Assembly: GCA_950097015.1 (NCBI GenBank)
Contig: CATNEN010000007.1
Location: 9,548,001-9,612,000 of the forward strand
Reading direction: 5' to 3'
Length of the DNA stretch: 64,000 nt
Origin: Macrostomum hystrix
Taxonomy: Eukaryota > Animalia > Platyhelminthes
The notes under the pieces were generated by a model. That model was given only the letters and a program-made list of their open reading frames with translations, made no database searches and was not told the origin of the DNA. Both the position numbers and the translations under genes were made by a program. This document shows positions 1 to 64,000 of this stretch, in pieces. Each line of letters starts with the position of its first letter. Positions within the stretch are counted from its first letter, which is position 1.

Positions 1-295
1 AATGCTTGGTTCACAGTGTGTGAATGCTTGGTTCACAGTGTGTGAATGCTTGGTTCACAGTGTGTGAATGCTTGGTTCACAGTGTGTGAATGCTTGGTTC
101 ACAGTGTGTGAATGCTTGGTTCACAGTGTGTGAATGCTTGGTTCACAGTGTGTGAATGCTTGGTTCACAGTGTGTGAATGCTTGGTTCACAGTGTGTGAA
201 TGCTTGGTTCACAGTGTGTGAATGCTTGGTTCACAGTGTGTGAATGCTTGGTTCACAGTGTGTGAATGCTTGGTTCACAGTGTGTGAATGCTTGG
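1..295. repeat. Minisatellite, 22-bp unit (aatgcttggttcacagtgtgtg), ~13 copies, truncated by window start; probably intronic in the DOCK gene
   Basis: Near-perfect tandem copies read directly from the sequence. Confidence 0.97.
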
Positions 296-540
296 TGTTA
301 GAGGCGAGGGCATAACTTTCTCAGCATTTATTGAGATCAGAGAGCTTGTGTCCCAGCGGGTTGGTTTAGCTAATTGCAGGAAATCCTTTCATCATAGACA
401 AATCTATATTTTTTGTGTATCTAACAGCGCCAGGTAATTATCCCAGGTGCGCTCAATTGCTGCATTGGCCCAGCTCTTTAACTATCTTTTTTTTCGCTCG
501 CCCACGCGTTTTATTGTTTCCCCATCCCCACCTACTGCAG

Positions 541-3500
541 AGGTCCTGGTGTCCTGGCTGAGCAGTCTGTCGCCCAATGACCGGCTAGACTTCTTGGAAA
601 TTCTTGAGTAAGCGGGTGACTCGACTGAGTTCTTGTTTACCTGTTCTTGTTTTGGTACACCGAGCTCATTCTGTGTTTGTTATGGTTAAACGCTTTCAGA
701 ATCGCACTGGATAACTTTCGCTACGATGGCAAGACAAAGGCGAAGACTTTCGAGTGAGTTCTCCTAGGAGCAGACTCTTGCGGCACTATTTGAGCTAGCT
801 CGCTGCTCCATTCTCAAAAATTGTATTGTCTCATTCTCATCCTACTCTAAACACATATTACATCGTAATTCCATCACCCATCCTCATTCCATATTCCATT
901 CAAATCCCATTCACCTCGGCAGGAGCATCTCGTCCAGCGGCGCGCTGTTCAGCAAGGACCGCCGACAGGGCATCCGTGGATTTCGGGCTTCCAAACACCT
1001 GGATGAAACTGACGGTGAGCTGCATGCTGAAATGCCCGACTGCTTTATCAAGGATGCACTTAAACGAAATTAAGTTTGCAATACCTTCGTTTACTATAAA
1101 TATGAAAAATCCCGCATCCCCTATCCCGCATCCCGCATCGCAAATCCCGCATTCCAAATCCCGCATCCCGCATCGCAAATCCCGCATTCCAAATCCCGCA
1201 TCCCGTATCGCAAATCCCGCATTCCAAATCCCGCATCCCGCATCGCAAATCCCGCATTCCAAATCCCGCATCCCGCATCCCAAATCCCGCATCCCGCATC
1301 GCAAATCCCGCATTCCAAATCCCGCATCCCGTATCGCAAATCCCGCATTCCAAATCCCGCATCCCGCATCCCAAATCCCGCATTCCAAATCCCACATCCC
1401 GCATTCCGAATCCCGCATCCCGCACCTCGAATTCGAAGTATTTCATCGGAAGTCTTCTCAATACTGAATTCCCTCGCCGCAGCTGCCGGCGAGCGCAAGG
1501 CCGCGGATTCCCGATGGGTCGCCGAGGGTCACGTGAGCGCCCAGGCGGGACTGGCGGCCCTGCACGCCGTGTGTGTGTTCTGGCAGCACTTCCACCGCGA
1601 CCTGCTCTCTGGAAGCAGCGAAGCTCCAGCTTTTAGGCGTGTTGTTAACGCCTACTTGCAGCTGCTGGACCTTCGTCAGTCCGAGCCGCTGCTCCGACAC
1701 GCCTTCGCCTCGCTTCGCCTGTTCGTGTCCCGCTTCGCCTCCGTCCTATTCGCGCCCGGCTCCCCCAGCGCTTGCGTCCGCCAGCTCTGCGCCTGCGTCC
1801 TGCGCTGCGGTGAGTCTCGCCAGGCCGGGGTGCGCCAGCTGTCTGCTGGCCTCCTTTTCCTCATGGCCAGGCAGAACCAGGCCGTCACCGGCTGCGTCGG
1901 CCGCCTGCACTCGCAGGCCATGGTCGCTCTGGCCGGCCAGGCGGAGCGGCTCAGCGCCAGTCCGTCGCGACTGCGCCGCTTCGAGGCCTGCCTCCGGCTG
2001 CTGCGACGTCTAGCCGACGGTGGAGGTGGCGGCAGCGGCGACCTCGGCCGCCTCTGTGACTCACTGCTGGCCGTGCTGCGCACGACGGCGGCGTTCGCGC
2101 TGCATCGCGGCAATCCGGAGATGTGCGTGGACCTGCACTGGCGCCTGGCCGACTCCTACAGCCACACTCCCAGCCTGCGCCTCACCTACCTCAGGAACAT
2201 GGCCGAAAGGCACGCGGCCTCCGGGCACCTCAGCGAGGCCGCGTTCTGCGTATTGCACCAGGCGGCGCTCACCGCCGAGGTGCTGCGGGTTCGCGGTGAG
2301 CATCGAAAGTGGGATTGGGGATGTCAGAGTAGGGATTCCCCAGCTGGGATGGGATGTCAGAGTAGGGGGTATCCAGCTGGGATTGGGGATGTCAGAGTAG
2401 ATCCGTTATTGGATATGTTTTTCCAACTATTTTGTATAATTCTGGGATCAAATTTTTTCTGTTTCCCATTCACCAGGCGAGCACCCCAACGGCTACGAAG
2501 CTTTCGCCGGCCTCTCGCCGAACATAGAGCAGTTCGAGAAGCGCTTCGACAACGACTTGCCGCAGGAGGAGCGCGACGGCTGCAGCCCGGAGGGCCTTGC
2601 CGACCTCATCCAGCAGGCCGCGGACCTCCTGGCCAGGGCCGAGCGCTACGAGCTGGTGGCGCCTTGCCTGCGCCCGGCGTTGGCCTTCCATGAGGCGCGG
2701 CGCGACTACGCGCGCCAGGCCGCCCTGTACGAGCAGTGCGCCGCCGCCTGCAAGGCCGTTGGCGACACGCGCGGCAAGCGCTTCCTGGAATCCTTCTACC
2801 GCGTCGGCCTCTACGGAGACCTGTTCGAGGAGACGCAGGTGTTTGTTTACAAGGAGCCGGGCCTCACCCGCCTGGCCGAGCTGGCCGAGCGGCTGCGGAA
2901 CATATACGAGACCCGCTACGGCGCCGACAAGGTCACTATGCTCACGGACAGCGGGGAGGTGAGAGGCTGAGCACGGCTTTGTTGAGAAGTGCCAGATGGA
3001 AATGGTCTCTGCTTTTTAACATAACAAACTATGGGGAACTTAAGATGAGGTCTGCGGGTTTCGTGATTTTGGAGTTTGAATTTGTGAGCATCGAGTTGGG
3101 ATTTGTGTTTTTCGGCTTGGGATTTGTGAGTTTCGAGTTTGGATTTGTTTTTTTCGGGTTGGGATTTGGGAGTTTTAAATTAGGATTTGTGTTTTTCGGG
3201 TTGGAATTTGTAAGTTTCGAGTTGGGATTTTTTAGGTTCGAATTGGGATTTTCGAGTTCACTGCGATTGGTTAGCTGTTAGCTGCTCAGTTGGCTAAAGC
3301 CGCACAATGTGCATTGGTTATTGTACTCGCAAAGGTGGGAGGCAGGTAGCAGAGAGAGTGATAAACGGCCGCCAACCCCACTCACCCGTGAGGCCTAGAT
3401 TGACTAGATATTTTGCAGCCCCTTTAATTACTGGAACCAGCCGGTGGGCAGCCAGCTGCGAGCCTGTTGTTTTCAACAGTTTCTTTTTCGTCAATCGCGT

Positions 3501-6082
3501 AGTCGATATTCGAATGACTGAACGATAATTTTGCACACCCGATTCGACATTAACCCGTTGCCTCATTTATTTCGCTTTTCTTTTTAATCAAGGCTGAAAA
3601 TTTTAATTGCTCAATTGGGCCTTGGCGCTGTACCTGCTGCGAGCTGTGTGAGCAATTTTCTCATCTCTCATGATAATTCTGGCATTTCAGCTGCGTGCAC
3701 CTGGCACTCACATCTTTTCCGCCTAACTCTAATCCCATTTTTAATTGCATCTTCAATCCATTCTTGCAGTTTATGCCTTGTTGACTGTTCCAAGGGACAA
3801 GTGCTGCCGCATTTGTTAGTGGATTACTCTAAGTAGTATTGCGGAGAGGAGAGTGAGCAGATGGGTCGGGAGAGTGAAGAGAAACGTGGGGAAAGTGGGG
3901 AGAAGAGATGGTAGAAGAGAGGGGGATGGGGAGAAGAGATGGTAGAAGAGAGGGGGATGGGGAGAAGAGATGGTAGAAGAGAGGGGATGGAGAGAAGAGA
4001 GGGGAGATGCGCAGAAGAGTGAGGAGAAGAAAGGGGAGAAGTGAGGGAATAGTGGGGGAAAAGGGATCGGAGAGTGAGAGAAAGGAGCCGCAGAACCACC
4101 TGCGGTTCCTGGAGGTGCGCATGTGATGAATGAAATTCGCGGTCCTTCTCCGCCCAGGTGGACGCAAGCAAGCTGGAGGCGGGCCGGGCCTACGTGCAGA
4201 TCACCTTCGTGCAGGCCGAGACCAGCGAGGACGGCAGCTCGCGCCAGTTTGTCCTGGAGACGCCGTTCACGCGCAGTGGCGATCGGCACGGCAGCGTAGA
4301 GGACCAGTGGCGCCGGCGCACCCGCCTCACCGTCGAGGCCGCCTTCCCCACGGTGGTTAAGCGGCTGCGGGTGGTCCGTGTGGAGCACGAGGACCTCAGC
4401 CCGCTGGCTGTGGCCGTACTGGAGCTGCGCGCTGCCGCAGTCAAAATCCGTTCGGCTGCGGAGGCCGAGCCGCCCGACATGAAGCGGCTGCAGATGGTGC
4501 TGCAGGGCTGCCTGGCTACGCAGGTGAGCGGCCGCTGGAGCTGCGATTTTCATCCGACTCTGCTTGAGGGACTTTTTTAGATTTCGGAGTCTCTGATCTC
4601 AGAAGTGACTGCATGATTTAGGGCTGATTGATTTCTTAGTTTGGAGTGACAGATTCATAACTAAGGTGTGACTTTTCTTTGTTGTGAGTGACAGGTGCAT
4701 CAGTTGTGAGTGACAGGTGCATCAGTTGTGAGTGACAGGTGCATCAGTTGTGAGTGACAGGTGCATCAGTTGTGAGTGACAGGTTCATCAGTTGTGAGTG
4801 ACAGGTTCATCATCGTGAGTGCCAGGTGCATCAGCGTGAGTGACTGGTGCATCAGTTGTGAGTGCCAGGTTCATCATCGTGAGTGCCAGGTGCATCAGCG
4901 TGAGTGACAGGTGCATCAGTTGTGAGTGCTAGGTGCATCAGCGTGAGTGACAGGTGCATCAGTTGTGAGTGACAGGTTCATCATCGTGAGTGACAGGTGC
5001 ATCAGCGTGAGTGACAGGTGCATCAGTTGTGAGTGACAAATTCATCAGCGTGAGTGACAGGTGCATCAGTTGTGAGTGACAGGTGCATCAGCATGAGTGA
5101 CAGGTGCATCAGTTGTGAGTGCCAGGTTCATCAGCGTGAGTGACAGGTGCATCAGCGTGAGTGACAGGTGCATCAGTTGTGAGTGAAGGTTCATCATCGT
5201 GAGTGCCAGGTTCATCAACGTGAGTGACAGGTGCATCAGTTGTGAGTGACAGGTGCATCAGTTGTGAGTGACAGGTGCATCAGTTGTGAGTGCCAAGTTC
5301 ATCAGCGTGAGTGACAGGTGCATCAGTTGTGAGTGACAAATTCATCAGCGTGAGTGACAGGTGCATCAGTTGTGAGTGACAGGTTCATCATCGTGAGTGA
5401 CAGGTGCATCAGCGTGAGTGACAGGTGCATCAGTTGTGAGTGACAGATTCATCAGCGTGAGTGACAGGTGCATCAGTTGTGAGTGACAGATTCATCAGCG
5501 GGAGTGACAGGTGCATCAGTTGTGAGTGACAGGTTCATCAGCGTGAGTGACAGGTGCATCAGTTGTGAGTGACAGATTCATCAGCGGGAGTGACAGGTGC
5601 ATCAGTTGTGAGTGACAGGTTCATCAGCGTGAGTGACAGGTGCATCAGTTGTGAGTGCCAGGTTCATCAGCGTGAGTGACAGGTGCATCAGTTGTGAGTG
5701 CCAGGTTCATCATCGTGAGTGACAGGTTCATCAGTTGTGAGTGCCAGGTTCATCAGCGTGTGTGACAGGTGCAGCGGCCCTCCCGCAGGTGCACGCCGGC
5801 CCCATGGCCTACGCTCACGCCTTCCTGGCGCCGAATCGGCGAATCGCCTACACGGGCGACCGGCGGCTGCAGGAGCTGGAGCACGAGTTCACGGAGCTGC
5901 TGAGGGCCTGCAAGCTGGGCCTGCGAGTGAACAAGGCGCTGGTTCGCTCCGACCAGATGGAGTACCACCAGTGCCTGGTCAGCGGCTATGAGAAGCTGCG
6001 CGACCAGCTGCTGCTGAGGGACCCCGGCGACGACTGTCTGTCACTCAGCAGCCAGCTCAGCCAGCTGGACTCGCAGGCCTGA
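541..6082 (+). CDS. Dedicator of cytokinesis (DOCK-C/D, DOCK6-11-like) Rho-GEF, 3' part including DHR-2; 5' exons lie outside the window
   Basis: GT-AG exons in compatible phase: 541-607, 700-753, 923-1014, 1483-2295, 2477-2958, 4158-4523, 5789-6082. Motifs LADSYSHTPSLRLTYLRNMAERH, AERYEL, FYRVGLYG..FVYKEP, AYVQITFV, FVLETPFTRSG, LQMVLQG..QVHAGPMAYAHAF. Confidence 0.93.
1108..1425. repeat. Intronic compound repeat built from 7-bp units (atcccgc/attccaa/atcgcaa)
   Basis: Tandem 7-mer variants inside DOCK intron 1015-1482; explains the overlapping spurious ORFs. Confidence 0.9.
3055..3258. repeat. Degenerate intronic tandem repeat (gggatttgtg...ttcgagtt)
   Basis: Imperfect ~21-bp periodicity in DOCK intron. 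Confidence 0.7.
3843..4085. repeat. Purine-rich (GA) low-complexity tract with ~32-bp tandem copies
   Basis: ggggagaagagatggtagaagagag repeated three times within DOCK intron. Confidence 0.75.
4681..5772. repeat. Intronic minisatellite, 21/22-bp unit (gtgagtgacaggtgcatcagtt), ~50 copies
   Basis: Tandem array fills most of the last DOCK intron (4524-5788). Confidence 0.97.
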
Positions 6083-7839
6083 GAAGTTCCGCTTGCAAAT
6101 GCAGAGTCAATATTCAAATTTTCCAATAGGCTCGCAATGTTTTAGCAAACGGAACTGCTACGGAACTGCTACCTGTCACTCGTACTAGCGCCGTTGACTT
6201 TTATTTTTATATTCTAGCCTAGCAGCAACTAGTTCGGCTAATAAGATGACGAGGCATTAAAAAATCTCACTAAGAATATAGTTACTCCTGCCAATTTATT
6301 TTTTAGTATGAACTGATATGCTTGGTAAGTTCCTGCTGCCAAACAAATAGGTTGCTCATCTAAGAAGGCGCCGAGGAATCTGTTTATTTAAACGAAGGCA
6401 TAGTTACTCCGCCCTAGTAGAAGCTTTAAAAGGCGCTGCCACCGTCACTAACCAAAGCCAGCGATGGTCCCCAGAATTTTTTCTGCTCCCCAAGCCGACA
6501 AATATCCCAGTCAAGTTTTTTAAATTCCTTTTTTATGAAAGCTCATTTTCTACCAGCTTCAGCATAATTTTAATGGATGATATATTTGAAACTGTACTAA
6601 CCAGCTCACTATTGTTATGATTATTTGGCAATATGATGCGTCACTTTGTCATGTACTTTTGGCGAGAAACGAACTGCCCAACCCCCAATAGACTTTTGTT
6701 TACCAAAGAGCCAATTCTTATTTCACCATATTTGTTCAGCTTGAGCACTGTGCTCAAACTCCAGCATGCCTGCTCACGACCTGATTTTCAGTACAATCAT
6801 TTACTTCTATCTGCGTAACCGCGTGATTCCAGTGGAGCCTTCTCAGTACCGCATGTACTGCTTACATACCATCTGATCTGCACTCCACAGTTTGCTGTGC
6901 ACTGCACACTGTGCAGCCGACTGTAGCTGATGAGTTTGCTGTGCACTGCACACTGTGCAGCAGCTACTCAGCTGCTTGTGAGAGTTGTGAGCCAGCAGGC
7001 AGTCAGAAATAGTTTTTCTATCAACCGCCGAGTAGGGCCCGCGGCCCCAGTTGCCAGTTTATTTTTTCCGCTCTGCCATTTCGCCCTGTGATTTTCTGTT
7101 CGCCCCAGGCCTGCCCGCTGCTGTGAAATTCCGCCGCATTAAAGAGGCCGTATCGGTGCTAAGTCCCAATATCCGTAATGCTGATGACGCGCGCACATTC
7201 AGTATACATTAGTATATTATATATCTATATATATGCAAGGCGCTCCTGATATTCATTATTTAAAGCGAACACCTGACAAAAAACCTTCGCAGTCTTTGCT
7301 AAATTTCGGAAATGAATATTTTTTCTTAGAATTCCGCGCTGAGCTCTGGCGCGTAATTTGGCACGCCTTGGGTCTTCTGAAGTCAATCAGCCCGTGACCT
7401 GCTCGGCAGCCCGTGAGCCCCGGGGGCAGGAGGGGGCTATTCCTGGCTGCGGAAACACACCGAGGTCTCCCAGCTTTGGCAGCCGACCTGCGGCTGACTG
7501 AGATTTAAGCAAATCTTTCGAAATTTGAAAAGCTGTGAAAAATTGGCCGCTGCAACTGATGGTCTCCGAAGAGCTGGACCGGATTATTCCCAGGCGCTGG
7601 CTAATCCGCTTGCTGGGATTGCCCCAATGAGCTGATAGTTGCTGACCTGCCGTAATGGCCAGCCATTTTGTGCAGTTAATTGCTAATCACCGGGAAGGCT
7701 CTCCTCTTGCACTCGGAGAGAACTCGGCCGGCGTGAAATCTGAGCACACTGAGCAGTAGACTGTTTAAAGTAAGCATTTGCTGCAGTAAATCACTGCCAA
7801 ATTGCTGATTTGTGCAGCAAACTCTGATGAAGCAGAAGG

Positions 7840-8185
7840 GGTTTGGCTAAGTGGCTTGTCAGGGTGCGTTCGAAATGGTTTTACTGCGTTTCCCCGTGTT
7901 GGCACTGGCACGTCATTTGGTGGCACGGGACCTGCAGCCACCGGGTAGGCACTTCTGCCCATTCTGCTGACTCACACTCACTCATTAGTAGGATCTACAC
8001 CTGCCTTTCCGATCGTCGGGCAATGTACACTTCAACTGTGCCTCTATGGCGTGAATTGCCCAACAAGCCTCAAGCCTTCTTTTCGCGGCTGTGCCCCAAA
8101 TGAATGTGGCCTCGCCGCGGAATCGAGCTCAGTGACCTTGGTACGAGAGGCAAACGCGTTTAGACCGCTCTGCCACTCACCCCCT
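7840..8185 (-). mobile_element. tRNA-derived SINE (family A), diverged copy
   Basis: Reverse complement begins ggtgagtggcagagcggt...ctgagctcgattccgcggcgaggccac, matching the copies at 21827 and 63843; A/B-box-like motifs. Confidence 0.75.
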
Positions 8186-8242
8186 CAAAATGCTTCCTTT
8201 TCTAGATTAACTAACGTCTCTCATTGACAATAACAACAACAA

Positions 8243-8641
8243 GCGAAACGTGCCTCGCAACTCGACAAATGCTCTGCCCAGTTAGACTGCCCAGAGAACG
8301 CTAGGCTCAAAACCATCTATATTGACACCATCACGAAGGTGCAGTACGACGCGGAGCCGCGCGGGTTCTGTTGGCGCAGCTCCGGACCGGACAATGCAAA
8401 AAGACCGACTACTGGCGCGAAAAGGTGAAGCTGGAGCACAGATCTGGAGCCCAGGGCGAAGATTTGGAAGGACCACTGGTCCGCCTGCCCGAGATCGGAC
8501 GCCGTCAATGAAATTGAGAGCCTCAGAGATGAGCGGAAGGTGGAGCAGTTCCTGCGGCGGTGCCATCCCGAGTGACTCCGATGCTAGGAACGCTATCTTC
8601 GAAGATACACACACACACAACAGCAGCAACAACAACAGCAA
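8243..8641 (+). mobile_element. Decayed 3'-end fragment of an I-group LINE with (CA)n(CAA)n tail
   Basis: Frameshifted translations VLLAQLRTGQCKKTDYWREKVKL, DHWSACPR and IESLRDERKVEQFLRRCHP parallel the C-terminus of the downstream LINE; ends gaagatacacacacacacaacagc. Confidence 0.8.
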
Positions 8642-11185
8642 AGGAAAGGAAAGGAAACCATGAAGCGAGGACGGATGAGGAAAAGGCGGCTGTGTTCGTG
8701 AAAATTTACGCAGGAAGCAGCAAGGTCAAGATTGAGAAAGAGGACAGGAAGCTCCGAGCCCAGGTGGCGAAAGGACTCCGTGAGTACAATGAAGCTGCTG
8801 ACTTCGGGGTGCCGTTCGTCATGGAAGAGCTCACGGACGCGCTAGAGCAAATGGCCTCGGATAAAAAGGGCGGAGTCGATGACATTGAGGTGTGTTTTCT
8901 AAAAAATCTGCCGGACCGGTGTTTGGAAAGATGGCTCAATTTATTCAATAGAAGCTGGGAGGAGCATCTCTGCCCCGGTTCGTGGAAGAAGGCAGAGATA
9001 ATCCCGCTTTTGAAATCCGGAAAAGATCCGAAGAAACGGGAGTCGTACCGCCCAATCAGCCTCACATCGGCCTGTGCGAAGCTGATGGAGCGCATGGTGA
9101 CGAACCGCCTCTATTTCTGGATGGAAGAGAACAAGATCATTAAGAGCTGGCAGGCGGGCTTTCAGAGAGGCCGCAGCACCGAGGAACAAGTTTTTCGGCT
9201 TGTCCAGGACATCCAAGACGGATGGGAGGCGAAAAAGCCCCTCAAGACCATCGCCATAACCCTGGACTGCTCTAAAGCGTACGAGAGAGTCTGGAGAGTC
9301 AAACTGATCAACAGGATGATGGAGGAAAGAGCTCCGGCGCACCTGGTTAAATGGTTTGCCAGCTTTCTTGAGGGTCGTCAGGCAAGAGTTAGAGTCGGAG
9401 ACGGTCGCAGTAAATGGAGGAGGTTCCAGGAGGGCCTCCCCCAGGGAGCGGTGAGCTCGCCGGCCCTGTTCCTTCTGTATGCCAACGGCTGGAAGGACCT
9501 CGTGGAAGAAGGCGTGGAATATGGAGGATTCGCTGACGATCTAGCTATCTGGACGTCGGATCAGACCGCTGAAGGCGCCCGTGACCGCATGCAGCGAGCG
9601 CTCAACAAGATCGAGCGCTGGGCTCGCGACCTTAAGATCGAACTAAGTCCTCAAAAGTGCGAAGCATGCGTTTTTAGCAGAGCGCCGAAGGATAAGGCCT
9701 TAGACATCGGCCTGAGCATCGCGGGCCACCCCATCGCCACGGTCAGGAAGCTGAAATACCTTGGTATCACCATCGATGGAGGTCTGACATTCACCGAGCA
9801 TACCGACCAGGTGGTCCAAAAGATAAAGCGCAGAGCGCGAGCGATCCCGGTCCTGGCGAATACCAGCTGGGGGTGGAGGACGGCAGATCTGCTGCTGGTG
9901 TACAAGAGCATCGTGGAAAGCTGTGTCTGGTATGGAGCACCGGCGTGGCTCCCCTGGCTGTCTAGCTCAAATTTTGATAGGCTCGAACGGACCCAAAGGG
10001 ATTGTCTCAGAGCGGCGGCTGGACTGGTGCGCTCCACGACGATCGAGGCGGTGTACCTGGAGACCGGAGTCGAACCTATCAGGGATCAAGCCAGGAGGAG
10101 AGCGCTGATCGCGTGGTAAAAAGCCTGTCGAGCCCCTGTGGGCGACCCGCTTAGGAGCTGCAGTGAAAAACATGTTACAAGGCGCCTCGCCGCGAATAAA
10201 GGCTGGAGGGAACAGGCCAGAGGAGCTTGCCTGGAATGGTCTCAACATCCTCGTGAAGGTTATATCCGGAAGAGACATCCGCCCTGGAAAAGGTTGCAGA
10301 GAGACGGAGTTGTGATCTCCACGGAGCTGATCAGAGGTGGTAAGAAGGGGGATGAAAACCTCTTGTAAGAAGCAGAAGCTACCATCGAGGCTTGCGGTGT
10401 CTTCGAAATGCGGCTGTTCACTGACGGTTCAGTGGGCGAGGGGCAGCAAAATGGAGGAGCGGCGTGTGTGGCCTTCACGGATAACGCCAGAGAAGTCCGT
10501 AGAGCGGCGGCGGGTAAGTTCTGCAGTTCGCTGGTGGCGGAAGAAGTGGCGTTGGTTTTAGCGCTGTATATTATCGAGGAAAAAAAGCCCCGCAGTGCTC
10601 TTATCTGCACGGACAGCAAGTCCGCGCTGCTTAAACTCAGAGGCGAAAAGACGCCCCTGTCGGCCAGAATGTATAACACCATCGGGAGGCTGCGGATCCC
10701 GAGTCATATCGGTATCCAAGGTAACGAAGAGGCTGACCAGGAGGCAAAGGCGGCTGGAGGGATGTGCCAGGACCACACGGCCATGGACTGGAGTTGCGTC
10801 AAGAGGCAGATTCTCAAGAGAGGTGTCAGCTCGACCTGTGAAGACAAGAGACTGGAGGCCGTGTTTGGTGAAAAGAGGATTCTGTGCTCTTTAAACCGTA
10901 AAACAGAGGTGTTGATGGCTCAACTGTGTTGTGGGCACTGCAAGCATACCATCTATTGGAGGCAGAAGGTGGGCCTGGACCCAGCCGGAAATTGCTCTTT
11001 TTGCGACGAAGAAGAATCGAAAGACCACTGGATGACGTGTAGTAGATGGGACTCTATCATGATTCGGTGTGGAGTGGAAGGAATAAGATCGCTTCAAGAC
11101 GAGCCCAAGGTTTTAAAATTCCTTCAGCTGGCCCACCCACGGTGGCTCAGCTAAATGGTTTCCTGGCCGAAGACACACACACAAC
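8642..11185 (+). mobile_element. 5'-truncated non-LTR retrotransposon (I-group) with RT, RNase H and C-terminal Cys/His motif; pseudogenised
   Basis: ORFs 8560-10119, 10138-10368 and 10408-11154 are one frame split by two TAA stops. RT motifs YRPISLTS, QAGFQRGRST, GLPQGAVSSP, FADD, KYLG; RNase H motifs LFTDGS, ICTDSKS, PSHIGIQGNEEAD; no endonuclease domain present. Confidence 0.93.
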
Positions 11186-11981
11186 AACAGCAACAACAAC
11201 AGCAACTACAACAACAGCAACTACAACAGCAGCAACAACAACAGCAACTACAACAACAGCAACTACAACAACAGCAACTACAACAGCAACTACAACAACA
11301 GCAACTACAACAACAGCAACTACAACAACAGCAACTACAACAACAGCAACTACAACAACAGCAACTACAACAACAGCAACTACAACAACAGCAACTACAA
11401 CAACAGCAACTACAACAACAGCAACTACAACAACAGCAACTACAACAGCAACTACAACAACAGCAACTACAACAGCAACTACAACAGCAACTACAACAAC
11501 AGCAACTACAACAGCAACTACAACAACAGCAACTACAACAACAGCAACTACAACAACAGCAACTACAACAACAGCAACTACAACAACAGCAACTACAACA
11601 GCAGCAACAACAACAGCAACTACAACAACAGCAACTACAACAACAGCAACTACAACAGCAGCAACAACAACAGCAACTACAACAGCAGCAACAACAACAG
11701 CAACTACAACAACAGCAACAACAACAGCAACTACAACAACAGCAACTACAACAACAGCAACTACAACAGCAACTACAACAACAGCAACTACAACAACAGC
11801 AACTACAACAACAGCAACTACAACAACAGCAACTACAACAGCAGCAACAACAACAGCAACTACAACAACAGCAACTACAACAGCAACTACAACAACAGCA
11901 ACTACAACAGCAACTACAACAACAGCAACAACAACAGCAACTACAACAACAGCAACTACAACAACAGCAACTACAACAACA
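11172..11981. repeat. Expanded LINE tail: (CAA)n-derived microsatellite with 15-bp higher-order unit caacaacagcaacta
   Basis: About 810 bp of CAA/CAG/CTA triplets directly after the LINE stop codon. Confidence 0.95.
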
Positions 11982-12703
11982 GGCACGCAACCCCAAACTC
12001 GCAAACGTGGCAGTCCGGGGCGGCGTCAAATGGCGCGTCGCGGAGCCAGCGACCGAACCGAATCCGACCCGTTGGCGGTGTCGAGCGCCTGGCGTCGCTC
12101 AAAATGCAGTCCACCTATCTCAGAGTCCTTATTGGGTCTGAGTCTGTTATTGAGTTCAGATATTAAGCCAGGTATCTGAGATGCGAGAATGTGTCGAATG
12201 TGTGCTCATGTCGATGACCAAATAGATCCAGATGATCCAAGATGAACGTTACTGTCAAACGTTCGTAGAAACGGCAAGAAATTTCACATTTAAAGAAGAG
12301 TCAAACCAAGTAAGCTATGAAATAGAGTTATGATGCAGCAGCTGCTGCTGTCAGTGCCACATCTTGGTATTTCCCATTCGAGTTCTGCTGCCGCCTCACG
12401 CGCGGTTCGACTTGCTGACCGGCCTGGACGGGAAATGATCGACAGTTGGATAATTCGCCCGCCGAGAGATTAACTTCCGTCGTGTGGAAATGCGTAAGCA
12501 TCGAGGCTTCCCAATGAGCCCATTCGCGCAGGTTTGTAGCCTTCACACCTGCTCATTTCCCATCTCATTTTCCTGCCTCCTGACTTCATTGGGCAGGGGC
12601 GCCTCCCTGCGCCTCGGGTATTTGAAGGCTTGCGGCTTTGCCAGTCCTCACCCACCCCTCCGCCCGCTCTCACTCGGAACTGTCAGCCGCTCCCGCTGCT
12701 CCA

Positions 12704-13227
12704 ATGCGCCCAGTCGGTTTCCAGCTACTCATTGTGGCCTGCTGCCTCCTGACCATCGGCGCCTCGTATCGCTTCAACAAGATCCCGGAGGTGTTCAAAG
12801 ACTTGCAGAGGCTAAAAAGCATGACTAAGCAGGGTAAGATGAAAGCCGCAGACTGTCCAGCCTCATTTGTTGATGTGGTTCGCTCATGAACCGCTTGTTC
12901 CGCTAAATCCGGCTCCGTTCGTTCCTTGGTTGTTTAGGAAGTTCACAATGCTACTCTTCAGAATCCGTGACTGTTTGTCTCTCTCGGTTATCACTCCTCT
13001 CGTGTAAAGGAAGACTACTTAGAGTAGTATTCGCTAATTAGGAAAGAAGCGACTCGCTGCTGATTCCTGATTTCAATTCCCTCGCAGAGGCCACAAAGAT
13101 GCTGATGGACGAAGTGTGCACCGACTGGTGCCGCAGCCGCTACCCAAACGACCCTGTGTGCGTCGGCGTCTACACCACCCCCTACTTCCTCCGGCCCAGC
13201 TGCTTCTGCGTTGCCTGCGGCTACTGA
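12704..13227 (+). CDS. Small secreted cysteine-rich peptide (89 aa), defensin/macin-like Cys pattern
   Basis: Exon 12704-12833 (signal-like MRPVGFQLLIVACCLLTIGA, donor G|gtaag) joins in phase to exon 13088-13227 (acceptor ttccctcgcag), encoding EATKMLMDEVCTDWCRSRYPNDPVCVGVYTTPYFLRPSCFCVACGY*. Confidence 0.72.
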
Positions 13228-13547
13228 GGGGCGCCCGCCGGCCGTTGCTGGGCTGTTGCTGTGGATGCTCTAACTCTTGCCGATGCTTCATTTATTTGAT
13301 TTTTATTTGCCAAGCAACTGGGATTTGACAGTGGGGCTCTGTCTGATTGTTTGGAAACAAAAATTTTCCACCCTGCTTTACTGCGCAAACTTCTGATTCT
13401 GTTTAACACAAAAGCAGACAGTCGAGCCAATGGCTTGCAGGCAACTACTCTGGCCTGCCAGACACAGTCTTTCTTCCTGATTTCACCTGCTTGATTAAAG
13501 CCTTGATGTGTCCTAGAGTGACCGTAATACTGATATATAGTATTTAA

Positions 13548-14000
13548 TACATACTGACAGTGAGCACATGATAACAGTGAGCACATACTGATAGTGAGCA
13601 CATACTGACAGTGAGCACATGCTGACAGTGAGCACATACTGACAGTGAGCACATACTGACAGTGAGCACATACTGACAGTGAGCACATACTGATAGTGAG
13701 CACATACTGATAGTGAGCACATACTGACAGTGAGCACATACTGACAGTGAGCACATACTGACAGTGAGCACATACTGACAGTGAGCACATGCTGACAGTG
13801 AGCACATACTGACAGTGAGCACATGCTGACAGTGAGCACATACTGACAGTGAGCACATACTGACAGTGAGCACATACTGACAGTGAGCACATACTGACAG
13901 TGAGCACATGCTGACAGTGAGCACATACTGACAGTGAGCACATACTGACAGTGAGCACATACTGACAGTGAGCACATGCTGACAGTGAGCACATACTGAC
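13548..14000. repeat. Minisatellite, 17-bp unit (cacatactgacagtgag), ~26 copies
   Basis: Direct tandem array. Confidence 0.97.
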
Positions 14001-14519
14001 AATCACCAGTGTCATTAGGGCCCTCTTGCTAGATTTAGTTTACGGAAAATGCGTTTCAAAAGCTACTGCCAGTAGTGAGTTATGCTTTTGGTTTCCAAGC
14101 TGTTAAGTTTTGAAGTCTTTTCGGCCTTCTCAGACTTCTTTCGATCAATGATGGTCCTGGGTACAAGGCAAGGCGCTGCTCTCACTGTGCCAGCCGCGAT
14201 TTGAATAATTAACCACTTGGCTGATACTTGGCTACCTATTATGGGATATTTATCCCACTAGCTTGAGCACAAGCTAGCTTTCGGCTAATGTACTTTTGTT
14301 TGGTATTCGAGTTCTCTAAAACTCAGTCTATTTCTTTCTCAGCGCACAACTAATGGCAAAATTTTGAGGCCTCGTGGAATGAAACAAAGACTGGCATAAT
14401 TCCTCAGGGAAATGCGTCCTATTGGATTAATAAATGATGCTCTCACGGTCCGGTCCGTGCGTGACGTTGGCTTTTCTTACCTCCGTGTTAAATGATCTTA
14501 AGTGATCGCAGGCCAGGTA

Positions 14520-14790
14520 TAATAATATTATTATTTGCAGGAGGGCTGCGGGCAGTGGCAGATCATTCGGTGACACTAGACCCGCAGCCAGCGAGGAGGC
14601 AATTCTGCCCATTTCGCTGACTCCTGAGCACACACGCACATAGATACTGTACGCAGGCATACGCTCACGCAGGTGTGTACATCCGCCCTGACTTTCTCAT
14701 CGTCAGGCAGTGCGTCAGGCATTCTCTCCGCGGCTGCGCCCCAATTAAATGTGGCCTCGATGCGGATTCGAGCTCAGGGACCTTGAGTCA
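14520..14790 (-). mobile_element. SINE family A, partial and internally deleted
   Basis: Reverse complement matches 21827-22146 (ctgacgatgagaaagtcagggc...gctcaggagtcagcgaaatgggcagaattgcctc); ends in a taat-rich tail. Confidence 0.8.
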
Positions 14791-15266
14791 GGCAAAATGA
14801 AATCGGAAAACAATTGCAACCGCAGCAAAATTCCGCTAACGAGCTGCCAGTCAGGACCCCCTCACGAATCACTCAGTCCCGGCTGCTTTCGTTATTTTCT
14901 CAATGGCGAGCGAGACTGATTGGGGGCTTCGAATTGAGGCCGAAGAGGAGGCTGGCAGTTTAGTTTAATGTCCGAATATTTCAGGAATAATTCGTATTAT
15001 AAATGCTTCGAATTGAAAAAAGCGATAACTTGCTCACAATCAACTCTAAAACTGACAAACCGACAGCATTCGAGCCATGCTTTTAGTAGGACTATTGCAT
15101 CATTGCATGTTGGTTTCTGTAAGTTATAGCCCCAGTTGTTAGTTTATTTCACAAGCAAAACATTAGTAGAGTTCCTTCAGAAGCAGCAGCAGCTGCGGTT
15201 TTGGAGGCAGCAGCGTCAGAGGCAGCAGCTCTCCTAATAGTGCTGGAGCCGCTCGAAGGCGCCCGT

Positions 15267-17762
15267 CTAGCCGGGCCTCGAGCCCGCCTGCTCCACCCGC
15301 AGCCGGATGCCCGCCTCCATCTTGCCGGCGATGTAGCGGAACACGGCCAGCCAGGCGCGGTCCACCGCCCTGCTGTGGCTGGCACCCAGTCGGTCCTGCA
15401 GTGCGAAGCTGATGGCCGGCCACAGCCTCTGGTGTTCCGGGGGCAGAGTTTTTTATCTCACTTTAGTACAGCCAACAGAGAAGCCAATCGCATTAAGTGG
15501 GTCAAATCGGGTCAATCAGAATCTGTGTGGGTCAAGTCGGGTCAATCAGAATCTGTGTGGGTCAAGTCGGGTCAATCAGAATCTTTGCGGGTCAAGTCGG
15601 GTCAATCAGAATCTGTGTGGGTCAAGTCGGGTCAATCAGAATCTGTGTGGGTCAAGTCGAGTCAATCAGAATCTGTGTGGGTCAAGTCGAGTCAATCAGA
15701 ATCTGTGTGGGTCAAGTCGGGTCAATCAGAATCTGTGTGGGTCAAGTCGGGTCAATCAGAATCTGTGTGGGTCAAGTCGAGTCAATCAAAATCTGTGTGG
15801 GTCAAGTCGAGTCAATCAGAATCTGTGTGGGTCAAGTCGGGTCAATCAGAATCTGTGTGGGTCAAGTCGGGTCAATCAGAATCTGTGTGGGTCAAGTCGG
15901 GTCAATCAGAATCTGTGTGGGTCAAGTCGAGTCAATCAAAATCTGTGTGGGTCAAGTCGGGTCAATCAGAATCTGTGTGGGTCAAGTCGGGTCAATCAGA
16001 ATCTGTGTGGGTCAAGTCGAGTCAATCAGAATCTGTGTGGGTCAAGTCGGGTCAATCAAAATCTGTGTGGGTCAAGTCGGGTCAATCAGATGGTTGGACT
16101 AATGGCCGCAGGAATATGTGAGGCATTTGCTGGATTCCTCTGTGTCAGCGAAAGAAGCGCAGACAGTTGGGCCAGCACGAGCCATTCAGCTCATAAATAT
16201 TTAGGATTTGAAAGTTCCCCCCAGAGAAATCACAGCCCACCGCCTGGCTGGACCTCGGTGGACAAGACCCAGTGAGGCCCAGGGCACCCCGGGCTAAGCA
16301 TCGATTGCAGCTTCTTTCTGCAGCCTTCTCAGCTGGTGTTGGGGCATTGTGCGCAGTCCCTGACAGACCATGAGGTGCTCGGGCCGCACACTAAACGCCC
16401 AGTGCGCCTGGCCCAGCGCCAGCAGCACGGAGTTCAGCATCAGCGCATCGTCCAGACAGTCGACAGCCGCGCCCAGCGCCTGCATCACCGCCAGGCCGTG
16501 GCGCTCGAGCTTGCGAGCGTCGAACTGCGCGCGCCCGTCCTCGCCGGCCGCTTCGCGGCTGTCCGCTTCGCCGTCCAGCCGCATCAGCCTGCAGAACAAG
16601 CTGCGCAGATCCGCGTCCGTCTGGAACAGCCTTTGGGATCGGAAATGAGGGGATTTAACAAAGGGGATCTGAAGAGTGGGAAGATTCAGCTAAGGGGATC
16701 TGAAGAGTGGGAAGATTCAGCTAAGGAGATCTGAATTGTGGGAAGATTCAGCTAAGGAGATCTGAATTGTGGGAAGATTCAGCTAAGGGGATCTGAAGAG
16801 TGGGAAGATTCAGCTAAGGAGATCTGAATTGTGGGAAGACTCAGCTAAGGGGAACTGAATTGTGGGAAGATTCAGCTAAGGGGAACTGAAGAGTGGGAAG
16901 ACTCAGCTAAGGAGATCTGAATTGTGGGAAGATTCAGCTAAGGAGATCTGAATTGTGGGAAGACTCAGCTAAGGGGATCTGAAGAGTGGGAAGATTCAGC
17001 TAAGGGGATCTGAAGAGTGGGAAGATTCAGCTAAGGGGATCTGAAGAGTGGGAAATTTTAGTTAATCGGATCGTTGACTTTTTCTGATGAAATGAATCAT
17101 AATTATAATTTATGCTGAAATTTCGTACAGCGCAGCTTGTTTGCCGAAATCTCATTCGATATCTGCCTGACTCTAGTCTAAGTGACACCTGCAAAAGTCT
17201 CGCCGGCTGCGGGGCATTTGAAGGCTGCCTCCCCATTTGCGTCATTAATTATCTAGATCGCCTGAGAAGTAGGCCCGCATCTCTGCAGCCCTTTTAGGGG
17301 AAATAATTTCAGGAGAAACGTTCACTAATCCCTCGCCTTCTCTTCCACGCCGCCTACGGCTCTCTTTGACAATGTCTGGCGGCCCCGCGGCTGCGTCGCA
17401 GATTGGGCTAAACTGAGATTTGAGGGCCAATGAAATCAGATTCTGACAATCACCGAGTTGAAGCGCCTCACCTGCCTTAAGGAGCTGAATACCTTAATCT
17501 GCGAGATTAATTACACCTAGCTTCAGGCACTGAAGGCTTAATTTATCAATTTTTCGGGCCAGTTATTAAAACTTCGCGGCCCCTCAAACCTGTTGAATAT
17601 GGCGGCTCCAGTTCCGGGCATATCAGCGCTCAGCAGCTGCCAGGTTTCGCGCACCAGTGCCACCTGCACCGGGGTCAGGTGATTGCCAATCTGGTCATTC
17701 AGGCTGCGCTCCACTGACCGCGGCGGAGGCGAGGAACCGGGCGTCGAGAAGCCGCAGCCCAT
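15267..17762 (-). CDS. Globin with N-terminal acylation motif (globin X-like), 198 aa
   Basis: Exons 17762-17590, 16630-16369, 15428-15267 in phase. LTPVQVALVRETW (A helix), LRSLF (CD1 Phe), LERHGLAVM (E7 His), LGQAH (F8 His), AWLAVFRYIAGKM (H helix); N-terminus MGCGFS. Confidence 0.92.
15495..16090. repeat. Intronic minisatellite, 30-bp unit (gggtcaagtcgggtcaatcagaatctgtgt), ~20 copies
   Basis: Tandem array in globin intron 2. Confidence 0.97.
16660..17055. repeat. Intronic minisatellite, 31-bp unit (gggaagattcagctaaggggatctgaagagt), ~12-13 copies
   Basis: Tandem array in globin intron 1. Confidence 0.96.
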
Positions 17763-18679
17763 GCTGCTCTGTGTGGACTGGATGGCCGGTGGGGATCGAC
17801 CGAGAAATCAGAACTGTCGATGGCAGTTCGGCGTGAAGGGAGCTGGTTCTCAACTTTATTTAACAGCCCGATGTCCAGTTCTGATTGGTCAATCGGAAGT
17901 GAGCCAATAGCAAAGAGCTCATAGCTTTCCGTCAGTTCGGCCAAGGTGGACATGACGAAAGTGACGTTTGAAACATAACGACGGATGGATTAGGACGCCC
18001 GCTCCCCTGACCCTGAGCACACACACGCAAGGGAGATGCACCTCTGCCCCCCTGACGCACAATCCTATTGTCCATCAATAAGAGTGTTGCACATCAAGCA
18101 CCGGGCCTTCTCTTCACGACCCCCGCGCCTGCGTCTCAAAAGGAATTTATTAACAGTCCGAAATCGGGCAGCCAGGCTAAAGAGAGAACTCGGCTGAAAT
18201 ATAGGGAAGTAGATGTGAAAGACGAGCTAACAGGAAACAAAGAACACACAGAGGAGGCGGGCAGATGCAGAACAGGAAATGACGGACAGTGAGCTCAGCA
18301 AAAGACTCCCAACGTAGGCCAAATAATTGAAATAAGTCAGCTCAGGTAGATTAGTTATCAGGTGTATACACCGATACATCCTACAACTCGTAGAAGAGTT
18401 GTGCTTGTTCTGAGAGCTGATTAAAATATGAATTTACATAAGGCTCGGCAAAATGCGCCGAATTCTTTGTTACGAGGCTTCAAATGTACTTTGTGACGGT
18501 CGGGTTGGCCGTAGGAGGAGTTGGGATAAAAAAATATCCGCTGATTTCACTTCTTTCGAATAACAAAATACAATTGCAACATTTGGTGCGTACATTTTCA
18601 GTTGAGAAAAACAGAAATAGTTAGTTGATGAGAAAAGCAATTTTCAGGCCTGAGTTGCCCGCCTCATACGCCTCACTCG

Positions 18680-21453
18680 TTATTCTCCCGGACCATTCGC
18701 GTACAGGGGCTCGCTCTCCGCCTTCCTGGACTTAATAAGCTGCGTCCTGGCCATTTCCTTCGTTTTGCTCATTGCCACCGCATGCTCGGCGGCCTCCGCC
18801 CACTTGATTGAGTAGTCTATGGGGTTTGTGCAGGTGCCGCCGCGCTCCGGGTACACGTGCGACATCAGCATCTGCGTGGGAGGAGTGGCGGTTGTGAAAC
18901 GTGTCGAGTTTTCAACTCCGAGACAATGAGAGTCTTGACGTTGAGAAAGTTAGAACAAATAAAGGGCGGCGACTCTGAGATTTTGCGCATTTATCCGTGA
19001 GCCTATGATGGCTCAATGGCTAATGAAATGTCCTGAACGAAGCAAAGTCTAAGTCAGCTACCTCCATGCGATCATTCTTCGGCTCCAAGCTGCCCCACTG
19101 CTGGCGCTTCTGCACCGCCTTCCATGGCGTCGACTCGACCGTTCTGTTCTTCGTCTTACGGTAAGGCGCCCGAAGAGAAATCTCGCCGAACATTCGCTGG
19201 CTCGCGCCGGTGCGCTGGTAGTTGAAGTACAAATCCGTGTTGTCCGGGGTGGTCTCCTTCAGAAACATGGACACCACGGCTGAAGTCCCGTACGGCTTGC
19301 GGTTCTTGTAGGGTGGGAAGAGCATGCTCATCATCTTATCGCACTGGTCAATTGCAGAGTAGCTGGGACCACGGATGTCCACAATGAGATACTTCAGCCA
19401 GCGGTAGCTCCCCATGCGGCGGTTCAGAATGCGGCGAGTCACCTGAGGGGATTGATTCAGAGGTTTAAGACTGCCTGACTGTGCCCTGTCTGATTTATGT
19501 TAGTCCTTACAATTTAACTGGACAATGATGGGGACCAGTCAAACTCTGGGGAGTACTGAACTGCTAGCTGCCTCACCTCAATCTCACACAATGATGGGGA
19601 CCAGTCAAACTCAGGGGAGTACTGAACTGCTAGCTGCCTCACCTCAATCTCACACAATGATGGGGACCAGTCAAACTCAGGGGAGTACTGAACTGCTAGC
19701 TGCCTCACCTCAATCTTACACAATGATGGGGACCAGTCAAACTCAGGGGAGTACTGAACTACTAGCTGCCTCACCTCAATCTTACACAATGATGGGGACC
19801 AGTCAAACTCAGGGGAGTACTGAACTACTAGCTGCCTCACCTCAATCTCACACAATGATGGGGACCAGTCAAACTCAGGGGAGTACTGAACTGCTAGCTG
19901 CCTCACCTCAATCTCACACAATGATGGGGACCAGTCAAACTCAGGGGAGTACTGAACTGCTAGCTGCCTCACCTCAATCTTACACAATGATGGGGACCAG
20001 TCAAACTCAGGGGAGTACTGAACTACTAGCTGCCTCACCTCAATCTTACACAATGATGGGGACCAGTCAAACTCAGGGGAGTACTGAACTACTAGCTGCC
20101 TCACCTCAATCTCACACAATGATGGGGACCAGTCAAACTCAGGGGAGTACTGAACTGCTAGCTGCCTCACCTCAATCTTACACAATGATGGGGACCAGTC
20201 AAACTCAGGGGAGTACTGAACTACTAGCTGCCTCACCTCAATCTCACACTTAGTTCGACTGGCAACCGAACGGAAGCGGCCCGGATCGACCAGAAAGGCC
20301 TGGATCATTTCGTCCGACAGAAAGATGATGAACTCCTTAATGTGCACGTCTGCGAACACGCCTATGCAGCCGATGACCATGCCCTCCTTCTCGAGGTGCC
20401 CAACTGACAGCCTCCTACGTACCTCCTTAGCTTCGTCGTCTTTGACCGGGCCGCGCATAGCGTCCACATTCTCGCCATCCATGTAGCGCTTAAAGTGGCG
20501 CAGGGCGTCGTCAACCTCGACTTCCTCGCCTTCACCGCCCTCATCTTCGTATTCATCGCCGTTTCCATCGTCGTCTGAGTCGCCTTGGTGTTGGGAGGGT
20601 TCATCCTGATAGCGCGCGGCGCCATCAACCGATGAAGATTCCGAAGCGCCCTTCTGCCCCGCCTGCATGTACCGAGCAGTTTTGATGGAGCTGCCTTCGC
20701 TATCTGGACTAAGACTAAGTCCAAAACTAGTGGTAAAACTACCACTGGGTCGTGTTGCAGATCCAGCATAATCTCTACCATTATCAGGTGATCCACTGTC
20801 AGAACTAAATTTTTTGCCAGTTTTGGCTGTATAATTAGCTTGGCTGAAAGTTGTGGATTTTGTGACGGCCAAATTTGTGGCATTATCGGTGCCACGAGCC
20901 TGCGGGGAAGCTTCGTCAGAGACGCCACTTCTATCAGCCGACTCATACTCGATTGAGCCCTGCCCACCCATCCTGAAATTACAGGACAAGAGATAGAGGA
21001 CTAAATATAGGTTCTCAAAAGCTTACTCTTAGTACTCTTGTCTGATTCAAAAGCTCAATCCTGAGCATATCAAGAACCAGAGAGGCCAACTCACGCATTA
21101 GAAAAGTTGGAGTCGCTGTCCATGATGATGTTGATGTTGAGGTCAGCGGTGGCTCCAGTGGGCTGAATCTCTGTCTCGACCCGAGTGTGCTGGCCTGTCT
21201 TGGACAGGTGCACCTGAACGTCTTGGATGCTGGGCACCATGTTGCTGTTGTTGTCCGCATTGACCGCGTGCAGCATCTGCTCATAGACCCCGCCGGCCCG
21301 CATGGGCTCGTACTTGTACAGGCCATCGAAGACGCGGCAGCTAGATTCCAACCCGCTCTTACTGCTGCTGCCTCTGTCGTCGCTGCTGCTGCAACTGCTG
21401 GAGCTGCTGCTGCTGCTACCGCTGTTCATGCCTTTCTTCTTCTTTTCCTGCAT
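18680..21453 (-). CDS. Uncharacterised protein with Ser-rich/acidic N-terminal half and a degenerate KH-like domain
   Basis: Exons 21453-21095, 20972-20237, 19442-19062, 18871-18680, all GT-AG and phase-compatible. Joined sequence IFLSDEMIQAFLVDPGRFRSVASRTKCEIE|VTRR...LIVDIRGPSYSAIDQCDKMM follows KH hydrophobic spacing but lacks GxxG. Confidence 0.75.
19523..20249 (-). repeat. 66-bp tandem repeat, 11 copies, each spanning the exon 3' end and 5' splice donor (GAG|gtgagg)
   Basis: Unit translates stop-free as C[E/K]IEVRQL[V/A]VQYSPEFDWSPSL; the first copy contains the exon end at 20237. Confidence 0.96.
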
Positions 21454-21826
21454 TTTTTAGCTGAAAGAAAAATCGATCTCGCAGTGGACCCAGCCGCCCT
21501 GGCTTAGCTCGGCTATGCTGCTTCCATAGCAGCAAAATGACCGAAATTCATTTTGGCCATAGACTGTTCCCCTGCCTCAATTAGAAAGAACAAGGCAATA
21601 GGGCCACTAGGCCAGGCAATACCGAATATTTGCGAACTAAGCTATGAAATGCGCTCGTACATGTAATAGGAGAACTGCTTGTATGAATAGACAATTTTCT
21701 TATTTAGTTTCTATAGTTTGCGGAAAAAAAATTTTCGTAAGCTGATTCAATAAGTAGATTGATCAAGTAAGAGTCGGATCAGATTCGCATATTAAATAAC
21801 TGTTGATTATTTAACTGCGCTTGTGA

Positions 21827-22146
21827 GTGGGTGAGTGGCAGAGCGGTTAACGCGGTCGCCTCTCGCACCAAGGTCCTTGAGCTCAATTCCGCGGCGAGGC
21901 CACGGAGAGAAGGCTTGGGGGCTTGAAGGACAATTTACGCCCTTGAGGGCCAACCTCCAAGGCACAGTGAAGTGTACACTGCCTGACGATGAGAAAGTCA
22001 GGGCAGATGTACACACCTGTGTGAGTGTGTGCTCAGGAGTCAGCGAAATGGGCAGAATTGCCTCTTCGCTAGATGCAGATCTAGTGTCACCAAATGATAT
22101 GCGATTGCCCGCAGCCCACCGGCAATTCTAATAGTTTATATTATTA
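21827..22146 (+). mobile_element. Full-length tRNA-derived SINE (family A) with target-site duplication
   Basis: A box tggcagagcgg, B-box-like gctcaattcc, (tta)n tail; TSD ttaactg[c/t]gcttgtga at 21811-21826 and 22147-22162. Confidence 0.88.
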
Positions 22147-22266
22147 TTAACTGTGCTTGTGAAAATTGTGAAATATAGAAAAACGGACGATGACGTACGA
22201 ACGTCACCCTGACTTCAATGACGTCTAGGACATCTCGCGACCAATGGCGACATTGGTAGTGACTAT

Positions 22267-23988
22267 CAAGGACTACTAAACAACACAGGACGTTGCAATC
22301 GCGTTTTGTGCAAATTTTTCAGAAGGCTGGCTAAATGATGCTAAAAGTCTATGGCATATGCTTTATTAATATATGCACGTAGCTCAATAGGAACTTTCAG
22401 AAAATATTTTAGGAGTCAAAATGTGTATTTAAATGAACATTTTTACGAATTCTGTACCAGTTGTTTCTTATGTTTTTTAGCAGGTGCACATGCAGTGTCA
22501 AATAGAAAAAATAGCGGTTGGTTCGCGTTTATCGGATTTTGCACTATCCATGGCGTCGAATCGCCAGATTGGAACAAGCGAAAGCACCGCTGATTGGTAA
22601 AGTGGTTGTCGCAAATTAGGCTGACCACTGTGCCTCCGAATTGCTTAATGATTCCAATGAGGCGAACTACTTGATTGTGCAAAAATTCTGCCTGTAGGCT
22701 GAAGATTGGTACCAACCGGGCAACAAATGCAGATGCACCCATGAATGGTTTCACCATTATAGGCAGAACAGTTCGTGCTTTCTGGTCAGGGGCATCCTCT
22801 GCAGAGCCAATGACATGACAACCTCATGGTTGTCATGATGGTTTGACATAAACCTCGTCAAAAATGATTGAGCAGTATCGCTGGTTTTATGTATAGTGCT
22901 GAAATTGAGCCTCAATAGTCTTTATACAATCACTGTCTGATCCCACTGTGCCGAGACCTCCAAGATGTCTTCTCAATGTCGCAGGATGCGGTAGGTGTAA
23001 GGTTTTTCTGCAGACACGGTAGCTCTGACGGCTTGAAAAGTACAAACTTTCAGACATTAGAATGCCTTTAGATTCATATCTTGTGTTGGCAGACGACGTA
23101 AAACATAGCTCTACTTGCCTAGCAATGAATTCTTGGCGAATATCTTGAGAGTCTCGGCTGAGAGACTGCAGAGCACTGATGTGAGACAATGCTTCGATCG
23201 AAGAAGTAGGCTCTGCAAATTTGACCCGATTGACAATCGCTTCTAGTTGGCTAAATCTTTCCAATTTGTGCTGGAAACCAAGTAGATCGCGAATATTGAT
23301 AGGCGTGTTGCATCTGTAAGCAGAAACTGAAAAATCATTCTGCACACACACGGACTGCTGAACTTGTCGTTCTTGTACAATGAAGAAATTGACTCTGAAC
23401 TCCTCCCGCTGCGCCATCCATTCTCCACTCGAAACAAAACTGAGTGTAAAAGCAGTCAGGAGGAAATTCGCCCATGAGACGATTCTATCAGCAGCATTGA
23501 ATGTAGAGAGCTCATCAGGCGAGCGATTGCGCTCATTTATAAGAACGCCGCGCTGCTTTGAGCGCCTCAATTTTTCTGAAAGGTAATATTAGTCACGTAA
23601 TAGGTGAACAGTATAACTCAACTCATGTCAGTAGTAAGAAACCTTGTCCTAACTTACTGGACACCGTCTGACGAAAGGAACTGGCTGGAGCGCAATGAAA
23701 CACAGATGGTGGATCAATCGGACGTGTGTGATTCTTCACCTTGAGCATCCGTGCGTTCTCAGGCTAGTGCTTTTTACAAACACCCATGTACTGATAACGA
23801 ACTGAGATAGAAAAGCAGACTTAGGACAACTAAAAGTAAAAGGCTAAACTATATGCGTTCCTTTTGAGCTACGTGAATTTATTATATAATAAAGCATATG
23901 CCATAGACTTTTAGCATCAGTTAGCCAGCCTTCTGAAAAATTTGCACAAAACGCGATTGCAACGTCCTGTGTTGTTTAGTAGTCCTTG
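22267..23988 (-). mobile_element. Internally deleted P-element-superfamily DNA transposon
   Basis: ~110-130 bp TIRs starting CAAGG; exact 8-bp TSD gtgactat (22259-22266, 23989-23996); disrupted transposase pieces YRVCRKTLHLPHPATLRR, FDEVYVKP, SLICDNHFTN, FFLFD. Confidence 0.9.
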
Positions 23989-24488
23989 GTGACTATATCT
24001 ATCTTCCTTTCTCTCTTCTGAACAGGAGTAAGGACAGGAGTGGCTTGGATCGATTCTATTTAACCGGAAATTGATTTCACCGATCACCGCTATCAGTTGG
24101 AAGAAGTGCTAAACGGAAGTGAAGTAGATTTCTTTCACATTGCCATTAGTAAATTTTGTAAAGCACCTCCAAATTAAAAATTAAGCAACGCAAGGCAGGA
24201 GAAGGCTTTCTAATCTGAGAATTTCGGAAGGACAGAGCTTTAATCAGCTTCGGGGCAGATAAAATCATAATAATAATAGTAAACAAAGATAGATTCTCAA
24301 ATGGGTCATTTGTTGTTCGCAAATCACTAGCAACAATGACTTTGTTGGTTAACCGAAGTGAATTATTGTCGCTTCGCCTTACTCACTCAATCATTTGCAG
24401 ACCAAGGATATTCAGCTGCATCACCAGCTGCTATGTTTCGAATCAAATTTTCATGTATTTCGATTTGGCTCCTTCAGATGCCCTACCT

Positions 24489-24987
24489 CAGGGGTCGGCA
24501 AACTCCGGCCCGCGGGCCAGATGCGGCCCTCGAAGCTCCCAAATCCGGCCCGTTGCCCCTTCTGACATCTACAGTGTCCTGTTTCATCTCTCCCGTGTCT
24601 AATCTCTCCCGTGTCTAATTTCTCCCGTGTCTAATCTCTCCCGTGTCTAATCTCTCCCGTGTCTAATTTCTCCAGTGTCTAATCTCTCCCGTGTCTAATC
24701 TCTCCCGTGTCTAATTTCTCCCGTGTCTAATCTCTCCCGTGTCTAATTTCTCCCGTGTATAATCTCTTCCGTGTCTAATCTCTTCCGTATCTAATCTCTT
24801 CCCTGTCTTATCTCTTCCCTGTCTTATCTCTCCCGTGTCTCATCTCTCTCGTGTCCCATCTTTCCTGTGTCTCATCTCTCCCGTGTCTCATCTCTCCCCT
24901 ATCTGATATTTATACAGTCAATGCGGCCCGCTGTCGTCTTTTAGGCTCTCTCTTTGGCCCGCCAGAAAATAAGTTTGCCTACCCCTG
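24489..24987. mobile_element. Non-autonomous hAT (Charlie-type) MITE carrying an internal 16-bp minisatellite
   Basis: TIRs caggggtcggcaaact / agtttgcctacccctg, subterminal ggcccg motifs; (aatctctcccgtgtct)n at ~24585-24898; no clean TSD. Confidence 0.8.
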
Positions 24988-25877
24988 CATGCGGCCTACC
25001 TTATTGAAGCCCTTAATTTATTATCAAGTAGTCAAATAGGAAATAGAAAATGTCATAGCATCACGTTGCGACCCTATACTATACGAATATTAAACATGAT
25101 TAATGAAAACACACTGGAACGGGTGGAAGTCAACCCAGCAGAAACAAATAGCATCGAAAAAAGTCATTTCAAATCCATACGGCCATAAAGAATGACAAAA
25201 GAAGCAATTAACAGCTTTGCTGTGATACCTTTGGTTTCACATGAACTCCAAGGCAGCTATAGACACTAGCGGGATTACAGGTAGTACAGACAGGTCATTG
25301 TCTTCCTAACAGCTGGGTAGAAAATAGCATTTATTAAATAACGCAGGAAAGTTCAGAAATATCTCGTAACAGAAAGCTTATTAAAGATTAATATCAACTG
25401 CGCACGCTAATATAGGGTGCTGATTTTTTGTTACAAAAAACACGTTTGTCAATTATGAATGAGAAAACACGAAATAAAAGTTTGTTAAAGTGGCCTTTGT
25501 GTAATTTCTGTGAGTAATGTTGTATTAATTTTAATAAGTAAGTGATAAGTAATAATTTAAAAAGGCAAAAAATGTTTATGGGGGAAATTTTGAAGATAAA
25601 AAACACAATTAACGCTGGCCTGAGACCTCAGGAGTGCTAATTTTAATATATACGCTCGTACATGATATAAACCTGTCAGTTTCGCTGCATTAAATTCAAA
25701 TTAATTTAAATCCTTAGTTTTTTTCCTTCTATTTGAGTTCTTTAAGCTTGGTCTTATAAATAGGGTTTTTGTAAGTAATATTTTTAAGAATAAGAATCAA
25801 TGGGTATTTGTGTTCGAAGCTTACACGACTGGCTGTGTTAGATTTTATTCATACCAGGAATCGCTTCATCGATAAAC

Positions 25878-26804
25878 TCATTTAACAGTGACGAGCATGA
25901 AGTCAGCCAGGACAGAGTTGCCGTTCCAGACTCCGGACTTCAGGTTGTAGAGGATCTTGGGCAGAGCGGTGCTGCTACTGCCTATCTGTGCCCATGGACA
26001 GGGGTCAATCTGATCAGTCACTGCCATGATCCCAATATCGCCTGGACATTCAGTGTACACCATGTTCACAAAAAACCGTCGAGTCATAGTGCTGAGCCTA
26101 TCATCACCGATAATCGAGAAGTAGTTGAAGGTCCTGCCCGCCATGGCCAAGTCCGGCTCGCTGCCGACCAGTCTGTCCTTCCCGAACCAGTTCGTCACGT
26201 TCAGTCCGGCGAAGCTCGCGTCGAAGGAGATCTTCAGCACTGTGGCGCCGTCCTTCAGAATCTCCACAGACAGCGTCTTGCCCGACAGCAGTCTCATGAG
26301 ATCGGGCAGTCGGTCGAGCCAGCACGAGCGCCAGAAGTGGATCGGAGGCGGTCCGACAGCCGGCGACACCAGGAGGGACTGGTTGCATCCGATTGGCGTC
26401 AGGAACGAGTCCAGGACCTTCACCTGGCTTCCGGACTTGACCGCGAACAGCACGAGTCGGGGCTGTCCGAGGGACGCCGGAAACAGAGCTGTGAGCGGGT
26501 CGGACTCGTTCACGAGCAGCTGGTCGCACCAGGCTGAGATCTCGCAGCCTCGGACCTCATCGTATTGGTTAATGCGGATGAAGCTTGGATCATTATTGAG
26601 CTGTTTCAGTTGCATCCAGGACATCTGGCAGTCCAGCAGGGACCGCGAGTGCGGCTTCAGCAGCCGGCGGCAATCGGCGAGTGTGCCAGGCAGAGCGAGT
26701 GTCGCGAAGACCCCTGCCTGCGAGGCTGACGTGCTGTCACCAGGGCTCACTGCTATCGCGTTAGACACCAGCGCAATAGATAAGGCTGTCTTAAGCAGCT
26801 CCAT
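25878..26804 (-). CDS. Uncharacterised secreted protein, single exon, 308 aa
   Basis: Signal-like MELLKTALSIALVSNAIA; Cys-spaced N-terminal region; C-terminal NWFGKDRL..FNYFSIIGD..RRFFVN..CPGDIG..CPW; GC-rich coding-like composition in AT-rich surroundings. Confidence 0.8.
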   Translation of the reverse strand: MELLKTALSIALVSNAIAVSPGDSTSASQAGVFATLALPGTLADCRRLLKPHSRSLLDCQMSWMQLKQLNNDPSFIRINQYDEVRGCEISAWCDQLLVNESDPLTALFPASLGQPRLVLFAVKSGSQVKVLDSFLTPIGCNQSLLVSPAVGPPPIHFWRSCWLDRLPDLMRLLSGKTLSVEILKDGATVLKISFDASFAGLNVTNWFGKDRLVGSEPDLAMAGRTFNYFSIIGDDRLSTMTRRFFVNMVYTECPGDIGIMAVTDQIDPCPWAQIGSSSTALPKILYNLKSGVWNGNSVLADFMLVTVK

Positions 26805-27846
26805 GCTGAGAAGGTGGATAGTTACAAGTCATAAAAAAGTGTCTTTTGTACTTTGGAATTTTTGTGCCTTAAAGGGCCACTCAAATTAAGTTGGTTGGTT
26901 TGGAGTCAATCCTAATTGAGAAGTATTATATTCGCAGTGTCGTTGTCAAGGTCTGGAAATATCTTTCAATGCTGAGAGCTGCGCCTTCGCTTGTAACGAT
27001 AGCCTGAATGGTTTATCTCATTTTTAGCCAGCGCTTTAATTGATTGGCAATTGTGACGATAGTGTCCTTCAATTTCCTGAAATTTATAGTGCTGATCTCG
27101 CCCTTCCTATGACCGTATCGTTGAATAAATTGCATTGTTTACTCCCGATTGCATCTGCCGTCATGCGCAGGTGGAACAGAGCTTGCAGCGCTAACGGTTG
27201 CTTCGATTCGGTTAGCTTTGAGGCCAAGATAATTAATTAAATTTGCTCCACCGCCAGCAACCAGCAGAAGCACTGATGCTGGGAGGGGATGGAAAGGGTA
27301 TGTATTTATTCATTGCTTTATGCCAGTTGCCAATTTACTGTACACCCAGTCCGACAGTGGAGGATACAGAAAATTTATCCCATTTCATAAGCAGAATTGG
27401 GTTTCAGGCAGCACAGTTGACCAGTCATGCATGCAAGTGACTTTTCTCTTGGTGCTTAATTTTAGTGCTCACGTCTTTCTATGATAACTGGCGTCTATAT
27501 ATAAATGCTATGCATTGATGTCCATGGATTAATAAGTATGAATGACTTAACAGCCATAATACAGTTTTTTGCCATGGACTTTTCTAGCTAGCAATGGAAG
27601 AAGTAGCTATAGGGAAGTTCATGCTTTTTGCATGATTTTCAAACTTTTTGTCAAGCGCAATCTGAGACTGAGAAGCAAAAACGAGAGCCGGTGAAGCCTG
27701 CATGTTCGTAAAAATTATTCCCCAGTTGGATTGGCCCATAGACCAGATAAATGTATTTATTTGGCCGTTGAAATTTAACTGGCCGGGACAGATAAACATT
27801 TATCTGGTCCGGTGACAATTATCTGGCTTCAACTGTGGAATAAATA

Positions 27847-29088
27847 CACTCAGCAACATTTAAAACGCAACACTCTAACTAGAAGAAAAATCAACTCACC
27901 CAGAAGAGTCAAAGCGCATAGTCTATGGTTCAAATCGAGCTTCAGAAACGCGTGTAGCTTCCTCTCGCAAGTAACAGGGCGATGACTATGGACTGTTTTC
28001 AGACAGAGTGATCCAGCTGAGAGAATGGTTCAACAGATGACAGACGCGGAAAGATGGCGAGCAGTCGGAATGTTGGAAGCAGGTTGTACTCTTCGAACAG
28101 TTGCGAACCACTTCGGGAGGTCGCCTTCAACAGTTTTACGTCTGCTACAGAAGAGCAGAGCCACTGGAAGCGTGGCTCACGCGAGAAAAGGTACGGTGCT
28201 TCACCAACTTCGCAGTACAACAGCGAGGGCAGATCGACGTCTGCTGAGAATAGTGCGTGGAAACCCCACACTGCCTGCCACACTCCTGCGATTGATGTGG
28301 GCAGAGAGAAGCCGCAGAGGCAACGTTCTCAGCGCGCAGACGATTCGCCGCAGGATTCACGCTGCAGGATTGCGGTCAAGAAAAATGCGGAGGAGGCCGC
28401 GCCTGAGTCCTGCACATGTCGCTAACAGGGAACTGTGGGCCATGCAGCGGGCGCACTGGCGGCAAGGACAGTGGCAGCGCGTTATCTTTACAGACGAGAG
28501 TCGGTTTCGTCTTTTTCGCAGTGATGGTCGAATTCGCGTCTGGCGTGAGCCACGGCAAGAGCTTCTGCAGCAGCACGTGCAAAGCTGCGATGGGCAGGGA
28601 CCCTCCGTACACGTGTGGGCAGGGATTTCAATGCGAGGCAGGACCCAGCTGGTTTTCTTAGACGCAAACGTGAACGGCGATGAGTACGCTCGTTTGCTGC
28701 AGACGCATCTGCTCCCTTTTGTTAACAACCACTTTGGTGGCGTCGCAAACTGCAAACTACATCTTCGGTGGCCTTCAAGATCCCCTGATATGAACCCAAT
28801 TGAACATGTCTGGGCCTTTATCAAGCGGAGTGTTCAACGGCAGAATCCGCCGCAGACAGTCGCTGAACTGCGAAACGCTGTTGCTAACGCGTGGCAGGAA
28901 ATTCCCCAGGACTTTTTTCGACGCCTTGTTCTGGGAATGCCACGTCGAGTCAACGCCCTGTTACTTGCGAGAGGAGGCTACACGCGTTTCTGAAGCTCGA
29001 TTTGAACCATAGACTATGCGCTTTGACTCTTCTGAGTGAGTTGATTTTTCTTCTAGTTAGAGTGTTGCGTTTTAAATGTTGTTGAGTG
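27847..29088 (+). mobile_element. Tc1-family DNA transposon with ~140-bp TIRs
   Basis: TIRs cactcagcaacatttaaaacgc... / ...gcgttttaaatgttgttgagtg; TA TSD on both sides. Confidence 0.95.
28025..28993 (+). CDS. Tc1 transposase, open frame but lacking the segment with the second catalytic Asp
   Basis: HTH N-terminus, VIFTDESRF and WPSRSPDMNPIEHVW present; the expected QDN.P.H motif is absent between them. Confidence 0.88.
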   Translation: MVQQMTDAERWRAVGMLEAGCTLRTVANHFGRSPSTVLRLLQKSRATGSVAHARKGTVLHQLRSTTARADRRLLRIVRGNPTLPATLLRLMWAERSRRGNVLSAQTIRRRIHAAGLRSRKMRRRPRLSPAHVANRELWAMQRAHWRQGQWQRVIFTDESRFRLFRSDGRIRVWREPRQELLQQHVQSCDGQGPSVHVWAGISMRGRTQLVFLDANVNGDEYARLLQTHLLPFVNNHFGGVANCKLHLRWPSRSPDMNPIEHVWAFIKRSVQRQNPPQTVAELRNAVANAWQEIPQDFFRRLVLGMPRRVNALLLARGGYTRF

Positions 29089-29092
29089 TACA

Positions 29093-29226
29093 TTATCACC
29101 CACTTGTTTGACTTATCTATGGCCGGGAACGGCTGAGGACTCGTTTATTGGCCGAGGCGAAGCCGAGTCCAAGAAACGATGTCCTCAGCCGTTCCCGGCC
29201 AAAATAAATAAAAAAGTGGGTGATAA
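29093..29226. repeat. Long imperfect palindrome with central ggcgaagcc hairpin (non-autonomous element-like)
   Basis: ttatcacccactt..ggccgggaacggctgaggac pairs with gtcctcagccgttcccggcc..aagtgggtgataa. Confidence 0.8.
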
Positions 29227-29639
29227 CTTATACTTACTCTACGAGTACTACTGCTGAATAATATATCGAGCAGCAAATATTATCTTTCCATTAATTGCTT
29301 ACTGAACAGCGGAAGGACACATCGGCTTCCAACAGTATGCAGTGTTGTTTACTAGCCTAGCTATTAATCCGTGGTTAATTCTTTCTGTGCTATCCCAATG
29401 AGCGGTATGACGCTCGGCGCTCTGCTTCCTTTCCCCACGCAGTTCTGGTCCCAAAGTATAGTGAAACAGGCTCGCCTAAGTAATATGTTGGCAGCTAGTT
29501 TCCTCGTTATTGGAGGACCAAAGTCCCTCTATCGAATATTACTAGCGTATGGCTCTGACTTCGATCGTTAACCAAAACTTAGGCCAAAAAATAGAGCTAT
29601 TGCCGGTTAAATTGGCACAATTGTATGGGAGCGGAGCTC

Positions 29640-29900
29640 TCATGAGCTCAAATTCACGATGAGGCATGCGAATTCGCTTCGAGTGGAGCCGCGGAGAGGA
29701 AGGCTTGGGAGGCTTGTGGTGTTATTAATTATCGCCCATTTGCTATAGGGCTATCCCCGCAAAGCACAGCAACAGTGTACACTGCTACCTGGGGATGCGA
29801 AAGTCAGGACTGCAGAAACAATTTCCGATCGCATTTGCTTCTGGTCTCTGAAGGTCATCAAATGATGCACCAGTGCCTGCAAATAGTGTTGGTATTACCA
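29640..29900 (+). mobile_element. SINE family A, degenerate copy
   Basis: gagctcaaattcacgatgaggc...gccgcggagaggaaggcttgggaggcttg...gaaagtcagg resembles the other copies. Confidence 0.6.
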
Positions 29901-31241
29901 ACGGAGAAATCTGTTCGAAGAGCGCCTAATTAAATGCTAAAGGCGCCTCCGTATTTTATTCAGTTAGCTGGACGCATGAACTAATTAATAAGGACTAATT
30001 AAGTACGGTGATTCCAAATCATCCAATGCAATTATCCTCGAAATATCCTCGAAAAATGAAAATCAAAATAATATGCAGTCTTCAATATGACCTTGATATC
30101 CTGCATCTGTGCGTTTTTAAGGATGACTCAGTCTCAAGTAGAGCGAGCCAAGTGGTCCTTTTTGAGGTTATTCAAACAAAAACTTATTTGTGGTGACACC
30201 ATGAAAACTTTATTGGCCATACAGCCTGTGTCGGCCGGTGTTTGCTGACTTCTAGAAAAAAATATTTGCGTCACTAGAAACCAATTTCGCGGAAGTTCAA
30301 TTTTCCAGGCCACGAGCTGGACCAAGTTACACTGCGCAAATTTAATGATAACTCATTGGATTTAAATGTCAAGCCAGAAGCGATAAAAATGTGTTTTCCT
30401 TGCGTCGTACTACCTTATTATTACGAGAACAACGTGTTTTTTCTAATGGCATTTATTCTTATTTATCAAAATATTTCTTTAAGAAATGTATAATTCCAAG
30501 ATTGATTTAATATGGCTACACCCTGACTAATAAACAATGGTGCACTTATTAATATTTCTTAAGTGACAAACTTTATTAATATCATTGATGCTTTAATATT
30601 TATAATGCTATTATGCACATATTCTATTGCTCCAACTAAATTTACTTCATTGCTTACTTATATTTTCATATGAAGCTTTTTCTGTGACAAGGCAAGACCT
30701 TTCTGTGTCTTGTTTAATTCAGCCTATGCCTTAGCAGCCTGCAGGTATATAAGTTTGTATTATTATGATAGCCTTTTCAGCTTAAGAGAATCTGTTTAGC
30801 TTCTCTTGTTTCTTGTGAATAAATGAATGCACTTTTTCATAGTATTTTTCAAGCATTTGTGTATAGACCTCTGTATTACTATTCGTTTTAATAATGGAAT
30901 GTTTTCATTTGGAAAATATTTTTTTCTTAGCACTTTTAGCAGTCACTGAGAAAGGCAAAATGTTGCATTTTCTAATTCATGAAGCATATATTTAGCTTTT
31001 GCTGATTTCATAGCTAAATTTGAGTCTGTATCATTTATATTGTATTTGAGTTTGATAGTCACTAGACAAACTGTTGTATGTAGCATTTAAAACTTAGCTA
31101 AAAAATTATTATAGGTATTCTGTATTCTTACTACTAATAAAAAGCATTATAATATCCCCAATTAGTCATAGTGATTGGTTTGTTGTAGTTTCTACTTTAT
31201 TAGTTTTATTCAACACTGCAATCTTATTGCAGCAGGCTGCA

Positions 31242-32141
31242 ATGGACAGTCGGGTGAAGTTAAGTATTGTACAAACACTTGAGCCTTCAACCAATACTGA
31301 GAGAGTCTGCCTGACAGCCCAACCTGTTTGCGGGCCAGCTTCAGCACAGTTGGCTGACAGAAGACTCAGCCAGCCTGTTAAACTGATCCAGCTGCTCAGG
31401 AATTCTGCTCAATCAAGTTACTGCAATAATGACAGTCGCCCTGGTGACAGCGACTTCGATGATGAGGACTCGCTCGTTGAGTGCATTCCTCCTGGCTGCA
31501 TTGAGATGCCTGGCCTTGTCGTAGCTCAGGCAGCGCACTCCCCACCCAACCTGCTTCACTGGGCCCGCCGCTACTTCGAGGAGGAGCCGTCAGTGAGGCC
31601 CCCATCTCGCGGATCTTCGCCGTCCAAATCTCAAGCTGACGAATCTCCATCATCGAAGGGTCCATCTCCTGTCAAGTCTCAGTCAACAGCTTCCCCATCG
31701 AAATCTCGATCCGGTGGGCCTTCGCCATCGAAAAGCAATGAGCCATCTTCGCCCCGGTCTGATCAGACTCAAGTGGACGACATGTGGCGCGAGTTGAAAA
31801 ACGGCAGTAGGGTTATTCTGTGAGTACGGGTGCATTTAGTGTACTGCTTACTAATAGTAGTCACATCTGGTCAGCAACTTAACAAATGTGGAGGGACTGG
31901 ATCTGTGATCTCGCATTTCCGCCCATATTATAAACCATTCTGCAGCGCCGCTGATGTTGACGAATCGGACGGTCCCAGTTTTTTCGTCAGAGTCGCTCGA
32001 GAAACTGCGGCCGCGAGACTCAGGCAGGCTGAGCAGCTGCAGCTTGGTGCAGGGAAAATCAGCCAACAGGACGACTCCGATGGAGAGGATGAGGAGCCAT
32101 GTGAGACTGATGAAGAGATTAGCGAGGATACGGAAGAATGA
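31242..32141 (+). CDS. Uncharacterised Ser/Pro-rich protein with acidic tail (~257 aa), possibly transposon-borne
   Basis: Exon 31242-31819 (donor CT|gtgagt) and exon 31946-32141 (acceptor ttctgcag) join in phase; repeated SP[S/V]K motifs. Confidence 0.6.
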
Positions 32142-33965
32142 ACGGCTTGCGCATTTTCTTTTTTAGTTTTTATCCCTCACTGTTTTATAAGCCATTGTGA
32201 TTCACTGTATTTATTAGCTTTAGACTTTGCTTTTACGAGCTAGATTTTAACAAATGTTCTGGCCTGGTCTGTAAAAGTTTCTGGGTCGATTATAAACTTT
32301 TCGTGCGCAGTTTGAGTTAAGTGTGTCTCCAGATCGCGTGTCTGGAGTGTATGGAAAAATCGCAGACCAAACAGTAAAGCGCGTATTTGTTTTAACTCCA
32401 TCGAGTTTTTAGTTCGAGTTTGAGACAAGAAAGTGGTGCTCACATGCGGCACGTCAATTTGCTTGATTATAAAATCAACGAGGCGCCTGTGAAGCGTACT
32501 GTCTACCTGCGTAAAATTAATTTATACCACCTACTAAACCACTCGACAGCAGCTGCACAAAGCGGGGAGGGTGCAGTCCGTGTCTCTCATATTCCGATCG
32601 CCCAATTCATAAGTGGTCCTTATTCTGTTTTGTCGCGTCTACTAGAGAATGAGTTGAAAAAACGGCTCGGTTCTGTGACTTCGCTCCGCTCTCGCCCTCA
32701 TCACCTGGTTGGTGAATTGGCACTGCAGCGGGGCCTACATAGTAAATTGCCAATTCGTCTAATGGATTTTTGATTGAGTCCAGCAGCAGCAGCTGATGGC
32801 TGAAGTGGTCATGGAGTGGTGAAAAGCGTTTGATTATTATGACTAAATTTGGTCACCAGTACTAGCACGTTTCCATGAGGCTTCATTTCTATGTGGGCTG
32901 AGCTTGGTGTGGTGAGCATTTTATTATGAGATGCTGTATCTTCTGCTGCATGATACAGGCCACTTACCAGTACTAGTTTGTACGAGTACCAATGACTAGT
33001 TTCGCAGACAGGATGTATAGTACAAATCCTAAATACAAATCCTAAATATCTTTTCAAACGGACATGCTCATACGTAGCCATGCAGACACTCTTCTTCGTA
33101 GTTAATTTAATTAATTCTTCTAACGAAGACGCAATGATTTTCTTCTTTCTTTGACACACTTCAACAATCAGTCAATATAGCCTTTCTATGCAGAATGCCA
33201 TTCTCTGCATATAGTCAAGAGACCGACAAGTTTTGAAAATTGAAGAAACTTGTTTGTTCCGATTAATTGGAACCAAACACCGGCTTCATCAATCACGTTG
33301 TTTATTAAGTTGTCAATCAAGCTTTTCGGCGAAATTGGGTGAGGCTGAGTAGAAGCAACTGCTTGTGGGACGTGCACAATTTCGACTAGTGTGCACTTTT
33401 AAGGAGAGCAGTTTATTAAAACCAGCTGATGACGCACGTCCTTAAACAGGGACAGTGTAGCGATGCAGGAGTGTATCGATTTCTGAACTGTAATTAGGCG
33501 AATGCTGCTTCCACATGCATGTTTTTTGGAATACGATGCAGGTTTGTTTGTTATAGTTGTTCGTATATCCGCAATCGTAATAAGATGAGTAAATACAGTG
33601 CTAAAAAATGACGGAGATCTGAATGCTAAACAGGACGTAAAAAGATGCGTATAATAGGCTGAATGAATGGGCTAATGCAAGAATAACAGTAAACAGACAC
33701 ATGGCTTCATTAGCAGCAATGTCATGTAATACATGTGCGAGCGTCAGTTTTAAAATGAACGACCGGAGCGATTGATGCTGTACTGAATACAAAAACAACT
33801 GCTGAAGATTTTTACTATGACGTCAGCCACAGGAATACTCAGGAGTACTTGGGTCTTTTATATTCTATGATAGCTTGGCCGCATGCGATTATCGGCTAAT
33901 TAGATGAGGACATTGCATTATGACTGGTGCGGCAGGAGCGCTGCAATGCTCGGTGCTGACACTGG

Positions 33966-36476
33966 TCAATAGTTGGGTGCTCTTCTGCAGCCCAGCAGAC
34001 GACCCTCTGGAAGGCTACGCGATCTCTGCCTGCCACCGCCATCGATATTGCAGACGTCGGGCAAAGCTTTCCCGGCAGCAGGTGGGTGAGGATGAACGTG
34101 GCAGCGACAGCCGCAACCTCCCGCTGCGATGGCCACAGCCACCGCCGGATTAGCGTCTCTGAGAATGGCATCAGCCCGCTCAGAGGTCGAGTTGTTGAGC
34201 TTGCTCGGGTGCAACTCTCTGGCCGCTCCGTGCTTGGCCACTGCCGCTCCTGCCGCGGCTATGCAGGCGTGACAGCGGGCGCGGCCACTGCGTCTGCGCC
34301 TGAGAGTGCATCCGGCTGCAGCCGCAGCCAGGCGCCTAGCCAGGCTCCAGCCTCTTTGCAGGATGCCGCGCCGCAGCAGGATGTACAGCCAGGGATCAAG
34401 CACCTGGTTGATGCTGGCTGCGTACACCGCCTTCAGGTCTTCGACACAGTCTGGCGTTCCTCCCAATGCGTTCCACAGAACTCGCACCTGAGATTTGGTT
34501 CGAAGGTGCAAATCAATTTAGCACAAAGGGAAAGCGAAACAGCAATGTTTGTAGACTTATATCACCAAAATCTGCAGCTCTATACTAGACAATAGCTCGC
34601 ATTTTTCAGCAAGCTATTTTACTGCTATTTCCTCACAATAGTGTTAGGCGAGGCAGTTAGATTGTTCCCCTTGTGTGAGAATTCAGTTAAAAAATTCAAA
34701 TTGAAAGCTAAAATAGGAATTTTTAATGACAGGAAAGGCGTCAAAAAATTGAAAGCCTTTGAAAATGCTGTTTAAAATACAAAGGCTGTCAATTTAAGCT
34801 GTTGTGATTGCCTTTTCTCGAGGAAGGATTGAGTCCTATTCTATGATTTAGAACCATAATATAGAAGCGATGCGAGGCAGAACCTGCATTAACCTGCACA
34901 GGGGGGCAGGATGTGGAACATGGCAGCAGCAGTTAAACAGACGGCATCCCATGCAGTCTCCATTTTGCCTTAACAATCATTTCATTTTCCTCCAGGACCG
35001 GAAAGCCGGCGGTCATTCGGCGAGGTCATGTAGGGTTATAATGTGTCCATTAGTTAGCGTGTGCGTCAGCTGTCTGTCGGAGATGGCTGTCGGTCTGGAA
35101 AAGAAATATCACCTTTCTTTTCTATCAGCGCTCCGTCCTCCCTCTGGCTCATTGCCGCTCTGATTGAAGGCAGTTAAGCGCTGCGTCCTGCCCGCCATTT
35201 CTACTCATCACGGATCATTTGAGCACAGCTAGGGCGGATCAGCCGAGGATGGCTAGAGAGCGCTGGCAGAGATAAGACAGATTGGCGCTTATGTGGGAAA
35301 GAAGCTAGGATTGATCTGCCAGCCCCTCAGTAGTGCGAGGGATATCGGATGTCTTCGACAGGGTTCGATGAATTTAATCTCGCCTGCCCGTCACACTGAA
35401 GCTTGCGAGTGCTAATCGATTTTAATGGCCACGATTCCCGACAGTGATACGGCAGAGAACATGCTTTGAGCGCGGACTGAATGCATGGCATGATGCAATG
35501 AAACATGCTGCAAAGATTAAGGACTAAAAAAGTTTTTTTCTCTATAAACGCTTACCATCAACGGGCTCCAGCACAGCGCGAATGTAATTGTGATGGCCAC
35601 TAAAAGCAGAACCAGCTGCAGCTCCATGTGACGCATGAGGCGGTGGCCCCCACCGCCACTGGCGTTGCTGCCTCGATGCTGCCTCAGAGGCTGGTCGGCC
35701 CGGTACACAGCGGAAGGACTAGTGCTGTAGCCAGAGCGAGACTCGCGGAGCACCGTTTTGCGTAATCTTCGGACGGCCAGCAGTGAGTGAATGACGACGA
35801 TGTTGCACACGGCAATGAGGCCAATCAGGATCAGATTCCACGAGCCAAACCAGGCGGCGTACACACGGTGAGACGTCTCGGTGGAATATGAGCGTACGAA
35901 GCACCAGGTACCGGGGAACTGCAGGCTGTAGGCGCCGGCGCCAACCAGCGGCAGGCCGGCCAGAAGAAACGCGAGGCCGAACACGATGAGAAGGCAGAGC
36001 CGCGCCTTCCTGTGTTGCTGCTCATGCGAGTAGTTTTGCCACATCATCAGGCACAATACTCGCTCGACGGACATACAGAGGACGAGAAGAGGTGTGCTGA
36101 GGGCCATCGCAGTCATGACAAACGCGTGAGCTTGACAGGTGGCGTGGCCGCCCAGCCAGGTGAGGCGAAGTCGTTGAGCGCTGGCGTTGAATGCAGCCGT
36201 CCCGTAGACAATCAGCGGTGCAGAGGAGGTCAGCACCTGGCCGACCATGTCGTTGAGAATTAGTGCGGTCAGTAGCGTGTAGAACAGGGTTCGACTCTTA
36301 CTCGGAGTCCGCCGCAGCAGCACCAACAATGCCAGAAGGTTTCCAGCTACGCCCACTGCAAAGAGGCTCAGCGTCTTGGCTACGTTCACGCCGCTTCGGC
36401 TCGGAATTTCGCAGCTCCAGTCTGTCTGAGGCTGCTGACAGCCCAGCAACCGAGAGCAACAGCTGGCATTGGCCAT
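33966..36476 (-). CDS. Prostanoid-receptor-like class A GPCR (EP2/EP4-like), ~480 aa
   Basis: Exons 36476-35556 and 34487-33966. GVAGNLLAL, LFYTLLTALILNDMVG, MSVER, QFPGTWCF (ECL2 prostanoid signature), CWSPLM|V, NQVLDPWLYILLR. Confidence 0.92.
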
Positions 36477-39400
36477 CAGACCTGATTGTGTAAAGATCAG
36501 TAAAGCTTTTCTGATTGCAGTGGGACTATTGCAGGGTTCTACTGCTCTACCAGCAGGCTCGTCGGTTAAGTCTATCGACCGGCAGTTTTGGATTGGTTGA
36601 GACGCGGCCAGCAAATCAGCAGCGGCTACCAGTGTGCTGTCCTGAATTTCTATCCGCCCTTGCTGATGGGATTCTCTGAGTGAGCTGATCAAATTTCTGA
36701 ATCCTGCAGAGAAGCCGAGCCAGTGGCAGTGGAAGCAGCTGACAGACCACTGGGGAATTCGGGTCCGAATTGATGATTTTGTGGGCCGCGAAGACAAGCC
36801 ATGCATTCTCTTTATGCTGGGCAAATCAAGTTAGTGAGCCTGAGCGGCAGGGCTGTATTGTGCTAATCACAGCCAGATGGCATTTAGACAGTCTGACCTA
36901 ACACAGAGATAGAGCAAAACCCTTGGTTAGATGTTAGGTCTGCTTGTTTTGTGTTTTGTGTTCAATCTAGAATTAAAGATATAACAGGGTTTGCCTCGCC
37001 TGTACATATTGAAACCATTTGTACTCTTTTATGTGTAGCTACCCAGTTCAAAAATTTACCTTCCAGTGTCCTGAGCAGTCAGCTTAGGTCGCCAGTTTGT
37101 AAAGTGCTTTCCTAGGCGATCAATTAAGTTGTTGTGGTTTCGCGTCACTACTCTAGGGCTGTTCAGCTCAACTGGCAACAACGGTGTGATCGCTAGTGTT
37201 CTCAAAAAAGAGTGAAAAGAAGACCAAGACTGGTTAACCAGAAACTCTATGAGTGCGTGAGCTGAGCTCAAGCCTGGCGGTCTCTTCCGCTACGTCTGTC
37301 ACGCGGCCGCTATGGTTCGGGGTTAATTAGAGGCCCTGGCTGAGAAAACCGAACAGCTTGAGCCTGTGTAAGTCCAATATTTTCACTTCTCTGTGCTCTT
37401 GTAGCCAGCGCTCGAATCATGCGTGCACTTTAGCAAAAAGAGTTGGAACGGATGGAGTCTGAAATATCGAGGTGTGCTAATAACGGGGCTGACGTAATTT
37501 CGGCCAGGTGTATTTGACCAGGCTTCCGTTGGCACTGTAATGCTGGCCGAAACTTGAATATCAATATGGGCTATAAACTCTGTTTGCCTTTGTCGCTCCT
37601 AGTTTGCTTGAATACACTTGTGCGCCGGTCCGGTCTCCCGCTTCCGCTGAATTATCCCCATACAAAGCCCTGAACAGCCGCGCGGCTGGCTTCTGTGTTT
37701 GCATTTCTCAGATCTCAGAGCACAGTGAGCCGCGAATTTTCATTTCCAGATGGTTCCTGATCGGCTATTTGGACTAGTCACGCAGCCTATTCTGATACGC
37801 TTCTGAAATTGGACAGCTACTGTTGTGCAACAGCTCTTATCGATCGGCCGCGAGATTCGCGAGCTGGATTTCCCACCCGAGCCGGTCTGGCAATAACTGA
37901 CGATGTGCTGGCGGCTCTTGCAAGTCACCCTGCTGTTGCACGACTCTAGCGCGTTTAATTTTGCTCAGCTTTGGCGAAGACCTTGACAGGATCACAGAAT
38001 TCAAACAGAGCGTGAGGGGCTTTCTCAGGGTTTGCAGTGCATTCGAAATTCCCTTTTCATTTTGGAACTAAAATCATTTATTAATTGTTGTGAATAGCCG
38101 CGACGATGCGCAGGGTTATAGCAGAGACGACTGTCTCCCGGCCTTCTCAGAACGATTCATTCTTGCGTGGCGGGCTCTGCCCGTGTTGTGAGCAGTCCGC
38201 TGTCCCGGATGTCAGATGAAAGCGCTGAGCAGTATAAAGAAGCGAAAATGTAACGGCAGAATTGAGTTCACAGAGCCGCCAGAGGGAAGAGCTCGTGCAA
38301 GGCCAACAGTGCTGTCCTAAAAGGGCCGCCAGATTCGCTAGCGATCAAAGCGGTAGCAGCAATTCTCTCTGAGCCATTCATCACAGCCGCTGTCGCATGA
38401 TTTCGAAGCCGCGAGTGAGCATTGGAAATGGGATAATTTGCAGTGCGCTGACTGCGTTGGCGCTTCTGCAACAAATTTGCATAGCCGAGTGCCACGGCTA
38501 GGGGTAGGCGACGTCGCAATTGCTGCAACCGACGCTTGAGAGATTAGCGAATTCGCAGCTAGAGGCTCTCTCTAAAGCGGCGCGCGTTTTTGTTAAGATA
38601 ACTTCTGTGGCTCTCGCCTTTGTTGTAGAAAGTTTCCGTGAATGCTTGCTTCGCCTGTCCTTGGGCTGCCTAGGCTTGGCTGGGCAAACGAACTTGTGCT
38701 TGTAACCAGAATATGAATTCAGCTCATAGTGATAGAAAATTTGGGCATTGGGAAAGCGCCCTATATGCCCAAATCACTTGAGTACTCATCTCAAGTGGTG
38801 GAATTTTTCTTATCCCCAGAGGCAGCGCAATTGCGCTTAAGTCCATGAGTACCTCCTAAAGCACAGTGAGAGTATTGGCAGAGAATTAGATGGTTATTTG
38901 CAAGACTCCCGGATGCTTCAATTGCCGGGAGTTGCGCGCTTTCTCATGACCAATATTTTCTAGGAAACTCCGAAAAGTGGGCCGATTTCCCAGGCCTTAT
39001 TTTGCTTCTACAGTACGCCTTATCCCTGCAAGCATAACAAATTGTCTTCATAACAAGAAGGGCCACTACACTGCCTCTCCTAGAAGTATACAGTTCAGGA
39101 TGGAGCGTGGAGAGTGGAATGTTTGGGCAGAGCTAAGGGGCAACCGGCAATCTTTGGGAAACCTGCTCAAATTGGGAACAGGAGCGGTTGCAAGGGGAGG
39201 AGGGAGAGGCTCGGAGGCCTACTGTAAGCTGCTATCCAGGAATGAGAGGTCAGGGCCACCCAGGCTTAAGAGGAAATTTATCTAGTCACGAGACTATTTT
39301 CAAAGAAATAAATGCAAAAAGACAGCTCTGCGTAGGATGAAGAAAGATTGAAGCTGTGCTCCGGCAATCCCATAAATTTGATCTATACTGCATGTGCTCT

Positions 39401-40883
39401 CGCTGATGGCTTTCGGGTTTTAAACAGCGGAAGGAGAGAGTGTACACAGGGACTTGTTTTCTGTTTATGCGCACTTGCACTTTTGGGTCCAGGCAACCAG
39501 CGATAGCTGCGTGATCACCGATAGCAGCGATCCTCCCGTCTAAATAAAGGAGAACATTCGCTCAGAGCCGTGAATGTCTGCTCTATTCTGATAAACAGCT
39601 CTCAATTTTAGGGATTTTAAGCTTGCAGTAATGGCCGCAGATTACTCAGCTTGCGCTCCGGCCCACGCGTTAATTAGGCATGATTAATCGACCGAGGCTC
39701 CGGCTAACCAGTCCCAATTGTCCCACAGCAGACTAAAGTGAGGCCAATTACTCTATCAGCGCACCGCAGCCTAGCAACGCTAAATGCCTCTCAATGGCTA
39801 TGGTCCATAGCAACCCTGCAAAGAGGGCAATCCATTTGAATAAGTGTCTGGGAGGTCAGGCTAAGCCGCAGTAATTTACCTCACAGGGATGGGTCAAGCA
39901 GCTGAGGGCAAAGCTTAGCAAATACAATCACATGCAAAGTCAGGTTTCCTTCACTCAAATGCGAGTGAAAGCAAATAAGGGCATAAATGACAGAATTTTC
40001 ATAGCTTAGCTAAATACTAACTGCTTAAAGCCTCTTAGCAAGAACCGGAAAATCCATTCGTGCATTCATCCGGGCTTAGAATTGGAACGATTGGCATTCA
40101 GGGCAGTTCCATTGACCGCTGGCACGCAGCCCACGCCATCTGTGTTGAATTGCGCATCCGGCTAGTTCCGTAGCGGCCATTGTCAGAGTGGCCTTGGTTT
40201 GCACTCTTAAGCGAACTCTTGCTTGTTACTGCTTATAAACGAAGAAGAGGCTAGCCGAAAGCAAGTCCAGTCCTTTTGTAAACACGCCGTTGTTATTTAC
40301 GTAATGCTTATTGAATGACACTCAACAAGAGAGCTTGCTGAACTACACCTGGACTGCAGACCTTCCACATCTGGGCAATCTGTGAACACCTTAACACCAG
40401 CTGGAACTGCTCCGTCACTTCGACAAATTTTCGACAAACAGTAGAAAAGCGTTTGGCGCCGCGGTTCGCGGAAAAAATCAATGACAAAAACGCCGGCTTT
40501 TTCTGCAGATTTTTGTAAGAAATGAGAGACAAAAATGTTTATAACTATGGAAACCGGCTTGATAAGGCGGTGGCACAGTCCGGTGTATTTAGCTACTGAA
40601 ATGTAAGGCTAAGGAGTAATCCCGCCCTATCCCAGATTAAAAGGCTCGGCGCAAATGCCGGTACACGGCAGCAGATGAGGGCCGGGCTTAGCCGATTTGA
40701 CATAATTTACGACCTAGATGAAAAAAAAGAAAAATAAGCAGAAAATTACTCGGGCGGGACAGACAATGGCGCAACCAATTCCCACAAAAGCCCAACAGCC
40801 TTATAGCAGTCCAATGTTGATAAAAATGTCTGAGTGAGCTCTCGGAGCATTTGCCTTTGTAAGCCATCCAATAGAATTTCAGA

Positions 40884-41471
40884 CTACAGCAACTTCAGGT
40901 GGCCAGTGACCTGGTCGATGACAGGCGAAGGTCCCGGTCCGATGCCAAGAACGGTGGCGGAGCCGGCGGCGATCTGGGTGCGCCCGGCGTCGTGAATGAC
41001 CACCGCCACGAGGCCCAGCGAGTGCGCGATGGCCTGCAGCTCGTACAGCCGGTTCTCATCGCCATCGGCGCGCAGGGCCACTTTCTGCTGGCCGGAGCGG
41101 AGCCACTTGGCTAGGGAGGCCGGGTCTGCCCGCTGCGCCTTCCTGTAACAGCCGACAGCGGCGTGGGCACACTGGGCGGCCGACTTGCCGCGCGACATGC
41201 CCAGATCCGTGCGCGTCACCAGCGTCATCTTCCACTCCGTGTAGCCGCTGAAGTCGCCGCCGCCTCCGCCTGCATTGTCGTCCTCATCGCCGCTGTCCGT
41301 GTCCCAAGAATCCGAGGCGGCCGGTGCCGATCCTGCGGCCGTCGGAGGCGCGATATCGCCTCCGCCGCCGGCGCCTTCGCCGCCACTGGCGTCACCGAAA
41401 CGTGACCGGGCGAACCAACCCGCCAGCACGCCGGCCAGCAAGGCGGACAAAGAGGCCAGCCAGGGGGTCAT
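40884..41471 (-). CDS. PTRH2: Peptidyl-tRNA hydrolase 2 (Pth2/Bit1)
   Basis: N-terminal TM anchor; KMTLVTRTDLGMSRGKSAAQCAHA, GQQKVAL, DAGRTQIAAGSATVLGIGP, IDQVTGHLKLL. Start taken at the first ATG after a splice acceptor near 41497. Confidence 0.95.
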   Translation of the reverse strand: MTPWLASLSALLAGVLAGWFARSRFGDASGGEGAGGGGDIAPPTAAGSAPAASDSWDTDSGDEDDNAGGGGGDFSGYTEWKMTLVTRTDLGMSRGKSAAQCAHAAVGCYRKAQRADPASLAKWLRSGQQKVALRADGDENRLYELQAIAHSLGLVAVVIHDAGRTQIAAGSATVLGIGPGPSPVIDQVTGHLKLL

Positions 41472-41557
41472 GGTGCCAGCGGCTGGGGCGGCGCGCTGCA
41501 AAAGACAATGGCCAACTTGATGAAGGCAACAGGAAATTTAAGAATTGCCTGATCCGG

Positions 41558-41762
41558 ACGGGTGAACTAAGGACCTTCAAGGGTGAACTAAGGACCTGCA
41601 AGGGTGAACTAAGGACCTGCAAGGGTGAACTAAGGACCTGCAAGGGTGAACTAAGGACCTGCAAAGGTGAACTAAGGACCTGGAAGGGTGAACTAAGGAC
41701 CTTGAAGGGTGAACTAAGGACCTGCAAGGGTGAACTAAGGACCTGGAAGGGTGAACTAAGAA
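41558..41762. repeat. Minisatellite, 21-bp unit (aagggtgaactaaggacctgc), ~10 copies
   Basis: Tandem array just upstream of the PTRH2 acceptor. Confidence 0.95.
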
Positions 41763-42784
41763 CCAGAAAGCGGGTTAGCCTTGACTAAGAATCCAGTAGT
41801 CAACTCAAGCTGATTAATTGTAAAGCAACCAACAAACATTAAACAAAGCGTTCAGATGACTTCCGCTGAGCCAGTAACAGGGCCGATGTATTTACAGTCA
41901 AAATTAGCGGCTAAAGCTCTGGGACATTAAAACGCGGGGGTTGGATGGTGCTGAGTTCGAATCGAGGCAAAGAAGTCGAGACCAATTTGTCTTCGGATTG
42001 GCAGGGAGCGGGGAGCGACACGTAAGGGGAAACGATGCAAAAATGAGACGGCGGAAGTAAAAAAAGTGCACGTTTCTGGGGCGAACTCAGGCGTAAGGAA
42101 ATCGAAGAGAGAATGGAAATCAGCAAGCCGTTACTTTCCTACAGCTTCCGATGCGCATTGCACTACTGCTGCTGCTTGGCCAGACAGTAGCATCTCTAGC
42201 GCAATCCGAATTAAAAAATAGAACACTAGTATTAGAAATTTGTTAATACATAGGAGTTCGAGACCAGAGGTGCTGGGACACGCATGACACGCAGGGTAAG
42301 AAGGGTTAGGTGCAGACCGCACGCGGGTCAGAACTATAAATAAACTTAAAACAGGCGAGCCAGCCGTAAGGCAACTTCGTACAAATAATAAATGAACAAC
42401 ACGCGGGAGATGCATTGCAAATTACTAATAAGCCACACCAGTATAGGCTTAAATAAATAGCTGCACGCGACTCGCAATGCACAATACGGGGGCGGGCCGG
42501 GCCTGGAGGCCGAGGAAGTCCGGGCGGGCTGCTTAAGTGGCGCAGAATAATGCGGCAGTTTACATTCCACAATTTTATGAGATTCCAACAGCTAATTTCT
42601 AATGATTGACAACCGCCCAAAAGCTCCCATGATTTCTTTAGGCCCCAGTTGGTGCAGAACCTAAAAATTGAACAATTTTGCTTATACACTACTGCAGGAG
42701 ATTATACACTACTGCGTGGGCACGCCTAAAACCTAGCCTCAGCCTCCCTATGCCGCATCTCCCCGCCAGGCCGCGGGAGGCGCC

Positions 42785-45652
42785 TCAGTTGTTCGCCTCG
42801 CCGCTCTCGGCCTCGTGCTTCCGCTTTGTGCCGCGGCGACTCGAGGAAGCCTCGTCGGCATCGCAGGCAGCGGCGACATCCGCAGCGCCAACCTTGCCAC
42901 CCTTGGCCTTGGCAGCCGAGGCTGTTGAGGCGTTTACACTTTCGTCCTCCTCATCCTCGTCCTCAATTTCGTCATCGTCATCCTCGCCGCCGACGGCTTC
43001 GGGATCAAAGTCGTCATCCTCATCTTCCTCATCCTCGACGTCGCCGCGCTGCAGGTAGGAAAGGCCGACCTCGTCTGTCTCTTCTTCCTCATCCTCATCG
43101 TCGTCATCTTCGTCCTCCTCATCGTACTCTTCTCCATCATCATCGCCGTTGACATTCACATCGCCTTCTCCATCGTCGTCGTCATCGTCGTTCTCCTCGC
43201 ACTCCTGGTCCTCGGCGTCCAAGCCGTCGAGGAATTCGACCTGCGGCAGTTGGGCGAATACGGCGTCCCTGAAAAGTACACGGGTTGCGCAGACATGACG
43301 GCAGTTCAAAATTGAGTCAGTGGGATTATAAACTCCCAATAATTTGACTCAGTGAACGATGGGGTATCAAAAATGATTTTGAGAACTTTACTTAACTAGG
43401 AAAGTCTAAAAAGAACTGGCATTTTCACATTTGTTACTGAATTTTTACTTCTGAGAATAATAGCACTTAAGGAAAAACTAGGCGGGAACATTTTTCTCGC
43501 GAAAATTGTCATCGTGACAGGGGGATTTTAAGCATGCTTGAATAATTGAAGTTGGAATTGGTGTGGCATCGGAACTCCTTTCAAACAATACCCACAACAG
43601 ACTTACGCAAAGCTCAGTTGATTTGTTAAGAAATTTGAACAGAGAGCAAATTTGAACAGGGGCTTTGTTTAGCGAGAGCGCTTCGCCGCTTCACAAACAC
43701 CCGGGGAAATGCGGCACGTTGGTTACATAGCCATTGTTTTCGCCTCAGCATAAAACTTGCGATGTGTGAAACAGAACTGTTGCTGAAAGCCGTTCAAAGA
43801 ATGTCCCGCAACCTTGATCTATTCCATCGCAGCTAGTCTTTGCAGCCAGTCTATGCTCACTGTGGCCTCAGTTATTTTTGCTTGCGCTTGCTGCGGCCTG
43901 ACTGCAGGCAGCCAACTGATTTCTACCTGGCGAGCGCAGCGCGACAACCTCAGTGAATACCTGATCGACAGAACTGTTTCTGCCCACAGCGCCATGCAGT
44001 GCGCTGCACAGGCCAGAGAGGCACACCATGCAGTCTGGTACTCGGCTGGCTCCTGCCGCATGCTCATCTGCCGTTTGGGTTGGACCGGCTGTAGAAAGTG
44101 CAGAAATGCCGCGAACTCCAGCCTACCACTGCTCATGGTGAGCGGGCTGGTCCGCCGCAACAATGCGAGCTTATCAATGACCTGATAATTAACAATTGTG
44201 TATTTCAGATGAAGCGACTGGACAGTCTGGAACTCAGCTGGTGCTGGCGGACATTCCAGCACAGAGTGGACGACTCGGTGGACTTCTATCGCACATGGTC
44301 GGACTATCTATCCATGTTTGGCCAGAATGAAGATGGAAACTACTGGATGGGCCTTGAAGCCATTCACCAGCTGACCAAAGCCGGTGACAGGAGGGTTCGT
44401 TGGGAAATGAGCGCCTGGAATGGCAGCTGGTGGTGGTGGGAGAACTCCTACTTTGTTGTTCAGGGCTCAAGCCAAGGCTATCGGCTATTGCTGGGCAATC
44501 AAGATGTGGCCCGCTCCAATGTCCTGCAGTGTGCGTCGACGTCTTTGCAATTTATGAATAATAGCAAGTTTAGCACGTATGACAGAGACCAGGACTCGGC
44601 ACCCAGTAGCTGCGCCGTCGCATACGAAGGTGCCTGGTGGTACAACAGCTGCTACTGCATCAACCCAAACGGCCGGTACTACAAGCCGCCCGCTGCACTC
44701 AACCTGCCCAGCTACGGTCTAACCAATAAAGGAATCTCATTCCTTGGCGCCAGCCCGAACTTTAACAAGAATCCGCTGGATTATTCGCAGTCAATGAAGA
44801 CATTCGAGTGTCTCGTGACGGATTATAACTAATTTGCAGAATCCACTGATGCTGCTGGTCGAATCATGCTTCACTTAATTGCGCCTCGGACACTAAGATT
44901 CATAAAATGATGTCACCAGGCAGCCTTGGTCTGACAATTGTACCAATTTGCTGTTGCTATTGACTAAACTATGCTAGGTATATAAAACACTAACACTACC
45001 AATAAATTCTAGGTAAGCAAGGCAAAAAGACAATCAAAAATTGAAACTATATCTATTACACATTTGTGTGAAGTACTAATTACAGAATGCAACTCAATTA
45101 TACAAGACACCCTTTACTTATTGAGTAGCCAGATATACATCTGGTCATCACCGAGCTCTGACCAAGCCAAGTATTGTGCTCTCGCCTCTCACCATTCCAG
45201 TTATCCTACTCTGAGTAGGCAGTTAAAAAATATGCAGTCTAATCTAAAGAGCAGAAAACCTACCTGTAGCCCTCAACATTGTTGACAGCGCAGCCATAAA
45301 GATCGAGGGTTCTAAGCTTGCCAAGGCTGGCCAGCGGTTTAAGAGCGTCAAGATCGCGAAAGCGGTTTCCGCTGAGGATGAGCTCGGTTAGGGCTGGGCA
45401 GCCGGCCAGGTGCTGCAGGCCGTCCTGCAGGCGGTTGTCGGACAGCTCCAAGCGGCGCAGCTTGGGCAGGGCGGGGAAGCCGGCAAGGCTCTGCAGGCCC
45501 ACATTGTTGAGGCTGAGGGACTCGAGGTTCACGTAATCGGCGGTCAGGCCCTCCAGCGCGCTGGCCTTGCAATTGTCCAGGTTAAGCTCCTTGATGTCGG
45601 CAGGCACCTTGTTGCGGCGCTCCAGCTCCAGTCTCTGCTGCATGGACATCAT
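42785..45652 (-). CDS. ANP32: Acidic leucine-rich nuclear phosphoprotein 32 (ANP32/pp32/mapmodulin)
   Basis: Exons 45652-45264 and 43268-42785 (phase 2). ELNLDNC, LRRLELSDNR, LILSGN, LDLYGC..YRDAVFAQLPQVEFLDGLD, long acidic tail, KRK NLS. Confidence 0.95.
43853..44832 (+). CDS. Secreted fibrinogen-related domain (FReD) protein with N-terminal PAN/apple-like region, nested in the ANP32 intron
   Basis: Exons 43853-44137 and 44209-44832 (phase 0); signal peptide; FQHRVDDSVDFYRTWSDY, NYWMGLEAIHQLT, KFSTYDRDQD, GAWWYNSC..NPNG. Confidence 0.9.
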
Positions 45653-48600
45653 CTGCAGCGTGGAAATGCCAGTTTTATAGGCTTAAGCGTGAGGTCAGAC
45701 CAGGCTAGCTAGCTTTTGATATATTAGATTGAAAAAGCAATACTGGGCTAGCATTTACTAGCTAGTAAGGTAAGGATATGAGTGATCAGAAAAGTCTTTC
45801 AATTTTGTAGCTTCACTTTGTTTTTTGACTTGCACTAACAATTTAAAAATTACTCAAATAGATGGATGAAAAGGACACCAACTTTAACATATTGTTTTTT
45901 GTATCTACAAGCAAGTTGCCAAGTCAGTCCAATTATTTTTGGACTGGCGCAGGCTCATATGAATTGCCTAATGCATCAAATATAAACTGCATAACATCAG
46001 CTAATTAGTAAATCGAGACAGCATTTTACTTGTGACATAAAAAACTTTGGGCTTTTCTGAACAAGGTTACATCAAAAGCCACATTAAATTGTATATTTGA
46101 TCCATCAAATGTATCATTGTCTTGTTTTATAATGAACATTGATCATTGTGTAGTTTTTTTGCAAGTGAACACATTGTCAAAGGTTTCTTTAATCAAACCC
46201 GTTAAAACAACCCCATGCACTGCAGATTTCAGCCAATGTGGCTTGTGGTCTACGGTCAATGATTATTACTACACACTAGGGCTAGGGCCACTGATAATTT
46301 ACATGTTGCTTGTTTAACTTCACAATTTCTATGCCATTTTCCATGCTTGTAGTTTTGTATCCATGGAGCTTCTTGAAAAGAAGAGCCATTATTTTATTAA
46401 ATTATGAAGAATTTCAGAATAGAATTTATGTATGTTTATTATTTGATTTGCCATAGGTTGCAAAGCCAAACCATTATAATGTTCGAATTGGTTAAAATGT
46501 GTGTTTGTTTGGAGGTTCACCACACCTCTTGTCCTACACCAGAAAAAATCATAATTTTGTGAACCATTCATGTAGCACTGAAATTTAGGTGAGTTAGAGA
46601 TTGGTTCTAAGTGCTGTACAAGATCTCAGTTTGTGTAAAAATTTAATTTTTTTTTCTTTTAAAAAAACTGAGATCTTGCAAGAACAAAGACTACCACTTC
46701 TGACTTTATTTGGATATACTAAACCTATAAACTAGTTAAGGTTCGAATTTTATAACTTCTAAATAGTGTCTTTTTATTTGCGATTTCTTACAAAAAATAA
46801 TATTCTCTAAATTCACTTTAAATCTTTTTTATATTAGCATAGCAAAAAAGTTATAAACTTAGAAACTAAAAATATAGTCAGAAAAGATAAATGTGTCTTG
46901 AATCATAAAAAATGTTTCTAAAATCATAAATTTTACTGTATACACAACTTTTCTGCTTTTGTCCATAATATATTATATTTTAATTTTTGATACATTTTAG
47001 GAATCCAGACCCTAATTTTGATTTTTAGCATAAACTCTAAATTAATGTTACCAAACTGACAAAAAAGTTATCACTAGGTAATGATGAATCTGAACCTAGT
47101 TTGCATAATTATATAATTGGCAGAAATACTAAAAATTTGTTATATATCTTCTGTATCTTCAAATACTAAAAAATGAAGATCAACATAAATATGGCTAGTA
47201 TCAATGCTTACACATGTTATAGCCTAGCCTAGGTTTTAATCATTAATTTCTTGTTATTATCAGGATTTTTTCTTTTATTGCATGAAAAAATAGACAGAAA
47301 TCTTACAACTTGAGTTAAAGCTGAAAAATATAACTTAAAATCCAAAAAAGTTGGTAAACAACCTAGCTAATAATGGTGATTCTATACTTTATATATAGCT
47401 TAAGGTATTTGTTTGGTGAATAAGGCTCAGTACCTATGATGTCAATACTTGCTTAAAGAATATTTCAATACTTTGCCTCCCTTTAAGCAACTTAACTTTC
47501 TGTCTGCTATTAGAATTTTTATACAATGCTCAAAGACATACACAAAGAAAAAAATTACTAAACATGTGTCTTAAAACAATTTTTCTGATAGGGTAGTATG
47601 CTATAGCATGCAAAATGGGGCTAAACAAAGCTAGGCTACCCTATGGCACAAGGCATCAGCCTGATATTTAGAAAATTTGCTAGACATTAGGTGTAGAGCA
47701 GCCTATTTTTAAGGGGGAGTACTAGGCACAAGCTAAACCTTTATTGAATCTGCAAACTGACAATGGAAGTATTGACAAATGAACCCAGCTGACAAACAAA
47801 TAATTAAAATAAATTCTGGGAGCACAAATATTGTGTGCTGCATTGACTTGCATTCTGGCATCTAGGGATGTGTACCCCTGGTGCCACAAAACTCTGCTAC
47901 AGATGCCAAACATACCATTTGTAGTGCAATCTTCTTGCGCCATTTGAATGTACACATTTACTGTAATCTTCCATATTTACACTAACATTTGCAATGTAAT
48001 TTTGTACTAGTATTATATTGTATTCGTATTTTACTTCCTTTATCAATTGTAATTTACTGTGTTCGTATTTGATTTAATGTCTACTACCTAAATACTGCAT
48101 GTCATCGCGAACCCTTAGTTTGTACACTGATTGGCTCAGCTTATAGTTAAATACACTTGAGGGTGATTGGCGGGTACCTTCCCGTACGGCTGGCATCGGA
48201 GTGAGAGCTAAGTTAAAGTTTACATTTTGATTGCGAGTCTATAAGATTTGAAAACCAGTTCAGTAACACGAACTTGTTACACATTCTTTGGAACACTCAC
48301 TTTATAATTCACACATTGTAGGCCTATTCTTAAACTTCAAACATTTCAGAAAACTTAAATTAAATATATATAGCTATATACAATCCATTAGCTAGCACTA
48401 ATTAAAATCAAAATAATTTAATGTACATAACTACTGGATAGCCAGGGTTTGTCTAAAGATTTACAAGGATCCATATTCATTCATCAAGCAGAAAATATGA
48501 TTAACTAATTAGAGAATCATAATAAAAATTACATACCTATATGAGGCATCCAAAAAGATATATAATATTAAAATGCATTAGAAAAACAATATACTAACCT

Positions 48601-49924
48601 TGATTTTATATCTTTATTAAGTGATATTCAATAGTCAAACAAGCCTCAACGACCTTTGAATGAAACCAATTATCTATCAGCTTCAAGCTAAACAGATGTA
48701 AAAAATACAAATTGCAGGCAAGCCGATGTACCTTCTAGAAATTATATTAGGCCTAAACTAAATTAGTAAATTATGATCTATGCACTATGCTAAGATTAAG
48801 AAAAAGCCGAATTCACTAAATTCAGGCCAACCAAGCAAGATAAAGCGAATTTTGATTAGTTAGACCTACTATATTTAATATAATATTTTTTCAATACTAA
48901 TTACCGACTTGTGAATAGAAACATAGAAATCGCAAAAAAAACAAATCTTATTGTATAGCTAGAACTATGTGAAAAGCTGACACTAACGCGACAGTTTTTT
49001 TTAACAGCGTGCAGCCATTTTTTTCTAAGAATTGTATCGAATATAACAATGGAATTCGTTTTTATCAAATTCGAACAAAAATACTGTAAATAGAAGTATC
49101 AAATTCAGTATCATAGTATCCATTTACAACGATTGCTACAATATCAACTTAAAAGTACGGTTAGCTTGCTTTATTTTTTATCATACTCAAACTACTACTC
49201 GTATTATAGTCAGCAGTTATTTGTGCGTACAGTTTTTTTAAATCCAAGATGAGAAATCCAGTAGTTTGTAGCTATTGCTTTGCGCTTTCAGAGGCTGTGC
49301 ATAGTCCATTGATTGAAGACTATGGTTTGGTGGGCGCCACATCTACAGGAATTTCTTACGGCTGACGCAAACCCGTTTTACATGGCCGGGTCAGCGCGTG
49401 ATTAGCCCTGCCAGCCCTGCCTCACCCTTCTCTCTCTGCCCCGTCTCAAGTGCATGTCGTCCTGCCCCAGCGCCCACCTTCCCGGCCGTCTCGTACAGAA
49501 TTTATAAACGCGCAGCCCACGACGACCGTGTGACGGTCTCTGTAACAATTCGTGATAATATTCTAAAAGAGGATCGATTTCGTGCGAAGAAAAACTGAAT
49601 TAGCAATACATTCGAACCCGTATCACAGAATCACGCTACACTTCATGCTCTTCCACTGCAGTCCCCAGAGGATCTGAACGCCTCGACGGTTGCATCCATC
49701 TGCTCTTTCTCTCTCATTACATGGTGATACTCTCGATGGTATATAGATATCGAATGATATGGTAAAAAGATATCGAATATATACTTCTCCCTGCCTGACC
49801 AGAGGCCCAGCATCCATCGCACGTAAAAAGATATCGAAACAATTTAAAACAAATACCCTGTGTGTATACAGAAACGCGTACAATGTACATTTAGTTAAAC
49901 TTATTGTAGCTGTTTAGATCTAGA

Positions 49925-50231
49925 GGTTGTAGCCTAGTGGTTAGGGCGTCGGACTCACGACTTGAAGGTCGGTGGTTCGATTCCCGTCTCCACTGGAACA
50001 ATTTGTGTCCTTTAGCAAGACACTTAACTCTGCATTGCTTCAGTTCACCCAGCTGTTAAATGGGTACCAGAATTAGCTGGGATAATCGAAGGTGGGTGTG
50101 GCGTCCCCCCAGTCCATGGACTGAACAGCCGTACGCAGCCTTCAGATGCGCTGCGCAATAGCTGCGGCTGTGCTGTCGGCTGCACATCTGACCCGATTGG
50201 GGCAGGTGTAATCAATTATTAATTATTATAA
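49925..50231 (+). mobile_element. tRNA-derived SINE (family B, CORE-like body) with 11-bp TSD
   Basis: A box tagcctagtgg, B box ggttcgattcc, body tgtgtcctttagcaagacacttaac, (att)n tail; TSD ttagatctaga at 49914-49924 and 50232-50242. Confidence 0.88.
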
Positions 50232-52542
50232 TTAGATCTAGAAGTAAAAATATTACCTGAAGAAGTGATCGTAGTTAAAGTATTTTACAGTTTTGAGTTT
50301 TCAAAACTGAAATATTTCTAGCAGAACGGATGTTTCCAGTTAATGAATTTTCAAATTTATACATTGATACAATACAGTATGACAGCTAGTATACGAGCGT
50401 TGTATGTATAACTGTTTCTAATATAATGGGCTACATATTTTTTTCTGAATGTTCTGTGATGTTGTCTCTCTAATTTAATGTAATTTTAATATGCTAGTTA
50501 GAATTATGTGTATTATTTTCGTTAGCTATATTTGTTAGGGATATTTCTTCGGTTTTCCATTAATATTTATAATGGTTTTAGTGTACTTCATAGTACGTAG
50601 TTCGTAGTACGTAGTACGTAGTACGTAGTTCGTATTAAAATGTGCTAATTAGGCCTTTACAGGAAGGCTCCCTCTCCCCGGGGCTAGTTCTACGACTGAG
50701 TGTTGGTTGTTATTTTATCAGTGGCTAATTTGAACTGTAGCCGTAGCTGTGTTTCAAGTGAAATCCATTGAGTAGCTCTGTAATTCATCTAAGATATAGC
50801 CAGCATTCGCCGTAAAGACGATCTCTTAATTCGAAGGCCCAATTTATTGTATGAGAGTGCTTTCCGCTACAAGGTTTTGTAACGATTGATAATTTACCTT
50901 ACTAGTAAAATAAACCGAAACTGCTACGCCTATTCGTTGAAACCGAAAATTCGTCATAGTTCTTTCAAAAGTAATGAATACACGAGATGAAATGAGCTGA
51001 AATGGGCTGTTTCTAGCTAGACATCCATGTGTGTGAGCGATGCAATTCGTTCGATAATAAATTAGCCAACGGCGCGGCATTTTCAAAATTGCCAAACTTT
51101 AGTTAATATTCTTTGGTTGCTGTTTTTTCTTCGCTATTTAGATTCCTGCACTCCGGGAACTTCTTATGAGTTGAAAAATAAATATCTTTCTTGCTATAAA
51201 CAGCAGAGTAACAGCTAGGCGAACTCGCCCAGTGCACGCATAACACAGGCGGTAGTCAGATGCGGGTGCGGCAGTTGCAGCTGCAAATTCAGCTCAATAC
51301 GCCAGACTAGGCGCGGTATTCTATAGGCAGTCATGCAGTTACAGTGACTGTCTTTTGCGGTAACTATAACTCTTCGTGAGCTAAGTGTACGCGAATGGCT
51401 GTGTAGCATTGTGCCAGAGCCTGCAAATGCTGCATGCAACGTGCGTAACAATGAGTGTGGTTTTGCCGCTTTGTGCTCAGAGGCTCTCTCGCTTGTAAGC
51501 CCAAGTCAAAGCTTTAGTGCGAGCTGGCCCCTGCACCGCTAATACCACAGTCGAATGTATACAAGCATGCTTTGCCACTTGGTGCAGTAAAATTGATTTT
51601 CTCCTTTGAGTTTGATAATTGACAGACCATCAAGATGGGCATCTTTCTGCTCAATCTGTAAAAAAAATTAGCCTGTAAAGCTTATTTCAAACGCTGTGAA
51701 TGAACTATTTATGAATTTTTGAGCAACCATTTCTCCTTTGAAATGCAAGGAGCTGCAACGTACTGCAGGTACTACAGGTACTGCAAGGAGCTTTCTATTG
51801 GCAAATTAAGTGACGTAAGTGCAAGTTGCTAAGCATTCATTTAGCAGTTCTAAGATGGATGGTCCTTACGTCATTCCCTATAGGTAGATATTGGACCCTG
51901 GAAATGTATTCTTTTAAGAATTTGTGTGTCGCAAAAATGCACATTGTTCAGAAAATATAAGTTCTGCAGTTCTTAAATAAAAAAAGATTGCGAAATGAAG
52001 GCTAATTGCCTCCAGACAGCGCTCCTAAGGCAGTTCTTTTCGGACTTTTCTATCGCACAGCCGCTCAGCCTCCATTGACAGCACAACAGAGCTTATATTG
52101 GCAATTGATGCCACACAAATTCCAATGTGGAATTTAATGTGGAATTTAGTGGCCTCATTGTATGCGCGAGAGGCATGGCGTTAATACAAAGTAAGCACTG
52201 CAACTCTAGCCGATGCTTCCAGCCAGAGGCGCGTGCATCCACCCTGAAGCCTTGCCTGCATGCAAGCGGTCCGCTCAAAGCAAATGCCGTAGCTAAGAAG
52301 GCACAAAGCTCACAACCCTTGCCTATTCAAAATTCTTCGAGGCGAGCCCCCTGCCTCGTCCATGGCCCTTTAAGTGAGTGGTGAGTGTCTGTTTGCAGCC
52401 AATGCACCCCACAGTGGAAGTCACCAAGCATGCAGACCAATGTATTAATGGCTGCAGGGGCACAATGGGATAGACAATGGCTAAACTGTTTCTACTCTCG
52501 AGTGACAAATGAACCTTCAGCCGGCCACACCCATGAGACTCG

Positions 52543-52552
52543 GTATTTAAAA
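52543..52552 (+). promoter_or_regulatory. Candidate TATA-like box upstream of the Rh gene
   Basis: gtatttaaaa about 120 bp upstream of ATG 52668. Confidence 0.3.
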
Positions 52553-52667
52553 AGCCACCGGTCAGGGCTCGTGAGCCACCACTCCCTCTTTTTTGCTCCA
52601 CAGCGACCGACGAGTCCGCCCCTATTCTCTTTTGCTACTCGAATCATTTCTTAGCAAAAGATCTGTC

Positions 52668-54431
52668 ATGCCAGGACGCCTGAACGTAGCAAAGGCGGAA
52701 AACAAGTTTGCTGCCTCAAACCAGGGCCGGCGAATTCAATTCATTGTGCTGGCCAGCCTGCTGCAGCTCGCCTTTCTCATCATCTTCGGCATCTTTGTTC
52801 GCTATGATAAACCCGCTGATGCCAAGTACGTAGGTGACCCTGCCGTGGTTGCCAAGCAGCGAGGCATCAACGGCTCAACTCAGCTCGGCGCGCCAGTTAA
52901 GGATGATTTGGATGTGTACTATGCAATGTTTCAGGATATCCACGTCATGATGTTCATCGGCTTCGGCTACCTAATGACGTTCCTCAAGCGGTATGGCTTC
53001 AACGGTGTGGGCATCAACATGTTCTTGGCCTGTCTTGTTATCCAGTGGTCCACCATTGTTCGTGGTTGCTTCCATCTGCACGATGGAATGATGACGTTTG
53101 GAGCCATGGATCTGTTGTACAGTGACTTCTCGTGCGTTGGCATTCTTATTTCTTATGGCTGCGTTCTTGGAAAGCTGACACCTGTCCAGATGATGGTCAT
53201 GGCTATGATGCAGGTTCCAATCTTTGTGGGCAATGAGTATCTTGGTCTGGAAGTTTTTATGGCTAAGGATGTTGGAGGTTCGATCTTTCTGCATATCTTC
53301 GGGGCCTATTTTGGCCTATTCGTATCCGTGGTGACATTCAACCGCGACGTTGCTGGGCACCGCAGCGATTCGACCATCTACCACTCTGAGATTTTCAGCA
53401 TGATCGGCACCCTCTTTCTCTGGATGTTCTGGCCAAGCTTTAACTCTGCCATCGTCCTGCAGGACAACCGCATGCGAGCTGTCATCAATACTTACATCGC
53501 CCTGAGCGCCTGCACAGTTGTGGCCTTCCTATTGAGCGCTACAGTGACGGAGGACCGAAAGTTTCTCATGATGCACATTCAAAACAGCACGATCGCTGGT
53601 GAGTTGAGTAATAATTGACAAATGCGATTTTAAATGAAAGCTGACAAAGTGAATGCAATTTTCCGAAATGCATAATAAACGTACCTCTACATGAATTGTA
53701 TGAAAAAGTGGATACCTTTCAACTCTAAACTCTCTAAACCCAAAAGTACACACTAGATACCTATGACTAAACTATGTGTAGGCGGAGTGGCAGTCGGGTC
53801 TGTGGCGGACATGCAGCTGCAGCCATGGGGTGCCATGCTCATCGGCATTGTTGCGGCCATCGTGTCGGTGATTGGCTATCGGTTCCTGACGCCAGCCCTG
53901 GAGAAGATCCGCTTCCACGATACGTGCGGCGTGAACAATCTGCACGGCATGCCAGGCCTCATCAGCGGCATCGCCAGCGCCATTGCCTGCGCCGTTGCCT
54001 CGCGTGAAACGTACGGCGACTCACTTTATGTCGTTTTCCCAGCACTGGCGCCGTTTAACACCACCGTGAAAGTTTCCCAGCTCAACGGTGACCATGAGAT
54101 TCATGCGGGCCTCGGCCGGACGCCTGGAACCCAGGGTCTCTACCAGCTGGCCGCCATCGGCTGCACCCTAGCTGTGGCCATCGTCGGTGGCAGTCTGACA
54201 GGCCTGGTGCTTCGCCTGCCATTCTTCGACTCGTACGACAATGTCACTTATTATTCAGACGAGCCGCACTGGCACCGCCCGGAGGACGGCTTCCCTGACC
54301 GCTTTACGCAGCTCATCTACCACAAGGGCGACGCCTCCGTCATCCCGGAGCACCGGGTTGACGAAGTCACCCAGCGTGGAGCCACCTACGAGTTGAAGGT
54401 TAACCAAGGCTACGAGCTGGAGGCCCGCTGA
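52668..54431 (+). CDS. Rhesus-family (Rh50) ammonia/CO2 channel, 526 aa
   Basis: Exons 52668-53598 and 53782-54431. YAMFQDIHVMMFIGFGYLMTFLKRY, DVGGSIFLHIFGAYFGL, IGTLFLWMFWPSFNSA, HDTCGVNNLHGMPG (twin His intact). Confidence 0.96.
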
Positions 54432-55762
54432 GCGGTAGACGAGAAATGTGCGGCTTTGAATTTGAGCAACTCATTTTGTTAATCGACTTCTGTTAGAGCC
54501 TATGATGTACGAACAAATTCAGGTACATATACTCACACTTGGTGCCATTGAAAACGTTCAATTTTAATCGAGATTGAGATGCAAAAAAGCAAAAATTTTA
54601 TTACGAAAAGTGGAAAAAATCGCTTATCGAACTTAATAAGTTCATTAACTTTTCTAAAGTACAGATTATTGGATTTTGTATGAACTCAACGTTCAATTAA
54701 TTATCCTTCTTTAGTAAAGCGATCCTGACTTTGAGAAAGTTTTTTACGAAGCTGCTATTTTGTGAAAGCTTTGTTTTTATATGCATTGCTAAATACCTTT
54801 TCTTAGATTTGCTTACATTTTTACGGATTCCACCGTAACAAGATTTTTCCATAGTAAGCTCATTGTTCAAAACTGTTCTAAATTGTTCCAGTCGTTCAAA
54901 GCACTCGTTGAATTTGGGGTTTCCCAAAAACGACCGCTGGTCAAAGTTAAATGACTGTATTCTTCCATTAACAATGGAAGAGCTCAAATTTCTTTTTCCT
55001 TTTCCCGTTGCTCGTGAACTTGACCTGTCCAACATATTTTCTAAGACTTGAAAATTTTTTCAGAGGGCGATTTTTAGACATGAAGTTCATAAGTCCTTAA
55101 AATAGTTTTCATTATTAATATACTAAAAAATTACGTGGACTGGGTCACATCAACTAATTCGTTCCATTTTAGCAGTTGTTTTACCGCGACTAATCCGTGA
55201 TCGATAATTGTGCTTCTCATTTTACTAACACTTTAGATACCTTACCAAATGATAACAGTAAATCTGCTCATATGAATTAAAAAGCCGTACACCAAGCAGC
55301 TGGCTGATGGCTTTGATTTTGTATGTTAACCTTTGCGGTAATGTTCAATGCGTTCGCACTTTTGTTTTCATATTAGTTTTCATACCGAATGTTACAAATA
55401 ACGCCTAGGTCAAAAATACTTCCAAAACTCTTTGGTCGTTTCTGGCCTAACCCTAAGGGTACAGTGGCTTTGGCGCGGTATTTTTTATTTCAATTGTTAC
55501 TAAAATGTTAACACATTTCAAACCAAATTAGGCAAACCAGAAAAACCACAGGAGACCACATTATATAGTTACCTTCGCAAAACTGCTGTTGCCGGAAGCT
55601 GTGTTTTATAAAATTAGACGGTTTAAACCACAGAGTATACTGAAGTAATGCACGTGTAACTCTAAACAAAATAAAATTAAGGCTAAACCGTATTTTCAAG
55701 GCCACTTGTTTCGTTGCTTAACTTGCTTTCTGGTCAGGTGCGGCTCGAGCAACTCCAGGATA

Positions 55763-57151
55763 ATATACCTTTTTGCAATCAATTTCGTAGTTTTTGCGTC
55801 CTATTTCGGCAGCGCATTCACATGGGCACTGTGGGCACAGTTCGAATGTTATTGCCATAGACAATTTCTCACTCGATCGCGTTCAGTGAGGGTTGGGATG
55901 AAAAATTTGTCTCCGAAAGCAGGCCTATAGTCGTCTCCGCAAGTCTGTTTCGGTGTTTTTACTTTCTGCTCCCGGCTAGAATGCCTCCAAGAGGACAATA
56001 CACGCGCGTCACGACATGGATCGACAGAGACTGATCGCAGCTTACGACTTCAATGCAGACTGGCGAGCGCTCGCTCGTGTGCTGGGCTTTGCGCGCCAAA
56101 CTGCGGCAAGCATTATCAAAGCCTACGCTGACCAGGGCAGAGCGGACCCTCTTGCAAAAGGCGGAGCAAAGAGGCGTCGCTTGAAAGATGATATGGTGAA
56201 TGCGATCACCGAATTCCTGGAAACCCAACCCGGCGCAATACTGGCGCAGATGAGGAACCACATCCTGCAGGGATTCCCCAATCTAGTGAATGTGTCACTG
56301 TCTGCCATCAGCCGCGCACTGGATGGAAGACTCATCACTCTCAAGCTCATGAGAGGGAATCCAGTGGATTGGAACACTCCCGTGACCAAGGAGGCCCGCC
56401 GCATGCATGCTGAGTGGATGCTGGCCGAAGGCGTCCATCGCCACACGATCTGGCTTGACGAGTTCGGTGTCAATCTGTGGACACTCCGCAGTCAGGGCTG
56501 GGCTCCACGAGGCCAGCGTGCCGTCTCGGTTTTGAATGGCCAGCGAGGGTAGAACCTAACCATCTACCTGGTCATCTCGCCTGTGTACGGCCTGATTCAC
56601 CTGACCACTATACAGGGAGGCTTCACCAACGCCCATTTCGCAGACTTTCTAACCGAATTGGACGTCCTGTTCGAGGAGGGGGAATTCGTGCTCAAGGTTG
56701 ATGGCGCTCGTGCGCACCTGAACGTGCCAGGATTGGGTGAAGGTCATGAGTGCCGGTTTCTGCCTCCGTATTCACCATTCCTGAATGCCGCTGAGCAGGC
56801 AGGCTCATGCCTGAAGGCAGCGCTGAAGCGTGCTCTCTCGTCGCCTGCGGTGCAGCGGGAGGCCGGCGATCAGACCGCTGCACAAGCAGCGGGCATCTCA
56901 CTGCAGCAACATCGACCCCGGCTGCTGCAACGCTTGGTGCGCATTGCAGCGCAGGACATTACACCGTTCAAGTGTCTGCAATGGGTGAACCACGGCCAGA
57001 CGTACGTGCTGCGTGCTGTAAGCTGCCGAAATAGGACGCAAAATGGCCGAATTTGAACGCAAAAGTTATGGCTTAGTTGTTTAGACTGCACACTAGCGCT
57101 CGCGCCGAAATTGAACGCAAAAACGACGAAATTGATTGCAAAAAGGTATAG
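55763..57151 (+). mobile_element. IS630/Tc1-like DNA transposon with pseudogenised transposase
   Basis: TIRs (a/c)tatacctttttgcaatcaatttcgt, TA flanks, internal repeats of the TIR motif at the right end. Transposase from ~55981 has an early frameshift and a TAG at 56550-56552; motifs WLDEFG, VDGARAH, LPPYSPFLNAAE. Confidence 0.9.
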
Positions 57152-58952
57152 TACACTAGCGCCTACTGCAGGGACCTTAGGTCCACGAGGGGGAGACCGC
57201 GACCATCCCCATGCAGCCTGGCATTGGGACCGCCTTCAGCCATTCGGCACGGCGCCAGCGGGGGAGTGGCGATCGTGTCCTAACCACTTCTCTCTGCTAC
57301 TAAGATACGAGTAGTACGTAGCAGACTGAAACCTGTCCAGTCAAACGACCATGTCACCGAGGACAATCTTAATTACGTTCTCCGGCTCCGTGGCGGCAGT
57401 GAGCCCACATTGGCGCCAAGACAACGCCGTAGGCGCCCCAATGCGATCCCGCGCGCCTGATCATTGGCTGCTACAGTTACCACTCAAAACCACGCAATTT
57501 TGTAACCCTGCGCCTAGCCTACCTGCCGCCAATCAGCAATTTCGCCATCGAACGAGCCGCCAATCTTTTTGACAGCATCGCTAGACAAGCGCCGAACTGC
57601 CCGGCCTCCGCCACCGCCATGCATACGGCCCGCAGCTTCGAAACTGGCCCCAACATCCCACCAACCCAAGAGGAGGCGGACCGCTTCTATATCGACCGCT
57701 CCAGACAATTTAGGCGTTGCTGGCGCCTTGCCGCCCTCCAACTCCCCGTCTGCATTGAGCTCCAGTGCCTTCAGCAGGAACCACACCCCGGCCTAGCTCC
57801 ACGTGGCTGGACATGTCTGCCGACCATGCCACGTTTGACCGTGCCACGACAAACGTGCTCCGTCCGTCGTGACGCACCCTAGTATGGCCCTGGCCCTTCA
57901 ATGCCAGGCTACAGCACGGGATTTCTTCTTCTAGTGTCGTTGGTTTTCGAGTGCTAGTCAGAATTCTGTATAATTAGAATAAGTGTTGCCACAAACGTAT
58001 TGAATTAGACCTCCTCAAATTTGTACAAAAATGCCACAACTTTTCAATTTATTAATTATTAATATTCAATCACATCGATGCTATAGTTATGTTATTTTTA
58101 TTTTTTAAGTTTCAGGTTGCATCATTTCTAGGAAATTCCTTCACGACTTAACTTAGATACCCCCACGTGATATTGAACGAGCCTTTTGTAACTTACGCTT
58201 TCAAAGCAGAATCGAAACTTTCAGTTTATGAAATGTTTATCATATTTTATTTGCGCCTAGAATTCTGTATTTAAACTCATGACTGTAACCTTGCATTAAT
58301 AATTTCTACAGCATAATTCGCATTCTGCAGTCTACTGATTATTAAAGCTTAATGGACTAATGACACTCAAAGAGTAAAGACATATCATTATCAGTATATC
58401 ATATCAAATACCACTGAAAACAGGAAGCTGTGTGCTTACTTCGTTTCCATAATTATTCATGGCTCAAAAGCCATATTGTATCTCTGAATTTTGTTCCTAA
58501 GGCATATTTTTAATGCATGGTGGATGGGTGCATTTTTTAATGCACATTTCATATTACTTAAATATTGTAATCTGTATTTACAGTTTGTATAATTGTAAAT
58601 ATTTTCTTCAATTTAATAGTTATGGTCTAGTCTTATTTATTATTTTAAATTTTTTCTGGAAGTTTAAGCTGGGAAAATTGAATGAAATAAAATTCTGACA
58701 TGTACTGTAACTAGTTTTGTCATCATTGAAATCTAGCTTATTTGTTTGTCTGGTGCATAGGCCTTTTTGTTGATATTTATTAAACATACCCTAAGCTTCT
58801 TTTTTAATGAAAGGAACATAGTGTACAGTAGTGTCACTAGTGTGGTATAAAGAGTCTAAGTGAAGTTTTGTTTTTGCTATAGTTTTTATTGTATTTCAGT
58901 ATTTTTATTTTAAGACTTCAATAATAACTAAATAAAGTTCATTATTAACTTA

Positions 58953-60624
58953 CAAGGGCTATCCCAAAAGTAAGTTTTGGTCAACAATAAAAGGTCAACA
59001 GTTTGAAGGAAAGTCTTTCAAAACTTTAACTATAGGCCTAGTGAAAACTGGTCATAGTTACTTCACAAATTTGCTGCCAAGGTCCATGGGTAACCAGTCG
59101 TTTTGGCCAAAAAAGCCATTTCAGCCTCAAAACTGATTTGGCCACAAACCAGTTCAGCCCCATACTTATTTAAACTCACAACATTCTTAATTACAGCAAA
59201 TTTTTAATTTATTTAAGAGTTGTTAATTTTATTTGATAGCAATGATAGAAAGCACAAATTGGACTTTTACAATTACAAACAATTATAAATACATGCTCAA
59301 AGTAGTTGCGCAGTATAAAAGAAAAAAATAAGAGGACTTGGTACACAGAATGGTAAAAACATGAATATTCTGTGCCAATGTGAATAGTTCAGTACTACCA
59401 ATGAGAGCATTTCACTTGCCATTATGTGTATTGCCTATGAGTTTGGCTGCAGAGTCCAAGAAGACATTTACTGCTGTGGAATTGAAGATGTATAAAGATG
59501 GCCTTTTGCTGAAATGGCAATGGCTAAAATGACCAGAATTTGGTCTATGCACTTTTGCCAGTGCTGTAGTCACAATTGAAAAGCAGCATTGCAGCCGCCG
59601 GCTGCCAGATGCTGCAAAGCTGATGAAGCATTGTTGTTTATCTGTTTCACATAAGTAAAGTATTGACCATGAAGACCATCTTTCATTTGAGGAAATGTTT
59701 CTTTAGCAAACAAGGCCACTTTTTCCTGGCCTCAGTTTTTCTTGCACTACCCATTGTTAATATTCTGCATTCACCTTAGTGCCAATTGGCACTGGCCAGT
59801 CCACCAGGACCCCATGGATATCAAAGAAGATGACATGCATCACCTTCAAGGAGCTCTGTTTCCCTTGAATCTTCTCAAACTCGTTGATCCCCTTGGAAGC
59901 CACTGTGCTGACTGGTGCTTGAGCTCAGGATCCCACTCATAGACCCATGTCTGATCTCCTGTCACAATTTTGCTGAGAAAGTTGCTTCCTTCTCAATTAA
60001 ACCATAAAAGGTTTTCTTGTACCAAGGTCACCCTGTCCTTCATTTGGTCCTCAATCAAGAGATGAGGCACCCACTTTGTGAAGATCTACTGCATGTCCAA
60101 CTGCTAAGTAAGAATGCAATGCACTATCCTGTGAGGAATGTCCAGGAGGTCCTCACCTCAATCTCATTGCATGTCAATCTGCTGTCCACAGTGACTCCAG
60201 CTTTGACATGCTTGGCATTCGCATCAGTAGTGGCTGTTCTTGGCCTTCCAGACTGCTCTTTGTCTTCCATCAACAGTTTGCCTCCTCCAACTTCACAGAC
60301 TCTTTTCCAAACCATTTGAATTGATGGAGCATTTTCTTTCAGAACTTGTCCAAGCTCTCCATCAATCTCTGATGTTGATTTGCTAACCAAAACTGAAAAC
60401 TTAATGATGTTTCTGAACAAATCGTGTGAACAAAGCCAAAGTGGCCATCTTTGCAAATGAAACTGTGTTTAACTTAATGCCCTGCAGCATGTGAGACTGC
60501 ATTGGCTTTCAAACTTGTGCTGCCTTTTGCCATAGACATATAGATCAGGAATGACAAACATTTGCCAACAATGTGCCTAAGAAAATGTATACTACAGTGA
60601 AACTTATTTTTAGGAAAGCCCTTG
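58953..60624 (-). mobile_element. Decayed mariner element
   Basis: TIRs caagggctatcccaaaagtaagttt / aaacttatttttaggaaagcccttg with TA flanks; minus-strand remnants SGRPRT, KWVPHLL, IVTGDQTWVYEWDPE. Confidence 0.88.
59089..59541. mobile_element. MITE-like insertion nested in the mariner
   Basis: Imperfect inverted ends (gtcgttttggcca..gccatttcagc / gctgaaatggc..tggctaaaatgac); flanking ggtccatg / ggtctatg as possible TSD. Confidence 0.55.
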
Positions 60625-61934
60625 TAATATAAAATTTACTAAAACAAAAACAAAACGGCAAAAAACTGATTAACTATACTGAAGTCTACACAAATAACTT
60701 TGAGTCTATACCTATTCTGATTTTTACATTGCAATCCTAATATGTCAGAACCCATGTTCAATTTAGCCAGCTATATATTGATTTATCTATAACTTTATAT
60801 CTAGTATATAAAACATTTTTCAAAGGCTAAGCTCAATGTTCTCACTATATTTAAATGAATTGCTCATATTCTTAGTTTTGAAGGGAATATATTTTTTACT
60901 TATAGTTTGGATACCTAATTTTTCTTTAATATAAGTAGTTACTTATTGTAGTGACAGTGGTTGGTTTGAGATCCCTGGCCCACAGCCCTATTAAGTAAAA
61001 TATGATCAATCATTGAACCAGGCATTAGGACTCTGTTGCAGTCAGGGACTGGTGGCATTAGGACGCTCACACAGTACTTCTAAGATTATTACAGTACTCT
61101 GTGCGGGCCTGGCACTCTGAAAGGACAGACACGAATACAGCGCTTACCAGTCAGGATGCACAATATGATAACAGGATGACACTGAATATATTTTTTGTCA
61201 ATGTTTGCACTTCAATAAACAATATGCTCGTAATCACTAGTCAATAAACACTTTGCATACAAGGAATTGAGCCTTCGCCATAAGAGACCGTCTTTACGGC
61301 ACGATCTTTTAAAGTTTGCGAGGGGGGCGAGTGGTACCCTTGGCCTGGGCAGAAAACAATACCATTAGGGCCGACAAGGGGGCAGACAGGGGTGGAGCAC
61401 AAACAAAGCCTGCAGCGCGCTGGGGGGGTAGGGTTGTACATGCTGGACAGGTGGACAGGCAAAGCTACGCAGAGCTGATTGGCGTGAGGACAAAGCCACG
61501 CAGGGCTGGGGTAGGATAGACACACAATGCCCGTGCCCAGCCAATCAGATGGCGGCACCAGGCACTCCAAGCCAGGATGGGGGTGCATGAGGAAGGCCTA
61601 ACAAAAACCACACAAACCAGCCTAACACAAAGGCCGTGAACTGCCGGCCAGAGACACCGGCACCACATTATATATGATAAGTCATAACAATATACTAGAA
61701 ATCTACTAGTTTAATTTTTTTCTGTAGCTGGTAAAAAAGTGGGCAATTGACAAACTTTTTATTCAACTTTAAAAGTTAAATATTGGAACAATTATTTTTT
61801 ATTACATTAAAAATACAAAGAAGTAGCTAGATATTAAATTCTTTATCCCTAACCTTTTAGCTTACCCGTTTATATTTCAATCCAGAAACACTCAACTAAA
61901 TAATGAGATGACTGAAATTTTAAATTTCAACTTG

Positions 61935-62407
61935 GAATACTGAGGACAGTAGAGCAAGGACTGAAATCTGTCTCCTGTGAACACTGAGGACAGTAGAGCA
62001 TGGACTGAAATCTGTCAACTGGGAACACTGAGGACAGTAGAGCATGGACTGAAATCTGTCAACTGGGAACACTGAGGACAGTAGAGCATGGACTGAAATC
62101 TGTCAACTGGGAACACTGAGGACAGTAGAGCAAGGACTGAAATCTGTCTCCTGGGAACACTGAGGACAGTAGAGCATGGACTGAAATCTGTCTCCTGGGA
62201 ACACTGAGGACAATAGAGCAAGGACTGAAATCTGTCTCCTGGGAACACTGAGGACAGTAGAACAAGGACTGAAATCTGTCTCCTGGGAACACTGAGGACA
62301 ATAGAGCAAGGACTGAAATCTGTCTCCTGGGAACACTGAGGACAGTAGAGCATGGACTGAAATCTGTCTCCTGGGAACACTGAGGACAGTAGAGCATGGA
62401 CTGAAAT
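61935..62407. repeat. Minisatellite, 44-bp unit (gggaacactgaggacagtagagcatggactgaaatctgtctcct), ~11 copies
   Basis: Direct tandem array. Confidence 0.96.
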
Positions 62408-62861
62408 ATGGCAACTCAAACTTAAGGACTTTTCGTGACCAAGTTCTGCACCTTATGAGACAAATGAAATCTGATGAAATTTATAGTTTTTTTATGTAAG
62501 CCAATTTAGTAAGACTTGCCTTATGGTACAGGCGCTCTTAGCATTTTTTGTTCGATTCACTGCTCTGCCCTATTGAAGCATCAGCATTAGCACTGTGGCA
62601 TTGAAGTCTATAGGCACTAAGCATGTTGGTGTAAGCATGCATGCCACTGCATTGGCTCAGACAGGCTTCTAGTTTCACCTCGCTAATAAACAGTTTCTAA
62701 ATATTGTACATAACTTTTACTCGTATGTCACCTTGTGTTTGAGGCTGTTGTCTACTAATTTATTAGCCTGTTAGAAATGTATATTACTGTATTGCATTCA
62801 ATCATTATCCTTTCTCCCATTCCAGCCTGCTTTTGTAACCCAACTAACTAGAGAAACAATA

Positions 62862-62886
62862 ATGTCTGGCGATTCGAATAAAAAAG
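62862..62886 (+). CDS. Probable first coding exon (MSGDSNKK..) of a gene continuing beyond the window
   Basis: Strong acceptor tttctcccattccag ending 62825, ATG in ataATG context, donor AAG|gtgagc. Confidence 0.5.
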
Positions 62887-63842
62887 GTGAGCACCTAACT
62901 GCATTTGTCTACTTTCAGTAGCACTAGCGGCAGATTTGCCAGTATTTTACAGAATGTGAGACCCGCACCTTAGTTTAAGATAATCTTGCATCGTTGATTT
63001 TCCATGTGCTTTTGAGCAAAGCCTTTAATAGATTCCTGTGTTCCTGCCTCACGCATCTTGATTGCAGTCTTTGTCGCACCCGCATCCTCGAGCGCCCCAA
63101 CAGCTTCCTGCTCCCCGCTTTCCCGAGGATCCATTATTGGCTTTCAAAGTCTTTGTGTGTGGCAGCCTGCCTTAGCGTTGCCCCCAGTCATGAATTTAAG
63201 CCAGTTCCCTCTGCAATACACCCTGACTTCCTGCCGGTATCTTGAAGCTCTCCCTGCCTGCCTCCGGCTTCCCTGCTCAGTTTTCCCTGATTTGCCCATC
63301 TCCGGCACCCCGGGGCTCGGGTTGTCAGCCGCCGCACCAACCCGGCCTGGGCGAGCCGCATGCGGGTCACGGAATGCCTGCGGCTGGCCGCTGAAGCCGC
63401 ACTGCTTGCTTTGAAGCTGCTGGGGCTGACGGGCTAGAAACCCAAGCTCAGCGCCGGCTAGTAAAGCCTGGAGTAGAGGCGACGTGTAAGCTGAGACGGC
63501 TCAACTTCATCTTTTGCGAGCTGTCGCGCTCGCTTGTTTTTGGGTGTGCTCATAGATTTCCAGTGAGCAGAACAATCAATGAAATTTGTTGGAAATATCT
63601 CGAATTTCAAGTCGCATGTTTTTCGTCTTTCTAATGACTTTTTGTTCTGCCAAGTCCTCGTGACGTCTCGTTATTACTAGTAGCTAAGTTACTCCGTTAG
63701 TTTAAAAGTAACGATGAGAGTAATATTGCGTTACATGATTAAAGATCGATCAAGAGTGGACTATAAACCTATCATGACTTTTCCGTTAGATTAGAACTAA
63801 CAATTAGCAGAACATTGTCTTTGATGCCAAGATTAGCACCGA

Positions 63843-63937
63843 GGAGGTGAATGGCAGAGCGGTTAACGCGTTTGCCTCTGGCAACAATGTCCCTGAACTC
63901 GATTCCGCGGTGCGGAGACAAGGCTTGGGGGCTTGTT
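63843..63937 (+). mobile_element. SINE family A, 5' portion
   Basis: ggtgaatggcagagcggttaacgcgtttgcctct...ctcgattccgcgg..aaggcttgggggcttg. Confidence 0.75.
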
Positions 63938-63978
63938 ACAGCCGGGTAGATTTAGATTTAGACACGCAAATTAAGATT

Positions 63979-63999
63979 TGTGTGTGTGTGTGTGTGTGT
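63979..63999. repeat. (TG)n microsatellite
   Basis: tgtgtg run at the window end. Confidence 0.9.
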
Positions 64000-64000
64000 C

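Follow-up and report, generated by a model that had tools for sequence, protein, structure and literature searches.

The closest described counterparts of the locus studied here come from humans and amphioxus. In IVS7 of the human F7 gene, a 37-bp minisatellite has been reported with a first monomer that straddles the exon 7/IVS7 boundary. Its pseudo-sites, which are identical to the authentic donor, were found to be functional, yet even after being strengthened they never competed with the functional site lying furthest upstream (PMC1557585). Two further junction minisatellites, in LMNB2 (100 bp x 10-15) and in PDGF intron 4 (81 bp x 16-18), appear in the summary given by the same paper as arrays from which only the authentic donor is used; in IFI6 (6-16) and CBS IVS13, again as far as that summary describes them, the first two pseudo-donors are constitutively used and longer mRNAs result (PMC1557585). 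In amphioxus, tandem duplications of exon-intron boundaries, termed 'mirages', have been described in the Adh3 and globin genes, where regular splicing is undisturbed (PMC3087553).

Here we describe an array of this kind from the flatworm Macrostomum hystrix, located in a gene on the minus strand of a 64-kb stretch of genomic DNA (the window, whose numbering is used below unless another contig is named). Throughout, a slash within a nucleotide or protein motif marks a junction, except where it separates alternative bases or residues.

Gene structure and anatomy of the array

As defined by transcript contigs and open frames, the gene comprises four exons and 1668 nt including the stop (555 codons). 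Exon 1 (21095-21453), which is coding from the ATG at 21453 and ends in phase 2 before GTGAGT, is supported by its open frame, by RNA contigs from runs X5 and X6 and by homology to the N-terminal part of the Macrostomum lignano protein P0001. In the X5 and X6 contigs, 21095 is spliced to 20972 and an intron of 122 nt with GT..AG borders is left out. Exon 2 (20237-20972, 736 nt), supported by homology and covered without a break by RNA contigs over 20233-20971, has a translation ending in RSVASRTKCEIE, and its last 13 nt (20249-20237) form the exonic part of the first repeat unit. The authentic donor GT (20235-20236, in the context GAG/GTGAGG) follows directly and opens intron 2, which measures 794 nt as spliced (19443-20236) and closes with a unique 3' tail (19443-19521) ending in the acceptor CCCCTCAG. 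Exon 3 (19062-19442; 381 nt, 127 codons), present in the RNA contigs, encodes the most conserved part of the protein, with 31 representative proteins matched by phmmer, the best of them 85% identical. The coding part of exon 4, with the stop codon, occupies 18680-18871; it is supported by a joint from 19062 to 18871 that skips 190 nt, by its open frame and by matches to the C-termini of P0001 and P0002.

With respect to relatives, the exons were searched apart, and those of exon 2 were scored on residues 150-251 of the read-through frame described below, the length of that frame only setting the length filter. The best relatives are three uncharacterised M. lignano proteins (P0001-P0003), which are 66-79% identical at the end of exon 2 and at most 85% identical over exon 3, and the gene family has at least 17 matches in the same genome. 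Pfam returned no domain for exons 2 and 3, nor for nine homologues, and the translated repeat gave low-complexity noise only, with no single stretch over threshold. Searches of the ESM Atlas and the PDB by sequence gave no secure fold name for the gene product, and Foldseek against the PDB produced weak KH-like or ferredoxin-like rows (best E 0.006), such that the fold is left unnamed here. The gene is uncharacterised and comes from a flatworm, which places the architecture in a new phylum.

The array itself, the sole one that TRF reports at 19522-20249, consists of 11.0 copies of a 66-bp unit on the minus strand (98% matches, no indels, score 1379) and is a repeat far beyond chance. Counted in register from 20249, each unit combines the last 13 nt of exon 2 with the donor GAG/GTGAGG and 47 further intron bases, and reads GTGT[G/A]AGATTGAG/GTGAGGCAGCTAG[T/C]AGTTCAGTACTCCCCTGAGTTTGACTGGTCCCCATCATT. 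The array begins 13 nt 5' of the donor at 20236, and the first unit thus holds the real exon end and the authentic donor. From there the donor is copied identically into the intron, as seen in 11 occurrences of GAGGTGAGG with 66-nt spacing. Specifically, the donor GTs lie at 20236, 20170, 20104, 20038, 19972, 19906, 19840, 19774, 19708, 19642 and 19576; all 11 are phase 0, and all share their sequence from -13 to +53. A single acceptor serves them (AG 19444-19443, exon 3 beginning at 19442), and the corresponding introns run from 794 and 728 nt down to 134 nt in steps of 66. The frame is stop-free across all units, ending at the TAA at 19516-19514 (minus strand), and amounts to 491 codons of read-through (19514-20989); the array is also open in one plus-strand frame. 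These results, from TRF, a register script and the RNA joint described below, confirm two claims of a preliminary description of this DNA, namely that the junction is duplicated 11 times in an open 22-codon unit and that 11 identical phase-0 donors face one acceptor at 19442.

The copy number of 11 is a figure of the genome assembly alone (chromosome-scale, 42 contigs, 220 Mb), and the contigs from the RNA runs do not cover the intron; the real array might on these grounds be shorter or differently organised. We regard such an artefact as very unlikely, given the ordered unit variants with their clean four-unit higher-order pattern, the chromosome-scale assembly in 42 contigs and the abundance of similar arrays. 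Moreover, two units would already give the same architecture.

Donor use and the significance of the open frame

Evidence on splicing was drawn from assembled contigs over 18600-21500 in four public runs (X1, X3, X5 and X6) from two studies with three organism labels. The run type 'RNA' was guessed by software; the contigs skip all three introns, however, and are therefore transcripts. Contigs from X5 and X6 match the window with no differences, and those from X1 and X3 differ from it at three places each. In all four runs a single joint was observed, leading from the donor GT at 20236 to the AG at 19443, with exon 3 starting at 19442 and 794 nt skipped between GT..AG borders (listed as 19438 to 20233, 'cut +4', with contig depths of 3.9-30). 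The contigs that bear this joint continue through unique exon 2 sequence to 20971.

The sequence 5' of the inner donors reads CATCATTGTGTRAGATTGAG or CCATCATTGTGTRAGATTGAG, that 5' of the first donor reads TCGAACTAAGTGTGAGATTGAG, and products of the inner donors would carry the peptide QLVVQYSPEFDWSPSLCK. No contig piece from the four RNA runs falls on 19473-20151, and no loose end was found in these runs at 19442 or 20249, where an inner-donor product would diverge. Likewise, transcripts from the second or third donor with extra units, of the type described for IFI6 and CBS, were absent among the contigs, joints and loose ends. The ten reiterated pseudo-donors (19575-20170; GT 20170 to 19576) are accordingly used by no RNA contig. 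The homologues agree with this picture: the M. lignano proteins P0001-P0003 read RTKCEIEVTRRILNRR (RTKCEIE/VTRRILNRR) without an insert, and the end of exon 2 (RTKCEIE) followed by the start of exon 3 (VTRRILNRR) reproduces this reading exactly. Taken together, these observations establish that the exon-intron junction is real and that, at contig level, the normal mRNA uses only the most upstream donor.

For the M. lignano paralogue P0002, an AlphaFold2 model based on a 22-sequence alignment is poor overall (pLDDT 58), but residues 250-350 or thereabouts form a single confident alpha/beta domain (pLDDT 82-97). The alignment of exon 3 with P0002 covers residues 302-428, which places the junction between residues 301 and 302, inside a predicted beta-strand at 299-311 (pLDDT 88-96). 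Judged from this model, inserts of 22-220 residues would probably split a core strand and be damaging.

In terms of the open frame, shuffling leaves a 66-nt unit stop-free in a given frame 31% of the time, 39% of windows taken from the same sequence are likewise stop-free, and the period is divisible by three in 33 of the 77 arrays found in 264 kb around the locus (a survey defined below); the joint chance of a unit being both in frame and stop-free is about 0.13-0.17. As the units are near-identical, the 726 nt of openness count as one event and not as eleven. The unit variants comprise two non-synonymous changes (E/K and V/A) and one synonymous change, and at the level of sequence they show no sign of coding constraint. 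The openness of the frame is probably meaningless. A coding repeat was considered and is rejected on the evidence of the RNA contigs, the homologues and the paralogue described below; annotators should be aware that the read-through frame of 491 codons does not correspond to a gene product.

These results bear directly on the ladder of isoforms with 0-10 peptide copies that the preliminary description had put forward. In such a scheme, the inner donors would be used in some tissue, stage or individual to insert 1-10 copies of a 22-residue peptide, with array copy number setting the range. The identity of the donors from -13 to +53, their shared phase 0 and the stop-free units, whose products escape nonsense-mediated decay (NMD), are all compatible with it, and the summary available for human IFI6 and CBS describes constitutive use of the first two pseudo-sites (PMC1557585). 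Rare forms would also be compatible with the contig data: assembled contigs lose low-frequency variants and resolve neither tissues nor stages, such that inner donors may be used rarely or in particular tissues. Nonetheless, repeat sequence is absent from the contigs and loose ends of all four runs, the homologues lack an insert, the insert site lies inside a confidently modelled beta-strand of a conserved domain, and both the openness of the frame and the 2:1 ratio of non-synonymous to synonymous variants are as expected by chance or without constraint. We therefore think a ladder decidedly unlikely. A form retaining the intron, which had also been envisaged, fared no better, as neither contigs nor loose ends fall on the array in the four runs; a single spliced product with no ladder, the outcome named beforehand as contrary to the proposal, is what we find as far as the assembled contigs show.

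Origin and genomic setting of the array

The closest paralogue in the genome (L007, 77% identical) carries an intron of about 462 nt at the identical codon, with a donor junction reading GAGATTGAG/GTGAGA (also written TGCGAGATTGAG/GTGAGA) and an acceptor reading TTAATTCAG/GTCACCCGC (TTCAG/GTCACC). No tandem repeat was found in this paralogue's intron. The intron position is thus old, and the array is private to the studied copy. Furthermore, the 66-bp unit was not found elsewhere in the 220-Mb genome (42 contigs); being unique to this locus, it does not derive from a dispersed repeat or transposon, an origin that we had considered.

Both boundaries of the unit start with GT, as seen in CTAA/GTGTGAG on the exon side and CATT/GTCCAG on the intron side, an arrangement that would fit slippage or microhomology duplication of a 66-bp piece. 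The units differ at three positions only, and the variants at positions 5 (G/A) and 27 (C/T) recur with a four-unit period. This periodicity delimits two blocks of four units and 264 bp each (20117-19854 and 19853-19590, minus strand; together 19590-20117) that are identical, with 0 differences between them, which indicates that the last expansion was a recent multi-unit duplication, evidence of change and not of polymorphism. The sole private change is carried by unit 11, at the edge of the array, as expected under homogenisation by unequal exchange. Since 134 nt separate the acceptor from the last pseudo-donor, intron 2 had this length before the array grew. Overall, we see here a young, locus-specific intronic minisatellite that is most likely neutral and not an isoform-making device.

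Minisatellites are abundant around this locus. Within the 64-kb window, 13 arrays make up 9.3% of the sequence, and in a 264-kb survey that combined the window with 200 kb sampled from C7:9148001-9538000 (pieces L017-L036, 10 kb per piece), 77 arrays with a period of at least 10 and at least 4 copies account for 17%. GTRAG motifs on one strand are found in about a dozen of the 77, a number that we estimate to be roughly as expected from unit length. Only the studied array begins inside an exon, and one junction-spanning array among 77 may, as a rough inference from n = 1, reflect chance placement in a gene-dense, array-rich genome. The next-best donor-spanning candidate (L018 9419-9837) was rejected, as it starts about 75 nt inside its intron and holds no copy of the junction.

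The prevalence of such arrays, most of which are unrelated to splice sites, is also relevant to a possible quantitative role, in which the ten extra U1-binding sites would alter splicing efficiency or transcript level and array length would tune dosage without changing the protein sequence. Intronic U1 sites can influence RNA processing, ten strong donor motifs are present here within 660 nt, and the repeat number of F7 IVS7 is reportedly associated with factor VII levels. However, the paralogue and the homologues work without an array, and arrays of this sort are very common in the genome; a regulator of this type seems to us unlikely. The same holds for a wider proposal, which we rate as improbable, in which inner donors used in some tissue, stage or individual would yield in-frame proteins that escape NMD and carry 1-10 copies of the 22-residue Cys/Trp peptide, a fast-evolving array setting the range, or in which, in a milder form, array length would tune splicing efficiency through the ten additional U1 sites.

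Several other features of this region were recorded. An array of 39 bp x 51.5 at L017 4860-6867 contains 51 GTGAGTAG motifs. On the plus strand of the window, a 1.1-kb array at 4684-5773 is built of units of about 21/43 bp with a 150-bp higher order and holds about 50 GTGAGT consensus donor motifs. It sits in an intron between a donor at 4524 (CAG/GTGAGC) and an acceptor before 5789, and its unit contains CAG/GTGCA, which resembles the true acceptor junction GCAG/GTGCAC. As it starts about 160 nt into the intron, this array is no copy of the donor junction. The exons on either side of the intron encode LQGCLATQ/VHAGPMAYAHAFL, which looks like the end of a DHR-2 domain of the DOCK family. On the minus strand, the neighbouring gene at 16294-17762 is globin-like and starts with MGCGFSTP, presumably an N-terminal acylation-type motif as in globin X. 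An array of 31 bp x 12.7 (16661-17054) fills the intron before its second coding exon, with an acceptor-like CTCTTCAG in the unit, and a further array of 30 bp x 19.8 (15497-16090) lies just downstream of the gene.

Upstream of the studied gene, a contig from run X3 leaves the genome at 21495 into 23 nt that read TCCAGTTATATTATTCATCCATG on the strand of the gene. This string has 17 exact copies in the genome, most of them arranged as inverted pairs with a spacing of about 3,155 bp (C1:11090703/11093858 plus eight more pairs), and the inverted pairing identifies it as the terminal inverted repeat of an approximately 3.2-kb DNA transposon. A spliced leader, the other candidate for this loose end, is ruled out by its being the end of that repeated element, and the X3 strain probably has a transposon copy just upstream of the gene. 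Further upstream, open frames of 104 and 227 codons at 22443-23570 (minus strand) lie in an AT-richer stretch that has no obvious link to the gene and may be a transposon remnant.

Choice of the first donor and comparison with known systems

The explanation that we consider highly probable as a whole is that of a neutral, young junction minisatellite spliced at its first donor. A 66-bp segment (13 nt of exon and 53 nt of intron) would have been tandemly duplicated between two GT dinucleotides, presumably by slippage or unequal exchange, and expanded to 11 units, with the final step copying a four-unit, 264-bp block. The intron would in this way have grown from 134 to 794 nt and gained ten exact donor copies. 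With splicing at the original, most upstream donor, the ten copies leave with the intron and the protein remains unchanged. The first donor would win through its position, the functional 5' splice site furthest upstream being preferred, in parallel with F7, and selection may add to this effect, as an insert would split the core beta-strand.

Several observations bear on why position is invoked. The intron RNA folds no better than shuffled sequences and indeed worse (z = +2.67), which makes masking of the inner donors by structure unlikely, and we discarded this possibility. Between -13 and +53 the inner donors do not differ from the used one and are therefore not weaker, and their products, being in frame, would escape NMD, which consequently cannot hide them. 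The difference that remains between the first and the inner donors would appear to be position. The preliminary description had alternatively suggested that ten near-identical donors must be suppressed. The non-use that this entails fits the data, but active repression does not find support, the work on F7 suggesting a most-upstream preference instead (PMC1557585).

If exon 2 were recognised as a whole, the first donor would likewise be chosen. In classical constructs with duplicated donors, the one closest to the acceptor can prevail, and the short introns of flatworms might favour pairing across the intron. Given such constructs and short introns, use of the first donor is here an observation and not a prediction. 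Moreover, the pseudo-donors are strong (GAG/GTGAGG) and their products are in frame, and inner-donor forms could persist at a low level.

The observed joint would look the same if the intron were removed recursively, in 66-nt steps that each regenerate a donor at AG/GT and lead to the same final mRNA. Every unit ends in an AG/GT (within GAG/GTGAGG), and a YTNAY-like TTGAC is found about 30 nt 5' of it; the sequence leading up to each AG, however, is purine-rich and not pyrimidine-rich (CATCATTGTGTGAGATTGAG). Intermediates are not visible in the contigs, a data type unable to show them, and stepwise removal is not needed for a 794-nt intron, which is of ordinary size. We consider this route extremely improbable.

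In structure the studied array is a junction minisatellite, and in behaviour it belongs with the F7/LMNB2 group. As in F7 IVS7, the exon end and the authentic donor both lie in the first unit, identical copies of that donor follow ahead of one acceptor, the most upstream donor alone is represented in normal mRNA, and no masking RNA structure was found. The two arrays differ in that the unit here has 66 bp (13 exonic and 53 intronic) in 11 copies, compared with 37 bp (4 and 33) in 5-9 copies, in that all inner donors are in frame here and most are out of frame in F7, and in the flatworm host. LMNB2 and PDGF, to the extent that they are described in the summary cited above, share the long donor-spanning units and the exclusive use of the authentic donor, and differ in gene and taxon. 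In IFI6 and CBS, with the same restriction to that summary, the minisatellite likewise starts where exon and intron meet and contains many repeats of the donor, but pseudo-donors are used there and none is used in the transcript contigs here. The amphioxus mirages resemble the studied array in copying a border, in their concerted evolution and in their diverged edge units (unit 11 here); they differ in occurring in a cephalochordate, at acceptor sides as well, with units of up to about 160 bp and with documented somatic and allelic instability.

As both the architecture and its usual outcome have already been described in humans and amphioxus, the finding changes nothing in the general view of how genes work. 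Its modest value is that of a natural experiment, in which a single flatworm acceptor is contested by eleven donors that share their sequence from -13 to +53 and in which, every alternative product being in frame, the absence of inner-donor products is not attributable to NMD. This suggests that Macrostomum could suit studies of 5' splice-site choice and of intron growth by minisatellites. The locus extends the behaviour in which the most upstream donor wins, as seen in human F7, to a distant animal lineage.
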